Below are positions 1-64,000 of a stretch of 64,000 nucleotides of DNA, piece after piece; the first letter of the stretch is position 1; each line of letters opens with the position of its first letter. The position numbers were made by a program, and so were the translations under genes. Under the pieces are notes generated by a model, which saw nothing but the letters and a program-made list of their open reading frames with translations, was not told the DNA's origin and did not search any database. The stretch comes from Klebsormidium nitens. Taxonomy: Eukaryota > Plantae > Klebsormidiophyceae. Location of the stretch: the NCBI GenBank assembly GCA_000708835.1, contig DF237242.1, forward strand, positions 45,950 to 109,949, read 5' to 3'.

Positions 1-3000
1 CTCCGTCTTGAAGCGTCCTGTGTTTGCCGTTACACTTTGACGGCACCGACGTGACTGGCTTTGTGAGTGGCGACTGCTATAAGGGTGCGGGCAGAGTGTT
101 GGGCAAGCAATCAAAAACCTAGTGGGAGACGTCCCGCGACACTGCTTTGAGCTGGCATCTATGATCATACCAAGGACGACCCTGAGCAGAAAGAACTCGT
201 GCGTCCCATCCTTCATGGCTAACCTGACTTTTTGTTTTGCGGCGATGCCAGCGGAAGTCTTCCTAACGGAGTCAAAAGGTTCTGTACCGACCTCACACGC
301 CATCTCAAATACTAAACGTACAAGGAAAGATAGAAGCAAGGCTTGCTGTGAGACACTCAATATGATGATTCTAAAACGCGCTTCGACTTTAATTTACTTG
401 CTACGTCTGCCGTTGAATTTGACCTTGATTATCGAACAGCCGGCCGGCCATGAAAACTGCCGTTGCTGCAAAGCATTACGGAGTCCGCGCGAGACAATCA
501 ATCATGGTTCATTACTACTGATCTCCCAATCAATTTCAAGATCCATTCGACCCCGGATTGTCAGCGCAACTTGGATCTCCAAAGGATTATCCTACCGTCG
601 ACAATCAGAGCTGTTTATTGCTCAGGAACAAACTAGTAAGCACGATGAGCGCCGACAAGGCAACACACCGGTGAACTTGAAGATCCCGTTAAGACAACAG
701 CGCAGAAACAGCTTATAGATCGAGACGGAGAATCAGCCGAGAACATTTCGCAGCCTCGAACGATTTTGCCCAGCGGGCCGGCGTCACACCTATTTGTTTT
801 ACAAGGGCATTTGCAGTGGGCGGAAGTTGAAACGGGCACCGCTCAATAGCCCAATAGCCCAGTAGCGCATCAATCCTTGCCAGGTTGCGGAATCGGACCG
901 CAAAGAAGACGTGAACAGTAGTCTTTCATAAATTCCGCACTGTGTCAAAGTACTTTAGAACGCTGCTCGCGACGTTCAGAAGAATCTGAGCTGGCTGGCG
1001 ATCACTCAGATGGGCTATACGAAAAGCTAGAATGAGCCAGAAGTTCTCGGCCCATATAATCGATCATCGCCAGCCGTCCTCGAAACTTCTGCTCCGTGTT
1101 GGTCGAGCTCAAGCCCACCGGGCCCTCGACGATGAATCGGTAACCAGACGTTGCGGTTCGGACTCCTAGCGGTAGTGGCACCGGTTCCTGGCAAACAACA
1201 TGAGACATTGGATTCACAACGAGAAGTGAAAAGCCATTTTCATTAGGCTCCGGTCCGTTCGCAATCAATCTGAAACACAACTGCTAACGAACCTCAGATG
1301 CAGACAGACGCAAGTGTCACACAAATGCTCATCAACGAGCACTCAATAACCATAACGACAACTTAGGCCAGTGCGCGCGGCCCGCTCGCGTACAGTCCTG
1401 AACTTCGTGTTAGTTCCTTGGATTTGCAGGGCCGACTAAACAGGACGGAACAAATCTTGTCTTGAAATGGCGAGATAGGGGCCGACTAACATGCACGGTT
1501 CTTGTCCTGTGGCATCGAAGGATCATGAGTGCTGCAAGAGACCGGCCCGTTGATATTGACGGTCAACCGGTACCAGCCAAGCCAGGTCAACCGTTCATGG
1601 TTTGCTCGTTGAGATACGGTGTTTGTCGGAACGGTGGAGACAACTGACAACAAGGATGAAGCTAGACCTGCTGCGGGTTGCGAGATCGACGAACTAGTGG
1701 GCGATTGAAAACGAGAACCTACTTTTGGAGCTTCTTGCCAGCTTGGAGCGACGTGCAGAACACCAAGCGGAAAGTTCTAGGCGGAAGTCCAGCTGTATAC
1801 GGCAGATGATAAGTTCGTGTTCACGCCGCGAAAGTTCGAGGGACGAGACGCGGAGTGAGTGCTTGAGTGCATGCGTGCCTGGTAGTTAATTGATTGAGTG
1901 AACGAGTTCTGGCATTTGGAGTGGATGTTTGAGCTCTTGGACTCTGCGCGATACTCAGGCTCGCTCATGGATAGTCCTGTCCATCATTGCCAGGTCTCTT
2001 GAAACGCCACCATTAAGACCGATTCTGTAGTCTCCTCCTATAGGCCTGTTCAAAACATGTGGAAGTATCAAACAGAAGACGAGCGGAACGTCTACCGCAC
2101 ACGCTTTATTGTAGCGCAAGACCCTTGGTCGCTTTTGTACCTTCGCTAACGCCTGGCAGTTCGGCCTGAATATCAGGGACTCGCAGGTTTCTAACTTTAT
2201 CCTGTTGTCAAGCAGCACCGCCCACTTGAACATACTGCTGAGAAAACAAGAGCCGCGATTGGATGCAGCGAGCTGCACATGTGCAGTCCCGCCCTAGAGT
2301 CCCGACAGTGAAATACGGGAGTATTTCTGACTAGCTTGTAAGACTTTTAAATGCGGAAACAGAGTTATTAGCCGAGTCCGCTCTCGTCACGCGGTACTCC
2401 CTTGAGTCCTACGGCATTATCTGCTTATAATGGCACGCAAGCTGTGGGCTGCAGGCGCCCAGCCGCGTTATGCTTTCACCAGTGCCCGCTACAGAACGTA
2501 CGGACTTTTTGGCAGTACTCTTGGGAGTCTTTGCATATGCTCGGCTTCAAGCGGCGACACAAACAAAAACGATGCGACCTCTGCTCGCCGCGCTTTGACG
2601 ACACCGTAACTGGTACGTTTTACTGAGCGGAAATTGCTACAAGGGCACCGGCAAAGTGTTTGAAGGACGCAATCAACGACCAACTTAAGTAGAGAAAATT
2701 TTACGACGCCATTTTGATCTTTGAACTCATCGCTTCAAAATCAACATCAATCCTCGGTAATTTTGCCCAGGCATGGTTGTTAGCCTTGCTTTTGGCATCA
2801 GAGATCAGCCGATGAACTGAAAACGTGCTCATGCGTACGTCCGATCTTCATTGCCAGTATACATTGACTTTTTTGCCTCGTCGAATTGACAGTCCGCCCG
2901 AATGGATTCAGATTCTGGCTACCCCTTAGTACAACTTCCTCCAGACATCCGGATCTCGTTATCAGTGCACCCGCGCCCGAACACAAAACGCAGATCTCTT

Positions 3001-3359
3001 GAACCACAAGATCAATCATGGATTGAATACATATATGGATTTATACAGCCTGACACGCGTGTTCATTTGAGAGACCAGATAAACGGCGGACCGGCTGGTA
3101 CTAGCTGATTGCTCCTGGCGCCGATGAGTATTGACGGGATCCAAAAATCACAATTACTTCAGCACAACTCAAGAAATCTACTGGCTGTTCGAAGCCTTTA
3201 GGATAAAATTGTGCATCCAAACCCCCGCCGTGAAAGTTGGGAAGCCTCAGGAGGCATCTCAAAAAGTACGTATGATCGCGAGAGCTATGAGCAAGATTGC
3301 TCAGCGCACACAGATCATTGCCCTAGCAGGTGACCGGACCCGATAAAATGAACAACCGA

Positions 3360-3800
3360 TGAATAGCCAGCTTCGACCTACCGCGCGGAGCTGCGCGGCC
3401 CGGAAGCGGGCGGGGCGTCCGGGCTGCGCGGCCACGCGGCCGTCGTGCGCCACCGTCGTCGGCGGCGGCCGCGCGGGTACCGGCGGCTGGCGACGTGGCG
3501 GCGGCAACCAAGGGCGGCCGCGCGGCCAGGATACGCTGCACCATACGCGCCCAGCCGGCGCGCTCTGAGCTTGAGCAGCGCGGCCGACGGCGCAGGCTTC
3601 TGAGCGCCGCCACGGGGCGACGCGCTCTAGTCCGCATTTGAACTCCGCGGCCTGGCCGCGGCCGCGCGCGTCAGGCGCAGCTCTTTCGATCCAGCGGACA
3701 GCGCCATCTTGAAGTTCGCCTGAGACGGTCATGACATGAGCACCCACTTGGCACCCACTTGGCCCCGGCTGTCCAGTGAACCAGCGCTGCGCGGCGCGCT
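3360..3800. other. GC/CpG-rich island, possible promoter or element end
   Basis: Abrupt run of GCGCGG/GGCCG/CGGCGG-rich sequence against mixed-composition flanks. The overlapping ORFs are Arg/Ala/Pro-rich GC artefacts. Confidence 0.45.
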
Positions 3801-4524
3801 GCGGCCTTGACAACACCGGTATGAGTGCTCCTTGATGCATGTCGGATTCGGACGTAGCAAATATGCTTCCAGTCTCGCTAACCACAGAAATGATACGCTG
3901 GCAGAGAGCGGATGGACGTACAAGACACGTTTCCATGTCGATCACAGTCCGTGCTTTCCAGTTGCTACTTTATCAGGAGACACACGGTGTGCAGACGTGC
4001 GGCATCAGGGAATCTGATCTCCCATAATCTCAATTTCACTGAGGCCTACTCAGCTGTTCCAATCATTGCCACGGCATACAGTAGGTCACAACGTGCTCGT
4101 AAAGTCCAGAAAAGAATATGCCTTAATCAGTGCCGTTGCGCTGCGCGAAGGGAATCAACGTAGCCTCTTAATTCGGTCGGCAAGCGATTACGTGATGGTG
4201 GCAAGCTCAAATGTTTAGTCGCAGTACAAGCGTGATACCACCATGAAACACCCGAGCACAAAAGCCTGGATCAGCGTGAGGCATGTCATAAACGAGGACA
4301 CGATTCGGATGCAGTCACGGATCCCAGCTCCAGATCGGCCCCTGGACCCAAATTATCAACGAAGGACACTGATCGAGTCGACTCAAGTGCAATTCTCACC
4401 CTTGAAGAATGATTTCGAGGGCATCAATGTGTTCCGACGTGGCAGACATATGACCGAAACGAGTGCTCAGCCACTTAACCCGCAGTTACTCATCATTGCC
4501 TAGGCTTCGTATCTCGGTGCACTT

Positions 4525-4568
4525 GATGTTTCGGACGATGTTTCGGACGATGTTTCGGACGATGTTTC
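4525..4568. repeat. 12-bp tandem repeat (GATGTTTCGGAC)x3.7
   Basis: Three perfect copies at 4525, 4537 and 4549, plus partial GATGTTTC at 4561. Confidence 0.95.
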
Positions 4569-4929
4569 TTTTTGATCTGCGAAGACATGCCAGATCACGC
4601 CAGCGCTAAGGATATTGAGCGTAACTTGTGGACTTGTTCCATTGTGTTAGCGCAGGACGCAAGTCCTCTTCCGATTTACAGGAGGCATCCCCAAAAGGAC
4701 CCTCAGCGCAACTTTTAGGCCTTGAAGTGTCAAGCGACCGCGATTGAGACGAAAACTGGCAGAATACTGCATGTCGATCTGAAGGTGAGCCAATCACACC
4801 AGCAAAATCACAGCCTATGTCGAAAGCTGGCGCGGGCCTTATATATGCGGCATCAGTAAGAGGTGATCGAGTCGTAAGGCATAATATTGCCCCCGGCCAG
4901 ACCTCTTTCACTCATAGCCACTGAATAGA

Positions 4930-6930
4930 AGCATGCCGCACGTGGTGGTTAGCGTTACTAGTTGGATCCCCAGCTATTGGGTCTGAATTCAAATTTCGAC
5001 CCACATGTATAAAGTTATTTGCCGCTGCGATCAGCGGGTCAGGAGGCTGTTCGCAGTTTCGCAGTTGTGAAAACAAACGTCGAGAAGCATGTCGTCAAGC
5101 GCCCGTTGAGAGAGAACAAACGGAGCAAAGCTTCTAGCAGATGCCTGCAGATAGAACGGAAGCAATCGAGGGCACGAGATAACTTACGAGCTATCACAAA
5201 GCAGCGGAAGCGGAGAGCCCAACTTGCGTGGCGGCTGAATTGCAAAGAAGGTTCGCAGCCGTGAACGATGTAGCTGGGCGTTCAACCGTTGGGCTGTCTC
5301 TTGGCATTTCTTGGTTGCTTCGTCCCACGACATACGACGACAGGAAAAGCTCAAAGAAAGAGTTTCTGGCAAGTGCAATGAGTGCCTTAATGAAATGCGG
5401 GCTTCGGTCGAGGCTAAAAGCGAAACTTTCTAATCGATATTGGACGTTTTCACGCCAACTCTGTGGCCTATCCTCATAAAGGGCTCCAAAGCTCTGCTAA
5501 ATTTACGAACGATAAGAAGGAGGCAAAAGCCGACGATTTGGCCGGGCCTGCCGCCTCGACATGCTTCGGCGTCCTTCCTTCAACTCTGGCCGGTATTAGG
5601 AAACGGTCAAAACAGCAAGCAAATTAACGTATTTGACGCAAGCCAAAACAACGTGTCAGAGATCAGCTGCTAGTTTGCTTTTGACACATCGATTGCCCAA
5701 GTTCCGTTAAATTCCTTGTCTGTGGCTTCTTAATGTCTCTTCAACGGGCCAGTCGCCCACTGATTAGGAGTCATCGCCTGCGTAGCAACACAGTGAAGAA
5801 GAATGAGATTGACGTCACCTTCCTGGCTTCAGATTCCAGGTCAATACCTGTTTGAGCAGAATCGCCCAGCCGCCCAAAATTCCTTGCCATCAGAACCTTC
5901 CCACTACACAAAGCATGCCGCACGTTGTGGCGTTTAAAATAGTTTACGTGATTGGGTTTTCGTTCAAATCTGACTTCAAACATCAATTGGCATGTTGACA
6001 AGTCTCTTTGGCGCTTCGACCAACGGCTCACAAGGCTAGTCGCAGCTGTGAAAACAAACGTCGAGAAGCGTGTCCTCAAAAAAGCCAATTGAGTGAAGAA
6101 ATTGTGTATGACTATGGGAACTACTTTGCATGAACCTGCAGATGCCGGAAATATATAGAATCGATTAAAGGCACGAGGTGATTCACAAGTCGGAACGAAT
6201 GGGAGCGGAGAGCCCAAAATGGCGTCTGAATCACAGAAGAAGGTTCGAAGCCGTGAATGATGTAGTCTGGCGCGCGTTCACCCGCAAGACTGCCTCTAGG
6301 CATTACACTGTTGCTTCTTACCGTGACTGTACGAGGCCTGAAAACGCTTGGAAGAAGATTGGCAAGGTCACGAGTCTTATATGTAGTGGTGATGACGGCT
6401 CCGGTTCAAAACACGCAAAACTTCCTTTGAAAGATTGGACGTTTTTGCGCCATATTTCCAGCCTATCATCTTCGCAAAGAGCTCGGAAGCTCTCCAAGAT
6501 TTAGAAACAGAAAGGACGGAGCAAAACGCTGAAGAATTGACCAGACCGCCGCGACACTGTGGCAGCTCGACATGCGTCGTCGACTTCTACAGCTCTGGCC
6601 GGAAACAGGATACGATCAGGGAGCAAGCAAATTAAGGGAATCGAAGCAAGCCAAAGCAACGCGTCAGAGATTAGCTGCTAATCCGCTTTTAACAAATTGA
6701 ATGCAACGAGGCTTGTTTTCCAAGTCTGTGGTCTCTGATCAGTGGGTCTTTTAACGGGACAGTCGCCCATAAGTGCCGAAGAGTCGTCGCTTGCAGTAGC
6801 CATACGTACAGTGAAGAAGATCACCTTGACATCACCTTCCTGGCTTCAGATTGCAGGTCAGCACCTTTACATTGAGCTAATTCGCTCAGCCGCCAGAACT
6901 TCCTTGCCAAAAAAAACCTTCGCACCAGGG
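4930..6930. repeat. Diverged ~1-kb tandem duplication
   Basis: Paired anchors about 980-1000 bp apart: GCATGCCGCACGT (4931/5913), GCAG(T/C)TGTGAAAACAAACGTCGAGAAGC (5061/6042), ATTGGACGTTTT (5439/6434), TCACCTTCCTGGCTTCAGATT (5815/6832). Confidence 0.9.
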
Positions 6931-8914
6931 AAGCAGGCCCAAACCAAGACCCAAAACAATGGCCGGAATCACACAAGGCTTTCGTAACGAGGCAAAGAAG
7001 CGGCTCATCACGTCAAGGAGAGCTTTGAGGAACGAGGACAGTTGCCGAGTCACGGCCAAACAAACATCTCTTATCTCTTCCATGAAAAGAGAAGAGTTCT
7101 TCGGACCGCTTCGTTTAGACGACGTCGCCGGCAGTGTACTATCAAACTCCGCAGGAGCAGAAGTTGCAAGTTCTGACGAAAGGACCAGTAGGTTGATTTA
7201 AGAGCTCCAATGTGATTCGCCATTGAAAAGTACGAGCACACTTGGACTCCCGAGGGCGCCGACAATCTCAGCATCTCTATATTTCGAGGCAGTCGCGCAA
7301 GCGAAAGCCCCAAGGCTCTTCAAAATAGAGCGCTCGAATCTGCTGTTTCAGTGTGGGTTTGTATAATTAAATGGGCTCGGAACGGTCCCCAAAGAGCTGT
7401 CAGAAGGTGTCCGACGTACTCGAGATTCTATCCGTTCATCCGCTGATCAACACCGTTACTGCCTTTGGTAGATCTAAAAGACGGCTTGACATTTTGATGA
7501 CAACCAGCCCGGCAGTTTGCAACCCAAATAAGGCCCTGGCGAGAACCGTGATGGGCAGCGGGAGACGTGAGTGCCATAGAGTTGGAATTAGCACAACTTT
7601 AGACGTGGAGGAGACGTCTTACATTCTACTTATGGAACTGCTCGCGGCCCTGAGCCGGTCACCTGCACGGTCGGGTCGATTGCTGGTGGCTCAAACTATC
7701 TGTCAAACCTACATTGAGCAGCTTAATCCGTGCTCATGTAGTTTTCATTCCTTGCCAGTCAGGGACCTATTCAGTGGAAACTTAACATGCCGAAAACCGA
7801 CGAAAATCAGCCCTAGTGAAGTGGCAGGCTCTTCGTGCAAACCCTAGAACGGTAGACACTTGGGACACCATTGATCGCAGGGTTGCTTCAATAAGACGAT
7901 GAACGTGCAGCGTAGAGTCGGATTGCTGGCTTACGAGCGTACGTAGCTGACCTTGTCATCTGGGCCTGTTCTAAAGACGAGAATGTCGTAAAGCTCACCA
8001 TCCGACCTTCGATTTTGAAGTGCTGGCCAATCAAAGTTTTTGTACAGACAGGCGGTCACCGTGCCACATTCGAAACGTGCGCGCGCGCGTCCTTTCATAC
8101 ATTCATAGGAACCCCAACCAATCATGGTTAGCCCTAAGAATTAACAACTGACTTTTTCGAGGCCCTGGACGTGGCAGGAGACTTCTTGAGCGCTTGTTGC
8201 GACGAGAGCTTCCGCTCAAACGATTTCATCAACGTCACAGCAAGCTGATGGGAAGCTCATTCAACAAATGACTTTCATGAGTGATATAGTAAAATGAGTT
8301 CGCTTGCATTGCATAGTAAGGCGGAGCGTATGCCAGTGGCCAAGCGTCCAAGCGGTTTCAATTTTTCAAAATGGAGCGCCGCTTGACTGAATCACGCTTG
8401 CATCGAGGTGACATTGTTTCATCCTTGAAACTTAATATGCAAATCTCGACAAACAAAGCGTCCCCCGGAAAACAAGTAGAAGAAAGCCTAGACACGAGAA
8501 CCCTAAAAGGTAGGAAAACGAGTCTTGGCTGTGTGGTAGAGGGTTTAGTTACCCTGGAAGCTAAGCGCCGGGGAACGGGGGAAGCGCGTTTGCTGCGTGG
8601 TTTGCTGTTACAGCTAACTACGTAGGGCGGGCAGCAACCACAAAACATATAACCCGGTGATTTGCCCCATGTGCCAATATCCTCCGAAACGCCCGCGGGA
8701 ACAGAAATGTGCACGGGTAACTGTACCGGGCCCTCGACGGATCGCAAAAGATGCAAACCCGCATTAGTTAGATATGATGGTTTCGTTTAACCATCCTTAG
8801 AATCGACTTCAACGAGCCGGTCAGGAGGCGACAGAGAGGGATCATCTTCGAAATCTGGTTTGATATCTACTCGAGAGTCTTCAACTTACAACTTCAAGTT
8901 CACAAGTTGGCACG

Positions 8915-11900
8915 ATGGGTACCGCTTCCGGCCCTCCCCGCATCTTTGCATTCCTTCTTGTCCTGCTGGCCATTGCTTTGCCCATTGTCAACGCAGCTCG
9001 CATTGCTTCGTCCCGAGGTCTCCTGCAAGAGGGCCCTCTTCCAGCTCCCACGTCCGCTCCGACCAGCGCTCCCCCTAGCGCCACCGCTACACCATCCCCT
9101 GAACAGGGCCCTGTTTCAGCACTTGCCAATGCGCCTACCATTGGCGCTCCTGCTTTTTCTCCGCAACAGGGCGCCCCTGTCTTGCCAGTTGTCAGGCCCA
9201 ACCCATCAAACCCCACGCCTGCAGAGGGCCCTGTTTCTGTGCCTGTTGCGGCTCCTGCCAATGCCCCCGCCAGCAATGCGCCTGCAGGTGCCCCGGAACA
9301 GGGCCCTGCAAGCGGTTTTGTCTGCCCCCCAAATGCCAATGCCACGGCGGCATTGGCGCCCATCACTACGCCAACGTTAGTGAGCGGCGCTTATGTCACG
9401 ATCAATGTCAGCAACGTATCTGGGGTGAGTTACTGAATCCCTGGTCACTGAGTGAAGAATGCGATCCTGAAATGCCGCCGCCAGGGTTTGAGTAGAGGAC
9501 ATAAAAGTGTTGAATTGTACCAACCTCAAAGCAAGCTTTCTTTGAAAGGTTGCTTCTCTGATTTCATTGAGGGGCAGACCGCTGCAAGAAAAGGAGTCAA
9601 GATTTTGTGCAAAAGAGGTATGGCTATTAAGCAAACCTTCAAAGACCCATCCATTGCTTGGTCGCCATGACTGTCGCGCTGGCAAACATGAGATCTAAAC
9701 TGTTTAGGTTTGGCCAACTGAACGACTGGAATAGCGTCTTGGTTTGACAAGCGGACTACTCTGATTGGTCCTTTTGCCAAGACCCTAAAAGAGCTGAGGT
9801 TAAAGCGCCACAGAATGTGGCAAATGGCCATGGTGGGTTTAATGTGGGGGTAATGGGAACTCCCCACTCTCTAATATTGAGGAAACGAAAGTCAGGCGAG
9901 GATCTAAAAGCACGGTGCCCCATTGACTATAGTTTGTGTGCATTTCAGCCGGAAAAGCTGAAGTTTAGAGCGCACCATTACAGAAGCTCAGGGACACTTT
10001 GCATAGGTTGCATGCAACCCCAGGAGCTTAGTGAGGAAGATGGTTCATGCATTGGGATCATTTGGTCAACATTGCGTGCTGAAAAGCAGGGACGTTGCCG
10101 CTGAACCACTCCTCAATGAGCCCCTTAGCTCCCTTGGGGCAGGTTACTTGCACTATTCCGTTTTAGGGCAAGTAGCTGCTCGTGATGCTGGCACACAACT
10201 GTGTGCAAACCATTTCATTTTGGGGGTGTTGATACCCGATGACGCGCAGGTTTTGGCACACCCATATCTTGATTAGCTGGCCCTTCGTCCACCTAAAAGA
10301 ACTCCCCGCAGACCTACTAGATGGTTTTAACCTTTTTACTTAGTGTGACCATTTGACACCGCCTACTGTCAAACTGCTAAAAATAGCTTATCTTTCGCAC
10401 CTTGAACACAGGTGGGGTACACGTTTCTGGCGGGCAACGTCACCATCTCGTACCTGTCAGGAGGCCCGAACGTCACCCGGGGGGTCATATTCCTCCCTGA
10501 GGACGGTGTCGACCCCATAGCTTATGCTCCATACGCTCGGGCTACGGCGCTCTCATCGGGGCATTTTGTCGTTATAGCTGCCGACAGGTAACCCCAAACC
10601 AGTCACTTATTCCTGAGTTACTCTGCCTAGGTGCACGTTTCTGCAGAGGACTCAAATCCGGCACCTTTTGATAGGGTAACAAAACGTGGCAGTCTGATAG
10701 CAAACGGTTTTGCCTAAAGGAAGCCGCACACTTGCCAACCTTGACCCACATCCAAACCCCAAATCTAACGCAGCTCCGCAGCTCAATTGGGACCGTCTTC
10801 GAAGCGGTGGTAATGCAACCCGACTTGCAAATTGATCACTGTCGTAACCCCAGCCTGAAAACACCGCATGATTCGGTACAGCCTGCCCCAAAAATACCGG
10901 TTACTTTGTATTGTATGAAGAGATGATTGTTTCAAGATACATTAGCCCCGGGCACCTCAACTAAGAACCCTAACCTAAAACTTTACGCGCTCCGCACCCG
11001 CACGCACCCAAACCCCCAAACTAACCCCACCTGTCCCCGGTGTGCTTACCTTGAAAGAATCGGCCGTTAAAACAATCGAAAGTTGCCGGAGTACCCCAAA
11101 GGACCCTTATTGCTGACCTTGACCACCCGCAAAACCAATGATTGTGTCCTTGCAGCTCCTACGGAACGGTCCTCGGAGCAATGGCGCTGCGGTCCGACTT
11201 ACAGTACTGGGTGCTTGGGGGACATGGGCGGGGAGGAACGGTTGCTGCCGGACTGGCGCCGGTTCTTTACCCGAAGGTCCGGGGACTGATCCTCCTAGCC
11301 GCGACTCTGCCAGGTGCGCCGCTACTATAGTTATTGCACGGTGTGGCCACACAAAGAACAACGTGTCACAGGAAGGAAGATATACCTTCTTGTCGTAGAT
11401 GTGTAAAGGGAACTGGGTACTTGTTTGACAGTTCAAACTAGGGACTGCGAGAGGTTCTCGCGTGCTCAAGTAAGTGACTTCCTCGGGAAAACGATCGAAG
11501 TTGTTGACGAATTCCGGCTTCCTGCGATTGGTCGAGAGATGTATACGGGGTGTTCGTTGCGTGTTTTCAAATTGGAAAGATTTTCCATGTGGGGGCTCGG
11601 TTTGGCACTTCACGTTCGCACCTTTGACTTCAAGGTTTAAACATCGTCGATAGAATTGTGCTGTTAGGACGTACCAGAGAAAGAAGCCCGAACCGCATGT
11701 GTTTAGGAAAGTCCACGCGGGATTGAGCTTTCAGAAACCGAACGAACCTGATTGGGTTTTGCTGTGGGCTGCCAAATGCGAACAGCCTCTCCAAGTCGCG
11801 AATTTATTTGCAGGTTTTCACACAGATATTGAGGTACTAACTGGGGAGAATTGCATAGTGCAAGTGTGTGTATGCTGGACTTCCCATGGTTTTGTAAGCT

Positions 11901-14639
11901 CGTCTTGAGAGTCTCGCTCCGTTTTTTTGGGCAAAGACCACTGGCCTTCCCCTTCTGCATCTGGCATCCGAGTTCATTGCCCGGAATTTTCGTTTGGAAA
12001 GTCATTAGAAGCGTCATTGGAGGACTGAGATCGCTGCATAAATATCCTTCGTTGGCCTTGTGATGTATTGGAAAGGGAGTTCTCAACGAAGATCAGAGTC
12101 CAGATAACTCCGAGCAAGCATCTCTCAATCCAATGACATATGGCCCGCGACCTTTCCATACGCTATCCTCACACCCTCCCTTTTTATCCCCCAGCCTCGC
12201 TCGACCTGTCCTCCGCCAACCTCCTCGTCCTCTCAGCCTACGGCGCCACCGACACGGTAGTAACGTCATCCCAGGCGCGAGCTGACGCCCTGCGCCTCCC
12301 GGGCGATGCCGTGCTGACGTCATTCAACCTGGGCCACTACGACTTTGCTTACAGCCAGTGCTCGCAAAACTCCCCCGGGCCAACAACCGGGGGCTCCAAT
12401 CTGACCGCCGCCACAGCAAGATACCTCACGACGTACTACTTTTCGTTCCCCATCCTGTGAGTAGAGCCACTGGAATGCATTCGGGCATTCCGCTCTGTTT
12501 GGGTTCCGTTTGAGGGTTTGGAAGATTCTGCTTCTGTAACTTCGTGCGCACTGTCTGGTTTTCACATATGCAATTCCAGATTCTGGATCAGGCAGTCTCC
12601 AAACAATTGCCTAGAAATGATTGCTTCAAATTTCAACAATTTCATCTCCTAGAAAGATTTTCGCCCACGCTCCCTTTCTTCTCATCTGCCGGGGTTATTT
12701 CGTGGACAATGACGAACTTCAGACATATATTTCAGGTTTTAGGAATGAGTGCAAAGTATGCACCCTGTACTCCTAACCGTAAGCAGTCTGCGAGATTTAT
12801 GTTGAACGGCTTCTTTACCCTAACCCTAAACTATTTGTAACCCCAAAATGTTACTTTCCCGCAGCCTGGCCCAGTGGGCGGAGGCAACACCCCGAGCACT
12901 GTCCTTTGGCGACAACTTCCGGCTAACCCCCGGGCGGAACGTGTCCAAACCCTACCCGGTTAACTCGACCGGGCCAGTAACCTTCCAGGACATTCTGATA
13001 CCGGGCACGCTTCCAGTGCGTCACTGGTACGTGTTCTCGCCACCGGCCAACGTCACCCGAGGCGGGTACATTTTCCTGCCAGGTGAGGAGGAGTTGTTGT
13101 GCCTTTTATCCGTTCTTCTTTTTTATTTTTTTCAGTCTATTTTGATAGATTACAACCCCTGTATTTCTTGCGGCACGATTGCTGAGGAGCTGCCGGCTTT
13201 TGTTGTCGGGACAGGAAAGAGGAGAAGGTTATCGATGCATCCAGTCATGCAATGCCGTTCCCTGTTCCGCTTTCCTCGCTTTGGAGCGTTTCCATTTCAG
13301 TACTTCGGACAACCCTTGCAATTGCCTTTGATATCGGGCCGCACTCTTAATTGTTGCCACGTCAACGAGTCCCTTTCTTTGTCACCGTTTCCGTTCCGTC
13401 TCCATCTCGCCTGTTCCGCTTCCGTCTCGGTCAATCTGTTCCGGCCTCCTTTAAGTGTCGTAATCCGCACGCAAGCGTACTTTCCAGTCGCCTTCGATAT
13501 TCTGACCGAGTATGGGCCATTAATTACACCATTTTCCGTATTGTATAATAATCGTTTGTATTCCCCGTCCCACTTCCCTTGAACCCGTTCCGTGCTATAA
13601 GGCGCCTCATCAGACGTGCAGGCAAACTTCGCAATTGGCCTTAAAACTGCGGCGCAGGGCTGGCAGCACGCTTACTGAGTTCCTCCGTACTTGACCAAGT
13701 CCGCTTCCGTTCCGCCCGTTCCGCCGACTTTTGTATACCGCTTTCATCTTCCCCAAGCGCCGCAGTCGATGCCCGGGCTTAAAAACCAGTTTCTTAAGAC
13801 GCGGTGCAGGGCTGATTGACCGCTCACGACTTTCTTTTCTCTTCGACCGATTGATTCCGTCCCCCCGCTCCGCTTCCGTCCATTCCGTTTCGCTCCAGTC
13901 TCGTCCAGAGGCCGCAGTCGATGCCCCCGCAACGTCATAGTCCACTTCAACCTTGCAGCTCTGAGGGCTAGTTGCGTGTTCACTCAATTGCTTCACAATT
14001 GAATGGCCATACTATATTCCCGTTCCGCCCGTTCCGTCCAACTCACATATTACGCTCCCGTTCCTTCCAGGCGGTGCAGTTGATGCCCGGGCCTACTTTC
14101 CGGTCGCTTTCAACATCGCGGCGCAGGGCTGGCTGTGCGTCATCATCCAACAGACGGGGCGCGTTGCAGGGGTTTTCAACTCTACCGACCCGACCGCCGT
14201 GGTTTACTCCACTAACCCGGTTTTCGCATCGGTACCCAAAAACAAGTGGGCGATCGGGGGCCACTCCGCGGGCGGCCAGGGCGCGGCAGCTTACGTCGCC
14301 GCTAACCCGACTCGGGTTTTTGCGCTGGTGATGCTGGCTGGAGGGATCGCCCCTGCTAACCTGAGCACTAACCCGACTCCCGTAGTGAACATAGTCGGGA
14401 CGCTCGACAGGGTTAGCGGACCAGGGTTGAGTTATCTGCGGTATCAAGCGCTTGTGAACCCGTATGGGAACCCGAATGTGACGTTGCCTCTGGTGCCGCT
14501 CGCGGGGGGCAACCATTATCAGATGGGCGACTATGGATACCAATACTTCGACGACATTGCGGTCGTCAGCCAAGACCAGCAACAGGCTTCTGCGGCACAA
14601 CTAGTGGTGACTTATCTGGACAGCCTAGCGCCGAAGTAA
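8915..14639 (+). CDS. Gene A: secreted protein with AGP-like Pro/Ala-rich N-terminus and two alpha/beta-hydrolase (Abhydrolase_5-like) domains
   Basis: Six GT-AG exons join in frame: 8915-9424, 10412-10587, 11156-11313, 12195-12456, 12865-13082, 14071-14639. Signal peptide IFAFLLVLLAIALPIVNA; AP/PA/TP/SP-rich stalk. Domain 1: GVIFLPEDGVDPIAYAPYA...WVLGGHGRGG...YGATD...LGHY. Domain 2: GYIFLPGGAVDARAYFPVA...WAIGGHSAGG...VGTLD...GGNHYQMGDYG. Confidence 0.9.
13380..14070 (+). repeat. Four degenerate tandem copies (~150-160 bp period) of the acceptor and 5' end of gene A exon 6, inside intron 5
   Basis: Copies near 13457, 13602, 13758 and 13910. GCGGCGCAGGGCTGGC at 13649 is identical to the exon at 14118. 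TACTTTCCAGTCGCCTTCGATATT vs exon TACTTTCCGGTCGCTTTCAACATC. GCAGTCGATGCCCGGGC vs exon GCAGTTGATGCCCGGGC. Confidence 0.85.
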
Positions 14640-15552
14640 CACCAGAGCATGCGGCCATGCTTTGTAAATGACAGCATCACTGCAAAGCGATTGATTGACG
14701 ACGCTGCAAGCGGAGATTGCGTCTACAGACGGAGGTACTCCATAGGGTTTTCAAGTCGGCACGCGATAAGATGCCACGTAAGTGTGCGCAATCATATCGC
14801 CAAAGCTTGGGCGAAAGGCTCGCGTTTTGCTGCAACGATATAGGGTCGTGAGTGGCCTGCATTTTGCAGAGCACGCGGTGACACACTGTTACCGAGATAA
14901 GCAGGCAGCGGATCTCAAGTTTGCCTTGCCCTTGCCGATAGGGTACGTTAGGCAACGACTTTGATTTTTGGTTTTGCGTTTGGGAAGCTTTTCTATCTGG
15001 AGCCTAAAGTTTGTTAAGCAAGCGGTTCAGGCGCTAGCTTGGATACGCTGTGCTCAAGTGACCATTACTGAGTAGTATGTGTGAAGAGGTTGACATAAGT
15101 GCTGTCAATCTGTCCTTAATCGATCCTGTACGTAGTTGCTGCTTTCGATCACATACCAACTTTAAAAATAGTACCTGCCAACAAGTATCATTTCAAACCT
15201 GGTGACCGCTCCGACTCTTCAAACCTAGCCAGTAGCGTAATACTATAAAGTACAGCCTGACTCAGGCTGGGGCTATGTTGGGTGTGAGACACATAAGTAT
15301 CCCCTTTTCGAATTGGTTTGCCATCCTTCAATCTGATCAATCTGATTGCGTCGATAGTTTAAGCGATCGGCTTGGTGGCAATCAGCCGGGACTCGATGCA
15401 CATCATTGCATGATCGAGCGAGTTCTGAGAGTGTCCGATCCAAAAGATCGGAGTGACATGGAGCAATGATCCACCTTAAGTCGCAGTGCCACTGGTGGGA
15501 ATCAATGTCTAGACACACACATGGCCCGATCGAGGTGTAGCTAGCAAGGAAT

Positions 15553-15960
15553 GCATGTGCAGTCGGTTATAACCAGACATACATGCGCCGCGGCATGCAA
15601 ATCATGCTTATAAGTACACTATACGGGCTCCCGGAGTGCAGACATGCATGCACCGCGGCACATGTTGTGGCTGGGCGCATGATCAAGCCCGGCCCTAAGT
15701 TCAAATCATTGCTATATAGGGCAAGATCATTCAAGCTCATAATCTCACTCGGCGGCCGCCGGCAGCCGGCTGGCGACTGTCGCGGCCGGCCCGGCTCCAC
15801 TGCCCGGACGGCGGCGGGTCCGCCCGTGCGGCGGCTAGCTAGGCATCTTGAGTCTGGCAAGTATGCTTTCAATAAGTTCAACATGATCCTTTTGGCGGCC
15901 GGCGGCCCGCGCCGCACCTGAATTCTCGAGTCACAAGCGCGCGGCTACGATCGCGGGCCG
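15553..15960. other. Palindrome-rich, then GC/CpG-rich non-coding island
   Basis: CATG/TGCA/TATA-rich stretch followed by a GGCCG/CGGC-rich stretch. No credible ORF. Confidence 0.4.
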
Positions 15961-16834
15961 GGCACCGTCGTCCAATTTCCATAAATCCTGTTGATTCGGA
16001 TGGCATTTCGGGGGATACTCAGCATCCCTATGATCTTCTACTGATCGAAAGTTGCTCGTGAATTGTATAACCACAAAAAAAGTTAGGCCGTAAGTTCGGG
16101 AAACCGAGTTCGGGGCCAAGTGGGAAGATCCTGGCGCGCTGATCAGATCTGATTTGAGTGACTACAGATCGATTCCCGAGATTCTGAACAGTGCAACTTT
16201 CGTGCAATCGTTTACGGTCGAGAAGACAAGGGGGTAAAGAATTTGACGGCAAGCATCGCCCGACGGATTGAAGCGTCTTCGATAGGTCGAACATCGGACG
16301 TCAGGGCCAGGCCGGCCGAACGCCGGATCACATGTGCAGTGGGCGTTGGACTTTCAACCTGTGATTGCAATTGTAAAGTGACGCCCAAAGTTGGTCAGCA
16401 ATGTATAGCGACTAGCGAGCCCCAGTCTCCCACTTCAACGTCACCGCAAGGTAAGGTGTTACTACGGTCAGGCGCAAGCAGACAGCTTTGGACGGAAAGC
16501 CTCAGTGCTTACTCGCAAGATGACGGGACGGAGGCTTTTGAGTCGCACTCATTCCAATCATTAAACTAATTAGATTGTGATTAACCTACGCGCTGCCAAC
16601 ACCATGGTGGCGACGGCATGGCTGTAGATACAAAAGAGAATCTGCGGAAAGGTTGATTTGAACGGCCGGAACCAGCAGCCAAACAAGCGACATCATCGCG
16701 AACAAATACTCTGTGAACAAAACTTGCTCCCGTTCGTTTGTTTATCATCGTCAATGAAACTCTAAATCGCAGTCAACGCGTGAGCTTCATCCTTCTTTGC
16801 TCGGCACATAGTGCACGCGGTGTACGGAGAGGCA

Positions 16835-16860
16835 TAACGAGAGGTACGTACCTCTCGTTA
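16835..16860. repeat. Perfect 26-bp palindrome
   Basis: TAACGAGAGGTAC|GTACCTCTCGTTA is its own reverse complement. Confidence 0.95.
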
Positions 16861-17561
16861 GTGCCGACTCGGGCGCTACAACAGACTGCAAGCTGCGTTT
16901 TGCAGAACCACTAACATCGTAGAGCTGCGCTTGTGTCAACTGAACAGCGGTCCCTGACGGAAATGTAAACCGTCACAACCCGAATCCAACAACAGACTTA
17001 ATCATTCAGCCTTTGCAAAACGACGGCGCGGCCGATTGGACGACGATGATGTCGCTCCCGCGTGCTGGTCAGAATCAGTGGGATGCGTTCGGTACCGCAC
17101 GCTCCCGCAACCTTCGAAAGTCGTTCCAGCTTACTTGCAGTAATGCGCAGATTTACCCTTTAGTTCGCTCAGGAGACCTTTGCACTATCGAACGAGTCCG
17201 ATTCGTTCAAAGGCCGTAAAGAAATTCTTGTCAACTGTTAGTAACCAGACGAGTCAGTACACCGTTTTCTGAGTATCTCTATCCGTGACAGGACAGCCGG
17301 ATCAGCTGATTGCATCCGTAGTTTAAGGTCAGCTACCCAGATAAGATGACGAGGTGGGTCCGAGACCAAAATGTGGAAAAAACGAGATGCTGAGTAGACG
17401 ATCGAGCCGTGGCATCAGAAGGGATTTGTACCAAGAGAAACGTGAGAAGCAACTGGCAGGCTTCTCAATCGAGTACCGACGTCATTTGCCGGCACTGAGT
17501 TTAGGCAAACGACTAGGGCAGAATTGATCGACACTGGATTCTCGGGCTTCCGGGTCAGCAC

Positions 17562-17629
17562 AAGTTTGCTTACACCGCTCGAGTTGTCAACGCCGAAGTT
17601 TGCTTACACCGCTCGTGTTGTCAACGCCG
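17562..17629. repeat. 34-bp tandem duplication
   Basis: AAGTTTGCTTACACCGCTCG(A/T)GTTGTCAACGCCG twice, one mismatch. Confidence 0.95.
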
Positions 17630-20600
17630 AATCAGGATATTGTAGCCGGTATCTTCTCGACTTGACGACGAAAGCAGTAAGGATTAGGAAATTAGTAGAG
17701 TTGGAGTCTCGCTATGTAAGCGGTCAACACTCAAAATCAGATGCGCGCAATTCTCTTTAAATTCTGGCGCCTAGCAGGTGTGAGATCATCTCCTCATTAT
17801 CTGCTTGCCGTTTCGTCACGACGGATTCTGCTTTACAAGCAGATACGCGGCTAGCTCGCCGAATGCAAACCTTCAGAAAGCGGAGCTGAGCATCAATTTG
17901 CCGCGCACCCGTGATATAAGAGGGTAGGAGCCAAAAATTCAAAACTTTACCAGGCACAAAGCGACCGTACGAAACAGACTCGGAGGTAGTGAAATAGCGG
18001 GGTAGCACGTAGCCCCGGACCACAACGTCTGCATAGGATACAAATGGCAGCTTTTGTGACTCAAAACAGCGAATCAAAAAGAGCAAAGATTGAAGGCGAC
18101 ACCAGCATCGGCCTGCAAGAGCCGCACCGTTGAGGATTGTTTCCTTATTGGGCTCTCTCGTCATTGCCAGCAAGAACAGAAAAACGGCCAAAGGAAAATA
18201 AAACATTAGTGCCGATTGAACCCACCTTTAGGTCCTCTCCATCAAAGAGCGGGTTCAAAATTGCGCGACGCAACACGCTAGGCTACAGGAACCGTATTCC
18301 GGGCATCACTGGACCTTAGCAAAGGGGAAACGAGCTGCACTCTTTCAAGCAATCGTGCCAGCTCAGCATCGATGGTTATACTGGTAATAATCACACCACT
18401 TGAAAGCGTTCGAAAGATTGGAGTACTTCTGGGCCCAAGTCCGGTACTTCGGCATAAAACTATTTATTGGGTAAAGGGCAGTCTCGTGAGGCGACCGATT
18501 GAACAAGGGTTAGCATGGCGTCAAAGGACAGGAACAAGACATCTGCGCTTTACGGCGCAGACGTTCTTGAATTGACTGTCAATCTCATTACTGCCTATGC
18601 AAGAGCATACGACACAGCACGAGACGCATCCCGGATAACCTGCCCATGACCTGATGTAAGTTCTTGTTGGCAACGTCGGTCTTGATAACGTGAGGGATGG
18701 GAACGCAGAATTCTGCACGTTCGATGAAGCTGGTCGCCTCAAGTGCCCTGCCTAAGCACTGGGCAAACGCAGGAAGCGAGCCCTTGGAGGTCCAGAGGGA
18801 CCAAAAGACAGGTTCGGTTTCGAAATCACCACACTGCAAACGGGTGCTTTAGCTAGCAAAATCTGACAAACAGTGCAGTGAAGAAGGCTTCAAAGGCTGC
18901 TCAAACAGTAGACATGGCCGTTGAAAACGCTGCGCTCATACGGTTCTCCACCAAGAGTGAATCCCTTACGTACCTACTAAAACAGAGAAGGGGCTCTCAG
19001 GAGAGAAACGCAGAGCCATACGATTCCCTGTGAGGTGCTTGCCGCGCATTCTCGAATCATCGAAAAGGCCGCTAAACCCCATTTGCCTGACTCGTTTATT
19101 GATTGAAAGGCCCTAGATTCCACGAGGCTCGTTGCGACGGTGGTTGAGAACCGACTGACACATATGCAGTGGGGCATGGAAGAGAGGCAAATCAGCAGTG
19201 ACGTCACCGTAGTACGTCACGGCGGCCGGGATCAGTCTTCATCGAAGAGGCATTGAGCAAGACTTGCTCGGGCTGCTTCTTTTAGTCACTGCCAACCAGG
19301 GTGTTGCGGCCACGAACGGCCTCTCACCTTCTTTGCCCGGCACATGACGTACGCAAGCGGTTCTCTAAGGAACCGGCACGAAAAGGGACAAAACCGCTGG
19401 CCGGTTGCGCATCGGGGCGCTCCGCCTGCGTCATATCGTTGGTCCGTTTGAAATAACAGCCGCTTCTACTTTGGGAGACGACAATTGCCAGAGTCGCATT
19501 CAACACTCTATCCAAAGAAGGCAGTGCAAGAAGACTGCCCGGTTTCCAACGAGACATTGGCCCTCGGTTCGACGACCATATAACAAACCAATTGACCGGC
19601 CTTCAGTTGTCCGACTAAGCTATTGCTCCGGCAAATCCAAGTGGAATTTCGTCCCTGGTCATGCCAGGCAATATCGAGCGGTTTGGTTTACTGAAAGGGG
19701 CGCATTTTCAGCCGATGGAAAAAATCAAGCACGTCCATTGCCAGACTTCGTTCCTGGGCACCTGATTTCTCATCCGGACGACACAAATCACGTGGACAGC
19801 AAACATCATCCGTGAGTTGCTTGAAACATCGTTTTAATACTAGTAGGACGGCGGAGGTCAATTGAGTCGGACCAATATTGAAAAGGGCAATAGTTTTAGG
19901 GGCTCAAGAAGTTCAGGCGAGCAGTGGCATCAATTCAGGGAAGGACACAGATAAGAAGCAATTGGTGGGCTCCTCAATCCGTTATACGGCAGCGCCGGCA
20001 AGCCGACGATGCATCCTCGAGGCTAGGACACCGGTGTTTATCAGCGTACGGGATTACGCCACAAGAACAGCCGGTCGCGATGTTCCCAAGTTGTCGAAGA
20101 TTACAAAGAGAATCAGAACGAAGCTTCAATCAAGGTGGGATGCAAAAACTCGTGCTTCTATTACGGTGCGAAAGAAAGAGATGCACGGCCTGGTGCGCCA
20201 AATCAGGTCACGGGTGTGCGTACATGTTATCATTCAAGATCAGCGTTCAGGTTGAAAGTCTTCTCCTACGGTCCGGTTGCGATTGTGCTGAAACTTGAAA
20301 TTTTCTCTACCATGCAGACCGCTAGAGCTCGTGACTGCATGCAAATCTCCTATTCACATCCGAACGCCCGTAAGTGAATTGTAATAGAATACTAGGGACG
20401 TTATCGCAAAGCAGACATCAGCCCTCGCAGATTGGAAGCAGTGTCATGGATCGAGAGACCACGGAACCCGGGGCGTGCATGTTGCGGACAACTGCAGCTT
20501 AACAGAAGTATGCAGTTAAGGTCAAAAACGAATACTAGCGTCAGCGTTTAGTAGGGCGGGGACTCTTGACCAGCAGGACGTCGTTACCCTCTCTCGTCCT

Positions 20601-22210
20601 TGCCAGTCAGAACGAAAATAAGACTGTAGAAGTCACGGCAAAGAGTGGTGGTTGCAAGCCACCCGAAAAAATTTCTCCAATATTAAAGCGCAGTGTCCAA
20701 TGAAGGGAACGCAGAACGATTACGGATCCGTAATCTGAGCAACACACGGCATCAGCGAAGTGAGCGACAAAAGTACAATATATGCAAGGAGTACTTCTGC
20801 CTGCGCAGCGCGGCGATTAATGACAAGACCAGTACTTTTAGCTTAACTAGAAGCCTTTAATGGAATGAACAAGAATCAACGTGGCGTCAGCAACTTCAAA
20901 GTACATATGTGCGTCAGGGCGCGTATGTCTTTGACTTGAAGACATGATCACTGCCGAGGCATGGCAAGCTGCATGTTACGGTCAACCGTGAGCCGCTCAA
21001 AGAATCTGCTTCTGACGTCGCGTTGATCTGTAAGCGTAAGGTTTGGCATCTCAAAACACCGCAGGCGATGTCAAGCCGTTCGAGCCACTGAGAGTAGCGC
21101 AATTCCAACACTGGAGCACATAAGAACATCGATTGACCCGATCTGCCAATGTCGGGATGTCCCTGTCGTTTGTTCAGTAGCCAAACGAGAGAAACATTTG
21201 TGCAGCGCTTATCCGTGGACTGCCTATGACAGCTACCCGAACCACCCGAACCAGATGACAATGATTGCAGGTTACGGTCGGACGACGTAGCCGATACACT
21301 TAGTGTGTTAAGGCCGAGACAAACATGTGTAGAACTATTATTCTTGGGACAATAGAACAGCAGGTGAGAGGCGGCATCAACTTAGCCAGGCAGCAGACTG
21401 ACTCAGACGTAACGGACTCGGATGGGCTTCTCACTTGAGTTGTGACGTCATTGCCGGCAGCACTTGAGCGGACGAGAGGCTGAGTTGAAATGCTTGATCC
21501 AAACCGCGGGGCTGAGGCTTTCAAGTAATCTGCTCATTGGTGGTCCACGGAAGTCACAAGTCCACGAGAAGTGGAGGTCCTGACGAATTTCCAAACCTGT
21601 AGGCTAACCCATCAAAACACGTATTCCTCTAGATATTGGCACGCTTAACGTCCGGTACCATGTCAACTCTTGCCGAGTAGCATACCCTACATGAGTCATC
21701 GCGGGTGCAGTTATGCAAGACGAATGTTTGGTTCGCACAGCAGCCGTAAGGACGCGAATGTTGGATACAGGAAAAGGGAAAACTATGAAAACGCGGATGT
21801 GAGCAGGAGAGGCCAAAGGAAGAGCATCTGCTAACATCCGTAAGGTCAAGTCGCGTTTTCAGCCGGGAAATCAGCAGACGACATTCATACGACCTACTTC
21901 GACGTCAAGCAAATAGGCGAAGAAAAGCCGGCAGCGGACCATCCTTCAGATAGAATCCGGTGGACATAGTGCTCGGTGACTCGAGAGACCTTGACTGGAG
22001 AAACTCAACAATAAATGGGGCGGCTAACGTGCGTTTTCGAGCTGCAATGTCGTCATGAACCTGAAAAAGTGGAGAACGTACACAGAATGGCCATTACCGG
22101 TCTAACCTGACAACCTAACGATCAGACGAGGCTCTTGTGGGCACCGGAAAGAAGAGCGAACAAGTAAAGATGCAGCCAGGAACGTCCGACAGAAGGCGGA
22201 AGTCGCTACC

Positions 22211-22744
22211 GTGAATCAGTTCTCAAGCACAACTGCTGTGGTCCAGGTTTCAACAAAGTCGCTTTGCCTGGCTTCAGAAGAATCGGCAAAGAAGAGGCTT
22301 GCGCAAGCAGCGCGCACTCTCACTCTCCTCCTTGCCGGCCGCCGGGTGATTGCAGATTGCCACATGCTGCAACGCCAGTACTTCCAGCAATCAGGTTTCC
22401 AAATGAAGCCAACTCTTTAGATAAGAGGGCAGATCATCAAACAAGAGGCCCGCATAGAACTAGGCAGCGTGATCAAAAGCTTCGACGCTAGGCCACGTGC
22501 CGGATGCTCAAGCAAACACATCCTAGGACCGGGCAATTATTTTTTACTTAAACAGACCTCCCGAAACATCAAGCCTAGTTCATTTTGGACGTTTGAAATT
22601 CAGCTTCGAACAACAGATTTAATATTGTCGACACGCCTAGCCACCTACGAAACCAAAGAAGCAGAGCTCGGGAAGCCCAGTCGCATAGGGTCCAAAAAAG
22701 GCTCGTTTGCCACTTCGATTACGTATTGCTCGGTTGCAACATGA
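22211..22744 (+). pseudogene. Probable decayed coding sequence, product unknown
   Basis: ORFs 22211-22420 and 22469-22744 share a frame: 178 codons with a single internal TAG. No recognisable domain. Confidence 0.4.
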
Positions 22745-25644
22745 AACCCAATCTGGGTTCATGCGGGGAGTTGCCAACGCCCAGTCGAACGGGTTTACTT
22801 CATCAGTGCCTAACAGTCTGAAACGATGGGCGCAGCATCCTTGGAGACAGGAACAAGCTTAGACTAGAGAATTGCCTTGCAAAGACGGTAGCTGAACGTT
22901 GACTGCAAGGGGAACTTTAAGAACGGTTCTTTTCTATTGGAGGGACAAGGGGTCCGTTAGCTGCTACGATCCCTGGGCATATGTCGACCGCAGCGGCATT
23001 CGAAAACCGATCAGAAACATTCTGGAAGGTTGTGGAGTCAATGGAATTTATCTTTGCCCCTCTGAATTGGTGACACGTATGGATGCCAAAACAAAGAAGG
23101 GTTACCGCACTTCTTAGCGTTTGGACGGTGTGGTCAGGTACTGAAGAGACGACTTTAGCTAGCATTAATCTGGCAGTTGAACAAATTAGCCGAGACTTCC
23201 ACAAAGTCGGATCAGTCATTCACTCAGCCTTATCAAATCCAATTGGTTGGCTTCAGCCAGTAGGATCGCGACCCATGACTGAACAAATCGACCAGTCTCG
23301 CTGTCTTCCTTGCCACAGCTGTCTTCGTTGCTGTCACACTCCTGAAAGCAGACTCTGACCAAATCCGGGAGAGATCGATTGATCAATAAGCAGCTTTAGC
23401 TCCACGGATGGATGAAAACAACTTTGAGCAACAATTAGTAAGCCCTGTTGCTGTGTTGCTGACCTGCGATGATTGTCAGCAAAAAGGGAAGCACGATAGG
23501 GTCCGTGTGCCGCAGTGCGGGCAATCTGACAGGCCAATCAATACTTTGATTTGAACCTTACAATCAAGGGCGCTATGCTGACTTGTACACTCAGCCAGAT
23601 ACACAACCACGCGTACGCTTTACGGACCTGCACACCTGGCATCAATTATTCGGCCGAGCCTCACGGTGAGCTGCAATATCCCAACCTTCCCGACCATCAT
23701 TGCCGACGCAAGATTAAAAAGACAATTTGATGACATTGACAAGTGTTTCCAAAACTTGTCCCTGAGTGAGTGATTGACCCGGACTTAGCAGAAACAAGCT
23801 TGCGGACGTAGCGTCACGTGGAGTGACGGACGTGGAGTCAGCGCGAAATGACGTCTGACCACAATCGCCCTGAAAAAAAAGAAAATTAAGGCCGTATGCT
23901 TTTTGTTGGAAAATCTCTAACTTATCCTTATCACAATTTAGCCCTGGCCCACCCTCAAACACCGCTGTGCCGCTTTGGCCGCCGAGACACTCTTTATTGA
24001 AACATTTGCTTCAGATACTCAAGCACTTCCTATGCAAACGAGGGGGTTCTGGGCGAAATCGTGACCATTGTGGTTTTCGAGAGTTCTTTTGCAGTCAGGA
24101 AGAAGACAGAGCGAATGATGGCAAGCGGCTAGCGTCGCCTGACAAAGCGGATCGTTCTGACATTGATAGTAAGATCGGCCGTCGGATCAGGCCAACGCCC
24201 CGACTCGACGCCGTGACGTGTGGGCCACTTTCGCCCCAGCTGTAGTTACTGAAGGTGAAACTAGTGTTGTCGCTCCAAGCTGGTCAACGAGTAAGAAGCT
24301 TCGCAGCATTTGACGAGCGGCATGATAAAGTGACGAGGTAGGGCTCTTGACCCGACTTTCGTATCCGGTCAAACTGGTTGGACAATGAACAGAATTGAAG
24401 GCCCCTCACTGAAATACGTGTCGACGGCATGTGATGTTGGTCAAAGTACAGAAGACAAAAGTTGGGGTGTTCATAGGAAAGCAATCAGATCACACGATCC
24501 ATGCAGCTGGCAACATTGCCAAACACCCCGTCATTCCCATGAGCAACGTTTGCTCGTTCCTTCTTCCAACCAGAAGACTACTATAGCTACCTTCTTCGCC
24601 CCGCAACGTAGAATCCGGCCTCGATGCAAACCCGTCACAAACGCATCGCAAGGAAGTCTATTGGCATGGTGGAGCTGACCTTGCGCCATAGCGGCATTTT
24701 GTGATTTCAAAGGCCATTCACAGACACAAACAAACCCAAACGCAAACCAAGATCCATCATGAAGACTTTACGTACACGGACTAAGACAGCATGGTCTGTT
24801 GAAGATCCGTTCAGTTGAGAATCTATGAATGACCGTTTGTAAGCTCCGGCAGAGTCTAGGTGCATGCGTTCCAGGTGTCGCACGCAAAAACAAGGCGTCA
24901 GGTAACTGAGAGGGCCGTTTAAGCGTCTAGAGTACAGACGGACATCATGGGTGGGGCGGCCGCGGGCCTCGTTCAAAGCCGGGAATAGTTCTGACGCCTG
25001 ATTTTGACCAGATAGCGAGACGAAGACCGGCACTAGCGATGCTTCTCCTTGAATGAGCTAGTTTTTTAAAGCCAGCGCAGCTGAAAGAAATGGGAAACAG
25101 GACGGCAATAGCAGGATCATCTCGCTGAGCCAACCATGTTTGCCGGACTGTGCAATGGCTCGGACGGCCGGAAGATTCGAGGACTCCTATAAGCCGGGAC
25201 GTTGAGAACGCTGTTACGCCCTTACCAAGCAGACAATCAAGCCCTCGGAGGAATTTGCTAAGCAGTGCGACTTTGCGTAAGAGGCTTTCCGGCTTCTCGA
25301 AATAAAGATATTAAAAGGGAAGGCAAGCACCGCCTCCGTGCAGAGCCAAGCGTTTTAGACGGGTACTAGGCACAGGATACTCGGACGTCCGGGCCAGGTC
25401 CTACCCGTCACATGTGGGCGACCTTCCGTCCGTCAGGATTGAGCGGATTGTCGCCATCAAAACTGGTCAATAAGTGAGTTAATGGTAGTGAGCACGGCGA
25501 TCCTCTTTCCAACTGCGCCGCATCATCAAAGTGTCAAAGGCGCCGCTACAGTTGGGACAAGCAGAGTACAGCTTGAAGCGGGAAGCGTCAGTGCGCACTT
25601 TGCAGAGTGACGAGAAACGGCCTTTGCAAGCCGGACGGTCCAAG

Positions 25645-27880
25645 ACGTGATCGGACCTTAAAGGCTCTCGACGAGATGCGCAGCGACAGCACAATCGGAA
25701 ACACCGCCGATGAACATGCATTTTGACAAGTCGAGACAAAAACCAGAAGCAGCACGGTCGGCTCATTCTCGAGGGAGAAATCACCTATGAGCAAATCTTT
25801 CTCAATCGATTATTTCGATCACTACCAACCAGCACTTCTTGCGGTCCTCTCGCGGGCCCTTCACGATGGAAGAATCACGATAAGGTTAAAGTTGTAATAC
25901 TCACAGACCCACTAATGCTTTCTCAATCCATCCTTCATTGCCCGGCAAAGTCGCAAAGGAATCCCGTATGCAAACCAAGGACAAGAACAGATTATTAGGA
26001 ACCGCTGGCATTGCGGATCAGCTACGCTTACATGATAACGACAGTCCACAAGACAATAACTCCCGACTCAGTGCCGAACAATAAAGTCGAGAACAGAAAC
26101 TAAGCGAGAGCGCCCTTGCAGAAAGACGGCCCGGCCTGCTTGACAATCGATGCCCTCCGTTTGGACGGACAATCGGAACTCCCCAAGTTGCTTGAAGGTA
26201 CTTTCGCTCAAGTAAGGTCACGGAAAAGGGGAACGACGAAGTGTACCATTACTGCGAGCAATGGCATCGGCCGCTTCAGCCCACGAGTGGCACAAATTCG
26301 GCTTCTGGAATGTAAGAGAGCATCGATCGTCCGACCCCGTCCAAGTCGATTCAGAAAGCTCCTACCAGTGGCACCGGACTCGATGAGCAAACGAGATGGA
26401 TCGTTATGCGGCGGTGACTATTACTGTGTTTTTCATCAATTAGGGAAGCGGGACCAGGATGGAATTAAGCCAGTATACGATCGGCCTGGTAAAGTAGTGA
26501 ATGAGAATCTAGGAAGTCCGACAATGGTGACGTGGAATAAGAAAGGACAGGAAAGCCAGTACGGTGGATTAGAGAAAGGAAAGCAGGAAGTGAGAAGCTT
26601 CTACTGAGCTTCTCAATCCAGTAACATCATTGCCGACAGCAGACAGGCTGATGGGACGAGAAACTGAATTTGACCGTACCCCTGGCCGGGCTCCCGACTC
26701 AGGGCCAGAATCTTATTTCTGTTTAAAGTCTACAGAATCTGGAGGACCCAGAAAGTTTTAAAACCTCCGATCGAAGACACGTCCCTCACAAAAACTTACC
26801 GAGTAAGAAGACGTGTATATAAACGTCCAACTGGCCCACTGTCGAACTGTCTAACATCCACTACGAGAAATATATCGTTTGCAGTTCTCGTAATTGCTAT
26901 ACGATCCCTACTACATACTCGGCACAACCGGTAAACAGGGAATAGAATGAATACAGGGCCTCGGTGAACACGCATCTGAGGCAAATGCCCAGCCAGATCG
27001 TTCAGTATCCGCAAGGTCTCTTTACAGCGGGTAATAAAGCAGACAACGATTGCGCGACCACCTCTGACGTCAGAAAACCAGGCCCTTATCTAACAAAAAG
27101 GTAAGGGGCCAGAAAAGTTGGAGCAGGTCAGTCCAAATGAACGAAGAAAGGACCGGTTTGCATGAGACGCAACCCGACCATGGTGGCTCAGACGCAGCAA
27201 GAAGAAGTGAGCGCCTCCCGCTCAACTTTCTTCCACATCCGAGCCTTGATCCGTCAAGCTACTGAGGAGCGTTGAAAAACTTCAAGTGGCAAACCTCATC
27301 AATCTGGACTGGTGGACCGTGAAGGCCCTTCACGAGATGCGTGGCGAGGGCATGATCAATTGGCAACCAAACGATAACCATGCAGTGAGGTTGATCAAAG
27401 GGAGGCAGCAGGATGGCCGGCATTATATTAATCAACAACCTCGCGAGTGAGCAACACCTGCTCGATCCTTGTTTCACTCATTGCCAACCAGATTTCCAAC
27501 AGCCACCGCATGGATTTCAGGCCTTCTCCGTCCGGCAGCGCATTACGGGCGCAGTATCTTCTGAGCGGGAAACCACGAATTTGCCCAAACCAATACAACC
27601 CGAAGCAAAGAGGCCTAGTAGCTTCAGACGAAAACCTCAAGGGCTGCCATCGCACAATTCTGAGGGAGGCTGTAAGTCACGATTCTGATCAGACTGATCG
27701 GACCTTGAAGGCTCTCCACTGGAATGCATGGCACACCAAAATTCGTTTTGCAGTACGGTAACTCCAACAGAAACACCAGCAATATTATGGCCGGGCATGA
27801 ATCCAGCATTTCCCTCAGTGAGCAACACTTGCTCGGTTCCTTCGCAGTCACTGCCATTCAAAACTAAGCGTTTGCGCGGC
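25645..27880 (+). repeat. Three dispersed diverged copies of a ~200-bp unit (25645-25850, 27305-27500, 27688-27880)
   Basis: GGACC(T/G)T(A/G)AAGGC(T/C)CT motif (RTLKALDEM / WTVKALHEM / RTLKALHWN), followed ~130 bp later by TGAGCAA..CT.CTC, with CCAACCAG in the first two copies. Confidence 0.7.
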
Positions 27881-30800
27881 TTTACGTATACTGCCCGGCG
27901 CAACATGCGAGCAGTACCTCTTAATTCCCCAGCGGAATGATACTTATCGAATCGCGGCGCTGGCACCGGTGAAATCACGCTTATCGACAAGCAGCTGCCG
28001 GTCCAGAAGATAAAAAGTACTCTTCATCTCCAAGAAAAAAAAGCTTTAGACAATCTCTTCGCAGAGGGCCTTTGCAGGGAAATAGCCCGGTCCTCGATTG
28101 CACTGACGCAGTGAATCTGACCATGCAAATGCGTTCAGGTCTCGTTCCGACAAGTTCCGAGTGCATTTCAGAGACTGCAACCACATCAAGCCATTTCAGG
28201 GAACTAGGGGTAGCGCTGCCCCAGCGTTCGAGTACAACAGAGCGTCGATAGTCCGAGCTATCCAAAAGTGAGTCCGGCATGTTCCTTGCGTTCGATTTTT
28301 TGCAACCAACGAAGTAGATTTGTGAGCAGCGGTGATTATGCTTTACGAGCTTGTGACAAGATTACTTGGACCGCACAGCAACTGCAGGACACGGTTGGCC
28401 ACTTGGGTAAACGAAGTGAGGCAGAGAAAATAATTGCAAAGCCAGTATTGTCAGGTCGAGGAGGCAATCGGGGACACTGCGAGTGAAAAGCAACTGCTGC
28501 GCTTCTCATTCTGGAAACCGTCATTACCGGCTGTACTACCATATGAACAACGCGAGGTTGACTCAGTGAATCTGACTGCAAGGCTCTGGGCTATAAGGTT
28601 GACTCGCGTTCTTCAACTTTCCAGTTCCAATGCCAAACAGGCCAGATTGGTAGCAGAGCTTCGAAAGCGGCATGTGCGGTTGCCAGAACGAACGGACTAA
28701 GATTACGATCAGGACCCAATGAAGCACGACGAAACAGCTAGCCCAGTTTTTAGGTACGACTCGGCAATTTGTTCCTTCAAACTGAGCGAGATTCAAGGAC
28801 CGAAGTCGACACGGTTTAACGTCCAAAGACCGAGTGTGGGCAGCTTTGCTGATATCGACTACCTTGAAATCAATGCTGTTTGAATCGGATTTTGAGAGAT
28901 TCAAAAACACCTGCCGTGGCCCCACTAAAAGCAGAGAGGGTGCAACACCTGCGATCTAATTTGAGGACGATCTGCAGCAAACCAGCAAGTAGGAGATACT
29001 AATGCCTCCAAACTAATTTGTGAAGGAAACGAGAACCGAGGCGATGGTCGGAGGTGTGTACATTGTGATCTCAGCGCGACTCAGTCTGAGCGAGAGTGGA
29101 ATTTTATGTAGCGTCCCATTGCTTTAATAGCGACACTACCACAAGGCTTTCCTTTTCAACACATTGTTCGAGAGTGGGCGGGGCTCAAAAGTGTCGGACA
29201 ATTCCAAGACCCACAATTGGCATTTGAGGCTATCACATGAAGCGGAAAAAGCAGATTATAGACTGTAGAGCCCACCTACAAAGGATTCAGGAGATCCCTC
29301 GTTTTCGTCGTCAGGTCTTTTGCGTCTTGCTCAATTTCATTCCAAAGTGCCTAATCCATAAGATCGGACTGGGAGGTCAAGCGCAATGACGGCATAGTTG
29401 AGTCAGTAGACGAACATGCGCTACAAAAGCGGAGACGGGCGACGGCCCCCGCCGTAGAGCCTGGAGCTATAGTCGTCTTCCACAGGACATCAATGCACGA
29501 GGGACCGTGCAATGTTGTGGTTGAGAAGTCGGGTGGAAACTGTAGAATGAGTTGGAATAACCTTCGATGACAAAAGTTACCGCTTCAATCAACCGATCCG
29601 CCAACCGCACACGTCTTAGCAAGCGCGCGTTGATCAACATGTGGAGGTTACGAGAGATTGAAGAGACCACCTCCAGACTGGTGGGACGGACAGACGCGGA
29701 AATGCGAAGCAGTGCACCGCAATTCCAAGCGGTTGGATTGTTAGGGGATCATGAAGCAGGGTTTGATAGTTCGGCAAGCCGGCCAATAAAAGTGACGGTT
29801 GATCCCTCAACTCAATTCCAGCAATCTCCTTCAAGTTGGCATCAGAATCATTACTTGAGCAGAATTGATCAATGTCGCTATCTTCCTTGCCACCTGAGTT
29901 CACGCTTTGAACATGCACACTTCGCAAATCGATTACTTTCTCAGCCTCAGAATAATGCTCATAAGTGAGACACTGGCTAGCACAAGCCTGATAATGATCC
30001 AAAAACTTGGCCGAGAGTTCAAGGCAAGACACAATAGACGGCCGGGACGTTTCTCACGGCCGCAGCAAGCAGCGAATCAGAAGAACAGCAAGGGGATTCG
30101 GAAGAAAGCAGAGGGATTCAGAAGAATAGCCAAGGGAATGTCTTCTCCAAGGTGGTTAGACGGAAGTTTTGGTGAGGTGCAAAACCGCCGGGCTCCCCGC
30201 AAAGAGCGGAATAGAAGCGCTTAAACGTAACCAAGAACCAGAGGCACGGGAACGGCCAACGCCGCTCAGCTTGGCTTCACGTACCCACCTTGTAGCACAG
30301 GTCTCAACACGTTACGCGAATCTAGAATGTTATCAAGGATGCGCGACTTTGTCGTCACAAAAACCTAGCAACGCACAACCGTGACAGCGTCAGCCGGGCT
30401 ACCAGAGTTCATCTTGAGCACACCGGTGCCCACTGGAATCCACTAGCATCAGAGCTGCCGCCTCGACCAACTCCACAGCTGTAAGCCCGGCCTTCAGGCC
30501 TTCAAGCGAAACCGACAAAGGTTTCAGACGACCTTAACAAGTCCAGGATGTCAACGGATATTTGACAAATAGTCTCGCTCCATGTGGAGGAAGTTCACGC
30601 TCACGGGCCAGGCAACCGTGGACTTGTTCCCAGCCGCCAGTGAAACCCTATGGCAAAGTCTTGTCCACCACTAAGCAATCACTGTTGACAGTAAGTATCT
30701 ATCCGCTATCCACTGTCACTTCTGGCCTTGTTCTGAAGTCACAAGTTTTGACGGCACATATTGACCATTCGGTGCAGCGAGAAATGACAAATATCTTGCC

Positions 30801-31866
30801 CCTTCGACGTTGCGGCAAAAGAAACGTCAGACGCCTGCATTAGCATCAACAAGCAGACGTCTTTTCACGAGTGCGACTAGTAGTGGCACGCGTAATTGTC
30901 AGAAAAGTTTCAAAAGGTCGAATGTCTTGGCACACGTCGGGCTTCGAGAACGTGAGGCACTGTTCAGACGGAGGCATTTGGAGATGGAAAAGAAGGATAT
31001 CCTGACCGAATGTCTTTAAGCTCGCAAAAGCTGACTCAATGCTGTCCTTCGAACGTGCGGCCTGGGTTCACTTGATCAACCCACGCCTAAACTATTGTCG
31101 TCCAGAGGGGTTAGCGTGGTCTTGTGTCCATGTCGCTTGGACTGGCAGTCGGAACAAACAATCTGCTGAACTTGAGAGCTCAGCCGTGCTACCTTTTGAA
31201 TCTTCACGGCCCGAGAGACGGCCTCTCTAACATGCAGGGAGGAGCCTCCGGGTTTGCTTTTGGTTTCCGGCTGCTGACCGCATAGCTCCCATCTGGACTT
31301 GACAGAGAACCACACCACCTGTGTCAACCCCGTTAACCTGCCCATTGATGCGGGAAGAGCAGCGCAGACACACAACGGGTTACCCTTAGTTTTGGTAACC
31401 CCGTTAACTAGCTTAACGACTTGCAGGCAGGGCCACTGACAAGTCGCCACTGGCCACAAGCAGCTCGCTTGACCCCGTTAGCTGGCAAACATCTTTTGGG
31501 TAAGGCTCGGCCCTTCTGAGAGCCTCGGAAACTCGGATCCTTTTCAACCCCGTTTTGGCGGGAGATGGATGTGCCAACTCGCCGCCCACTGGCCGCTTTG
31601 TGGTCAGCAGGGAGACTCAAAAGTGTCACTGGATTTGATGTTTCGCTAACATAATGGTCAAAATTTCAAAACGCTGCAGGTAAGATGAAAAGCACAATGG
31701 ACACGGACTCTAATCTTCGCAATCGACAGCGCCCTGGTGTCTGCTTTTGCACGTGAATCAAACACGTCATAGCTGCTTGCCTTCTACGGGTTGAAGGAGC
31801 CGAACGTGACGAATATACGAGGCATGCAGATGACCGTCAAGCAGAAGCAAGTCAATCACATGACGG

Positions 31867-32814
31867 GTGAAGGAACCTTATCGGAAAGTGCTCGTCATTC
31901 CTATCCTTGGAAGCACGATCTCGTGGGGAACCGCTGTCGCCTTCGCTCAGAAACAACAGACGCCACGAATCCTGGACCTCTCACCAGACGATGTCCGTCT
32001 TGGTGATCCGTTCCGGAATGCACGCGATGAACCATACAGCCGCCGGAGTCACCACAAAGGCACGACGCAAAGAATTTACGGACGACAAGATCACTGGCAA
32101 TCTAGAGGCGCCTTCAAGCGCGAGAGAAGCAGGTTCAAATAGGCTGACGTTCCCACCCGCCAAGCAATCATCACCGCAGTAAGTGATGGGAAGCCGTTGC
32201 AAAAGCGAGCAATCTTGACAAAAACGACCCTTTTTGATAATTGACTCAGAAGTCTAGATGTGTCGAGCTGGCCATCTTAGAAGTAGTGCGGTCTACAGGA
32301 TTGCTTCTGTATTCCGCTTCACGACTCGCTGTTTTTGGCTTCAGAAACCGAAGACAACATCCTGCGCTGGAACGGCGCGGTTCCGTGCACTTCCTTGCCA
32401 AGCACTGCACGACACTCTGTAAAGCGGGATACACGCTCACGAACGTCCAGCCCGCAGTACGGCAAATCAGTCGTTATAACCAAGAAAATTGAGATTCAGC
32501 GACTGCAAATCAGCATGCAGCTGCTGGTAAGGGAAAGGCTTGGGACGCGAACCCAAGTGGTGGATGCTCAACGAGACGGCTGGTCGGAGACCGTGAGCTT
32601 CGCGGGAGTCGTGCATGCATCATGTCGGGAAACTAATCTGGAGACCGTCGACGAGACAATTCACCACAGACTATTGGCTCAGAGCAGCAACTCAGAAAGG
32701 CTCCTTCTGCAGCATATTGCCTCGGAAACAAACGGGCAATATTTGAGATATGTACGTGGTCGATACCCGCAGATACAAGGCACTATCCGGCAAGCAACGA
32801 CGATGCGTATGTAG
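31867..32814 (+). pseudogene. Probable decayed coding sequence, product unknown
   Basis: ORFs 31867-32142 and 32335-32814 share a frame: 316 codons with four internal stops, far fewer than expected for ~50% GC random sequence. Confidence 0.4.
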
Positions 32815-33557
32815 CTACGACTGGCTTCTCAAACTAGATGGTTGAAAACGAGGAAATCTGATCGATAGTCGGGTCTCATCGTGCCCAAACGATCCAACCT
32901 TTGACGGGCATTTTCACCTCCCTGAGCAGGCACAAGCAAGCTTTCAGAAGGATAGGCTGGATCCAGCAGCAACATTTTTCCGAGCTGCCTTGGAACTTGG
33001 GCCGAAAGTCCTTGAGGTGACAGACAAGTGATATTGCCTGGTCACACTAACCATACACCAATCAGCTGCACCTAGTGAAGACAAAGCAGCTGAAAACAGT
33101 TGGCGGAGTTGAATTGAGGCGGGCAAACAAAGAGAGAGAACAAAGCCCCTTAAGACACAGAAGGCAAAATCCATTACCACGCATAAGATGCGGACGCAGC
33201 ATGTCCTGGCTCGAAGAGAGGATTTGTGTGAGCGGATGTTGCTCGTACTCGTCCCGCATCATAGCCTTTGCACCGCTTTGACGACACGCTCTCATAAGGA
33301 TGAAGAACAACCCTGAATCAGTCCATTCAACAGGGAAGGACTCTGCAGCTCAACATAAGCAACAGCATGGCGAAGATCGGGGAAGTTAAAATCAATATAA
33401 TGCATTCAGCAGCATGACCGCATATCACAGGTGAATCAGCCAAGCAAGGCATTTCAGTGGGAGGGCACGGAGACTCGTAGGCTTGCTTCCAACGAAACTG
33501 GCACTTTTCAACTCCCCTCCTGTTTGTAGGTCGTAAACGGGTTCAGCTTGCTCAGCG

Positions 33558-36500
33558 CTATTGACTACCTGACTGCTCAGACTTTTCGAAGTTGATTCTA
33601 ACTTCCGGTGGCGGGGCTCGCGAGGCTTCCAGTATATTTTGCGACCTAGTTTGGATCTCTCTAAGGTACTCTGCTACTACTCGTTGACTATAAGACCCGT
33701 TCTCCTGAAAGAAGGCCAAGGGAAAGGGGATCAAGACGCGACGTTGCTTGCAAAAAAGCGTGCCGAGAGCAACGATAGCCTTAACAACGATTTCAGCAGC
33801 CTTCCAGACCAGTGGCGTTTCCCATTTCGCTTGCAATCGTCACAATATCAAATCTGTGGGGAATACACTCCAGGCAGTCCTGCGCGACTGACTGCGCAAC
33901 TGATTGGTCTAAGAGGAACGCATAAATGCGATCAAAACGGTCTAGTACGCAAAAATGTGAGCAAGCCGGTTTGGGAAATACCTTGAGCCAGATCGAGTCC
34001 AACACCAGCAAATCGGCAGAGGCTTGCCTTGAGACGTTTAAATCACCAGTCGGGACGAAATCTCCAACCCAATACTCGAAAAGCATACGCCCGAGCTTGC
34101 AAACCTTATTTCAGTACCCACAACTCAAACTGTAGCAAAACCAGGACACTAGCTCCACCCACCGTAAAAATTTGGAAGCACGGCACAGATCATCGAACCC
34201 TTCCCCGACCCTATCGATCAAAGTCAGACCTGCAAGGGCCGCGGAGACAAAGTCACGGCTCACCATGTAGAGTATGGAGCGCTCCATCCTGCTTTGGATG
34301 GTGTTGAAGAACTTTTCCTCGTTCAGCTTGCTCTGCGGGAACACAAGGTTCTCTCGCAAAATGGGCTCCCAGTCCTCCACCTCCGCTGCAATGAGAACAA
34401 AAAGCAAAACAGTTAGTACGAAAAGGTGATGTAACTGACAGACTGACCTGACTTTCGACATAGAAGATGCTGTCAAGGACGGCCCCTAGATCTTTACTGT
34501 CGCTTCAACAGAACGAGGAGTCGCATATTGTATCGACAGTCGTCACACAGGGTAGAGAGAAGATATCAGCTGCTTCTGAAGGTGTTGTGCAGTCTTGGTT
34601 GGAATCCGGTCGATATTTGCCGAGTATGCCTCAGCCCTCAGGACTCCAAAGCGTTGAGTCAAGGGGACAGCAGCTTGCGTGAGTTGATATGGATGGCTGT
34701 AACTTTGCCGCAGCATAAAAGCTTGAGACGGCGACCACAAGACTCTCAAGACGGCAGGTCCACATACCCTCCTTATCGGCCTGATAGCGAACTAACACTA
34801 GAGATATCAACAAATCGGAGTAAAAAGCTTGCTCGTCAGCTTAGCTGACAACCCGAATCAGTGTAAACTTGCCGTCAGAAATGAGAGACGGTGCGCCCGG
34901 GGCGACCTGCCCAACGTGGCAGAGTCTGGTTGGTCCACATACCTTTCAAAACTCGTTCGAGGACGGCTTCTTCCGGAGTCTTCTTATCTGCACAAACGTG
35001 AACGAAGCGACTGTTTGAGAGGTGAAGGCTTGGCAAAAGCCTTGGTTCAAGTGAGACAGGAACAGGAACGGCAATGGCGGCCACAACGACCTGTGCACGA
35101 GCGAGTTTCATCAAGAAAGGTCAGAACAGGTTTTGACTTGATTGAAACTTGCGACGAAAGAAGGAGCCAAGCCACAGCGCACACACACAGAAACATAGAG
35201 AGTACCATACAAAGCTTCGTACGAAGACCAGACAACCAGCCGTCTCTTGGTGGACTATATGAAAGCTGCCGGCCTTTGCGCAGCCCCAGAGCGCGAAGAT
35301 GGCAACTCAGTCCGAGTAGGCGAGTCTCCGAAGGGGCAGACGACAAGGTTCAGTTCGTTAAACCCCGAACGGTCTGCGCCTAGTGCCTCACCGTTTCTGC
35401 CTTACTCTTGAAACTGCATAATCGTCTCTGACCGTTGCCCTTATCTCAGACCGAGGTTTCGATGTTTCTGCGGAGTTCTCAGTGGTGACTCGCTAATAAC
35501 ATGGGACTTGTACCCAGTCAAAACTTGAGCACCGAGGTATTCCCCACCTTTGTTGAGGCGGCCCTTGGGGTGTTTAGTGAGGTACCAGCTGGCCCACAGC
35601 TGCATCACCCGCTGGAGGACCGCCAGCATCGACCCCATGTTCTCCTTCTCGACCTGCAAAAAGTAGGAAATCAGAGACATTCAGCACACAGCTTTACGTT
35701 ACCAAACGGTCATTGTTGCGACTTTTCCCGCGAGCCTCGCACATTAACATCGACCCCATGTTTCCTTTTCGACCTGCAAGAGTACAAGTGAAAAGAGACT
35801 TTCAGCAACACAGCATTACCACGGCAAAGTGTCGTTGTCGCGAGCCTCGGACACCCGTATCGGGCCCACACTCTCCTCTTCGACCTGCAAGAGGTATGAT
35901 ATTGACGAAAAAAGCGACTGTCAGCACAACGCTCTACGGCGATGAGGCGCCCCTGCGACTCTTTAAACGAGCTTTGCACACCAGCATCAAGACCATACTT
36001 TAAGTCTCGACCAGCAACAGGTACAGTGAATCAGTGACTTTACGAACACCTCTCTACAGCAATGAGGTGTCATTGTTATGGCTTCTGTCAAAATTCTCTG
36101 TTTAAGCAGACGAGACATCCAAAGAGAAGCCGCTTCCTTTCTCTCTAACTAGCCGCAGAAAGTAGAGCTCGCGTATCTATGGGACTGGCCAGGGACGCCG
36201 ACAAGCGAGAGCTCACAATCGCCTGTCGTCAGGTAAAACGAGCGCTTAGAAGCCCTTCATGATCTGCTTAAGCAAGCACAAGACTACCATCCGCTGCAAC
36301 TCTGACGCCCTTGTTGCATCGGTTATGTGTGACCCGTGTATCTTCTTCTCCCACTTTCAATAAGGTGCTCACTCAGGATTTTCTGTGTCCTTCCGGGGTC
36401 TCCTTGACCGATCAGCAAGGCCCAAGAAGTGGCGGAGCAGACATGCGCTTGCAGAACTGTGGCGAGGCGACTGTCCGAATCTGCTGAGCGATTATGCTCT

Positions 36501-39388
36501 GCTTGAGAAGAAGTTAAAGCCTTACCTTTCTAGTGTAAGCGAAGACGCTGGCCAAGAACGTCTCGTCCAGGTATTCTTGCCGCTGATCCATCACCTGTGA
36601 GACGGACAAGTGGAATCGTTGGTCGGAAATGTCGTTATGATTCAGATGCATTGTGTCCGTTTCTGGTTTTATCATGTCGCAGCATGATTTCTTTGATAAA
36701 CAGACAAGGGCGCTCGATTCGATACGTGGGAGCTGCCAAGAAAACGTCCTTTCAAAGCCGTATCAAAATACAATCTAAACTAGCGGGGTCCACCCAGGAC
36801 TAGACTTATGCCTCATTTCTTGCCCACCTTTCTCATGGCGTTGATTCGTTCTTTTGACAGCGGCACCCGCCACTCCCCCGTCTGCTCCGCCGCCGCATCG
36901 AGCACCATCTCGAGCACGCCCGCGTTGTCGTCGATCTTCTCTGTCGTTTTCCTCACGATCTTGTCAACGAGAGACATCACTCGTTGGGACAGCTCCACGT
37001 AGTCCTCCTGGTGAGTGGTGGGAACAAAAGGGTTAGTCATGAGGTTGGGTGACCAATTTGGTTAAGGCTTCGAACAGGCCTCCTAGGTGGTGAGTATTCA
37101 TATCGCATAAGAGCGGCTGCAAGCAAGCCCAAAGTGTCGTCGATCTTTTCTCCCGTTTCTTTCACGATCCTGTCCACGAGATGCTCGCTGCGATAAATCT
37201 GCTAGTCCTCCTGGTTGATGGATGAAAACTCTGGGTTGCTAAGTGGTTGCGTTACTCGAACTGGTTGCGGACTCATAGGGTTGCACTAGACTTCTCTTTC
37301 TCAGAATCGCGTCGATACGTGGAATTGTGGCCAGGTTTCTCAATGAGAAGACAAGGCATAGCAGAAGTCCTGGACAAAAGCAGCTTGCGCTTTCCTGACG
37401 ATCACACTGATAAATAGCGGAATTACTACTGCGGAGCTCTTGTGACGTGTGATAAAACATAGAACTTCTCGAACTCGACTCCAAGCTCGCAGATATTTCC
37501 GATTGTTTTGAGATCAGAGGCTCAAACGATCAGAACGTCAGAAAGAAACAGAGCCAATCGGGTCCGATTCATGTCGTGAAACGCTTACTCATTTCAGACC
37601 TCAAGGTCCTTAAGGCCGACAAAAGGAAGCAAAGCGTGCTTCACCTTATCATCTTCCGACTTGCACACGTCCGACCTGGTCGCCATCCGTAGCCAAAACA
37701 CCTGGTCCAGTTCCATCACGTTTTGGGCGACTATCTGCGGCAGCTGCAGAGGGGGAGGGAGATGCATGGTTAAGCACCGATTACTCGCTCCAGGACTCTC
37801 AATACCAATAGATTTCTGGTGCTGAAATTTTCATGGAATTGAAGGAAAAACACTTGGGACATTCGTTTGTCAGCATTGGGAGTGATTGTTGAAACAACAG
37901 AAAGACGTGATGAAAGCAAGCCTCCGAAACTTTGGCTTTCGGATGAAAGCAAGGAGCTTTGGATAAGGAGCTTTTGGATGTCATTCGCAGGTCGTCGCTT
38001 TGGCAACACAGCAACAGGAAAAACGACTGACATCACCTCTCCTGTGACTCGAGCGCCTAAAACGAATATTACGACTTTGCCTGCCTGTCACCAGTTTGTA
38101 AAAAGTTACGGTGTCTTCCAGTTCTTTACCTTGCAAAAAGATCTCCATCGTCAGCTTCTATATTGGAAAAAAAGAAGCCCGTCAGCGCATCTCACCTCCC
38201 TATCGCTAGCCTCCCGCAGCTTGTCAATCAATTTGTCCAACTTTTGTACCTTCTCTAGTTCGCTCAGCTCGGCGCCTGCCTCGCCAACGCTCGCTCTGCA
38301 CATGTGCCTGAAGAGGGAAGATGCTAGTTAGTACATTAACCCAACTTTTAAATGGAGATTGACTGCATTCACCACTCTGCTCAAAAGTGCTCTATAAGTA
38401 TGGGACTCGCAAGGAGCTTAGTTACATGAGCAGTTGAGAGCACAAAATAGCGAGCTCTTTTCACCCTACGTCTTGTGACAGACTATGCATGCCTCTCTTG
38501 ATGTAATGCAGTACAGAGAGACCCCGATGCAGTGGAGTTAACCAACAAAGTCATGATGGAAGAGAGGTAAGCTATAAACAGGCGGACAAAATAAGAATCT
38601 GCGCTACTTCTGTTTGAGTTTAAAAACATGGTTGCGTACGATTCGGGTCTGCACAATGATTGGGTGATTGTCAAGCATGCTTTTTGAGCATGCACAACGA
38701 GCCACCTTCTCGGAAACATGATTTTTGGTTTCAAACGAATCTTGTTGCGTTCAAACTAGTGATTGCCTCAACTGCACAGTCATGCACCATTTGCGCGGGT
38801 CTCAGAAGACTGGCTTTGTCAAGTCGTTGAATACATAGGTGACAAAGTATTGCCACCAAGGTAAACAGAATCTTGCAAGTAACAAAGCCCTACCATTCTT
38901 GACAGCATTGCACTAATCGCAATTGTTCCTTGAAAGTAAAAATACCTCCAATTGCACCTTTCATAAAAAGGCAAGAATGAAGCAGACACTTGATGTAAAG
39001 AAAGTGGTTCATTCTGCGCTTACCACCACTTTGCACCACCCTACACCCCAAGTCACGGAAACAGAGCCCTCGATCACATCACCTGACCTACATTCAAACG
39101 CCATGCATCCCACTGAAACCCTCACCTTCTGAATACCCCCCCTGCATTCGCTCTTCCCCATCTGGTTTGCACATCATTCACATTTGCACGCCCCCTTGCT
39201 CGCATGCCTGCACTGCTTTGTAACCTTGCTTGTGCACTGCAGCTAGGCGTATTTGTGAGTTTAAAAGCGCACGACAAGGAATGGACATACTGCTCTGCGG
39301 TTGGGTTCCTGAACTTTCCTTGCGCAGAGGAGCATGCATTGCCAAGCAGCCATTGGGAACCCGCTCTAGAAAGCGCCGCTTGCGCCAT
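33558..39388 (-). CDS. Gene C: conserved uncharacterised chloroplast-targeted protein (recalled as Arabidopsis At1g63610-like)
   Basis: Nine phase-compatible GT-AG exons: 39388-39126, 38307-38196, 37743-37645, 37007-36828, 36594-36526, 35653-35548, 34987-34943, 34385-34264, 33704-33558. Transit-peptide-like N-terminus. Motifs LDKLIDKLRE..LPQIVAQNVMELDQVFWLRMATRSDVCKSEDDKEDYVEL..LDETFLA..LQRVMQLWA..ENGSYSQRVVAEYLREI. The orthologue name is from memory and needs BLAST. Confidence 0.88.
35654..36090 (-). repeat. Three degenerate tandem copies (~115-125 bp period) of the acceptor and 5' end of gene C exon 6
   Basis: Exon-edge sequence (+ strand) CATCGACCCCATGTTCTCCTTCTCGACCTGCAA recurs at 35748 (near-identical), ~35858 and ~35981. 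Confidence 0.85.
37130..37235 (-). repeat. Degenerate copy of the acceptor and first ~80 nt of gene C exon 4
   Basis: TGTCGTCGATCTTTTCTC..CACGATCCTGTCCACGAGA..TAGTCCTCCTGGT matches the exon at 36925-37012. Confidence 0.85.
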
Positions 39389-39399
39389 TTTCTAGCTCA

Positions 39400-39600
39400 C
39401 GTCACGCCTGCAATCTCTGCTGAAATTTGAAATGTGCACAGCATTCTGCACAATCTCAAACTTTTCAACTTCCGAAGCTTTTAAATTTCAGAATCTTGAC
39501 TTTAGAAAAGTATTGGTAGTACGGTATTAGGGTTTTAACCTGTTTTAGGGTTCCGGCTCAGATTCTAGGGTTTTCAAGTTTGGTGCCGGCGAGGTTTGAA
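39400..39600. promoter_or_regulatory. Promoter region upstream of gene C with three telo-box-like TAGGGTT motifs
   Basis: TTAGGGTTTT (~39527), TTTAGGGTT (~39545) and CTAGGGTTTT (~39566), about 140-190 bp upstream of the gene C ATG. Telo-boxes (AAACCCTA) are established plant promoter elements. Confidence 0.5.
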
Positions 39601-42289
39601 GTCGCATACCGTAACTTATTTTCTATCGGAACCATCTCTTTTCGTTGTACCCAGCTGGAATCTGCTCGATTCTCCGCCGGATGCAGCCGAAAAGCAGACA
39701 GTACAATACACTCTAGAGAGACGGATTGAAAAGTACCCATGTAGAAAGGCCCGCAAATATCAGTGGTCAAACCTGGGTCAGACTGCTTCCAACCGGGTGT
39801 TAACCGTGTCGCAACTGCCATGTGAATCACGTGACCCTGCCGCGACACGACACGTGGGCAGTATCGAGGAATATGAGTGGTCGCCGAGGTGCTTTGCGAG
39901 ATTCGCCTCGGCGCAGTGCAGGCGTCACTACACCACCTCTGCAGCCGTCTTCCCCGAAGGGGCGACCAGCCGTGCTGAGCTCACGGCTGCTCATGGCTGC
40001 CAGCAGTGCCTATCTGCCCTGCCCTGCTTGGCTGCTTTGAAGTTGCACAGCGTTTACACCGGCTCAGCAGAGGGAGTAGCGCTGCCGCCTCATGCTGCCG
40101 TGCATTTCTCGTGCAGCAGCAATGACCCAGGAAGGGTTTGACTAAAATTTGTGATATCCGGGTTTGACTTCTAATGAAGCTGAAGTCAATTGCTACTGGC
40201 AGAGGGCAGATGCACTCTCCTTCAATGAGATACACGAATGCTGGACATTGATGTTAGACCACTGTCACCATAGGAGAGGAGTAGAGTTCAGTTGGTCTAC
40301 TCGCTGAGTGGTTCCACTCAATGCATTGTGTGGGGCACTGACTGGTTATGAAGGACAGGCACAGGTCTCAACTTCCCTGAATCACACACCGCTGATGGGC
40401 CCTGCTGCTGATAGGAACTACTGGAGGACTGCACTGATTTGACGGGAAATCAACTTTCATTTGTCCTCTTAGTTTAATCACCATCATGACAGACAGTTGA
40501 TCGTTGCACGTTGACCTTTAGTGACTCTCGTAAGGTTGAGGGCTCCTTGGCACTTGCGGACTCATGTTAAGTATCCCTACGCTGACTCTGCCATGTGCTT
40601 TTACAAAGAACAGAGTACTTTGAAGTGGTCAAGGTCATCAGCTAGGCTCTGATGCTCAACTGAACTGACCAAAAGGGAGTGACAGCGGGCTTTCTCTGGC
40701 ACATGGCAAGATTTTGAGGAACGAGGACTTGGAGAACGCTTCTCCGCACAATGGGCATTTTTGGACCCAAAGGAGCACGTCTCGTCTTCTCGTGTGTGTC
40801 AGCAGTTGGAGCCACCAAGTGAGTTCTCTCTCCTTGTGGCTGACGAGAGAGCACAGCCAATAAAAACCTTCTCGTTCTGTTACTTTCTTCATGTCAGTCT
40901 TTCTATGACATGTGAGGAAGACCTACGCTTTCTGGTCATTCAATCTTGTGATCATTGTAGATGTCACGTCTTTCTGATATTAGTCCCCAGCCTGCTGAAT
41001 GGCTACGAGTTTGATTAGTGGACAAGAGTCAATCATCTTTCTATCTTTGATGAGGGAGTTGTAGGCTCCCATCTCTGATGGTGAGCTGTGTTGAGAGGTC
41101 TTGTGTCAAATGCTAAAGTCCAGGGGTCTGATTGGACAAGCCCGACATCTACTTGCCAAAAACCTGAAAATCAAGCGTATATCACTCGTTGACCCCTGAT
41201 GCTTGGAATGGAGTAGCAGCTGGTAAGGTAGCCGGTGCATCCCTTCGTCTCAACGCTTGAATAGTTTCTCCAAAATGACGGTTAACTTCTTTCCTTGAAA
41301 TAATTTCTTGTTTCTCTAGCGTGTAGCTCCGCCCCATTCAAGTTACTGACACTTTCTTTCTGCTTGGAAAGATAATCTTACGTGTCCTGGACAATCACCC
41401 TTTTTTGACCTAGCAAAAGTTAAGCAAGTCCTTATATGCAATGACCTCAGCAACTCGCATTCTGGATATACAGGCTATATAGGAATCTGGTGGAGTGTAC
41501 CGTTGGATGCCGTTTTGCCCTGCTGGCGTCCTTTTTGAAGCTCTAAGAATCTGACCTCACCCTCTTACAATGAGTTGCGTTGAAGGCTAGTTATGAGATG
41601 GTTCCCACTGATCGGAGAGAGGCTTCCTTATTTGTCAGGGCCCTTTGCATAGGTCAATAGTAGAAGCCTATCTGTCAATGTTTCTGAAATGAAAAATTCG
41701 TTTCATCTTGTTGCTTTCCTGTTGCTGAAATGACAAGAAGCTGTGTGTTGGTTTCGTCCTCGAAGTCTGTTCCTGAGGCTATTATCCGCTCTCGTTTTTG
41801 TTACTTTTGAAGGACGCACTGTTGACCAATACAGGGTCTACATTCTGCGTAGCCATGGCCTTATTGTTGGACTGCCACGGTAGAATCGTGTGCACTGCCT
41901 GAACCGCTCCGAACGATGTCAAGGTCTGGAACTTGTTGCTTGGTCAAGCATTCCAAGTAGAGTCGAAGTACTCCAAGTCTTACAAGCGGGACTTGATTTT
42001 ACGTTATGGCCCCTCTGTTGCATCCGTCAAGCTGAAGCAGAGAATGTACGAGCACGCTCGTGAAAAGTCTCAAGGAGGCTTTCAACCAGGTTTCTGGACC
42101 TTCCAATGCTCATCTCCCCAAACATTCAGGACCAAGCCAGTACATCTTAGTTGCCATCAGGTTCGCCAGTCACTGTGATCACGCAACAATCTTCATTCAA
42201 CCCCCAATTCGCCCCCAGCCGTTAAGGCCTCAAAATCTCCCCCCTTCGCAAGCGCTCAGCCCTTGCTTTAACTTGGCACTTCTTTCATT

Positions 42290-42508
42290 CGCTTTTAACC
42301 CCAGGTTTGCTTCCCGACCAACTTGGGTTTCCAATCCCATATCCAATCCTCTGTGCTTAGGCCTACTTTCCGCCCACTCTATAAGCGTGTCCTTTTGCCC
42401 CCAGCTTTGCCCCCCCGCATTTCGGGTTCTCCGATGTCCCCTCCAATCCCAAGTTGCTTAGTCGTTCATGTCACTTAGCGCTTCTTCACACCTATTTTTT
42501 GCCCCCAG
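42290..42508 (+). repeat. Two degenerate copies (~100 bp period) of the acceptor and exon start at 42509
   Basis: TTTTAACCCCAG|GTTTGCTTCCC (42305) and TTTTGCCCCCAG|CTTTGCCCCCC (42405) vs real TTTTGCCCCCAG|GTTTGCCCCCC (42509). Confidence 0.75.
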
Positions 42509-45500
42509 GTTTGCCCCCCAGGCCGACTGGGACCTCCAGTACTCAGCTGATGCGCTCACCGCCGAAGAGCTGCGCTCGCACCGGTTGACTCCTGCTTCCT
42601 CGCTCTCAACGCCTGCCGGCGAAATAATGAGGAGGAACAAGAAGAACCCGAATGACATCCAAGTAAGGCCCAATATGTTTCTGCCTGTCTGATCTGGGGT
42701 TCCTGTTTGTCAATTTGTGTCGCTGTCTTCGCATTTACGACTCTTCGTGCATTAAATGCTGGTCGTGCCTTTCGAATTCCGAGGATGTAGGGCCTAGCTC
42801 ATAGAGTACTGCTCAGAGTCAGAGTCTTTTCTGTTGTATCTGATTGTAAGTACCGAACTGATCTAGGTCGTTGCACAAGCAAGCTGCAGATCCACGATCT
42901 TCTGATACTGAAGCGGGGGCCCATTTATTGTTGGATTCAAACCATATTACGATTGGGCTACGCGAAGTTGGTCGATATGGGGATTCCGGTCCACCCCCTT
43001 CGGAGGTGGGTCGGTCGGTCGGCAGAAAACAATAAATAAAAATATTGGCCCTTATTAGCAGTATAATATCCATTTTATGAAATAAATGCAGAGAAATGCT
43101 GAATCCGGTATTGGAGCCAGTGGTTTGGTGACAAGCGGGGATGGTCACTTCGTATTAATGAACGCGTGCACACCCAGGTGCATAGCGCGGGGATCAACTT
43201 CGCTAAAAAGGTCAAGGTTCTCTCAGCACATCTTGGAATCCTGAAGCAATATGAGTCAAAAGGGAGCGCTGTGTATCCGAGCAGATTTCAACGAATTTTA
43301 TGTCACTTTTTTAAAAAAATCCAAAATCCGGGTCGGTCGCGGACCGGAATCCCCATATCGACTTCGCGTAGCCTTGGGTCTGCAGTGTGCCTCGCTCAAG
43401 CTTGTTTTGATTCTCTAACCGCCTTGATTGCTCAAGCGTGAGGATATCGTTTCACCCGCAGGTCCCAATTTTTTATGCCACCAACCGGGAGCCCCTTTCC
43501 GCTGCCGAGCGCCAACGACACCCCCGCAAGTTCTTCGGCCAGGTCGGCAAGACCTCGCCCGGGTTGAACCTAGGGTTAGGGCGGGTTAGGATCAGAGAGG
43601 ACGCGTTCAAGCTATCGAACCTGCAGGACGAGCGAGACGCAAGACGGCTGGAGGAGATTGCCCCGTGTAAAGATGAGGCGGAGTGGAAGAAGAAACTGCG
43701 GGAGGCGCTGAACGGGGATGTCAAGAAGTCGATCATTGTGTTTGTGCATGGGTGAGTGGTAGAGGAGTCACTTTGTTGGGGAGTGCTTATTGGCGCTTTG
43801 ATAATGATTGCGTCGCGAGGTTTGAGGATCTGACAGTCGGTTCGAAATTGAAAAGGAGAGGGTTGAAGAAGTGTGTTGGTCGGAAAACAGGGGGGAATGA
43901 GTCGTCAGGCAATTTGTTTGTATTTTCCTTTTCAGGATCCTTGTTCTAGGGACATCATTTTGACAATTGTAAGATTGAAAACTACTTAGGGACGTGATCG
44001 AAGTCGACGTTCGGATTGATCCTTTACTCAGGCTCTCTTTAAGGTTCTAAGTACAAAGCATCACTCTGAGCACGGGCAGAGGACAGCAAGCTGAATTAGA
44101 ATGTTGTCGGAATAGCTTGACACCATCATTTGAAATAAATATGCACTCTCTGCGCCAACGCCAGCAGAAACGGTGACCCTGCGGTTCTAATGCCCCTGTG
44201 TTCCCTCCTTTTCCAGGTGCTTCACTGACTTTCCCAGAGGCCTGGAGTACGGAGGGCTCGTCAAGGTAAGTACCACCTTCCTTTGGGCCACCTTCACTAT
44301 AATTGGTCAGGGCTTAATGCTGGAAAGGACCACTGATGTATGTCTGTTGTACTGGTCGTCACCTCTGCATCAGGCTCAGCGTTTCTTGAAACTGTCCGCA
44401 GGCAACATTTGTTCGTCCAATTGTCGACTCGAGGCAAAGGTTGGGTTGGCCTTGAGACTGGCGCTAGGCAGTCTTGTCGGGCAGAAAGATTGAAATCTGT
44501 CGAGGCAAGCTCGCATAATCGAACCCCGTTCGGCTTAACGGCTTAATCGTAAAATTTTCTAGAGGGCGTTTCGTGTCGTCGTTTATCCAGGCGTTGGTTC
44601 TGTGCCGCTTTACTCTGAGCAACATGAGCTCGAAGACAACGAGCATCTGAATTTGAATGCAGGTATCGGAGCTCGTCGACGTTCGCTGCAAAGCTGAAAG
44701 ATGCAGCAAGATTCCTTGTTTTGACTACCACCTACCATAAATCCTAGCGGCGAGCTTACGGTCTAGTTTTTGACATTTTGCGCCTGTTCACACCGCTCTC
44801 TGTCCTTCGCTGCAGCACGGGTGTAACTTCTCGGGCCCCATGGTGGTGTTCAGCTGGCCGTCAATCGGACACAAGGTCCAGAGCCGGCCGTATGCCAAGG
44901 ACGAAAAGTGCGTCAAATGGACCGTCCCGCAACTCAAGGTGAGACTTGACGTTCAACCGCTTCCACCTTTTGATAAAGCGGGCGTACCTTTGTCGGAGCT
45001 CCAATTCAACACTGTAAGCTGTTTGCCCTTATTATAGTTACATTTGTTGTTACCCATTGATTTTAATTTCCTAGCAAGCAGCCAATGCTGCTTCAGGAGT
45101 CAGAGGTTTGGCCGCGATGTCAACACTGTAGTATCTTGAAATTCTTCTTTAGTTGTGACGTCGTGACCGGTGTAGACGGTTCTCGATGGTTTTCCCCGGA
45201 ATTGCAGTATGTTCCGACTCAGATAGACGTCATGAGTCGTATAAATGATCACAACGTTTGGTTCAAAAGTTCAGTATGTTTCACTTCACTTGCATCTTCC
45301 CCAGGACTCTCACATGCTGCTGACCGATTTCGAGGCAAGGGCTCAGTGCTGAGCTAAACTATCACGTCCCACTCGTGGCGTGTCCTTTCCCGGAAAAAAT
45401 CAGGAGTATTTCTCTTGAAATCGTAACTTTCACTTACTCCACTTTCTTGCACCTTTCGAGGAGTTTCTACACATGCTGACCGAGCTCGAGGTCAATGCCC

Positions 45501-48500
45501 TCATGCTGAGCTACAGCATGAGCGCACACTTTCTTGGGCTGTCTTTCTCCTATCAGAGTCTGTTTGGTTTCTTTTAAACTCTTTGTTTCACTACTTCACT
45601 TTTTCGCACTTTGTAAGGAGTTTCTGCACATGCCGCTGACCGACTTCGAGGCCAAAGTGCAGGTGCTGAGCTACAGCCTGGCCGTCCACTTTCGTGGGCT
45701 ATCTTTTCTCCTTCGAAATCTTTCGTTCCACTCTGAACTCTCCCTTTCACTCACTTTACTCGTTTGCACTTTTTCCAGGAGTTTCTGCACATGTTGCTGA
45801 CGGAGTTCGAGGCCAAGGTGCACGTGCTGAGCTACAGCATGGGCGCGCGCGCGGTGGTGGGCGCACTGGACCTGCTCGAGGAAGAAGTGCTCGCGCTCGA
45901 TGATAAGCTCAAAAAGGACGGCAGCCACCTGAAGGCCGCCCTGCAGGACAAGCTGCGGAGCGTCGTCACCCGGTGCGTCTGTGTAAAACATTCTTGAACT
46001 TTGCTTCTGACTTTCAGGGACTTTCGGATAAGCTTCTCAGGAATGTAGATTCTCGGCGAGGAGCTGCGGAGAAAGACAGCGAACACCGGGTGACGCTGCA
46101 GGACAAGCTGCGGAGCGTCGTCACCTGGTGCGTATGCTCTTAGTACTTGAGGTTTCCTGGACGCGGACTGTGAGCATTTGAGAACTGAAGCTTTTCGACG
46201 AAAGAGGTGACGAAGGGCGGCATCGGCCTCTGGGCCGCGTTGCAGCACAAGCTGCCGGGCTACTCGCCAGGTGCGACTGTCTTACATTGCAGGGTTTTGG
46301 GTTCTGAGGTTTGAGGTCTGAGGGTTGAAGGAGTCTGGGGTGTGAACACTAAGAACGCTTGCCGTAAAAAGGGTAACTTCAACGAGAAGCTAGAAAAGGA
46401 CAGGAAAAAGCTGACGGCCGCGCTGGTGATTACGTGGGGGCGCTTCGGTTCCACGCCCCATGCTTCCAGCTGGCTCTCAATCCTTTTCTTTTGAATCTCA
46501 GCCTTTCTTATATCAGTCATTTGTTTGTTTGCGCCACCTGTCTCTTCTTCTCCAGAGAAAGGGGAGGGTTCGAAGTCGAAGCGAACAAGTATGTCGTCTA
46601 TGCAAGATCCGGTGCAATATCCTCTGATTGTGTAGACTTTTCGCCGACGCTGCGATGAATCGGCGTTTTCTATTCAGTTGACGCTGACGTATTGTTTCGA
46701 ACGACCTCGAAGCATCGTCGATCTGGGGATAACGTGACTCATCAGGCACTCTACACGTCCACGAAAGGCAATGAGCTACTCTTGCAAAGTGCCTGCAAAT
46801 CTGACGGGTAACGTCCTCTGCTTTCAGTGGCGAAGAAGCGGCCGCCGGAATGAAAGTCGGGGTGCGGGAGCTTGGCAACATCCTCGCGAGAGAACGTGAC
46901 CTCCTCAAAGAGAAGGCCGCGTCCCTGCGGGGCGCACCGCTAAACCTGAACGACGGGCCTGACATAAACCCCAGCGGAGACTTGGGTTACGGGCAGCATC
47001 GAGAGGCTGGTTATGGTGAGGGTTTGCCGCTGACTGGAGACGCCGGCGATGAAGAGTCGCCCAGAAGTCGGGGGGCAGTGACGAGTTCGGGGCGGGCAGA
47101 GGAACGGGGTTTGGGGCTAACGACTGCGAAGGTTAAGGAGGGGTTTAGCGAGGAGCGGGTTAAGGAGTGGGAGGCGTTGCGCGCCAAGCTGGGGCATCTG
47201 ATATTCATGGCGCCCGACGAAGAAGTCGAGAGGTTTCGTCACACTGCGCGACGGTGGACCCAGAGTTTGCGGAACCGGGTTAGCGGCCGAACCCAGGGGG
47301 CCTCCGAGGAGGTCAAGGAGCGGGTTAGGACGGATCTAGAGGCAGACGGGCCGCAGGCAGTGGAAGAGGCGGCAAAGCGGGGGGGCGCACGGCCGGATGA
47401 CGTCATCATCGCTGCGAAAGTTGCGGGATTGTCGGCGGAGATCCCGCGTCTCATGAGTTCACCCGCCGTGCTTCAGGGCGACGATAACCATGCGAACGAG
47501 CGATGCGTGCCGCCTGCGCTACACCTCGCGCTTACGAGTACGAGCGTCTCGGTCACCCCCCGCTTTTCCGGCTGGCAAAACGTTCTGGGCAGCGATGGAC
47601 CCGAATCCGGCAAAGGCGCGGAATGCGAACAAGAGGAAGACATTCCAGGGAAGCCCGTGGGAGACGGCGCAGAGAATGTGCTCATGGTCTCGCCGAGTCG
47701 CCTGACTACCATCTTCTCGGGCAAGGCGCTCGATCTGAACCCACGGAACTTCGTCAAACCCGTCGGTAATTTGACAACGGACCTTAGTCAAAGCCTTCCC
47801 CACGAGACTGCCTCCGAGACTCCCGCCCTCCTTCTTCCGAGAACGCAGTCCACCCCAGTCATCTACCCGGCGGGAGCCGATGCCCCGCCCAGATCGCCGT
47901 CCGCTGACGTCATCCCTCCCTCTGATGATGTCTTCCCGCCGGCTGCTGACGTTATCTCCCCTGGAGTGAGCGAGAGGGCCTTCCCTGGCTATCCGAGGTC
48001 GTTCCAAGGAAGCTTCCGCCCTAGTTCGCCTTCTGCCAGCTCAACGTCGAGCCGCACCCCCTCCAGGTAACCTCTCAAGAAAGCGAGATTTCTTCTTTTT
48101 AAGGGTTCTCATCAGCTGGGTGAACCACACAAAACAGCGGGACATGGGCTGCTTCCAAGGGTAATATGCTTCTTGAGGCCAACTAGTAAAATTGTCTCCG
48201 CTTTAGTGTCGCTCTCTGCCTTCTTTTTGGGACGAGTGTTCTATTGCGGTCTTCCTTTGTTTCTCCCTTGAATCCATGATTCGTCGCATATACCATTTTG
48301 TCTGCGTTCGAGTTCGCATTGCTTTTCTTTATTTCTCCTTGCCAATGTAGTTTTCTGCCGTTGTACTACTTCGTTACTTGGATCATGACCTTTTCATATC
48401 CCTCGTCCTGCGCAGCTTGCCAACTCTGCCCGTCCGTTCGCAATTTGTAGTCTGTCGCCTGCTTGCAATCATTCGCCGCCTCCTCTTGTCGTTTTGATCT

Positions 48501-50265
48501 CTTCCTTCCCCTTGTTAAGCTCGTTTTGCACGTCGTTTCGTTGTGATGTTTCATCGCGTCAGTCCGTCTTTACTGTAGCTCCTCATACTATTTTATTTAT
48601 TTGTAGCGTCCCCGTATTGCCGCTCCGCTCCTTTTTCTTATTCCGCCGTTCCGCCCCGCAGGTCCTCCTCCTCGACGGACTTGGTCGGCGAGGAGCTCCA
48701 GCAGGCCCTGTTGTGGGAGCACTTGCACGCCGCCGCCCTGGACGGCTACAGCGACCGCAGCAGCGACGCCTCCAGCAGGGCCTCCAGCCGCGCCCCTTCC
48801 CGAACGCCCTCGCTCGCCGACCTTGGCAGCAGTCACAGCAGCTTCAACGATCCCACTCAGAACGGTGCGCCGATCTGCGGAGAGGAATCCCTGTCGACAG
48901 CTGGCGACCGGCATTTGACAGCTGGCGGCGATAGAGTTACATTGTCGGGAGAAGTTGGCGTGGAAGAGGGCACGAGCGGTGTGACAGCCGGCGTGAGCCC
49001 CGAAGTGACAGCTGGTGCGGGCGTCGCGACAGCTGGCAAGCCGGGGGAAAAGGCCCTGTGGCGGAGAAAGTCGCTCCCCGCCATGGCCCTTCACCTGTCC
49101 AGCTCGGCCCCGGTCCTGGCCCCTGGCAGCCTCGAGTGGCGCTTCCTGCACCGGCCAACCGCAGAACGAAACGTGTCCACGTCAAGACCCTCGCCGCCCG
49201 CGTCCTTCGATGACGTCAGCGCGTCCGAAGACGACGTCAGCGCGACGGGCCCGCGCTTCAGCCTGTACACGTCACAGAGCGATTGGGCTCTGAAGCTGGC
49301 GGGGCTCGCGACGACCAAGCCGTGGGCGCGCGGGCTCGCGCGCATGGTTGCGTTTGGGGACCCGGGGAAGAACGACCTGGGGCGGCGGGTCGGCGCGGTT
49401 CTGCTGGTGGAGGAAGGGTACGAAACGATCGATGCGACGGAGGTCAGCATCGGGTCCAGGAACATGGGGCACCACTACTTGTTCCACAGGTGAGGACTGC
49501 GTCAGCCTGTAAGTAAACGATCATTTTTGGTCTAAACGTTCTGCAGTTGGTGAGTCATTGTTCCTATGTCTTCTTGGATACTTTCAGTATTGCTAGGGTT
49601 TACAATACTGGGCGCAAAGGCGATTAGCCAGGTGCAAATCCAGGTTGTTGCAGTTTTTGTTTGAATCGATTAAACCTTGCTTGTTGGTAAAAGGGATGAC
49701 ACATGCCCGTCCTTTGGGCGTTCAGACCCGCCCATCCGAAAAGTCCGCCTTGTGCAAAGATGGGTGCAGTCGCCTGCTCCGGTTTCAAAAGATCTGTTCT
49801 GCTTGCCTTGAGCCCTAACGTGCCGTCGCTTGTATGAAATGGTCGGTGGTACATTGGGAACTGTAAATTTTACAAGCAAAGGTTGCTAAGAAAATCAGAC
49901 TGTTAATCGCGGAGGCAAACTTCTTCAGGCCACGGCGAGAAGACCAGGAATGCTGGAAGAATGTCAAAACACAGACTGAAGTTGCCCAACCGCCACACTT
50001 ACACCTCAGGTGCATTCTGGAGGACATCACGCACCTGCTGAGTGGGGCGAACGCGCACAAGCGGCGCTTCGAGGCGACCACTCCCGACGGGAAGGTCTAC
50101 TGGAAGATTGAGCGTGGCGACTACAAGCCCGCAGCTGCGCCGTCCCCCGCGCTGTATCCGACTTGGAGCACTGTACATATGATGGAGAGCACAAAAGTGG
50201 CCCCCGCGGAGCGACAACTCCTCTTTTTCACCAGCGACGAAGTTGCAATCAACTTCAACTATTGA
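42509..50265 (+). CDS. Gene B: DUF900-type alpha/beta-hydrolase with a large low-complexity insertion (5' exons unresolved)
   Basis: Exons 42509-42662, 43462-43751, 44217-44265, 44816-44938, 45779-45972, 46828-48066, 48662-49489 and 50010-50265 join in frame. DUF900 hallmarks: VPIFYATNR, IIVFVHG, VVFSWPS..Y..D, VHVLSYSMG, FSLYTSQSDWAL, IDATEV..GHHY. Confidence 0.85.
42956..43373. mobile_element. 418-bp non-autonomous TIR element (MITE) in a gene B intron; 3-bp TSD, PIF/Harbinger-like
   Basis: Left end GGCTACGCGAAG(TTGG)TCGATATGGGGATTCCGGTCC (42956-42992) is the reverse complement of 43341-43373 apart from a 4-nt indel. TTG flanks both sides (42953-55, 43374-76). AT-rich interior. The superfamily call is inferred from TSD length and GGC ends. 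Confidence 0.85.
45295..45778 (+). repeat. Three degenerate tandem copies (~157-161 bp period) of the acceptor and 5' end of the catalytic exon of gene B
   Basis: GAGTTTCTGCACATG..CTGAC.GA.TTCGAGGCCAA.GTGCA.GTGCTGAGCTACAGC recurs at 45305, 45461 and 45618; real exon at 45779. Confidence 0.9.
46050..46280 (+). repeat. Two degenerate copies of the 3' end and donor of the same gene B exon
   Basis: CTGCAGGACAAGCTGCGGAGCGTCGTCACC(C/T)GGTGCGT at ~46096 differs at one base from the real exon end at 45941-45978. Weaker copy TTGCAGCACAAGCTGCCGGGC..CCAGGTGCG at ~46240. Confidence 0.9.
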
Positions 50266-50599
50266 GTGTAAGTAATAATCGAGAGTAACATTGAAGAATA
50301 CTGGCCTGATTGAGGAGAAAACAGTCGTTGAGGTAATCTTCGGGCAATTGTCGCTCGGAATATTTCACGTAGCTACTGCTTATGTTGACCGTAACTGATT
50401 CAAGGCCTATTTTGAGGTTCAGGTCTGTTTTGCAGCTACATAGCAAGTAAGCGTTCAGCCTCAAGTGTGGGAGGTGTAATAAGCTACTTTCAAATCAACA
50501 CTGGCGAGATAGCCCGGCCCTTTGACAACTAGTTTCGTATCCAGCTTATACCTCGATTCTTATCAGGATCTTTATAAAATCTCTCAGAAGAGCGCAATA

Positions 50600-51400
50600 A
50601 GTCCATTGGTCCGATCCGAATGATCATGCACGTGCCCTATAAGCTACACTGGGAAGAATACTCCGACTGTCAGTGCTATATGCATAATGACTCATGCAAT
50701 TGGACATCATTTGGTCGGACTCATGCCACGGGTGCCAAAATGGTGCCTGGCAGCGGCCGGACTGAGTGCAATCATCGATCGCATGTACACTATCTCTTTG
50801 CCCTCTGGGCTATACCGAAAGAAACCATCGAATTAATCTCGACGCGGTGAGTCGTGCACAGTGACTCCGACAGAAACCATATCGAATCTCGGCGCAAGGG
50901 TGCACATGACTTCGAATTCCGACGTATACATCATTGCACATGCACATATGCCACAAATATATATGTACGTACATCATGCCAAGCTGTGAAATTGCAATGG
51001 ATGCAATCATTAAGTTGCACGCGTACGACGGTACTTGCCTATAGCTCCATATAATATGTGATTGCGCAATGATATAGCGCTATATACTAAGGCTATTATA
51101 TAAGGCCGGAACTTGAACGAACCCGAACCTGCAGTGACTACTAAGCGGTTCCGCAACATGTCTAGCTAGCTTAAGTTAACGATCGAATATTATCCACGAT
51201 CATATCCAAGATCTGAGTACGTCATATCCGACCGCTCATATCCGATCCATGCACTCATTCCCGGATGCAATGATGATTGAATCCGGAGTCCGGGTTCAAT
51301 GCAGCTAGTCGAATGTCCATGTAAATCTCATGTTTCACTGTTCGATCGTTGCCAGTGCGCATGTGCAGTTGGTTGAACCTGAAATGCGGCGGCAGAAAAT
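50600..51400. other. Compositionally distinct non-coding island rich in short palindromes, between convergent genes B and D
   Basis: Dense TGCA/CATG/ATAT/TATA/GATC/AGCT/GTAC words and no credible ORF. No TIR or TSD found. Confidence 0.45.
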
Positions 51401-51758
51401 AGTCCAATGAGACTGGCTGGCAACAGGCATCGATCCTCCAAGTTTATAGTTGGTTTTTAAGGCAATGCGCACTGATGCCAGCTCTTCTTTTCAGGTACGT
51501 TTTTCTCGAGCGTGCTCCGGGCCAATCTATAATACAGCTCAACGCTAGTGTCGTTGCAACCTACCGGCTACTAGGCTAGTGTCAGTTCCTACATTCACTG
51601 CTGAAATGTCCAGCGTTGATCGCCTTGCGCATGGGCCGTAAACCCCTAGGCCCGCATTCGTGCCCTTCAAAAAATGGGCACAAGGCGTGAACGTAGCTAA
51701 AGTCTACGGCATCGTATTAAGCTCGTGAAAACGCCTTTACACCTTCGGCAGGCCTGCT

Positions 51759-54700
51759 TTACTCTTGTACCGACTCTAGGATCTGCTCGAGCACGACCAT
51801 GATGTGCTCAAAAGACGGCCGCTCTGACGGCTCCTGCTTCCAGCAGTCTTTGACCAGTTGCACCAACCGGGGATCCCATTCGTCCACAGGGATTGATAAC
51901 CGGATGCCGGCCGCGACCGACGTGATGATCTGCGGTTCGTGGACACCCTGGAAAGCAATAACGTTGAGCGTCAAACGAAGGTTGAAACCACGCAAATGCC
52001 AAACAATACAACTCCTCGCACCTTCAATGCCCCTCAAGAAAGTGGACGGACTTTGTGCTTGCTGAACGACCGGCTTCCAAGCCACTTTGACCCGTTCGTG
52101 GACGCCCAGATTTCTCGTGCTCTGCAGCAAGCACATGCTGCTTTCATTGACAACCAAGGGCCAGTGATAAAGCTCGGACGGCACACCCTCACGCGTCCTC
52201 TGGCGAAAGCCCTGTAAGATTGACTACCGTAAGTGTAAAAACTTTCAAGGACTTTGACACACAAGCTGGTAAGAGGAATCTCACCGTCCAGGGGACCCGC
52301 CGCGTGGCGAGCTCCCACAGGATCACCCCGAAGCTGTACACGTCACCCTTTTCGTCCACGAGCGACGGGTCCTTGAACGCCTCCGGCGCCATGTACGACA
52401 CGGTGCCCGCCGCGCGCAGCGTGGACAGCGGCTTGTTGCCCGACGTCGTGTTCAGCAGGCGGGACTGCCCGAAGTCGCACACCTGCGGGGAAAAGGGTAG
52501 ATTTCGATGAGGCACTTTGAGTCAGAGCTGTGGATAATCTCTGCTTTTGGGCACGACAAACTTCGGTCGTGGCCAGCGTGCAGATTGGGAAGAGTCGCAA
52601 AGCTGCAGAGAAAGGGCTGGGGGAACCATTGGCCAAGCACTAGTTCCGGAAAGATAGACTTCTTTTGACGTCATCTCCTGTTGAGGACAACAGCGGCCCC
52701 AGTTCTTTGCATTGCGTTCAGCAGGCGAGAATTCATGAAGTCGCACACTTGACAAAACAGAGCACAGTACCGGGGTCAGCAACGTGTTTGGAGGGGGATG
52801 CCGCGGGGACAACCAGTCTAAGCACAGGAAACCCTCAAGGGAAAGCCCATAAAATCAACGAGCAGCGTCTCCACTTCCATCTTTCAACTCTGAAACAAAC
52901 AAAAGTTGACTCAAAACGTTCACCAAGCAAAGCTACAAGTTTCCTTCTCGAACAAGGTACCTTCTAGCACAAGGCCAAACGATTCAACTTTAGAGCAAAC
53001 ATACGCGACCCACCTTGACTGTGTTATCCAGGCCGACCAGCAGGTTCCCCGTCTTGAGGTCGCGGTGCGCAATCCCCTGGAGGTGCAGGTAGCCCATGCC
53101 CCGTGCCACACCAAGCGCGTACTGCAGCCGTTGGGACAAACTGATGGGGGCCTTGCTGCTGTCTCGGTGGAGCACCTCGAATAGGCTGCCGCGGGCCAGA
53201 TACTCCGTCACGATGTACACCTGCGAACAGTGTAACAGCGTTTTTAACCAAGAACCCGAAAACCGAACGGGCTGCCGCGCACACGGTACTCAATCACCGT
53301 GTACAGCTGCAGTCATTGACCATGTGGCGACCTCGAACCTGGAAACTCTGAAACTAAGCAGGGACTGAACCACCCCCAGCAACTGTCCGAGCAGCATTCC
53401 ACAAGAGTACAACTCAGCTCTTCAACACCAGTTTGTGCTGAGTTTGCCTCGACACTTGCTTATTACGCTCCTCAGAGTGGCTTTTCGACCCCTAACTCCT
53501 GTAGCGCAATTCTAACAAGTCTCTTTGGAAACAGCAGAATGAGAGTTCCATGAAGGAGCGCATCAAGGGGGGGCGGCTAAGCTTCCCTGCAAGATAGGCA
53601 AGTTCAGTGGTCTGGATGCCCGAAGAAACGGACTCTTGCAGGTTTGACAGACAAAATCTGCGCTGTGCCCTCACCTCGCGCGACTGCGGCACCTCGACGG
53701 CCCCGATGAAGAGCACGACGTTGGGGTGGCGCAGCTTCCGCAGGATGACCACCTCGCGCCACACGGTGACCAGCGCCGCGCCCTCCACGCCGCTCATCAC
53801 CTTCACCGCGATGTCCGTGCCCAGCCACACCGCGTGGTACACCCGCCCGAACGAGCCCTGGAGCGGAAGGAACGTGTGAGGCGGAACTCAAGGAAGCCAT
53901 ACACCTGCTAAGATGGTATTTTCGTGTTTTTTAGACTCTCCACATCAGTGAGCAAGCCCAATGATGAACCCCAGGGGGAACAGACATTGAAGGCGAAGCG
54001 GAAGTATGCTGAGGGGCCTTGACGTTGGGTAAAGAAAGGGGAAGGATAGGCGTTTCGGAAGCAGGGGAGAACGGACTCTGGATCATGGTAAGAGCGTATG
54101 TCGAAGTTGCCGGCTTCATAGGAACTGCTAGACCTGTGCCGACACGTATGCCCACCTTATGTAAGGAAGGTCGGTTGGGTGTAGCTCACGAGGTCCATTC
54201 CGAAAGCGAAAATGGCAGATGGACAAACGTTACAAGGCACAGAATAACGCTTGGCATCCCACCCCACTTCCGACTCCCGAACCCCACCAAACGACCTCTT
54301 ACCTGTCCTAGGAGTGTCCCCAATTTGATATGCTCGGGATGCATCTGCAGCTCCCCCCCCATCATCCAACTCCGGTACTTGGCCGACCGCGCCTTCTCAT
54401 CCGACGCTGCCTTCTCCGCTTTCGCCTGCGGGCTAGCCCCTCCGTTAACCCCATTCTCAACCCCGTCCCGCCCCGACGTCTCCCCTGGGGGAGCGCCCCG
54501 ATCTGCCAGCCTTTCCGCCAGCGTTTCCACATCCTCTTCGTTGAAGATGTCCCCCCACACCGAACTCGCTCCCACCAGCGTGATCGGCGCCTTGCTCATA
54601 AACCCGGGAATTACATCCTTAACCTCGGGCTTAACCTGCGGGGGGTCTAAACCCAGGGTTTTCTCCACGCCCCCCGTCCCGGCCAGAGCGTTCAGCCGCG

Positions 54701-57700
54701 CCGCAGTGCTGCTTTCGAAGATCTTGGTGATGTCGCGCGCGGGGGCGCCGTCCGAGTGGAGACTATTGTGCCCCGACAGCACCGAGTGCTCCATCTCGTG
54801 CGCCAGCTCCTCGCTCCGTTGCAATGTCCGCACGACCAGGCTCATTTTGGGCCGGTCCAAAGCGTCCGCTTGCATACACATGGCCGCCGCTGCGACCGCA
54901 CCCGACAATTCCGCCTCCCGGCCCTCCCGCCCTAACCGCTTATCTAGCAACTCGGACGCATGCCCCGTGGTTAACAGGCTGACCGCGCGCTTGACTAGGT
55001 GGTTAGCGTTTTCGTTAGTGGAAAGGCCGCGCCCCCGAATAAGCTCGAAAACCAGCAGGCCGAACGCGAAAACGTCGCCCTCGATGCTCGCGAGCTGGGT
55101 TAGGTATCCGCTCAACCCCGCGTCGGCCAGAAACGCCTGCCCGTCCGAACTTAGGAGCACCCGGGACGAGTTAACCATCCCATGCGGCAAGACGGGTTTA
55201 TGCTCTTCGTGCAGGTACTCCAGAGCAAGCGCCACGTCCTTCATGACCCGCCACCGTTCCGCCCAGGTCATCACCTTCCCGGAATTACTGCTTGCCTCCG
55301 GCGCCCTCCCCGGCTTCTCACTCGGTCCCGGGGCTTCCTCTCCCCCCCGTTTCGTGCTTAACCGCTCCCCGCCCTCCGCAAGTCTCGCCTGAACGCTCAC
55401 CGGTTTGCTCGCGCCAGGCATGCTATGCACCAGGAAACAGGCCCGGTTCTTGGAAGGGTGGCACGCGGTCAACCGAGGGAGGTTGGGGTGGGACACCGTT
55501 TTCAACAACCCGACCGTCGCCATGAAGCTTTGCTTGTCCGCCCCCGCCCCTAGTTTGCTCCGTTTGCCGTGGGACGGGAGCTGTCGCACGAGGATGGCGC
55601 CCATGGACGCGAGGCCGGTGTAGAGGGATCCCCCTTCGCTCGGGCTGGCGTTGGAGAAGAGCTCCAGGATGCTGCCGCTGTTGGAGACGAGCAGTGTGAA
55701 CGTGTCCTGGTTGCCCTCCTGGTCCACGAGAAGGGGACGACCGTCCACGCAGTTCTTGGCGGCAAAGTTGCTGGTCAACTGCGGAGGAGGGGCGGGACAA
55801 CGGACTGTCAAAGCTCAGCATGATGCATCCATCGTGAGAAAGCTAATAGTCTACTCCAGGGGGGGACCTCAAGGTCGACAACAGCAGCTGAGACCCCGAA
55901 CATTATAGAAAAAGGCTCCAAAACGAGAATGATGAAGGAAAACGTTGTTGGTCACGACTGAGAGGAAAGCAATCACTTGGACGAGAAGAGCAGGTTTCTA
56001 TTCAAACCAGCAAGCTCCTGGAAGTGGCGCTTCAACTTTGGTAGCAATGGGGCTCTCGTACGAGTCCCATCTTTACCTCCGGGTCAGTTGGAAAAGATGA
56101 ATCAACTTTTTTAAGGGCAGTTGATACCAGGGGTTGTCTCCCCAGGGTTGTCTACATGGACCCTGTTGTGGTTGATGACGTGTTTAGTTGGCGAATTTCA
56201 TTGCTGAGAACACATTCTGAACATGGTTGCCACTAGAAAGAAAAGTCGAGCTGACGACATTCTTCTTCCTCATGTCGACACCTCAACTAGCAAATGTCAA
56301 CAGGGCACTCGCACCAACATGAAAAAGCAGCATGCAAACCCGAAACCTGAAACCTGAAACCTCTGCAGCTTACACCGATTGTGCTCAGCAACAGTGGAAC
56401 GAAAGTTGACTCAGCAAGGAAACTGTTTCCAATTGCAGTTCCGAAAGCCCCAGCAACAGACCAGGGTTTCAAGAAGCAAAACTTTAGTCAGAATGCGACC
56501 ACAAACATTTGAAGATCTGCAGTAAATTGTGGGGGGAAGGGGGTTCCAGAAACGGGAAAATATGAAGGAAACTTCTTACTGTGAGTATCTGAAATCGGAC
56601 AGATGCTTACAATCAGACACGATGACCAACCCTGCTCTAATGTTGTCTCATGAACCAATCTCTACAAGACTGCCTTCAGACTCGGATTGCCCTGCCCTAA
56701 ATACGCTTAACTCCCTCTTGACTAAGAACCTCTTAACCCCTAGGAAAACAAGACAACAACAAAGTTAATTGCCTCTCCAGCTTCACCCTACAGATTTTAC
56801 CTCGTCTGCAGTTCCCAATGACTGATATGCCATGTGCCAGATCGTTCATAAGAACGAAGGAGAAACGAAAGAAAACAGGGCGCCTCACCAGCTTGAGCCT
56901 GCTGACGCTGTACTGCGGCACGTCCATGGCCATGGCCTCCAGCTGCCACTTCTCAGTGGGCACCTCCCCCCCCGTCTGCTTCCGCCAGTGGTCGATCCGC
57001 CGCTTGCGCCGCAGGTACCACAAAAAGCCAATTGTACACACGACGGTCGCAACCCCGATCGTGATCACAATCATCACGTCGATCGCAACCACCTGGCCCC
57101 GCCGCGAGGCGGGCCCCTGGGGGGGGGTGCTCAGGGGGGGTTTTGGGTAGAATGGATAGGTCTCTGGGAGAAACCCCGCGTTGCGGGGGGTCACGCTGAC
57201 TTGCGCGTAGAAGTTGGCGCAGTCGGAGGCGGTTCGCTGGTCCGTGAGCGGGGCAAAGGGGACCCCCATGCAGTTCTGGCCATAGCGCACCAGCGGGGAG
57301 GCCAGCAGGGCGGGGGGGAGCGTCCCGTTGAGCCAGTTGTGCTCCAAGTTCAGCACAAGCGCCTCGCGGGGAACAGCTGACGTCACATTCCCCGCCGCTG
57401 ATGTCACATTCCCCGCCGTTGACGTCAGGTTGCTGATGACGGCTCCGTTGGTCGCTCGCCATGCGAGGCGGGAGCGGAGCAGGGAGTCGGGGAATGGGCC
57501 GCTGAGCGCGCAGTTATCCAGGTGCAGGTCGGTTAGGTTGACCAAGTTGCCCAGGGACTCCGGAATCGTGCCCTGGATGCCTGGGTTACGGCTCAAAGAC
57601 AGGGTTTGCAGGTGGGTTAACTGGCCCAGGCTGACCTCATTGATGTCTCCCACGATGTCGAAGTTGCTCAGCTCAAGCGAGATGACATGGGTGTTATAAA

Positions 57701-59955
57701 CCGGGTCACAAGTAACCCCCGGCCAACCGTGCTTGGAGCAGGGGTCGACGGTGGTCATCCAGCCGGGGGGGTACCAGCTGATGCGAATGCCCTCCAGGAT
57801 GCGCCGGTCGGGGCGGAACTGCGCGTACCACTCGTTGCACTTGTCTGTGGTTCGCTGGCCATTGTTGGTGTCGCGGTCCATGCAGTTGTTGGCAATCTGG
57901 GCAATGGTGAGACGGGTTTGGTTAGCCGTGACCACAAGTGGTTAGCTACCGCCGATGATTGGATGTGACCGCGTAAGCCTTGATTGCAGCGCTTTTCGTG
58001 GTTGTGACCTGGGGGGGGGGCATCACCGCCCAAAGCTTCAAATTTCATCTGATATGGAGCAAGTGATGAGATAACGACGATCAACAAGATTGACTTTGCA
58101 AACACGGTTCTGTTGAACTATGTTCTTGAAGACAGACAAAGTAACGAATCTGCCCAACCCACGGCGGCAGGTTCTTTCCAGCGTCACAACAGTTTTGAGG
58201 GCCACAAAGTCCAGAGGTTATTCATAGTGACATACATCTCAAAGTCCCCAAACCCAATCGAACTCCAAAAGTCCCCAACAAGCTTTGTCTGTCACACCAG
58301 TTTCCTTTTTGATACCGCCATCTAGATATCACCTTTCTTTAAGAATATCAAACACAAATGACAACACAACTAATCCATAAAAACTATCCAAACTGCTTCA
58401 ACATGTACCGCACAAGTAAATATAGAGCCACCACTGCAAGTCACTCTGCTTGAAAGTGATCTCATGGTTCCCTCCGGACCATTGAAAAGTTCTAGCACCT
58501 GCTTGCTTGGATGTGAACAGGTCCGCAAATCCGTGCCTTCACACTATCCCTTGCAACCTCCAACATCCATCCAGGCACTGAAAATAAACTCTCCACTAAT
58601 TGAACCGCGTGCTTGGCGTTACCAGAAGAACTGCCGCAGAAGCTCACCCGAGTCAAAACATGCAAAAACCTGCTCCCAGAACCATGAATGCCAAGAGTGG
58701 CGACACATGATGACACTGACACTCCCCCATGTCGGGAAAAACCCTGTGGCCGCTCTGCGGTGACAGATTCGCGCGGCCAAAGTTGAAACTCGTCAGGGAT
58801 GCATCACAAGTTGCCCCTTGATCACCGCACATGAAAGCAGATACGCCAACCCCCAGTCCCAATGTCAAGACCCAGGCCACCACCATGTCGCCACCATACA
58901 GCAAAGCACAAAGCTGAAATGGTGACATCAGCAACGCACAGATGACATCATGCGGGCCGCGCCCCAGGGCGCCTGGAAAGAAAAGCTGCCATGACCAAAG
59001 CGTCCTAAGCCCCACCAGATTGGTCGACACCGGATGTGTGTGGGATGGTTCCGTGCAAGAACCATCAAAGAGCGCCCCAACTTGAAGGGTCTTGATGTAG
59101 GAAAATGATAAAATAGAAAGTTATGTGCGTGAAGAAGAAACAGAGCATCAAAGGCCTCACCACAGCGGGGTATTTGATGAGGCCCGTGAGCGTCTCCGGC
59201 AGCAGGCCCGTCAGGTAGTTGTCCTGCACATCCAGGATGGCCAGCTGCGGCGGTGCGAAGCTGGGCGAGACAGGCCCGCTCAGGCAGTTCCCCGCGAGGT
59301 GTAGCTCCGTTAGGCTCTGACATGCGCTCAGCTCCGCGGGGATGGGGCCTGAGATGAACGCGTTCGACAGGCGGATCACTTTCAGGCGCTGCAGGTTCTG
59401 CAGAGAGTTTGGGAGCGTCCCGAAGAGCTTGGAGTTGTCGAGTGAGAGGCCCTGCAACGCGGCCAGGTTGCCGAGCTCAGGAGGGAGGGTTCCGGACAGC
59501 GGTTGAGACAGCCCCGCCGCAACATGGGGGTCGGAAATGGAGACGACGCGCGTCTCGTTCCCAACCATGCTGCAGAGAATGCCGGGCCAGGGAGGCGTGC
59601 CGTTGGCCACCCCGCAGGGCGGCACGGACACATTCCACAGGCGGGGGTCAAGGTTCCATGCCTTTCGGACCGCCAGGAGCGCGGCAAAATCCGTTGCATT
59701 CAGCGTGCCGGTCTGCCCGGTCAACTCCTCGGAAACCCTCCCCACGAGCTGCGCAACCGGAGTTACCGACTCCAAGTCTTCTGAAGCCAGAATGCGCCTG
59801 GGACGCTGCAACCCCCCTGCATCTGGCCTGCCCCCCAAAGTTGCAACAGGAATGAAGACTATAACAGCCACAAGGATCGTTGGCAAAGCGAACAGGGGTG
59901 CCGGTGGCCGGGCCGACGACCCTCGAGTCTTCCGGCTCCGACAGGGAACCGCCAT
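51759..59955 (-). CDS. Gene D: LRR receptor with duplicated LRR ectodomain, TM helix, RLK/Pelle-type pseudokinase and C-terminal Raf-like (TKL) kinase
   Basis: Eight in-frame GT-AG exons: 59955-59161, 58972-58940, 57896-56889, 55778-54303, 53857-53675, 53220-53014, 52482-52285, 51947-51759. Signal peptide; plant LRRs (LSGTLPPELGNLAALQGLSL, IQGTIPESLGNLVNLTDLHL); TM VVAIDVMIVITIGVATVVCTIGFLWYL then RRKRR. Kinase 1: YSVSRLKLLTSNF..TWAERWRVMKDVALALEYLH..HGMVNSSRVLL..DAG. Kinase 2: LGQGSFGRVYHAVWLGTDIAVK..HRDLKTGNLL..VKVCDFG..GTVSYMAPE..DVYSFGVILWELAT..RPSF. Confidence 0.92.
52484..52765 (-). repeat. Two degenerate copies (~130 bp period) of the acceptor and VCDFG exon start of gene D
   Basis: GTTCAGCAGGCGAGAATTCATGAAGTCGCACACTTG (52716) vs real GTTCAGCAGGCGGGACTGCCCGAAGTCGCACACCTG (52450). 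A weaker copy lies near 52575-52620. Confidence 0.75.
53263..53312 (-). repeat. Degenerate copy of the acceptor and VYIVTEY exon start of gene D
   Basis: GGCTGCCGCG..GTACTC..TCAC..TGTACAGCTGC vs real GGCTGCCGCG..ATACTCCGTCACGATGTACACCTGC at 53185-53224. Confidence 0.75.
57376..57427 (-). repeat. 21-bp coding tandem repeat in gene D (NLTSTAGNVTSAAGNVTSA)
   Basis: GCTGA(C/T)GTCACATTCCCCGCC twice plus a partial third copy; creates N-x-T sequons between LRRs. Confidence 0.9.
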
Positions 59956-60539
59956 GAGCTCAGCAGGCCATGAAGCTTGGCAGAAAGGGCATCTGCTTCC
60001 TCCGGGCTGCTGCGATTCATGTCCCTTAGGAACAGAAGATACTCACAACTGAACGGCCTCTCCCCAACTTGTTTTGCTAGAGCTCAGCAACTCTCTCGAC
60101 TCTCTCCGCCGCCATGCCCACATTTATCATCAACATGTCAACAGCGCCAACATGCAGGCCCATGCTGCCGGCGCCAGGGCCATCATCGTCCGCCGCTACG
60201 CTTCCCATGGTGGTTTAGTTCCTTTCAATGCTGCAGCCGTCCATGAAGACTCCAGACTTCGTCACTCCAGCATGAAGGGAGCTACGCCCGGAACGCGTTT
60301 CCTAACCGGGGGGCTACATCCATGACCATATTGGACCCCCCGAAAGGATCAATGTCGACACTTCTTCCTGTGTCAACATCGTCGATCTTCCTGATGCCAT
60401 CATCTGCTGTGGTTGAAGCGCGCTGCAAGTAGGTAACCAACCTACCAACTTTTGTGGTTAAGATAACTTGGAGTACAGTAGATCCATCTCAAGTTTCAAT
60501 ATGACCGGTACCGTTATACATATTATAGCAGCGTCGCCG

Positions 60540-61150
60540 TCGGCGTCGATAGTTAGACTCCAGAGCTGTGTTAGTGCAAACCGATTAGAATGACGTCACC
60601 CCACCCGCGTCCGATTTTGGCGGGCAGTCCCGGATATTGACTTTGGGGCGCGCACACCATGATGGGCCACAAGACGCGGCCGCGGAAATATTATACTATA
60701 GGGGCCGGCCGCCGGGCGTGAGTCACTCGGACGATAAGCGGCGCGCGCGCCATGATGGACAGGCTATAGCTCTTCTAGTACCGTAGCCGGACTGCGCGCG
60801 GCTCCGCACATTGAACCGTGGACTTCCGACCGTCGATCCGAGTACGTACGGTCACCAGGAGCAGGCCGGCTTGCATGCACTGCCCATGCCGGTATGGCGC
60901 GACCTTGCATTGGGGCAACCAAATGAAGTTGAACCTTATCGGACGGCCGGAATGCGTCCTCTTGATCCCTAAGTTCTCGCGATCGATCCGACGGTCGAGA
61001 AAATTCGAGTTTTGGCTTAGCGTCACCTGACTGATAACGGTACCGAAGAGGATTTTGCCGGCAGCCCCCCCGCTGCGAATCTGGCGCACCGCCGGAGCTG
61101 TTCGAAACGGTTACGATCGAATATTGGGCCTTCCGGCGGTCCGCCGTCCC
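60540..61150. promoter_or_regulatory. CpG-rich island between the divergent starts of gene D and the transposon gene
   Basis: High CG/GCGC/GGCC density and a TGACGTCA at 60591. Lies between two divergently oriented ATGs (59955 -, 61301 +). Confidence 0.45.
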
Positions 61151-61300
61151 GGGTGCCCTCCCAGTCTAGAGCCGTGAGTACTTAGGGAAAGAGGGAGGCC
61201 GGAAAGATGAGCAGAGGTGGTCGGAGTGTTAGACAGCGCTCCAAATCGATTCCAAAGGGGCAGCTTCGTGCATGTTGGTGCATGTTTGGGGGTTTGAGTC

Positions 61301-64000
61301 ATGGCAGCCCCCACTGAGCACTACCAAGCCTCGGACCTAGCACAGATTGGACGCGGTCTGTATTACATAGGCGAGGAGTGCGTCCGACCGGCCGAGGTAG
61401 GGCAGTTTTCAAGCAACTGCATCACATGCAAGCAGCAAGTCTGGTCGAAAGCAGTCAGTACAGATGGAAGCTTGAGGCTGAGCCTGCGTGGCAGGAGCAC
61501 GATGAAGGGCTACCTCGTGAGCTGCAGCGTTCCAAAGAGCAAGCAAAAACGCCAACTCCTTTGCCTGGGCTGCGTGGACAAGCTTCGGATGGGGAAATTG
61601 AAGCTCAGCGCCGATGTAGAGAGCGTGAGTCTGTGCAACCGTGGTCATGGCCAGCAAGATGCGCTGATCTTTGAGCGCCAGGCCTCGGGGAGCTGGAGGC
61701 AAACGCTGGAGCTGACCAACGAGCTGCTCGAGGCTGTTGTGATTGCAAACGAGAGCACCGTGTCCCGAAAGAGGCCCAAAAAACCTGCAGCTGAGAGCGC
61801 ACTGAACAGGGGCATGCAAGCCGGCAGCCGCGCGCGCGAGATGCTGCCGGGTGAGTGCAACTATTTTCTTAATAGAACCTATGAAGATTTGCAATGCAAC
61901 AAGCGTCTGCCATCGATTGCGCTCGTCCCGCCAGATTTCAATGGACACACTGTCTGGCCTGTGCACATGCAAAAAGGGGGAGCACAAGGACCGACTACAT
62001 GCTGTTCATGGAATTTCTTGGAGCCCGTCACCCGAAAGGTGGGATCATGCGTAAGATCCCAGCTGCGATCTTGAGGTGCTCGTTCAGCTCCGACTGTGAG
62101 CAAGGCGTGAGGTTGTTTTCCGAGAGCGGTCAGGAAGTGTGCCTGAAAGATCTTGTTGGCACCTGCAGCCTGAGGCCCACATCGGCATCGCGGCCCAAGC
62201 TGCCCTCTTCCTGAGCGGCGTCCTGGAGGGCACGTGCCGCCTAGTTGTTCCTGCTGGAGTGGACGCCTATGCGGCCGCCCCCCTGCGGTTCTACATGACA
62301 TATTGGGATCACAACCGAGGGAGGCCGAAAGCGCTCGGCAAGCCCACCAAGGAGAAGGCGTTGCTCGAGGAATCCTGGTGGGATAGTCAGGGACACTTGA
62401 ACTGCTCATGCGATCGTGGCAGGCTGGCCAGGGACGCGCCTTGCGTTCACAAGCTGGTGCTTGCGGCCCTGGGTGCTTCGGGTTTGGAGCAGAGGGGCCT
62501 TCCCACGGCCAGGGAATTGGGAAGAGGAGCAGGGCTGGTCGAGCAGGTGGGTACGGACTCCACGGGGCGCTTCTTCGCAGCGAGGAGCAGCCCCAAAGGA
62601 GTCAGCCCCGCTCACAAGATGCTGCATCAAAGCATTGATGGGTTGTGGTACTGCCAGGGCAAGAGAGACGGCTGTCCGTCGCAGCACCACTGTAGCCACA
62701 TCATCGCGGCCGATCGGGCCGTCCGGGCGGGGCAGGTCCATTTTGCACAGGGGCTGCATCTTGGGCAGGATGCCCTAAGTAGAGCAAGGCAGTGGTTGGA
62801 GCGGTGGAACGGAGCGCTGCCGTTGCTCGGCAGGAGCAGGGAAGAGCGCGAGTTGCGTGCGAGCTACGAAGGGGCCGGCGAGGAGGAGGCGCACCTGATA
62901 GGCCTCATCTCCGGGCAGCGCCACGAGCCGGCCGGTTGCGCCGGTGTGGACTGCTTCTGTCAAGAGCATCAGCAATTGTTCGGGGCGGCTGAGCCGTCCA
63001 CATCAGCACTGCCCCGAGGGGTGGATGTGAGCGAGCCATGGACAGGGGTGCGTAGGAGCAAGCAGTGGTGGAGGAGTCATGCGGGTGAGGCTCCTTTGAC
63101 CGTGCGCGTGGCACCCCAGAGTGTGCGGGAGCCGCCCGCAGAGGCGTTGGGCAAGGAGGCGATCCGATGTTGGGTTTCCTCCTGCGGCAGCTGCACGTTG
63201 GAGGGTGCTCTACGGGGATGCCAGCATGAGGGGGTAGGAAGGGCCCCCGTCATGCTTCAGGAGACGCAGGCGGTCCAGGTGACCAAGCCGAAGCTGAGCC
63301 AGCTCAGCGACGCCCCGGACTTTCACGACCCGTGGGTGACGCGGCTGAGATGCGGACCGATTCGGGTCAGCAAGCTGGTGGGGAGAGACTTCCAGGAGCT
63401 AGGGGAACTCGGGGTGCTGAGCGCGCCATGCCCTCTCGAACCGCCTCCGTGCGGTGGGAAGTGAGTCGAGCTCTGGCAGGACGCGGTGGTGCATGCCTCG
63501 ACTTGGAGCCAGTCCGTGCGCACCAGAATGTACTCCTGCAAGTGCGCCAGGAAGCACAGTGTCCATTTCGATGGGGAGCACTTGGGGTTGTACGTCTGGA
63601 GCCGCCAGACGATTGTTGTACAGGAGAGCCTGCAACTGCTGCTCAAGCAGATGCAGCGGGGACAGTTGGGTTTTGGGGCGCTGCTGGAGGGGCAGCAGGA
63701 GGCCTTCCGGAGGGCACCAGAGTGCGCCGTCCTATCTGAAGAGACGTGGCGTAAGGCCAGCCTCGATTTCTTCCGGCTGGTGGGGCGGCAGATCCTGGAG
63801 TGCTGCAGCATATGCGGTCCCCATCCGGAGGTGAGCATCTTGATTGGAAGATGGAAAATGAGCCCCCTTGGATCTGCATAGCAATTGAGATGGTGGAGGC
63901 CCCTTGGATACTTTTTGAAAGGAGGGCTCAGGCCTTCACTGCTCAACTCAAAGCATGTCTTTGATGAAACCCGCAAGTCCTTGCACGTGTTGCTTCTACC
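61301..64000 (+). mobile_element. KDZ/Zisupton-like DNA transposon gene, N-terminal part (SWIM fingers + CxC4 cluster); continues beyond the window
   Basis: Spliced ORF: 61301-61850, ~61904-62106, 62169-~63830. SWIM motifs LNCSCDRGRLARDAPCVH and WYCQGKRDGCPSQHHCSH. CxC4-like PPPCGGK*VELW..MYSCKC..VHFDGEHLGLYVWS..LDFFRLV..CCSICGPHP. One in-frame TGA at 63462-63464. The DDE domain and element ends are not seen. Confidence 0.75.

What the first reader, a model, noticed from the sequence alone, without database searches (positions are those of the whole stretch)
51759..59955. Receptor fused to a pseudokinase plus Raf-like kinase: a single-chain LRR-to-MAP3K relay
Seen: after one TM helix come two kinase domains of different families. 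The first has RLK/Pelle landmarks but lacks catalytic motifs (HGMVNSSRV for HRDxKxxN, DAG for DFG, no APE, no clear Gly loop). The second is a complete CTR1/EDR1-type Raf-like kinase (GxGSFG, VAVK-like IAVK, HRDLK, DFG, APE). Established: plant LRR-RLKs normally carry one kinase, and Raf-like MAP3Ks are separate soluble proteins; known plant tandem kinases usually lack an LRR ectodomain. Inference: a JAK-like pseudokinase/kinase module wiring extracellular perception directly to a MAPK cascade in an alga.
Basis: partly seen in the sequence, partly recalled or inferred. Interest (0 to 1): 0.88.

Follow-up and report, generated by a model that had tools for sequence, protein, structure and literature searches.

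The report
Receptor fused to dead and live kinases
This alga makes one membrane protein joining an outside leucine-rich-repeat sensor, a dead receptor-type kinase and a working Raf-type kinase, a combination that land plants build from separate proteins and that I found described nowhere.

Summary
A seven-exon gene on the minus strand (ATG 59955, stop 51759-51761) encodes a 1351-aa protein. Its order is signal peptide, two capped LRR blocks, one TM helix, an RLK/Pelle-type pseudokinase (K1), a disordered linker, and a complete CTR1-like Raf-type kinase (K2).

RNA contigs from four runs in four studies show five GT..AG splice joints, including the disputed 54303/53857 joint. Together these give one open frame. 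The K1 exon itself encodes the first strand and half the glycine loop of K2, so this cannot be two genes.

K1 matches only RLK/Pelle/IRAK kinases by sequence and by predicted fold. It has lost the beta3 Lys, the alphaC Glu, the HRD Asp, the catalytic-loop Lys and Asn, the DFG Phe and most of its activation segment. K2 has CTR1 as its best solved relative in three of four exons and carries the Raf signature GTxxYMAPE.

Five related loci keep every domain and every intron position under purifying selection. They fall into two deep lineages.

The "MAPK cascade" and "JAK-like" parts are inference only. The scan had already found and followed up a paralogue elsewhere in this genome (s1-270336). Scan notes name the genome Klebsormidium nitens; I did not test that. 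My literature searches found no description of this architecture.

The parts
59161..59955 (-). Exon 1 (aa 1-265): start codon, N-terminal signal/hydrophobic segment, first LRRNT-type cysteine cap (59572-59622) and LRR block 1
   Evidence: ORF and Pfam LRRNT_2/LRR_1/LRR_8. Best PDB hits are plant LRR receptor kinases GSO1, FLS2 and MIK2. The GT donor follows 59161. The boundary is conserved in L004, L002 and L001.
56889..57896 (-). Exon 2 (aa 266-601): second cysteine cap (57708-57761), LRR block 2, TM helix (57012-57092), RRKRR stop-transfer and juxtamembrane segment
   Evidence: Pfam LRR. PDB hits to LRR-RK ectodomains. Hydropathy. The donor at 56889 is seen in RNA. The acceptor at 57896 is inferred from homology and a conserved AG.
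54777..55778 (-). Exon 3, first part (aa 602-935): K1, an RLK/Pelle-type pseudokinase with a degenerate glycine loop, Lys-to-Arg at beta3, HGM for HRD, DAG for DFG and a truncated activation segment
   Evidence: PDB phmmer finds only RLK/Pelle, IRAK and RIPK kinases. AF2 model with a confident core. The top 50 Foldseek hits are all RLK/Pelle/IRAK. Motifs are. dN/dS is 0.14.
54387..54776 (-). Exon 3, middle (aa 936-1065): low-complexity linker with one conserved motif, APITLVGASSVWGD (54549-54590)
   Evidence: pLDDT is below 50 in the AF2 model. The motif is conserved in four genomes and duplicated in L001. dN/dS is 0.11 against L004.
54303..54386 (-). Exon 3, end (aa 1066-1093): invariant pre-kinase segment KYRSWMMGGELQMHPEHIKLG plus the first strand and first half of the glycine loop of K2
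   Evidence: Invariant in all relatives. The GT donor follows 54303, and the joint to 53857 is seen in four RNA runs.
53675..53857 (-). Exon 4: K2 N-lobe (GSFG, IAVK, alphaC WREV)
   Evidence: The best PDB hit is CTR1 at 8.7e-12, against 1.5e-6 for RAF1, the next. RNA joints on both sides.
53014..53220 (-). Exon 5: K2 hinge to catalytic loop (HRDLKTGN)
   Evidence: The best PDB hit is CTR1 at 4.1e-13; no RLK is in the top 60. RNA joints.
52285..52482 (-). Exon 6: K2 DFG, activation segment and the Raf signature GTVSYMAPE (52381-52407)
   Evidence: The best PDB hit is CTR1 at 7.4e-14, against 4e-9 for the next and 1.3e-7 for BRI1. The signature definition comes from PMC5647345.
51759..51947 (-). 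Exon 7: K2 C-lobe end and stop codon (51759-51761); the 3' UTR runs on below 51700
   Evidence: The RNA joint 52285/51947 and contigs running past 51700. Pfam PK_Tyr_Ser-Thr C-terminal end.

Best explanation
This is a real, expressed gene for a type-I membrane receptor of 1351 aa.

Shown:
- One spliced reading frame joins a plant-type LRR ectodomain (two capped blocks), one TM helix, an RLK/Pelle-derived kinase domain that has lost nearly every catalytic residue and most of its activation segment, a disordered linker, and a C-terminal, fully equipped CTR1-type Raf-like kinase.
- All parts are kept under purifying selection in two old paralogous lineages.

Inferred mechanism:
- The ectodomain binds an extracellular ligand and drives dimerisation, with itself or with a co-receptor.
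- The dead RLK domain no longer signals by phosphotransfer. It serves as a folded scaffold or allosteric partner that positions and gates the Raf-like domain.
- The Raf-like domain is the only catalytic output. It is activated by proximity-driven dimerisation and trans-phosphorylation, as Raf-family kinases generally are.
- In effect, the receptor-plus-cytosolic-kinase relay that land plants assemble from separate proteins is hard-wired into one chain here.
- The substrate is unknown. It could be a MAP2K, a SnRK2-type kinase or something else.
For: One transcript:
- Five GT..AG joints appear in RNA contigs of four runs from four studies, with intron depth at or below 1% of exon depth. One contig runs from the K1 exon through the TM exon and another 1230-1280 nt upstream.
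- The joined exons give a frame without stops.
- Exon 3 encodes both K1 and the start of K2.

K1 is a dead RLK:
- PDB sequence hits are CARK1, NFR5, PBL2, BAK1, BIR2, CERK1, FLS2 and IRAK1.
- All top 50 fold hits are RLK/Pelle/IRAK.
- The same degenerate motifs occur in all relatives.

K2 is a Raf-like kinase with every catalytic motif:
- CTR1 is the best solved relative in three of four exons, by margins of about 10^2 to 10^5.
- It carries the Raf signature GTxx(W/Y)MAPE.
- All catalytic motifs are invariant in four genomes.

Selection and conservation:
- dN/dS against the closest orthologue is 0.04 for K2, 0.14 for K1, 0.04 for LRR block 1 and 0.11 for the linker.
- The same seven exons with the same AG/GT sites occur in L004 and L002. 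The L001/L005 lineage has them plus one extra intron.
Against: - No biochemical or genetic data exist for this protein. Ligand, dimerisation, K1-K2 contact and substrate are all inferred.
- K1 keeps the DFG Asp and a glycine-rich remnant, so nucleotide binding or atypical activity is not excluded.
- The RNA graph breaks at 54325-54354 in all four runs. The K1 and K2 parts therefore sit on two contigs that overlap by 30 nt rather than on one.
- K2-exon contigs are 1.3-1.45 times deeper than the K1 contig. This could be 3' bias or words shared with a paralogue, but a minor K2-only transcript is not excluded.
- The placement of K2 within Raf subgroups was not tested by a tree.
Confidence: 0.6

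Rival explanations
1. K1 acts as an autoinhibitory clamp on K2, as JAK JH2 does on JH1. Ligand binding would release the inhibition rather than simply bring K2 domains together.
For: The order is the same: pseudokinase, then kinase at the C-terminus. K1 is under purifying selection. A conserved motif and a predicted helix (E3 residues 450-472) ahead of the invariant pre-K2 segment could mediate docking.
Against: The K1-K2 linker is about 130 residues long, mostly disordered and poorly conserved between the two lineages (25-30% identity, dN/dS 0.6-0.7). JH2 and JH1 arose by duplication, whereas K1 and K2 belong to different families. No interface could be modelled, because the spliced protein could not be handed to the structure tool.
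Confidence: 0.2
2. The protein is an immune-type tandem kinase. K1 would be an integrated decoy that pathogen effectors target, and K2 would report the attack, as proposed for wheat and barley tandem kinase proteins.
For: Tandem kinase-pseudokinase proteins are a known plant family with immune roles, and some include Raf-like MAP3K-type domains (PMC6170490). K1 and the ectodomain evolve faster than K2.
Against: Described TKPs have no TM or receptor domain. Here dN/dS is well below 1 everywhere, and LRR block 1 is as constrained as K2. No NLR partner or pathogen context is known for this alga.
Confidence: 0.07
3. K1 is not dead. It binds nucleotide and has atypical kinase activity, so the protein is a true dual kinase.
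For: The DFG Asp is retained in three of four sequences, and a GGS-x-Y-x-G remnant is conserved. At least one plant 'pseudokinase', the Raf-like ILK1, has confirmed activity (abstract of PMC9403797).
Against: The beta3 Lys, alphaC Glu, HRD Asp, catalytic-loop Lys and Asn are all lost together, and almost the whole activation segment with APE is missing. This holds in both lineages. The L001 lineage has also lost the Gly of DFG (it reads DFC).
Confidence: 0.08
4. The locus also, or mainly, yields separate products: a receptor pseudokinase and a soluble Raf-like kinase made from an internal start.
For: The RNA graph breaks at 54325-54354, and K2-exon contigs are 1.3-1.45 times deeper than the K1 contig in all four runs.
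Against: The K2 domain is incomplete without the end of exon 3, which supplies its first strand and the first glycine of the loop. The 54303/53857 joint is present at full depth in all four runs. The intron has under 1% of exon depth, and no molecule ends were reported there. The exon structure is conserved in five related loci.
Confidence: 0.05

Closest known systems
Plant LRR receptor kinases with pseudokinase domains (BIR2, STRUBBELIG family), and the LysM receptor NFR5
   Same: Signal peptide, plant-type LRR ectodomain, single TM helix and an RLK/Pelle-fold cytosolic domain that is catalytically dead. As in NFR5, the activation segment is largely missing; NFR5 is the second-best PDB sequence hit, and BIR2 and NFR5 are among the fold hits.
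   Different: Those receptors end after the pseudokinase and signal through separate partner kinases. This protein carries its own active kinase, of another family, on the same chain.
Plant Raf-like MAPKKKs of the CTR1/EDR1 type
   Same: K2 has CTR1 as its best solved relative, carries the Raf signature GTxx(W/Y)MAPE, and sits at the C-terminus behind a long regulatory region, as Raf members typically do (PMC5647345).
   Different: Known members are soluble proteins whose N-terminal regions hold EDR1, PAS or PB1-type domains (my own knowledge; PB1 is also named). Here the N-terminal region is a complete transmembrane receptor plus a pseudokinase.
ETR1-CTR1 and ETR-type histidine kinase-ARK complexes
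   Same: The logic is the same: a membrane receptor with a kinase-like cytosolic domain holds and controls a CTR1/B3-type Raf-like kinase. The moss ETR-HK upstream of the B3 RAF can be replaced by a Klebsormidium homologue (10.64898/2026.05.21.726866).
   Different: There, two separate proteins bind non-covalently, the receptor domain is a histidine-kinase fold, and the ligand site lies in the membrane (my own knowledge for ETR1). Here it is one chain, with an RLK fold and an LRR ectodomain.
Plant tandem kinase proteins (WTK1/Yr15, RPG1)
   Same: Two kinase domains in one chain, one active and one dead. About 40 of 92 arose by fusion of different kinase families, and a few involve Raf-like MAP3K-type domains (PMC6170490).
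   Different: TKPs have no TM helix, no ectodomain and no other conserved domain, and they are cytoplasmic. They are mostly built from RLK/Pelle-derived domains.
Janus kinases (JH2-JH1) and KSR-RAF pairs
   Same: A pseudokinase is placed next to an active kinase whose activity depends on dimer geometry. In JAKs the pseudokinase is also N-terminal to the kinase.
   Different: These are animal proteins, not transmembrane, and unrelated in origin. JH2 and JH1 are duplicates of one another. Regulation of K2 by K1 has not been shown here.

Membership tests
LRR-RLK (RLK/Pelle receptor kinases) | Signal peptide, extracellular plant-type LRRs with cysteine caps, and a single TM helix | tested here: met
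   Pfam LRRNT_2/LRR_1/LRR_8. PDB hits are GSO1, FLS2, MIK2 and PEPR1. Two hydrophobic segments and RRKRR after the second.
LRR-RLK (RLK/Pelle receptor kinases) | The cytosolic kinase domain belongs to the RLK/Pelle (IRAK) family | tested here: met
   All 54 PDB sequence hits are plant RLK/RLCK, IRAK, RIPK or other TKL kinases, with plant RLKs on top. All top 50 Foldseek hits are RLK/Pelle/IRAK. No tree was built.
LRR-RLK (RLK/Pelle receptor kinases) | One kinase domain, at the C-terminal end of the protein | tested here: not met
   A second kinase domain, of another family, follows after a linker of about 130 aa.
Pseudokinase | Loss of the beta3 Lys, the HRD Asp and/or the DFG Asp | tested here: met
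   LVRQ for VAVK, HGM for HRD, the catalytic-loop Lys and Asn lost, DAG (DFC in L001) for DFG, and the activation segment cut to 13 residues. This is conserved in four genomes. Biochemical inactivity was not tested.
Plant Raf-like MAPKKK | Signature GTxx(W/Y)MAPE in the kinase domain | tested here: met
   GTVSYMAPE at aa 1249-1257. The signature is as given in PMC5647345.
Plant Raf-like MAPKKK | C-terminal kinase domain behind a long N-terminal regulatory region | tested here: met
   K2 occupies aa 1075-1351, with the stop right after the domain.
Plant Raf-like MAPKKK | The kinase domain groups with CTR1/EDR1 or other Raf groups in a phylogeny | tested here: inconclusive
   Only per-exon ranking against solved structures was possible. 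CTR1 is first in three of four exons, and tyrosine kinases are first in the last exon. No tree was built, because the spliced domain has no reference and no Raf reference sequences could be fetched.
Plant Raf-like MAPKKK | Phosphorylates a MAP2K | not testable with these tools
   This needs an in vitro kinase assay.
Tandem kinase proteins (TKP) | Two kinase domains in tandem, one a putative pseudokinase | tested here: met
Tandem kinase proteins (TKP) | No other conserved domain, no TM helix, cytoplasmic | tested here: not met
   An LRR ectodomain and a TM helix are present. The definition comes from PMC6170490.
Janus kinase | FERM-SH2-JH2-JH1 non-receptor tyrosine kinase | tested here: not met
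   There are no FERM or SH2 hits. The protein is transmembrane, and K1 and K2 are of different families. The resemblance is in domain order only.

The most novel reading that the evidence does not exclude
In an early-branching streptophyte lineage, an LRR receptor, an RLK-derived pseudokinase and a CTR1-type Raf-like kinase work as one covalent signalling unit, with the dead RLK domain directly gating the Raf-like domain. That would show that RLK and Raf-like kinase domains can couple physically without RLCK intermediates. It would also offer a natural single-chain model for how plant receptor complexes switch on Raf-like kinases, whose upstream activators are largely unknown in land plants.
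Probability: 0.35. Interest if true: 0.8.

Novelty: new variant of a known kind. Interest (0 to 1): 0.66.

Why it matters
How plant cell-surface receptors reach Raf-like kinases is an open question. The 2026 preprint 10.64898/2026.05.21.726866 states that the upstream activators of Arabidopsis B3 RAFs remain unknown. RAF phosphorylation in the rapid auxin response depends on the receptor kinase TMK1, by a route that is not resolved (PMC10783624).

A natural protein that ties an LRR receptor, a dead RLK domain and a CTR1-type kinase into one chain is a ready-made test object. Its K1-K2 interface, activation mechanism and substrates can be studied with a single construct. It also widens the known range of receptor-kinase and tandem-kinase architectures at the base of the streptophytes.

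The family looks narrow. Only four close relatives of the K1 exon turned up in the two protein collections searched: three among 1.84 billion cluster representatives and one more among 5.8 billion clusters. It may therefore be a lineage-specific experiment rather than an ancestral state.

Tried and rejected
1. Two genes wrongly merged. Rejected on the RNA joints, the shared exon and the conserved structure.
2. K2 as a duplicated RLK domain. Rejected: K1 and K2 are about 20% identical, and CTR1, not any RLK, tops the PDB lists.
3. Long multi-kinase hits from the representative search (P0008, P0009, P0011, P0018, P0027, P0032), checked as possible further examples. They are chains of two to five ordinary RLK-type kinase domains, some with lectin, S-locus or EF-hand domains, and show no Raf-type fusion. 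They look like merged tandem arrays.
4. A scan of JGI metagenome contigs with the K1-exon alignment found nothing.
5. The search for homologous proteins with the K1 exon found only P0001, P0002, P0003 and P0151. Full-length annotated proteins lie outside its length range, so this says nothing about them.
6. A whole-domain phylogeny and a structure of K2 or of K1+K2 were not done. The spliced protein has no reference and I did not type it in.
7. The Cell 2024 Klebsormidium phosphoproteome was searched for tryptic peptides of this protein, but no supplementary files are held.
8. Gong and Han 2021 (the RLK census of streptophyte algae) is not held, so I could not check whether it mentions the second kinase domain.
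9. Six literature searches and eight papers searched for relevant terms gave no description of an LRR-TM-pseudokinase-Raf architecture.
10. The ESM Atlas look-ups added only generic kinase and RLK labels.

Full report
**Gene model**

The finding lies on the minus strand. ORF listing and Pfam scans showed LRR pieces at 59955-59065 and 57935-56733, a weak PK_Tyr_Ser-Thr match in the long ORF 55811-54186, and four short kinase pieces further down.

I laid Logan contigs of four RNA runs on 51700-57699. The runs came from four studies and carry two organism labels. They gave five joints with CT..AC ends on the plus strand, which is GT..AG on the gene strand. After the stated cut shifts, the introns are 51948-52284, 52483-53013, 53221-53674, 53858-54302 and 55779-56888.

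Exon depth was 65-580 and intron depth 0-6. The one exception is the last intron, where a retained form runs at about 4% of exon depth. Joining the exons gives one frame with no stop until 51759-51761.

One contig per run (3497-3542 nt) runs from 54325 through the K1 exon and the TM exon, and then 1230-1280 nt further upstream. That length fits exon 2 up to 57896, exon 1 (795 nt) and a 5' UTR of 240-285 nt, with no room for another exon.

The exon 1/exon 2 joint itself (59161/57896) lay outside the stretch I could lay. It is supported by gap-free colinear tblastn coverage and by AG/GT sites at the same codon in three other genomes.

The full model has seven exons and 4056 nt, and encodes 1351 aa.

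**Why it cannot be two genes**

Exon 3 ends with ...KYRSWMMGGELQMHPEHIKLGTLLGQ, and exon 4 begins GSFGRVYHAVW...IAVKV. The first strand and the first glycine of the K2 glycine loop are therefore encoded in the same exon as K1. Three database proteins that are prokaryote-style ORF calls on related genomic contigs all end with this same segment and then read into the intron.

One caveat: the RNA graph breaks at 54325-54354 in every run, so K1 and K2 sit on two contigs that overlap by 30 nt. This is the most conserved stretch of the gene. A 31-mer shared with a paralogous transcript would explain the break, but I could not test that.

**Ectodomain and membrane**

- Both ectodomain exons hit only plant LRR receptor-kinase ectodomains in the PDB, with GSO1, FLS2, MIK2 and PEPR1 on top.
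- Each LRR block is preceded by a cysteine cap of the W..PC..W.G(I/V).C type.
- Hydropathy shows an N-terminal hydrophobic segment and one TM helix at aa 534-560, followed by RRKRR.
- Nine N-glycosylation sequons lie before the TM helix.

**K1**

- The exon 3 translation hits 54 PDB sequences. All are plant RLK/RLCK, IRAK, RIPK or other TKL kinases. The best are CARK1 (5xd6), the pseudokinase NFR5 (8s79), PBL2 and BAK1.
- An AlphaFold2 model built on a 64-row alignment has a confident kinase core (pLDDT around 90 over residues 50-340 of the exon) and a disordered linker.
- Its 50 best Foldseek matches in the PDB are all RLK/Pelle or IRAK kinases, including the pseudokinases BIR2 and NFR5.

K1 has these changes:
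- LVRQ where active kinases have VAVK
- FMATV where the alphaC Glu should be
- HGMVNSSR for HRDxKxxN
- DAG for DFG
- only 13 residues between DAG and the alphaF motif DVFAFG, so the activation loop, the P+1 loop and APE are gone, as in NFR5
- a conserved insert of about 35 residues in place of a normal glycine loop

The same defects occur in all four full-length relatives.

**K2**

- CTR1 is the best solved relative for the N-lobe exon (8.7e-12, against 1.5e-6 for RAF1).
- CTR1 is also best for the catalytic-loop exon (4.1e-13, against 6.6e-11 for DLK, with no RLK in the top 60).
- CTR1 is best again for the DFG-APE exon (7.4e-14, against 4e-9 for the next and 1.3e-7 for BRI1). In that exon 37 of 65 aligned positions are identical to CTR1.
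- The last exon, which is the least informative, hits tyrosine kinases first.
- K2 has GQGSFG, IAVK, the alphaC Glu, HRDLKTGN, DFG and GTVSYMAPE. The last matches the Raf-specific signature GTxx(W/Y)MAPE as given in PMC5647345.
- K1 and K2 align only over their C-lobes, at 20% identity.

I could not build a tree with Raf reference sequences, so placement within the Raf subgroups is open.

**Relatives and selection**

A search of 1.84 billion cluster representatives with exon 3 gave only three true relatives below 1e-30. Everything else was generic RLK similarity at 34% identity or less. The 90%-cluster search added one more relative.

Their contigs all carry LRR exons upstream and kinase exons downstream:

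| Locus | Source |
|---|---|
| L004 | a Logan DNA run |
| L002, L003 (identical) | JGI samples 3300060284 and 3300060285 |
| L001 | JGI sample 3300060284 |
| L005 | JGI sample 3300060285 |

I built intact full-length models for L004, L002 and L001. They are 90%, 72% and 51% identical to the window protein. Every intron sits at the same position, and L001 has one extra intron just before HRD. L005 is colinear with L001 at about 90-98% identity.

There are thus two old lineages, and both keep the whole architecture.

Against L004 (dS about 0.45), dN/dS by region is as follows:

| Region | dN/dS |
|---|---|
| K2 | 0.04 |
| TM and juxtamembrane | 0.04 |
| LRR block 1 | 0.04 |
| Linker | 0.11 |
| K1 | 0.14 |
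| LRR block 2 | 0.18 |

The dead domain is therefore maintained, not decaying.

**Organism and earlier scan notes**

Notes from this scan name the genome Klebsormidium nitens (s1-261757 and others). I did not test this myself. The RNA runs carry two organism labels across 2012-2024, which would fit the renaming of the sequenced strain from K. flaccidum to K. nitens; that is my inference.

The scan had already found and followed up a paralogue with the same architecture on another piece of this genome (s1-270336). That agent also found the combination described nowhere.

**Mechanism**

Shown: the architecture, its expression, its conservation, the loss of catalytic residues in K1 and their retention in K2.

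Inferred: ligand-driven dimerisation of the ectodomain brings the cytosolic parts together. K1 acts as a folded scaffold or allosteric partner, and K2 is the sole catalytic output. The closest functional parallels are pseudokinase receptors that signal through partner kinases, and the ETR-type receptor/CTR1-ARK pairs.

A JAK-like autoinhibitory reading is possible but has no evidence beyond domain order. The long, poorly conserved linker does not favour a fixed interface.

The claim that the output is a MAPK cascade is not supported. The family is called MAP3K by classification, but known plant Raf-like substrates include SnRK2s (the subject of PMC7712759) and EIN2 (my own knowledge).

**Novelty**

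Reviews and censuses that I could search describe Klebsormidium RLKs as ectodomain, TM helix and one kinase domain (PMC10868138). The tandem-kinase survey states that none of its 92 proteins had any other conserved domain (PMC6170490). The RAF papers I searched do not mention a receptor-linked RAF.

The key algal RLK census, Gong and Han 2021, was not available, so prior mention there cannot be excluded.

I file this as a new variant of known kinds (LRR-RLK, Raf-like kinase, tandem kinase). It is real and conserved but lineage-restricted, with its function still to be shown.

Noticed in passing
window 53264-53310 and 52716-52751: Two introns hold decayed copies of the downstream exon's 5' edge together with its acceptor site. 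The first is a 74% copy of 53178-53224 (exon 5 edge), 86 nt upstream. The second is an 83% copy of 52450-52485 (exon 6 edge), 266 nt upstream. This fits the 'exon-edge echo' phenomenon noted elsewhere in this genome (s1-267523, s1-290839). RNA shows no use of the copies.
   Followed up: partly
window 57376-57417: A 21-nt tandem duplication inside exon 2 encodes two copies of a 7-aa unit (AGNVTSA) and adds an N-glycosylation sequon. The stretch is variable in L004 and absent in L002.
   Followed up: partly
window 54325-54354: In all four RNA runs the assembly graph breaks at the same 30-nt overlap, inside the invariant pre-K2 segment. K2-exon contigs are 1.3-1.45 times deeper than the K1 contig. 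Words shared with a paralogous transcript, or 3' bias, could explain this. It was not tested.
   Followed up: no
window 51948-52284: The last intron is retained in a minor RNA form: contigs span 51919-52313 at depth 16-20, against about 440-550 for the spliced form.
   Followed up: no
L001:14248-14853 and L005:15369-15955: The second paralogue lineage has an extra intron that splits exon 5 just before the HRD motif. It also has a duplicated copy of the conserved linker motif (PPMTMQGA.SIWG) in exon 3.
   Followed up: partly
window 54019-55392 (+): A 457-aa ORF lies antisense to the K1 exon. It is most likely a shadow ORF of a G+C-rich coding exon. I did not search it against any library.
   Followed up: no
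window 46850-48070, 48681-49493, 61301-62074, 62139-63464 (+): The largest neighbouring ORFs on either side of the gene have no Pfam match at E <= 0.001. What flanks the receptor gene is unknown.
   Followed up: partly
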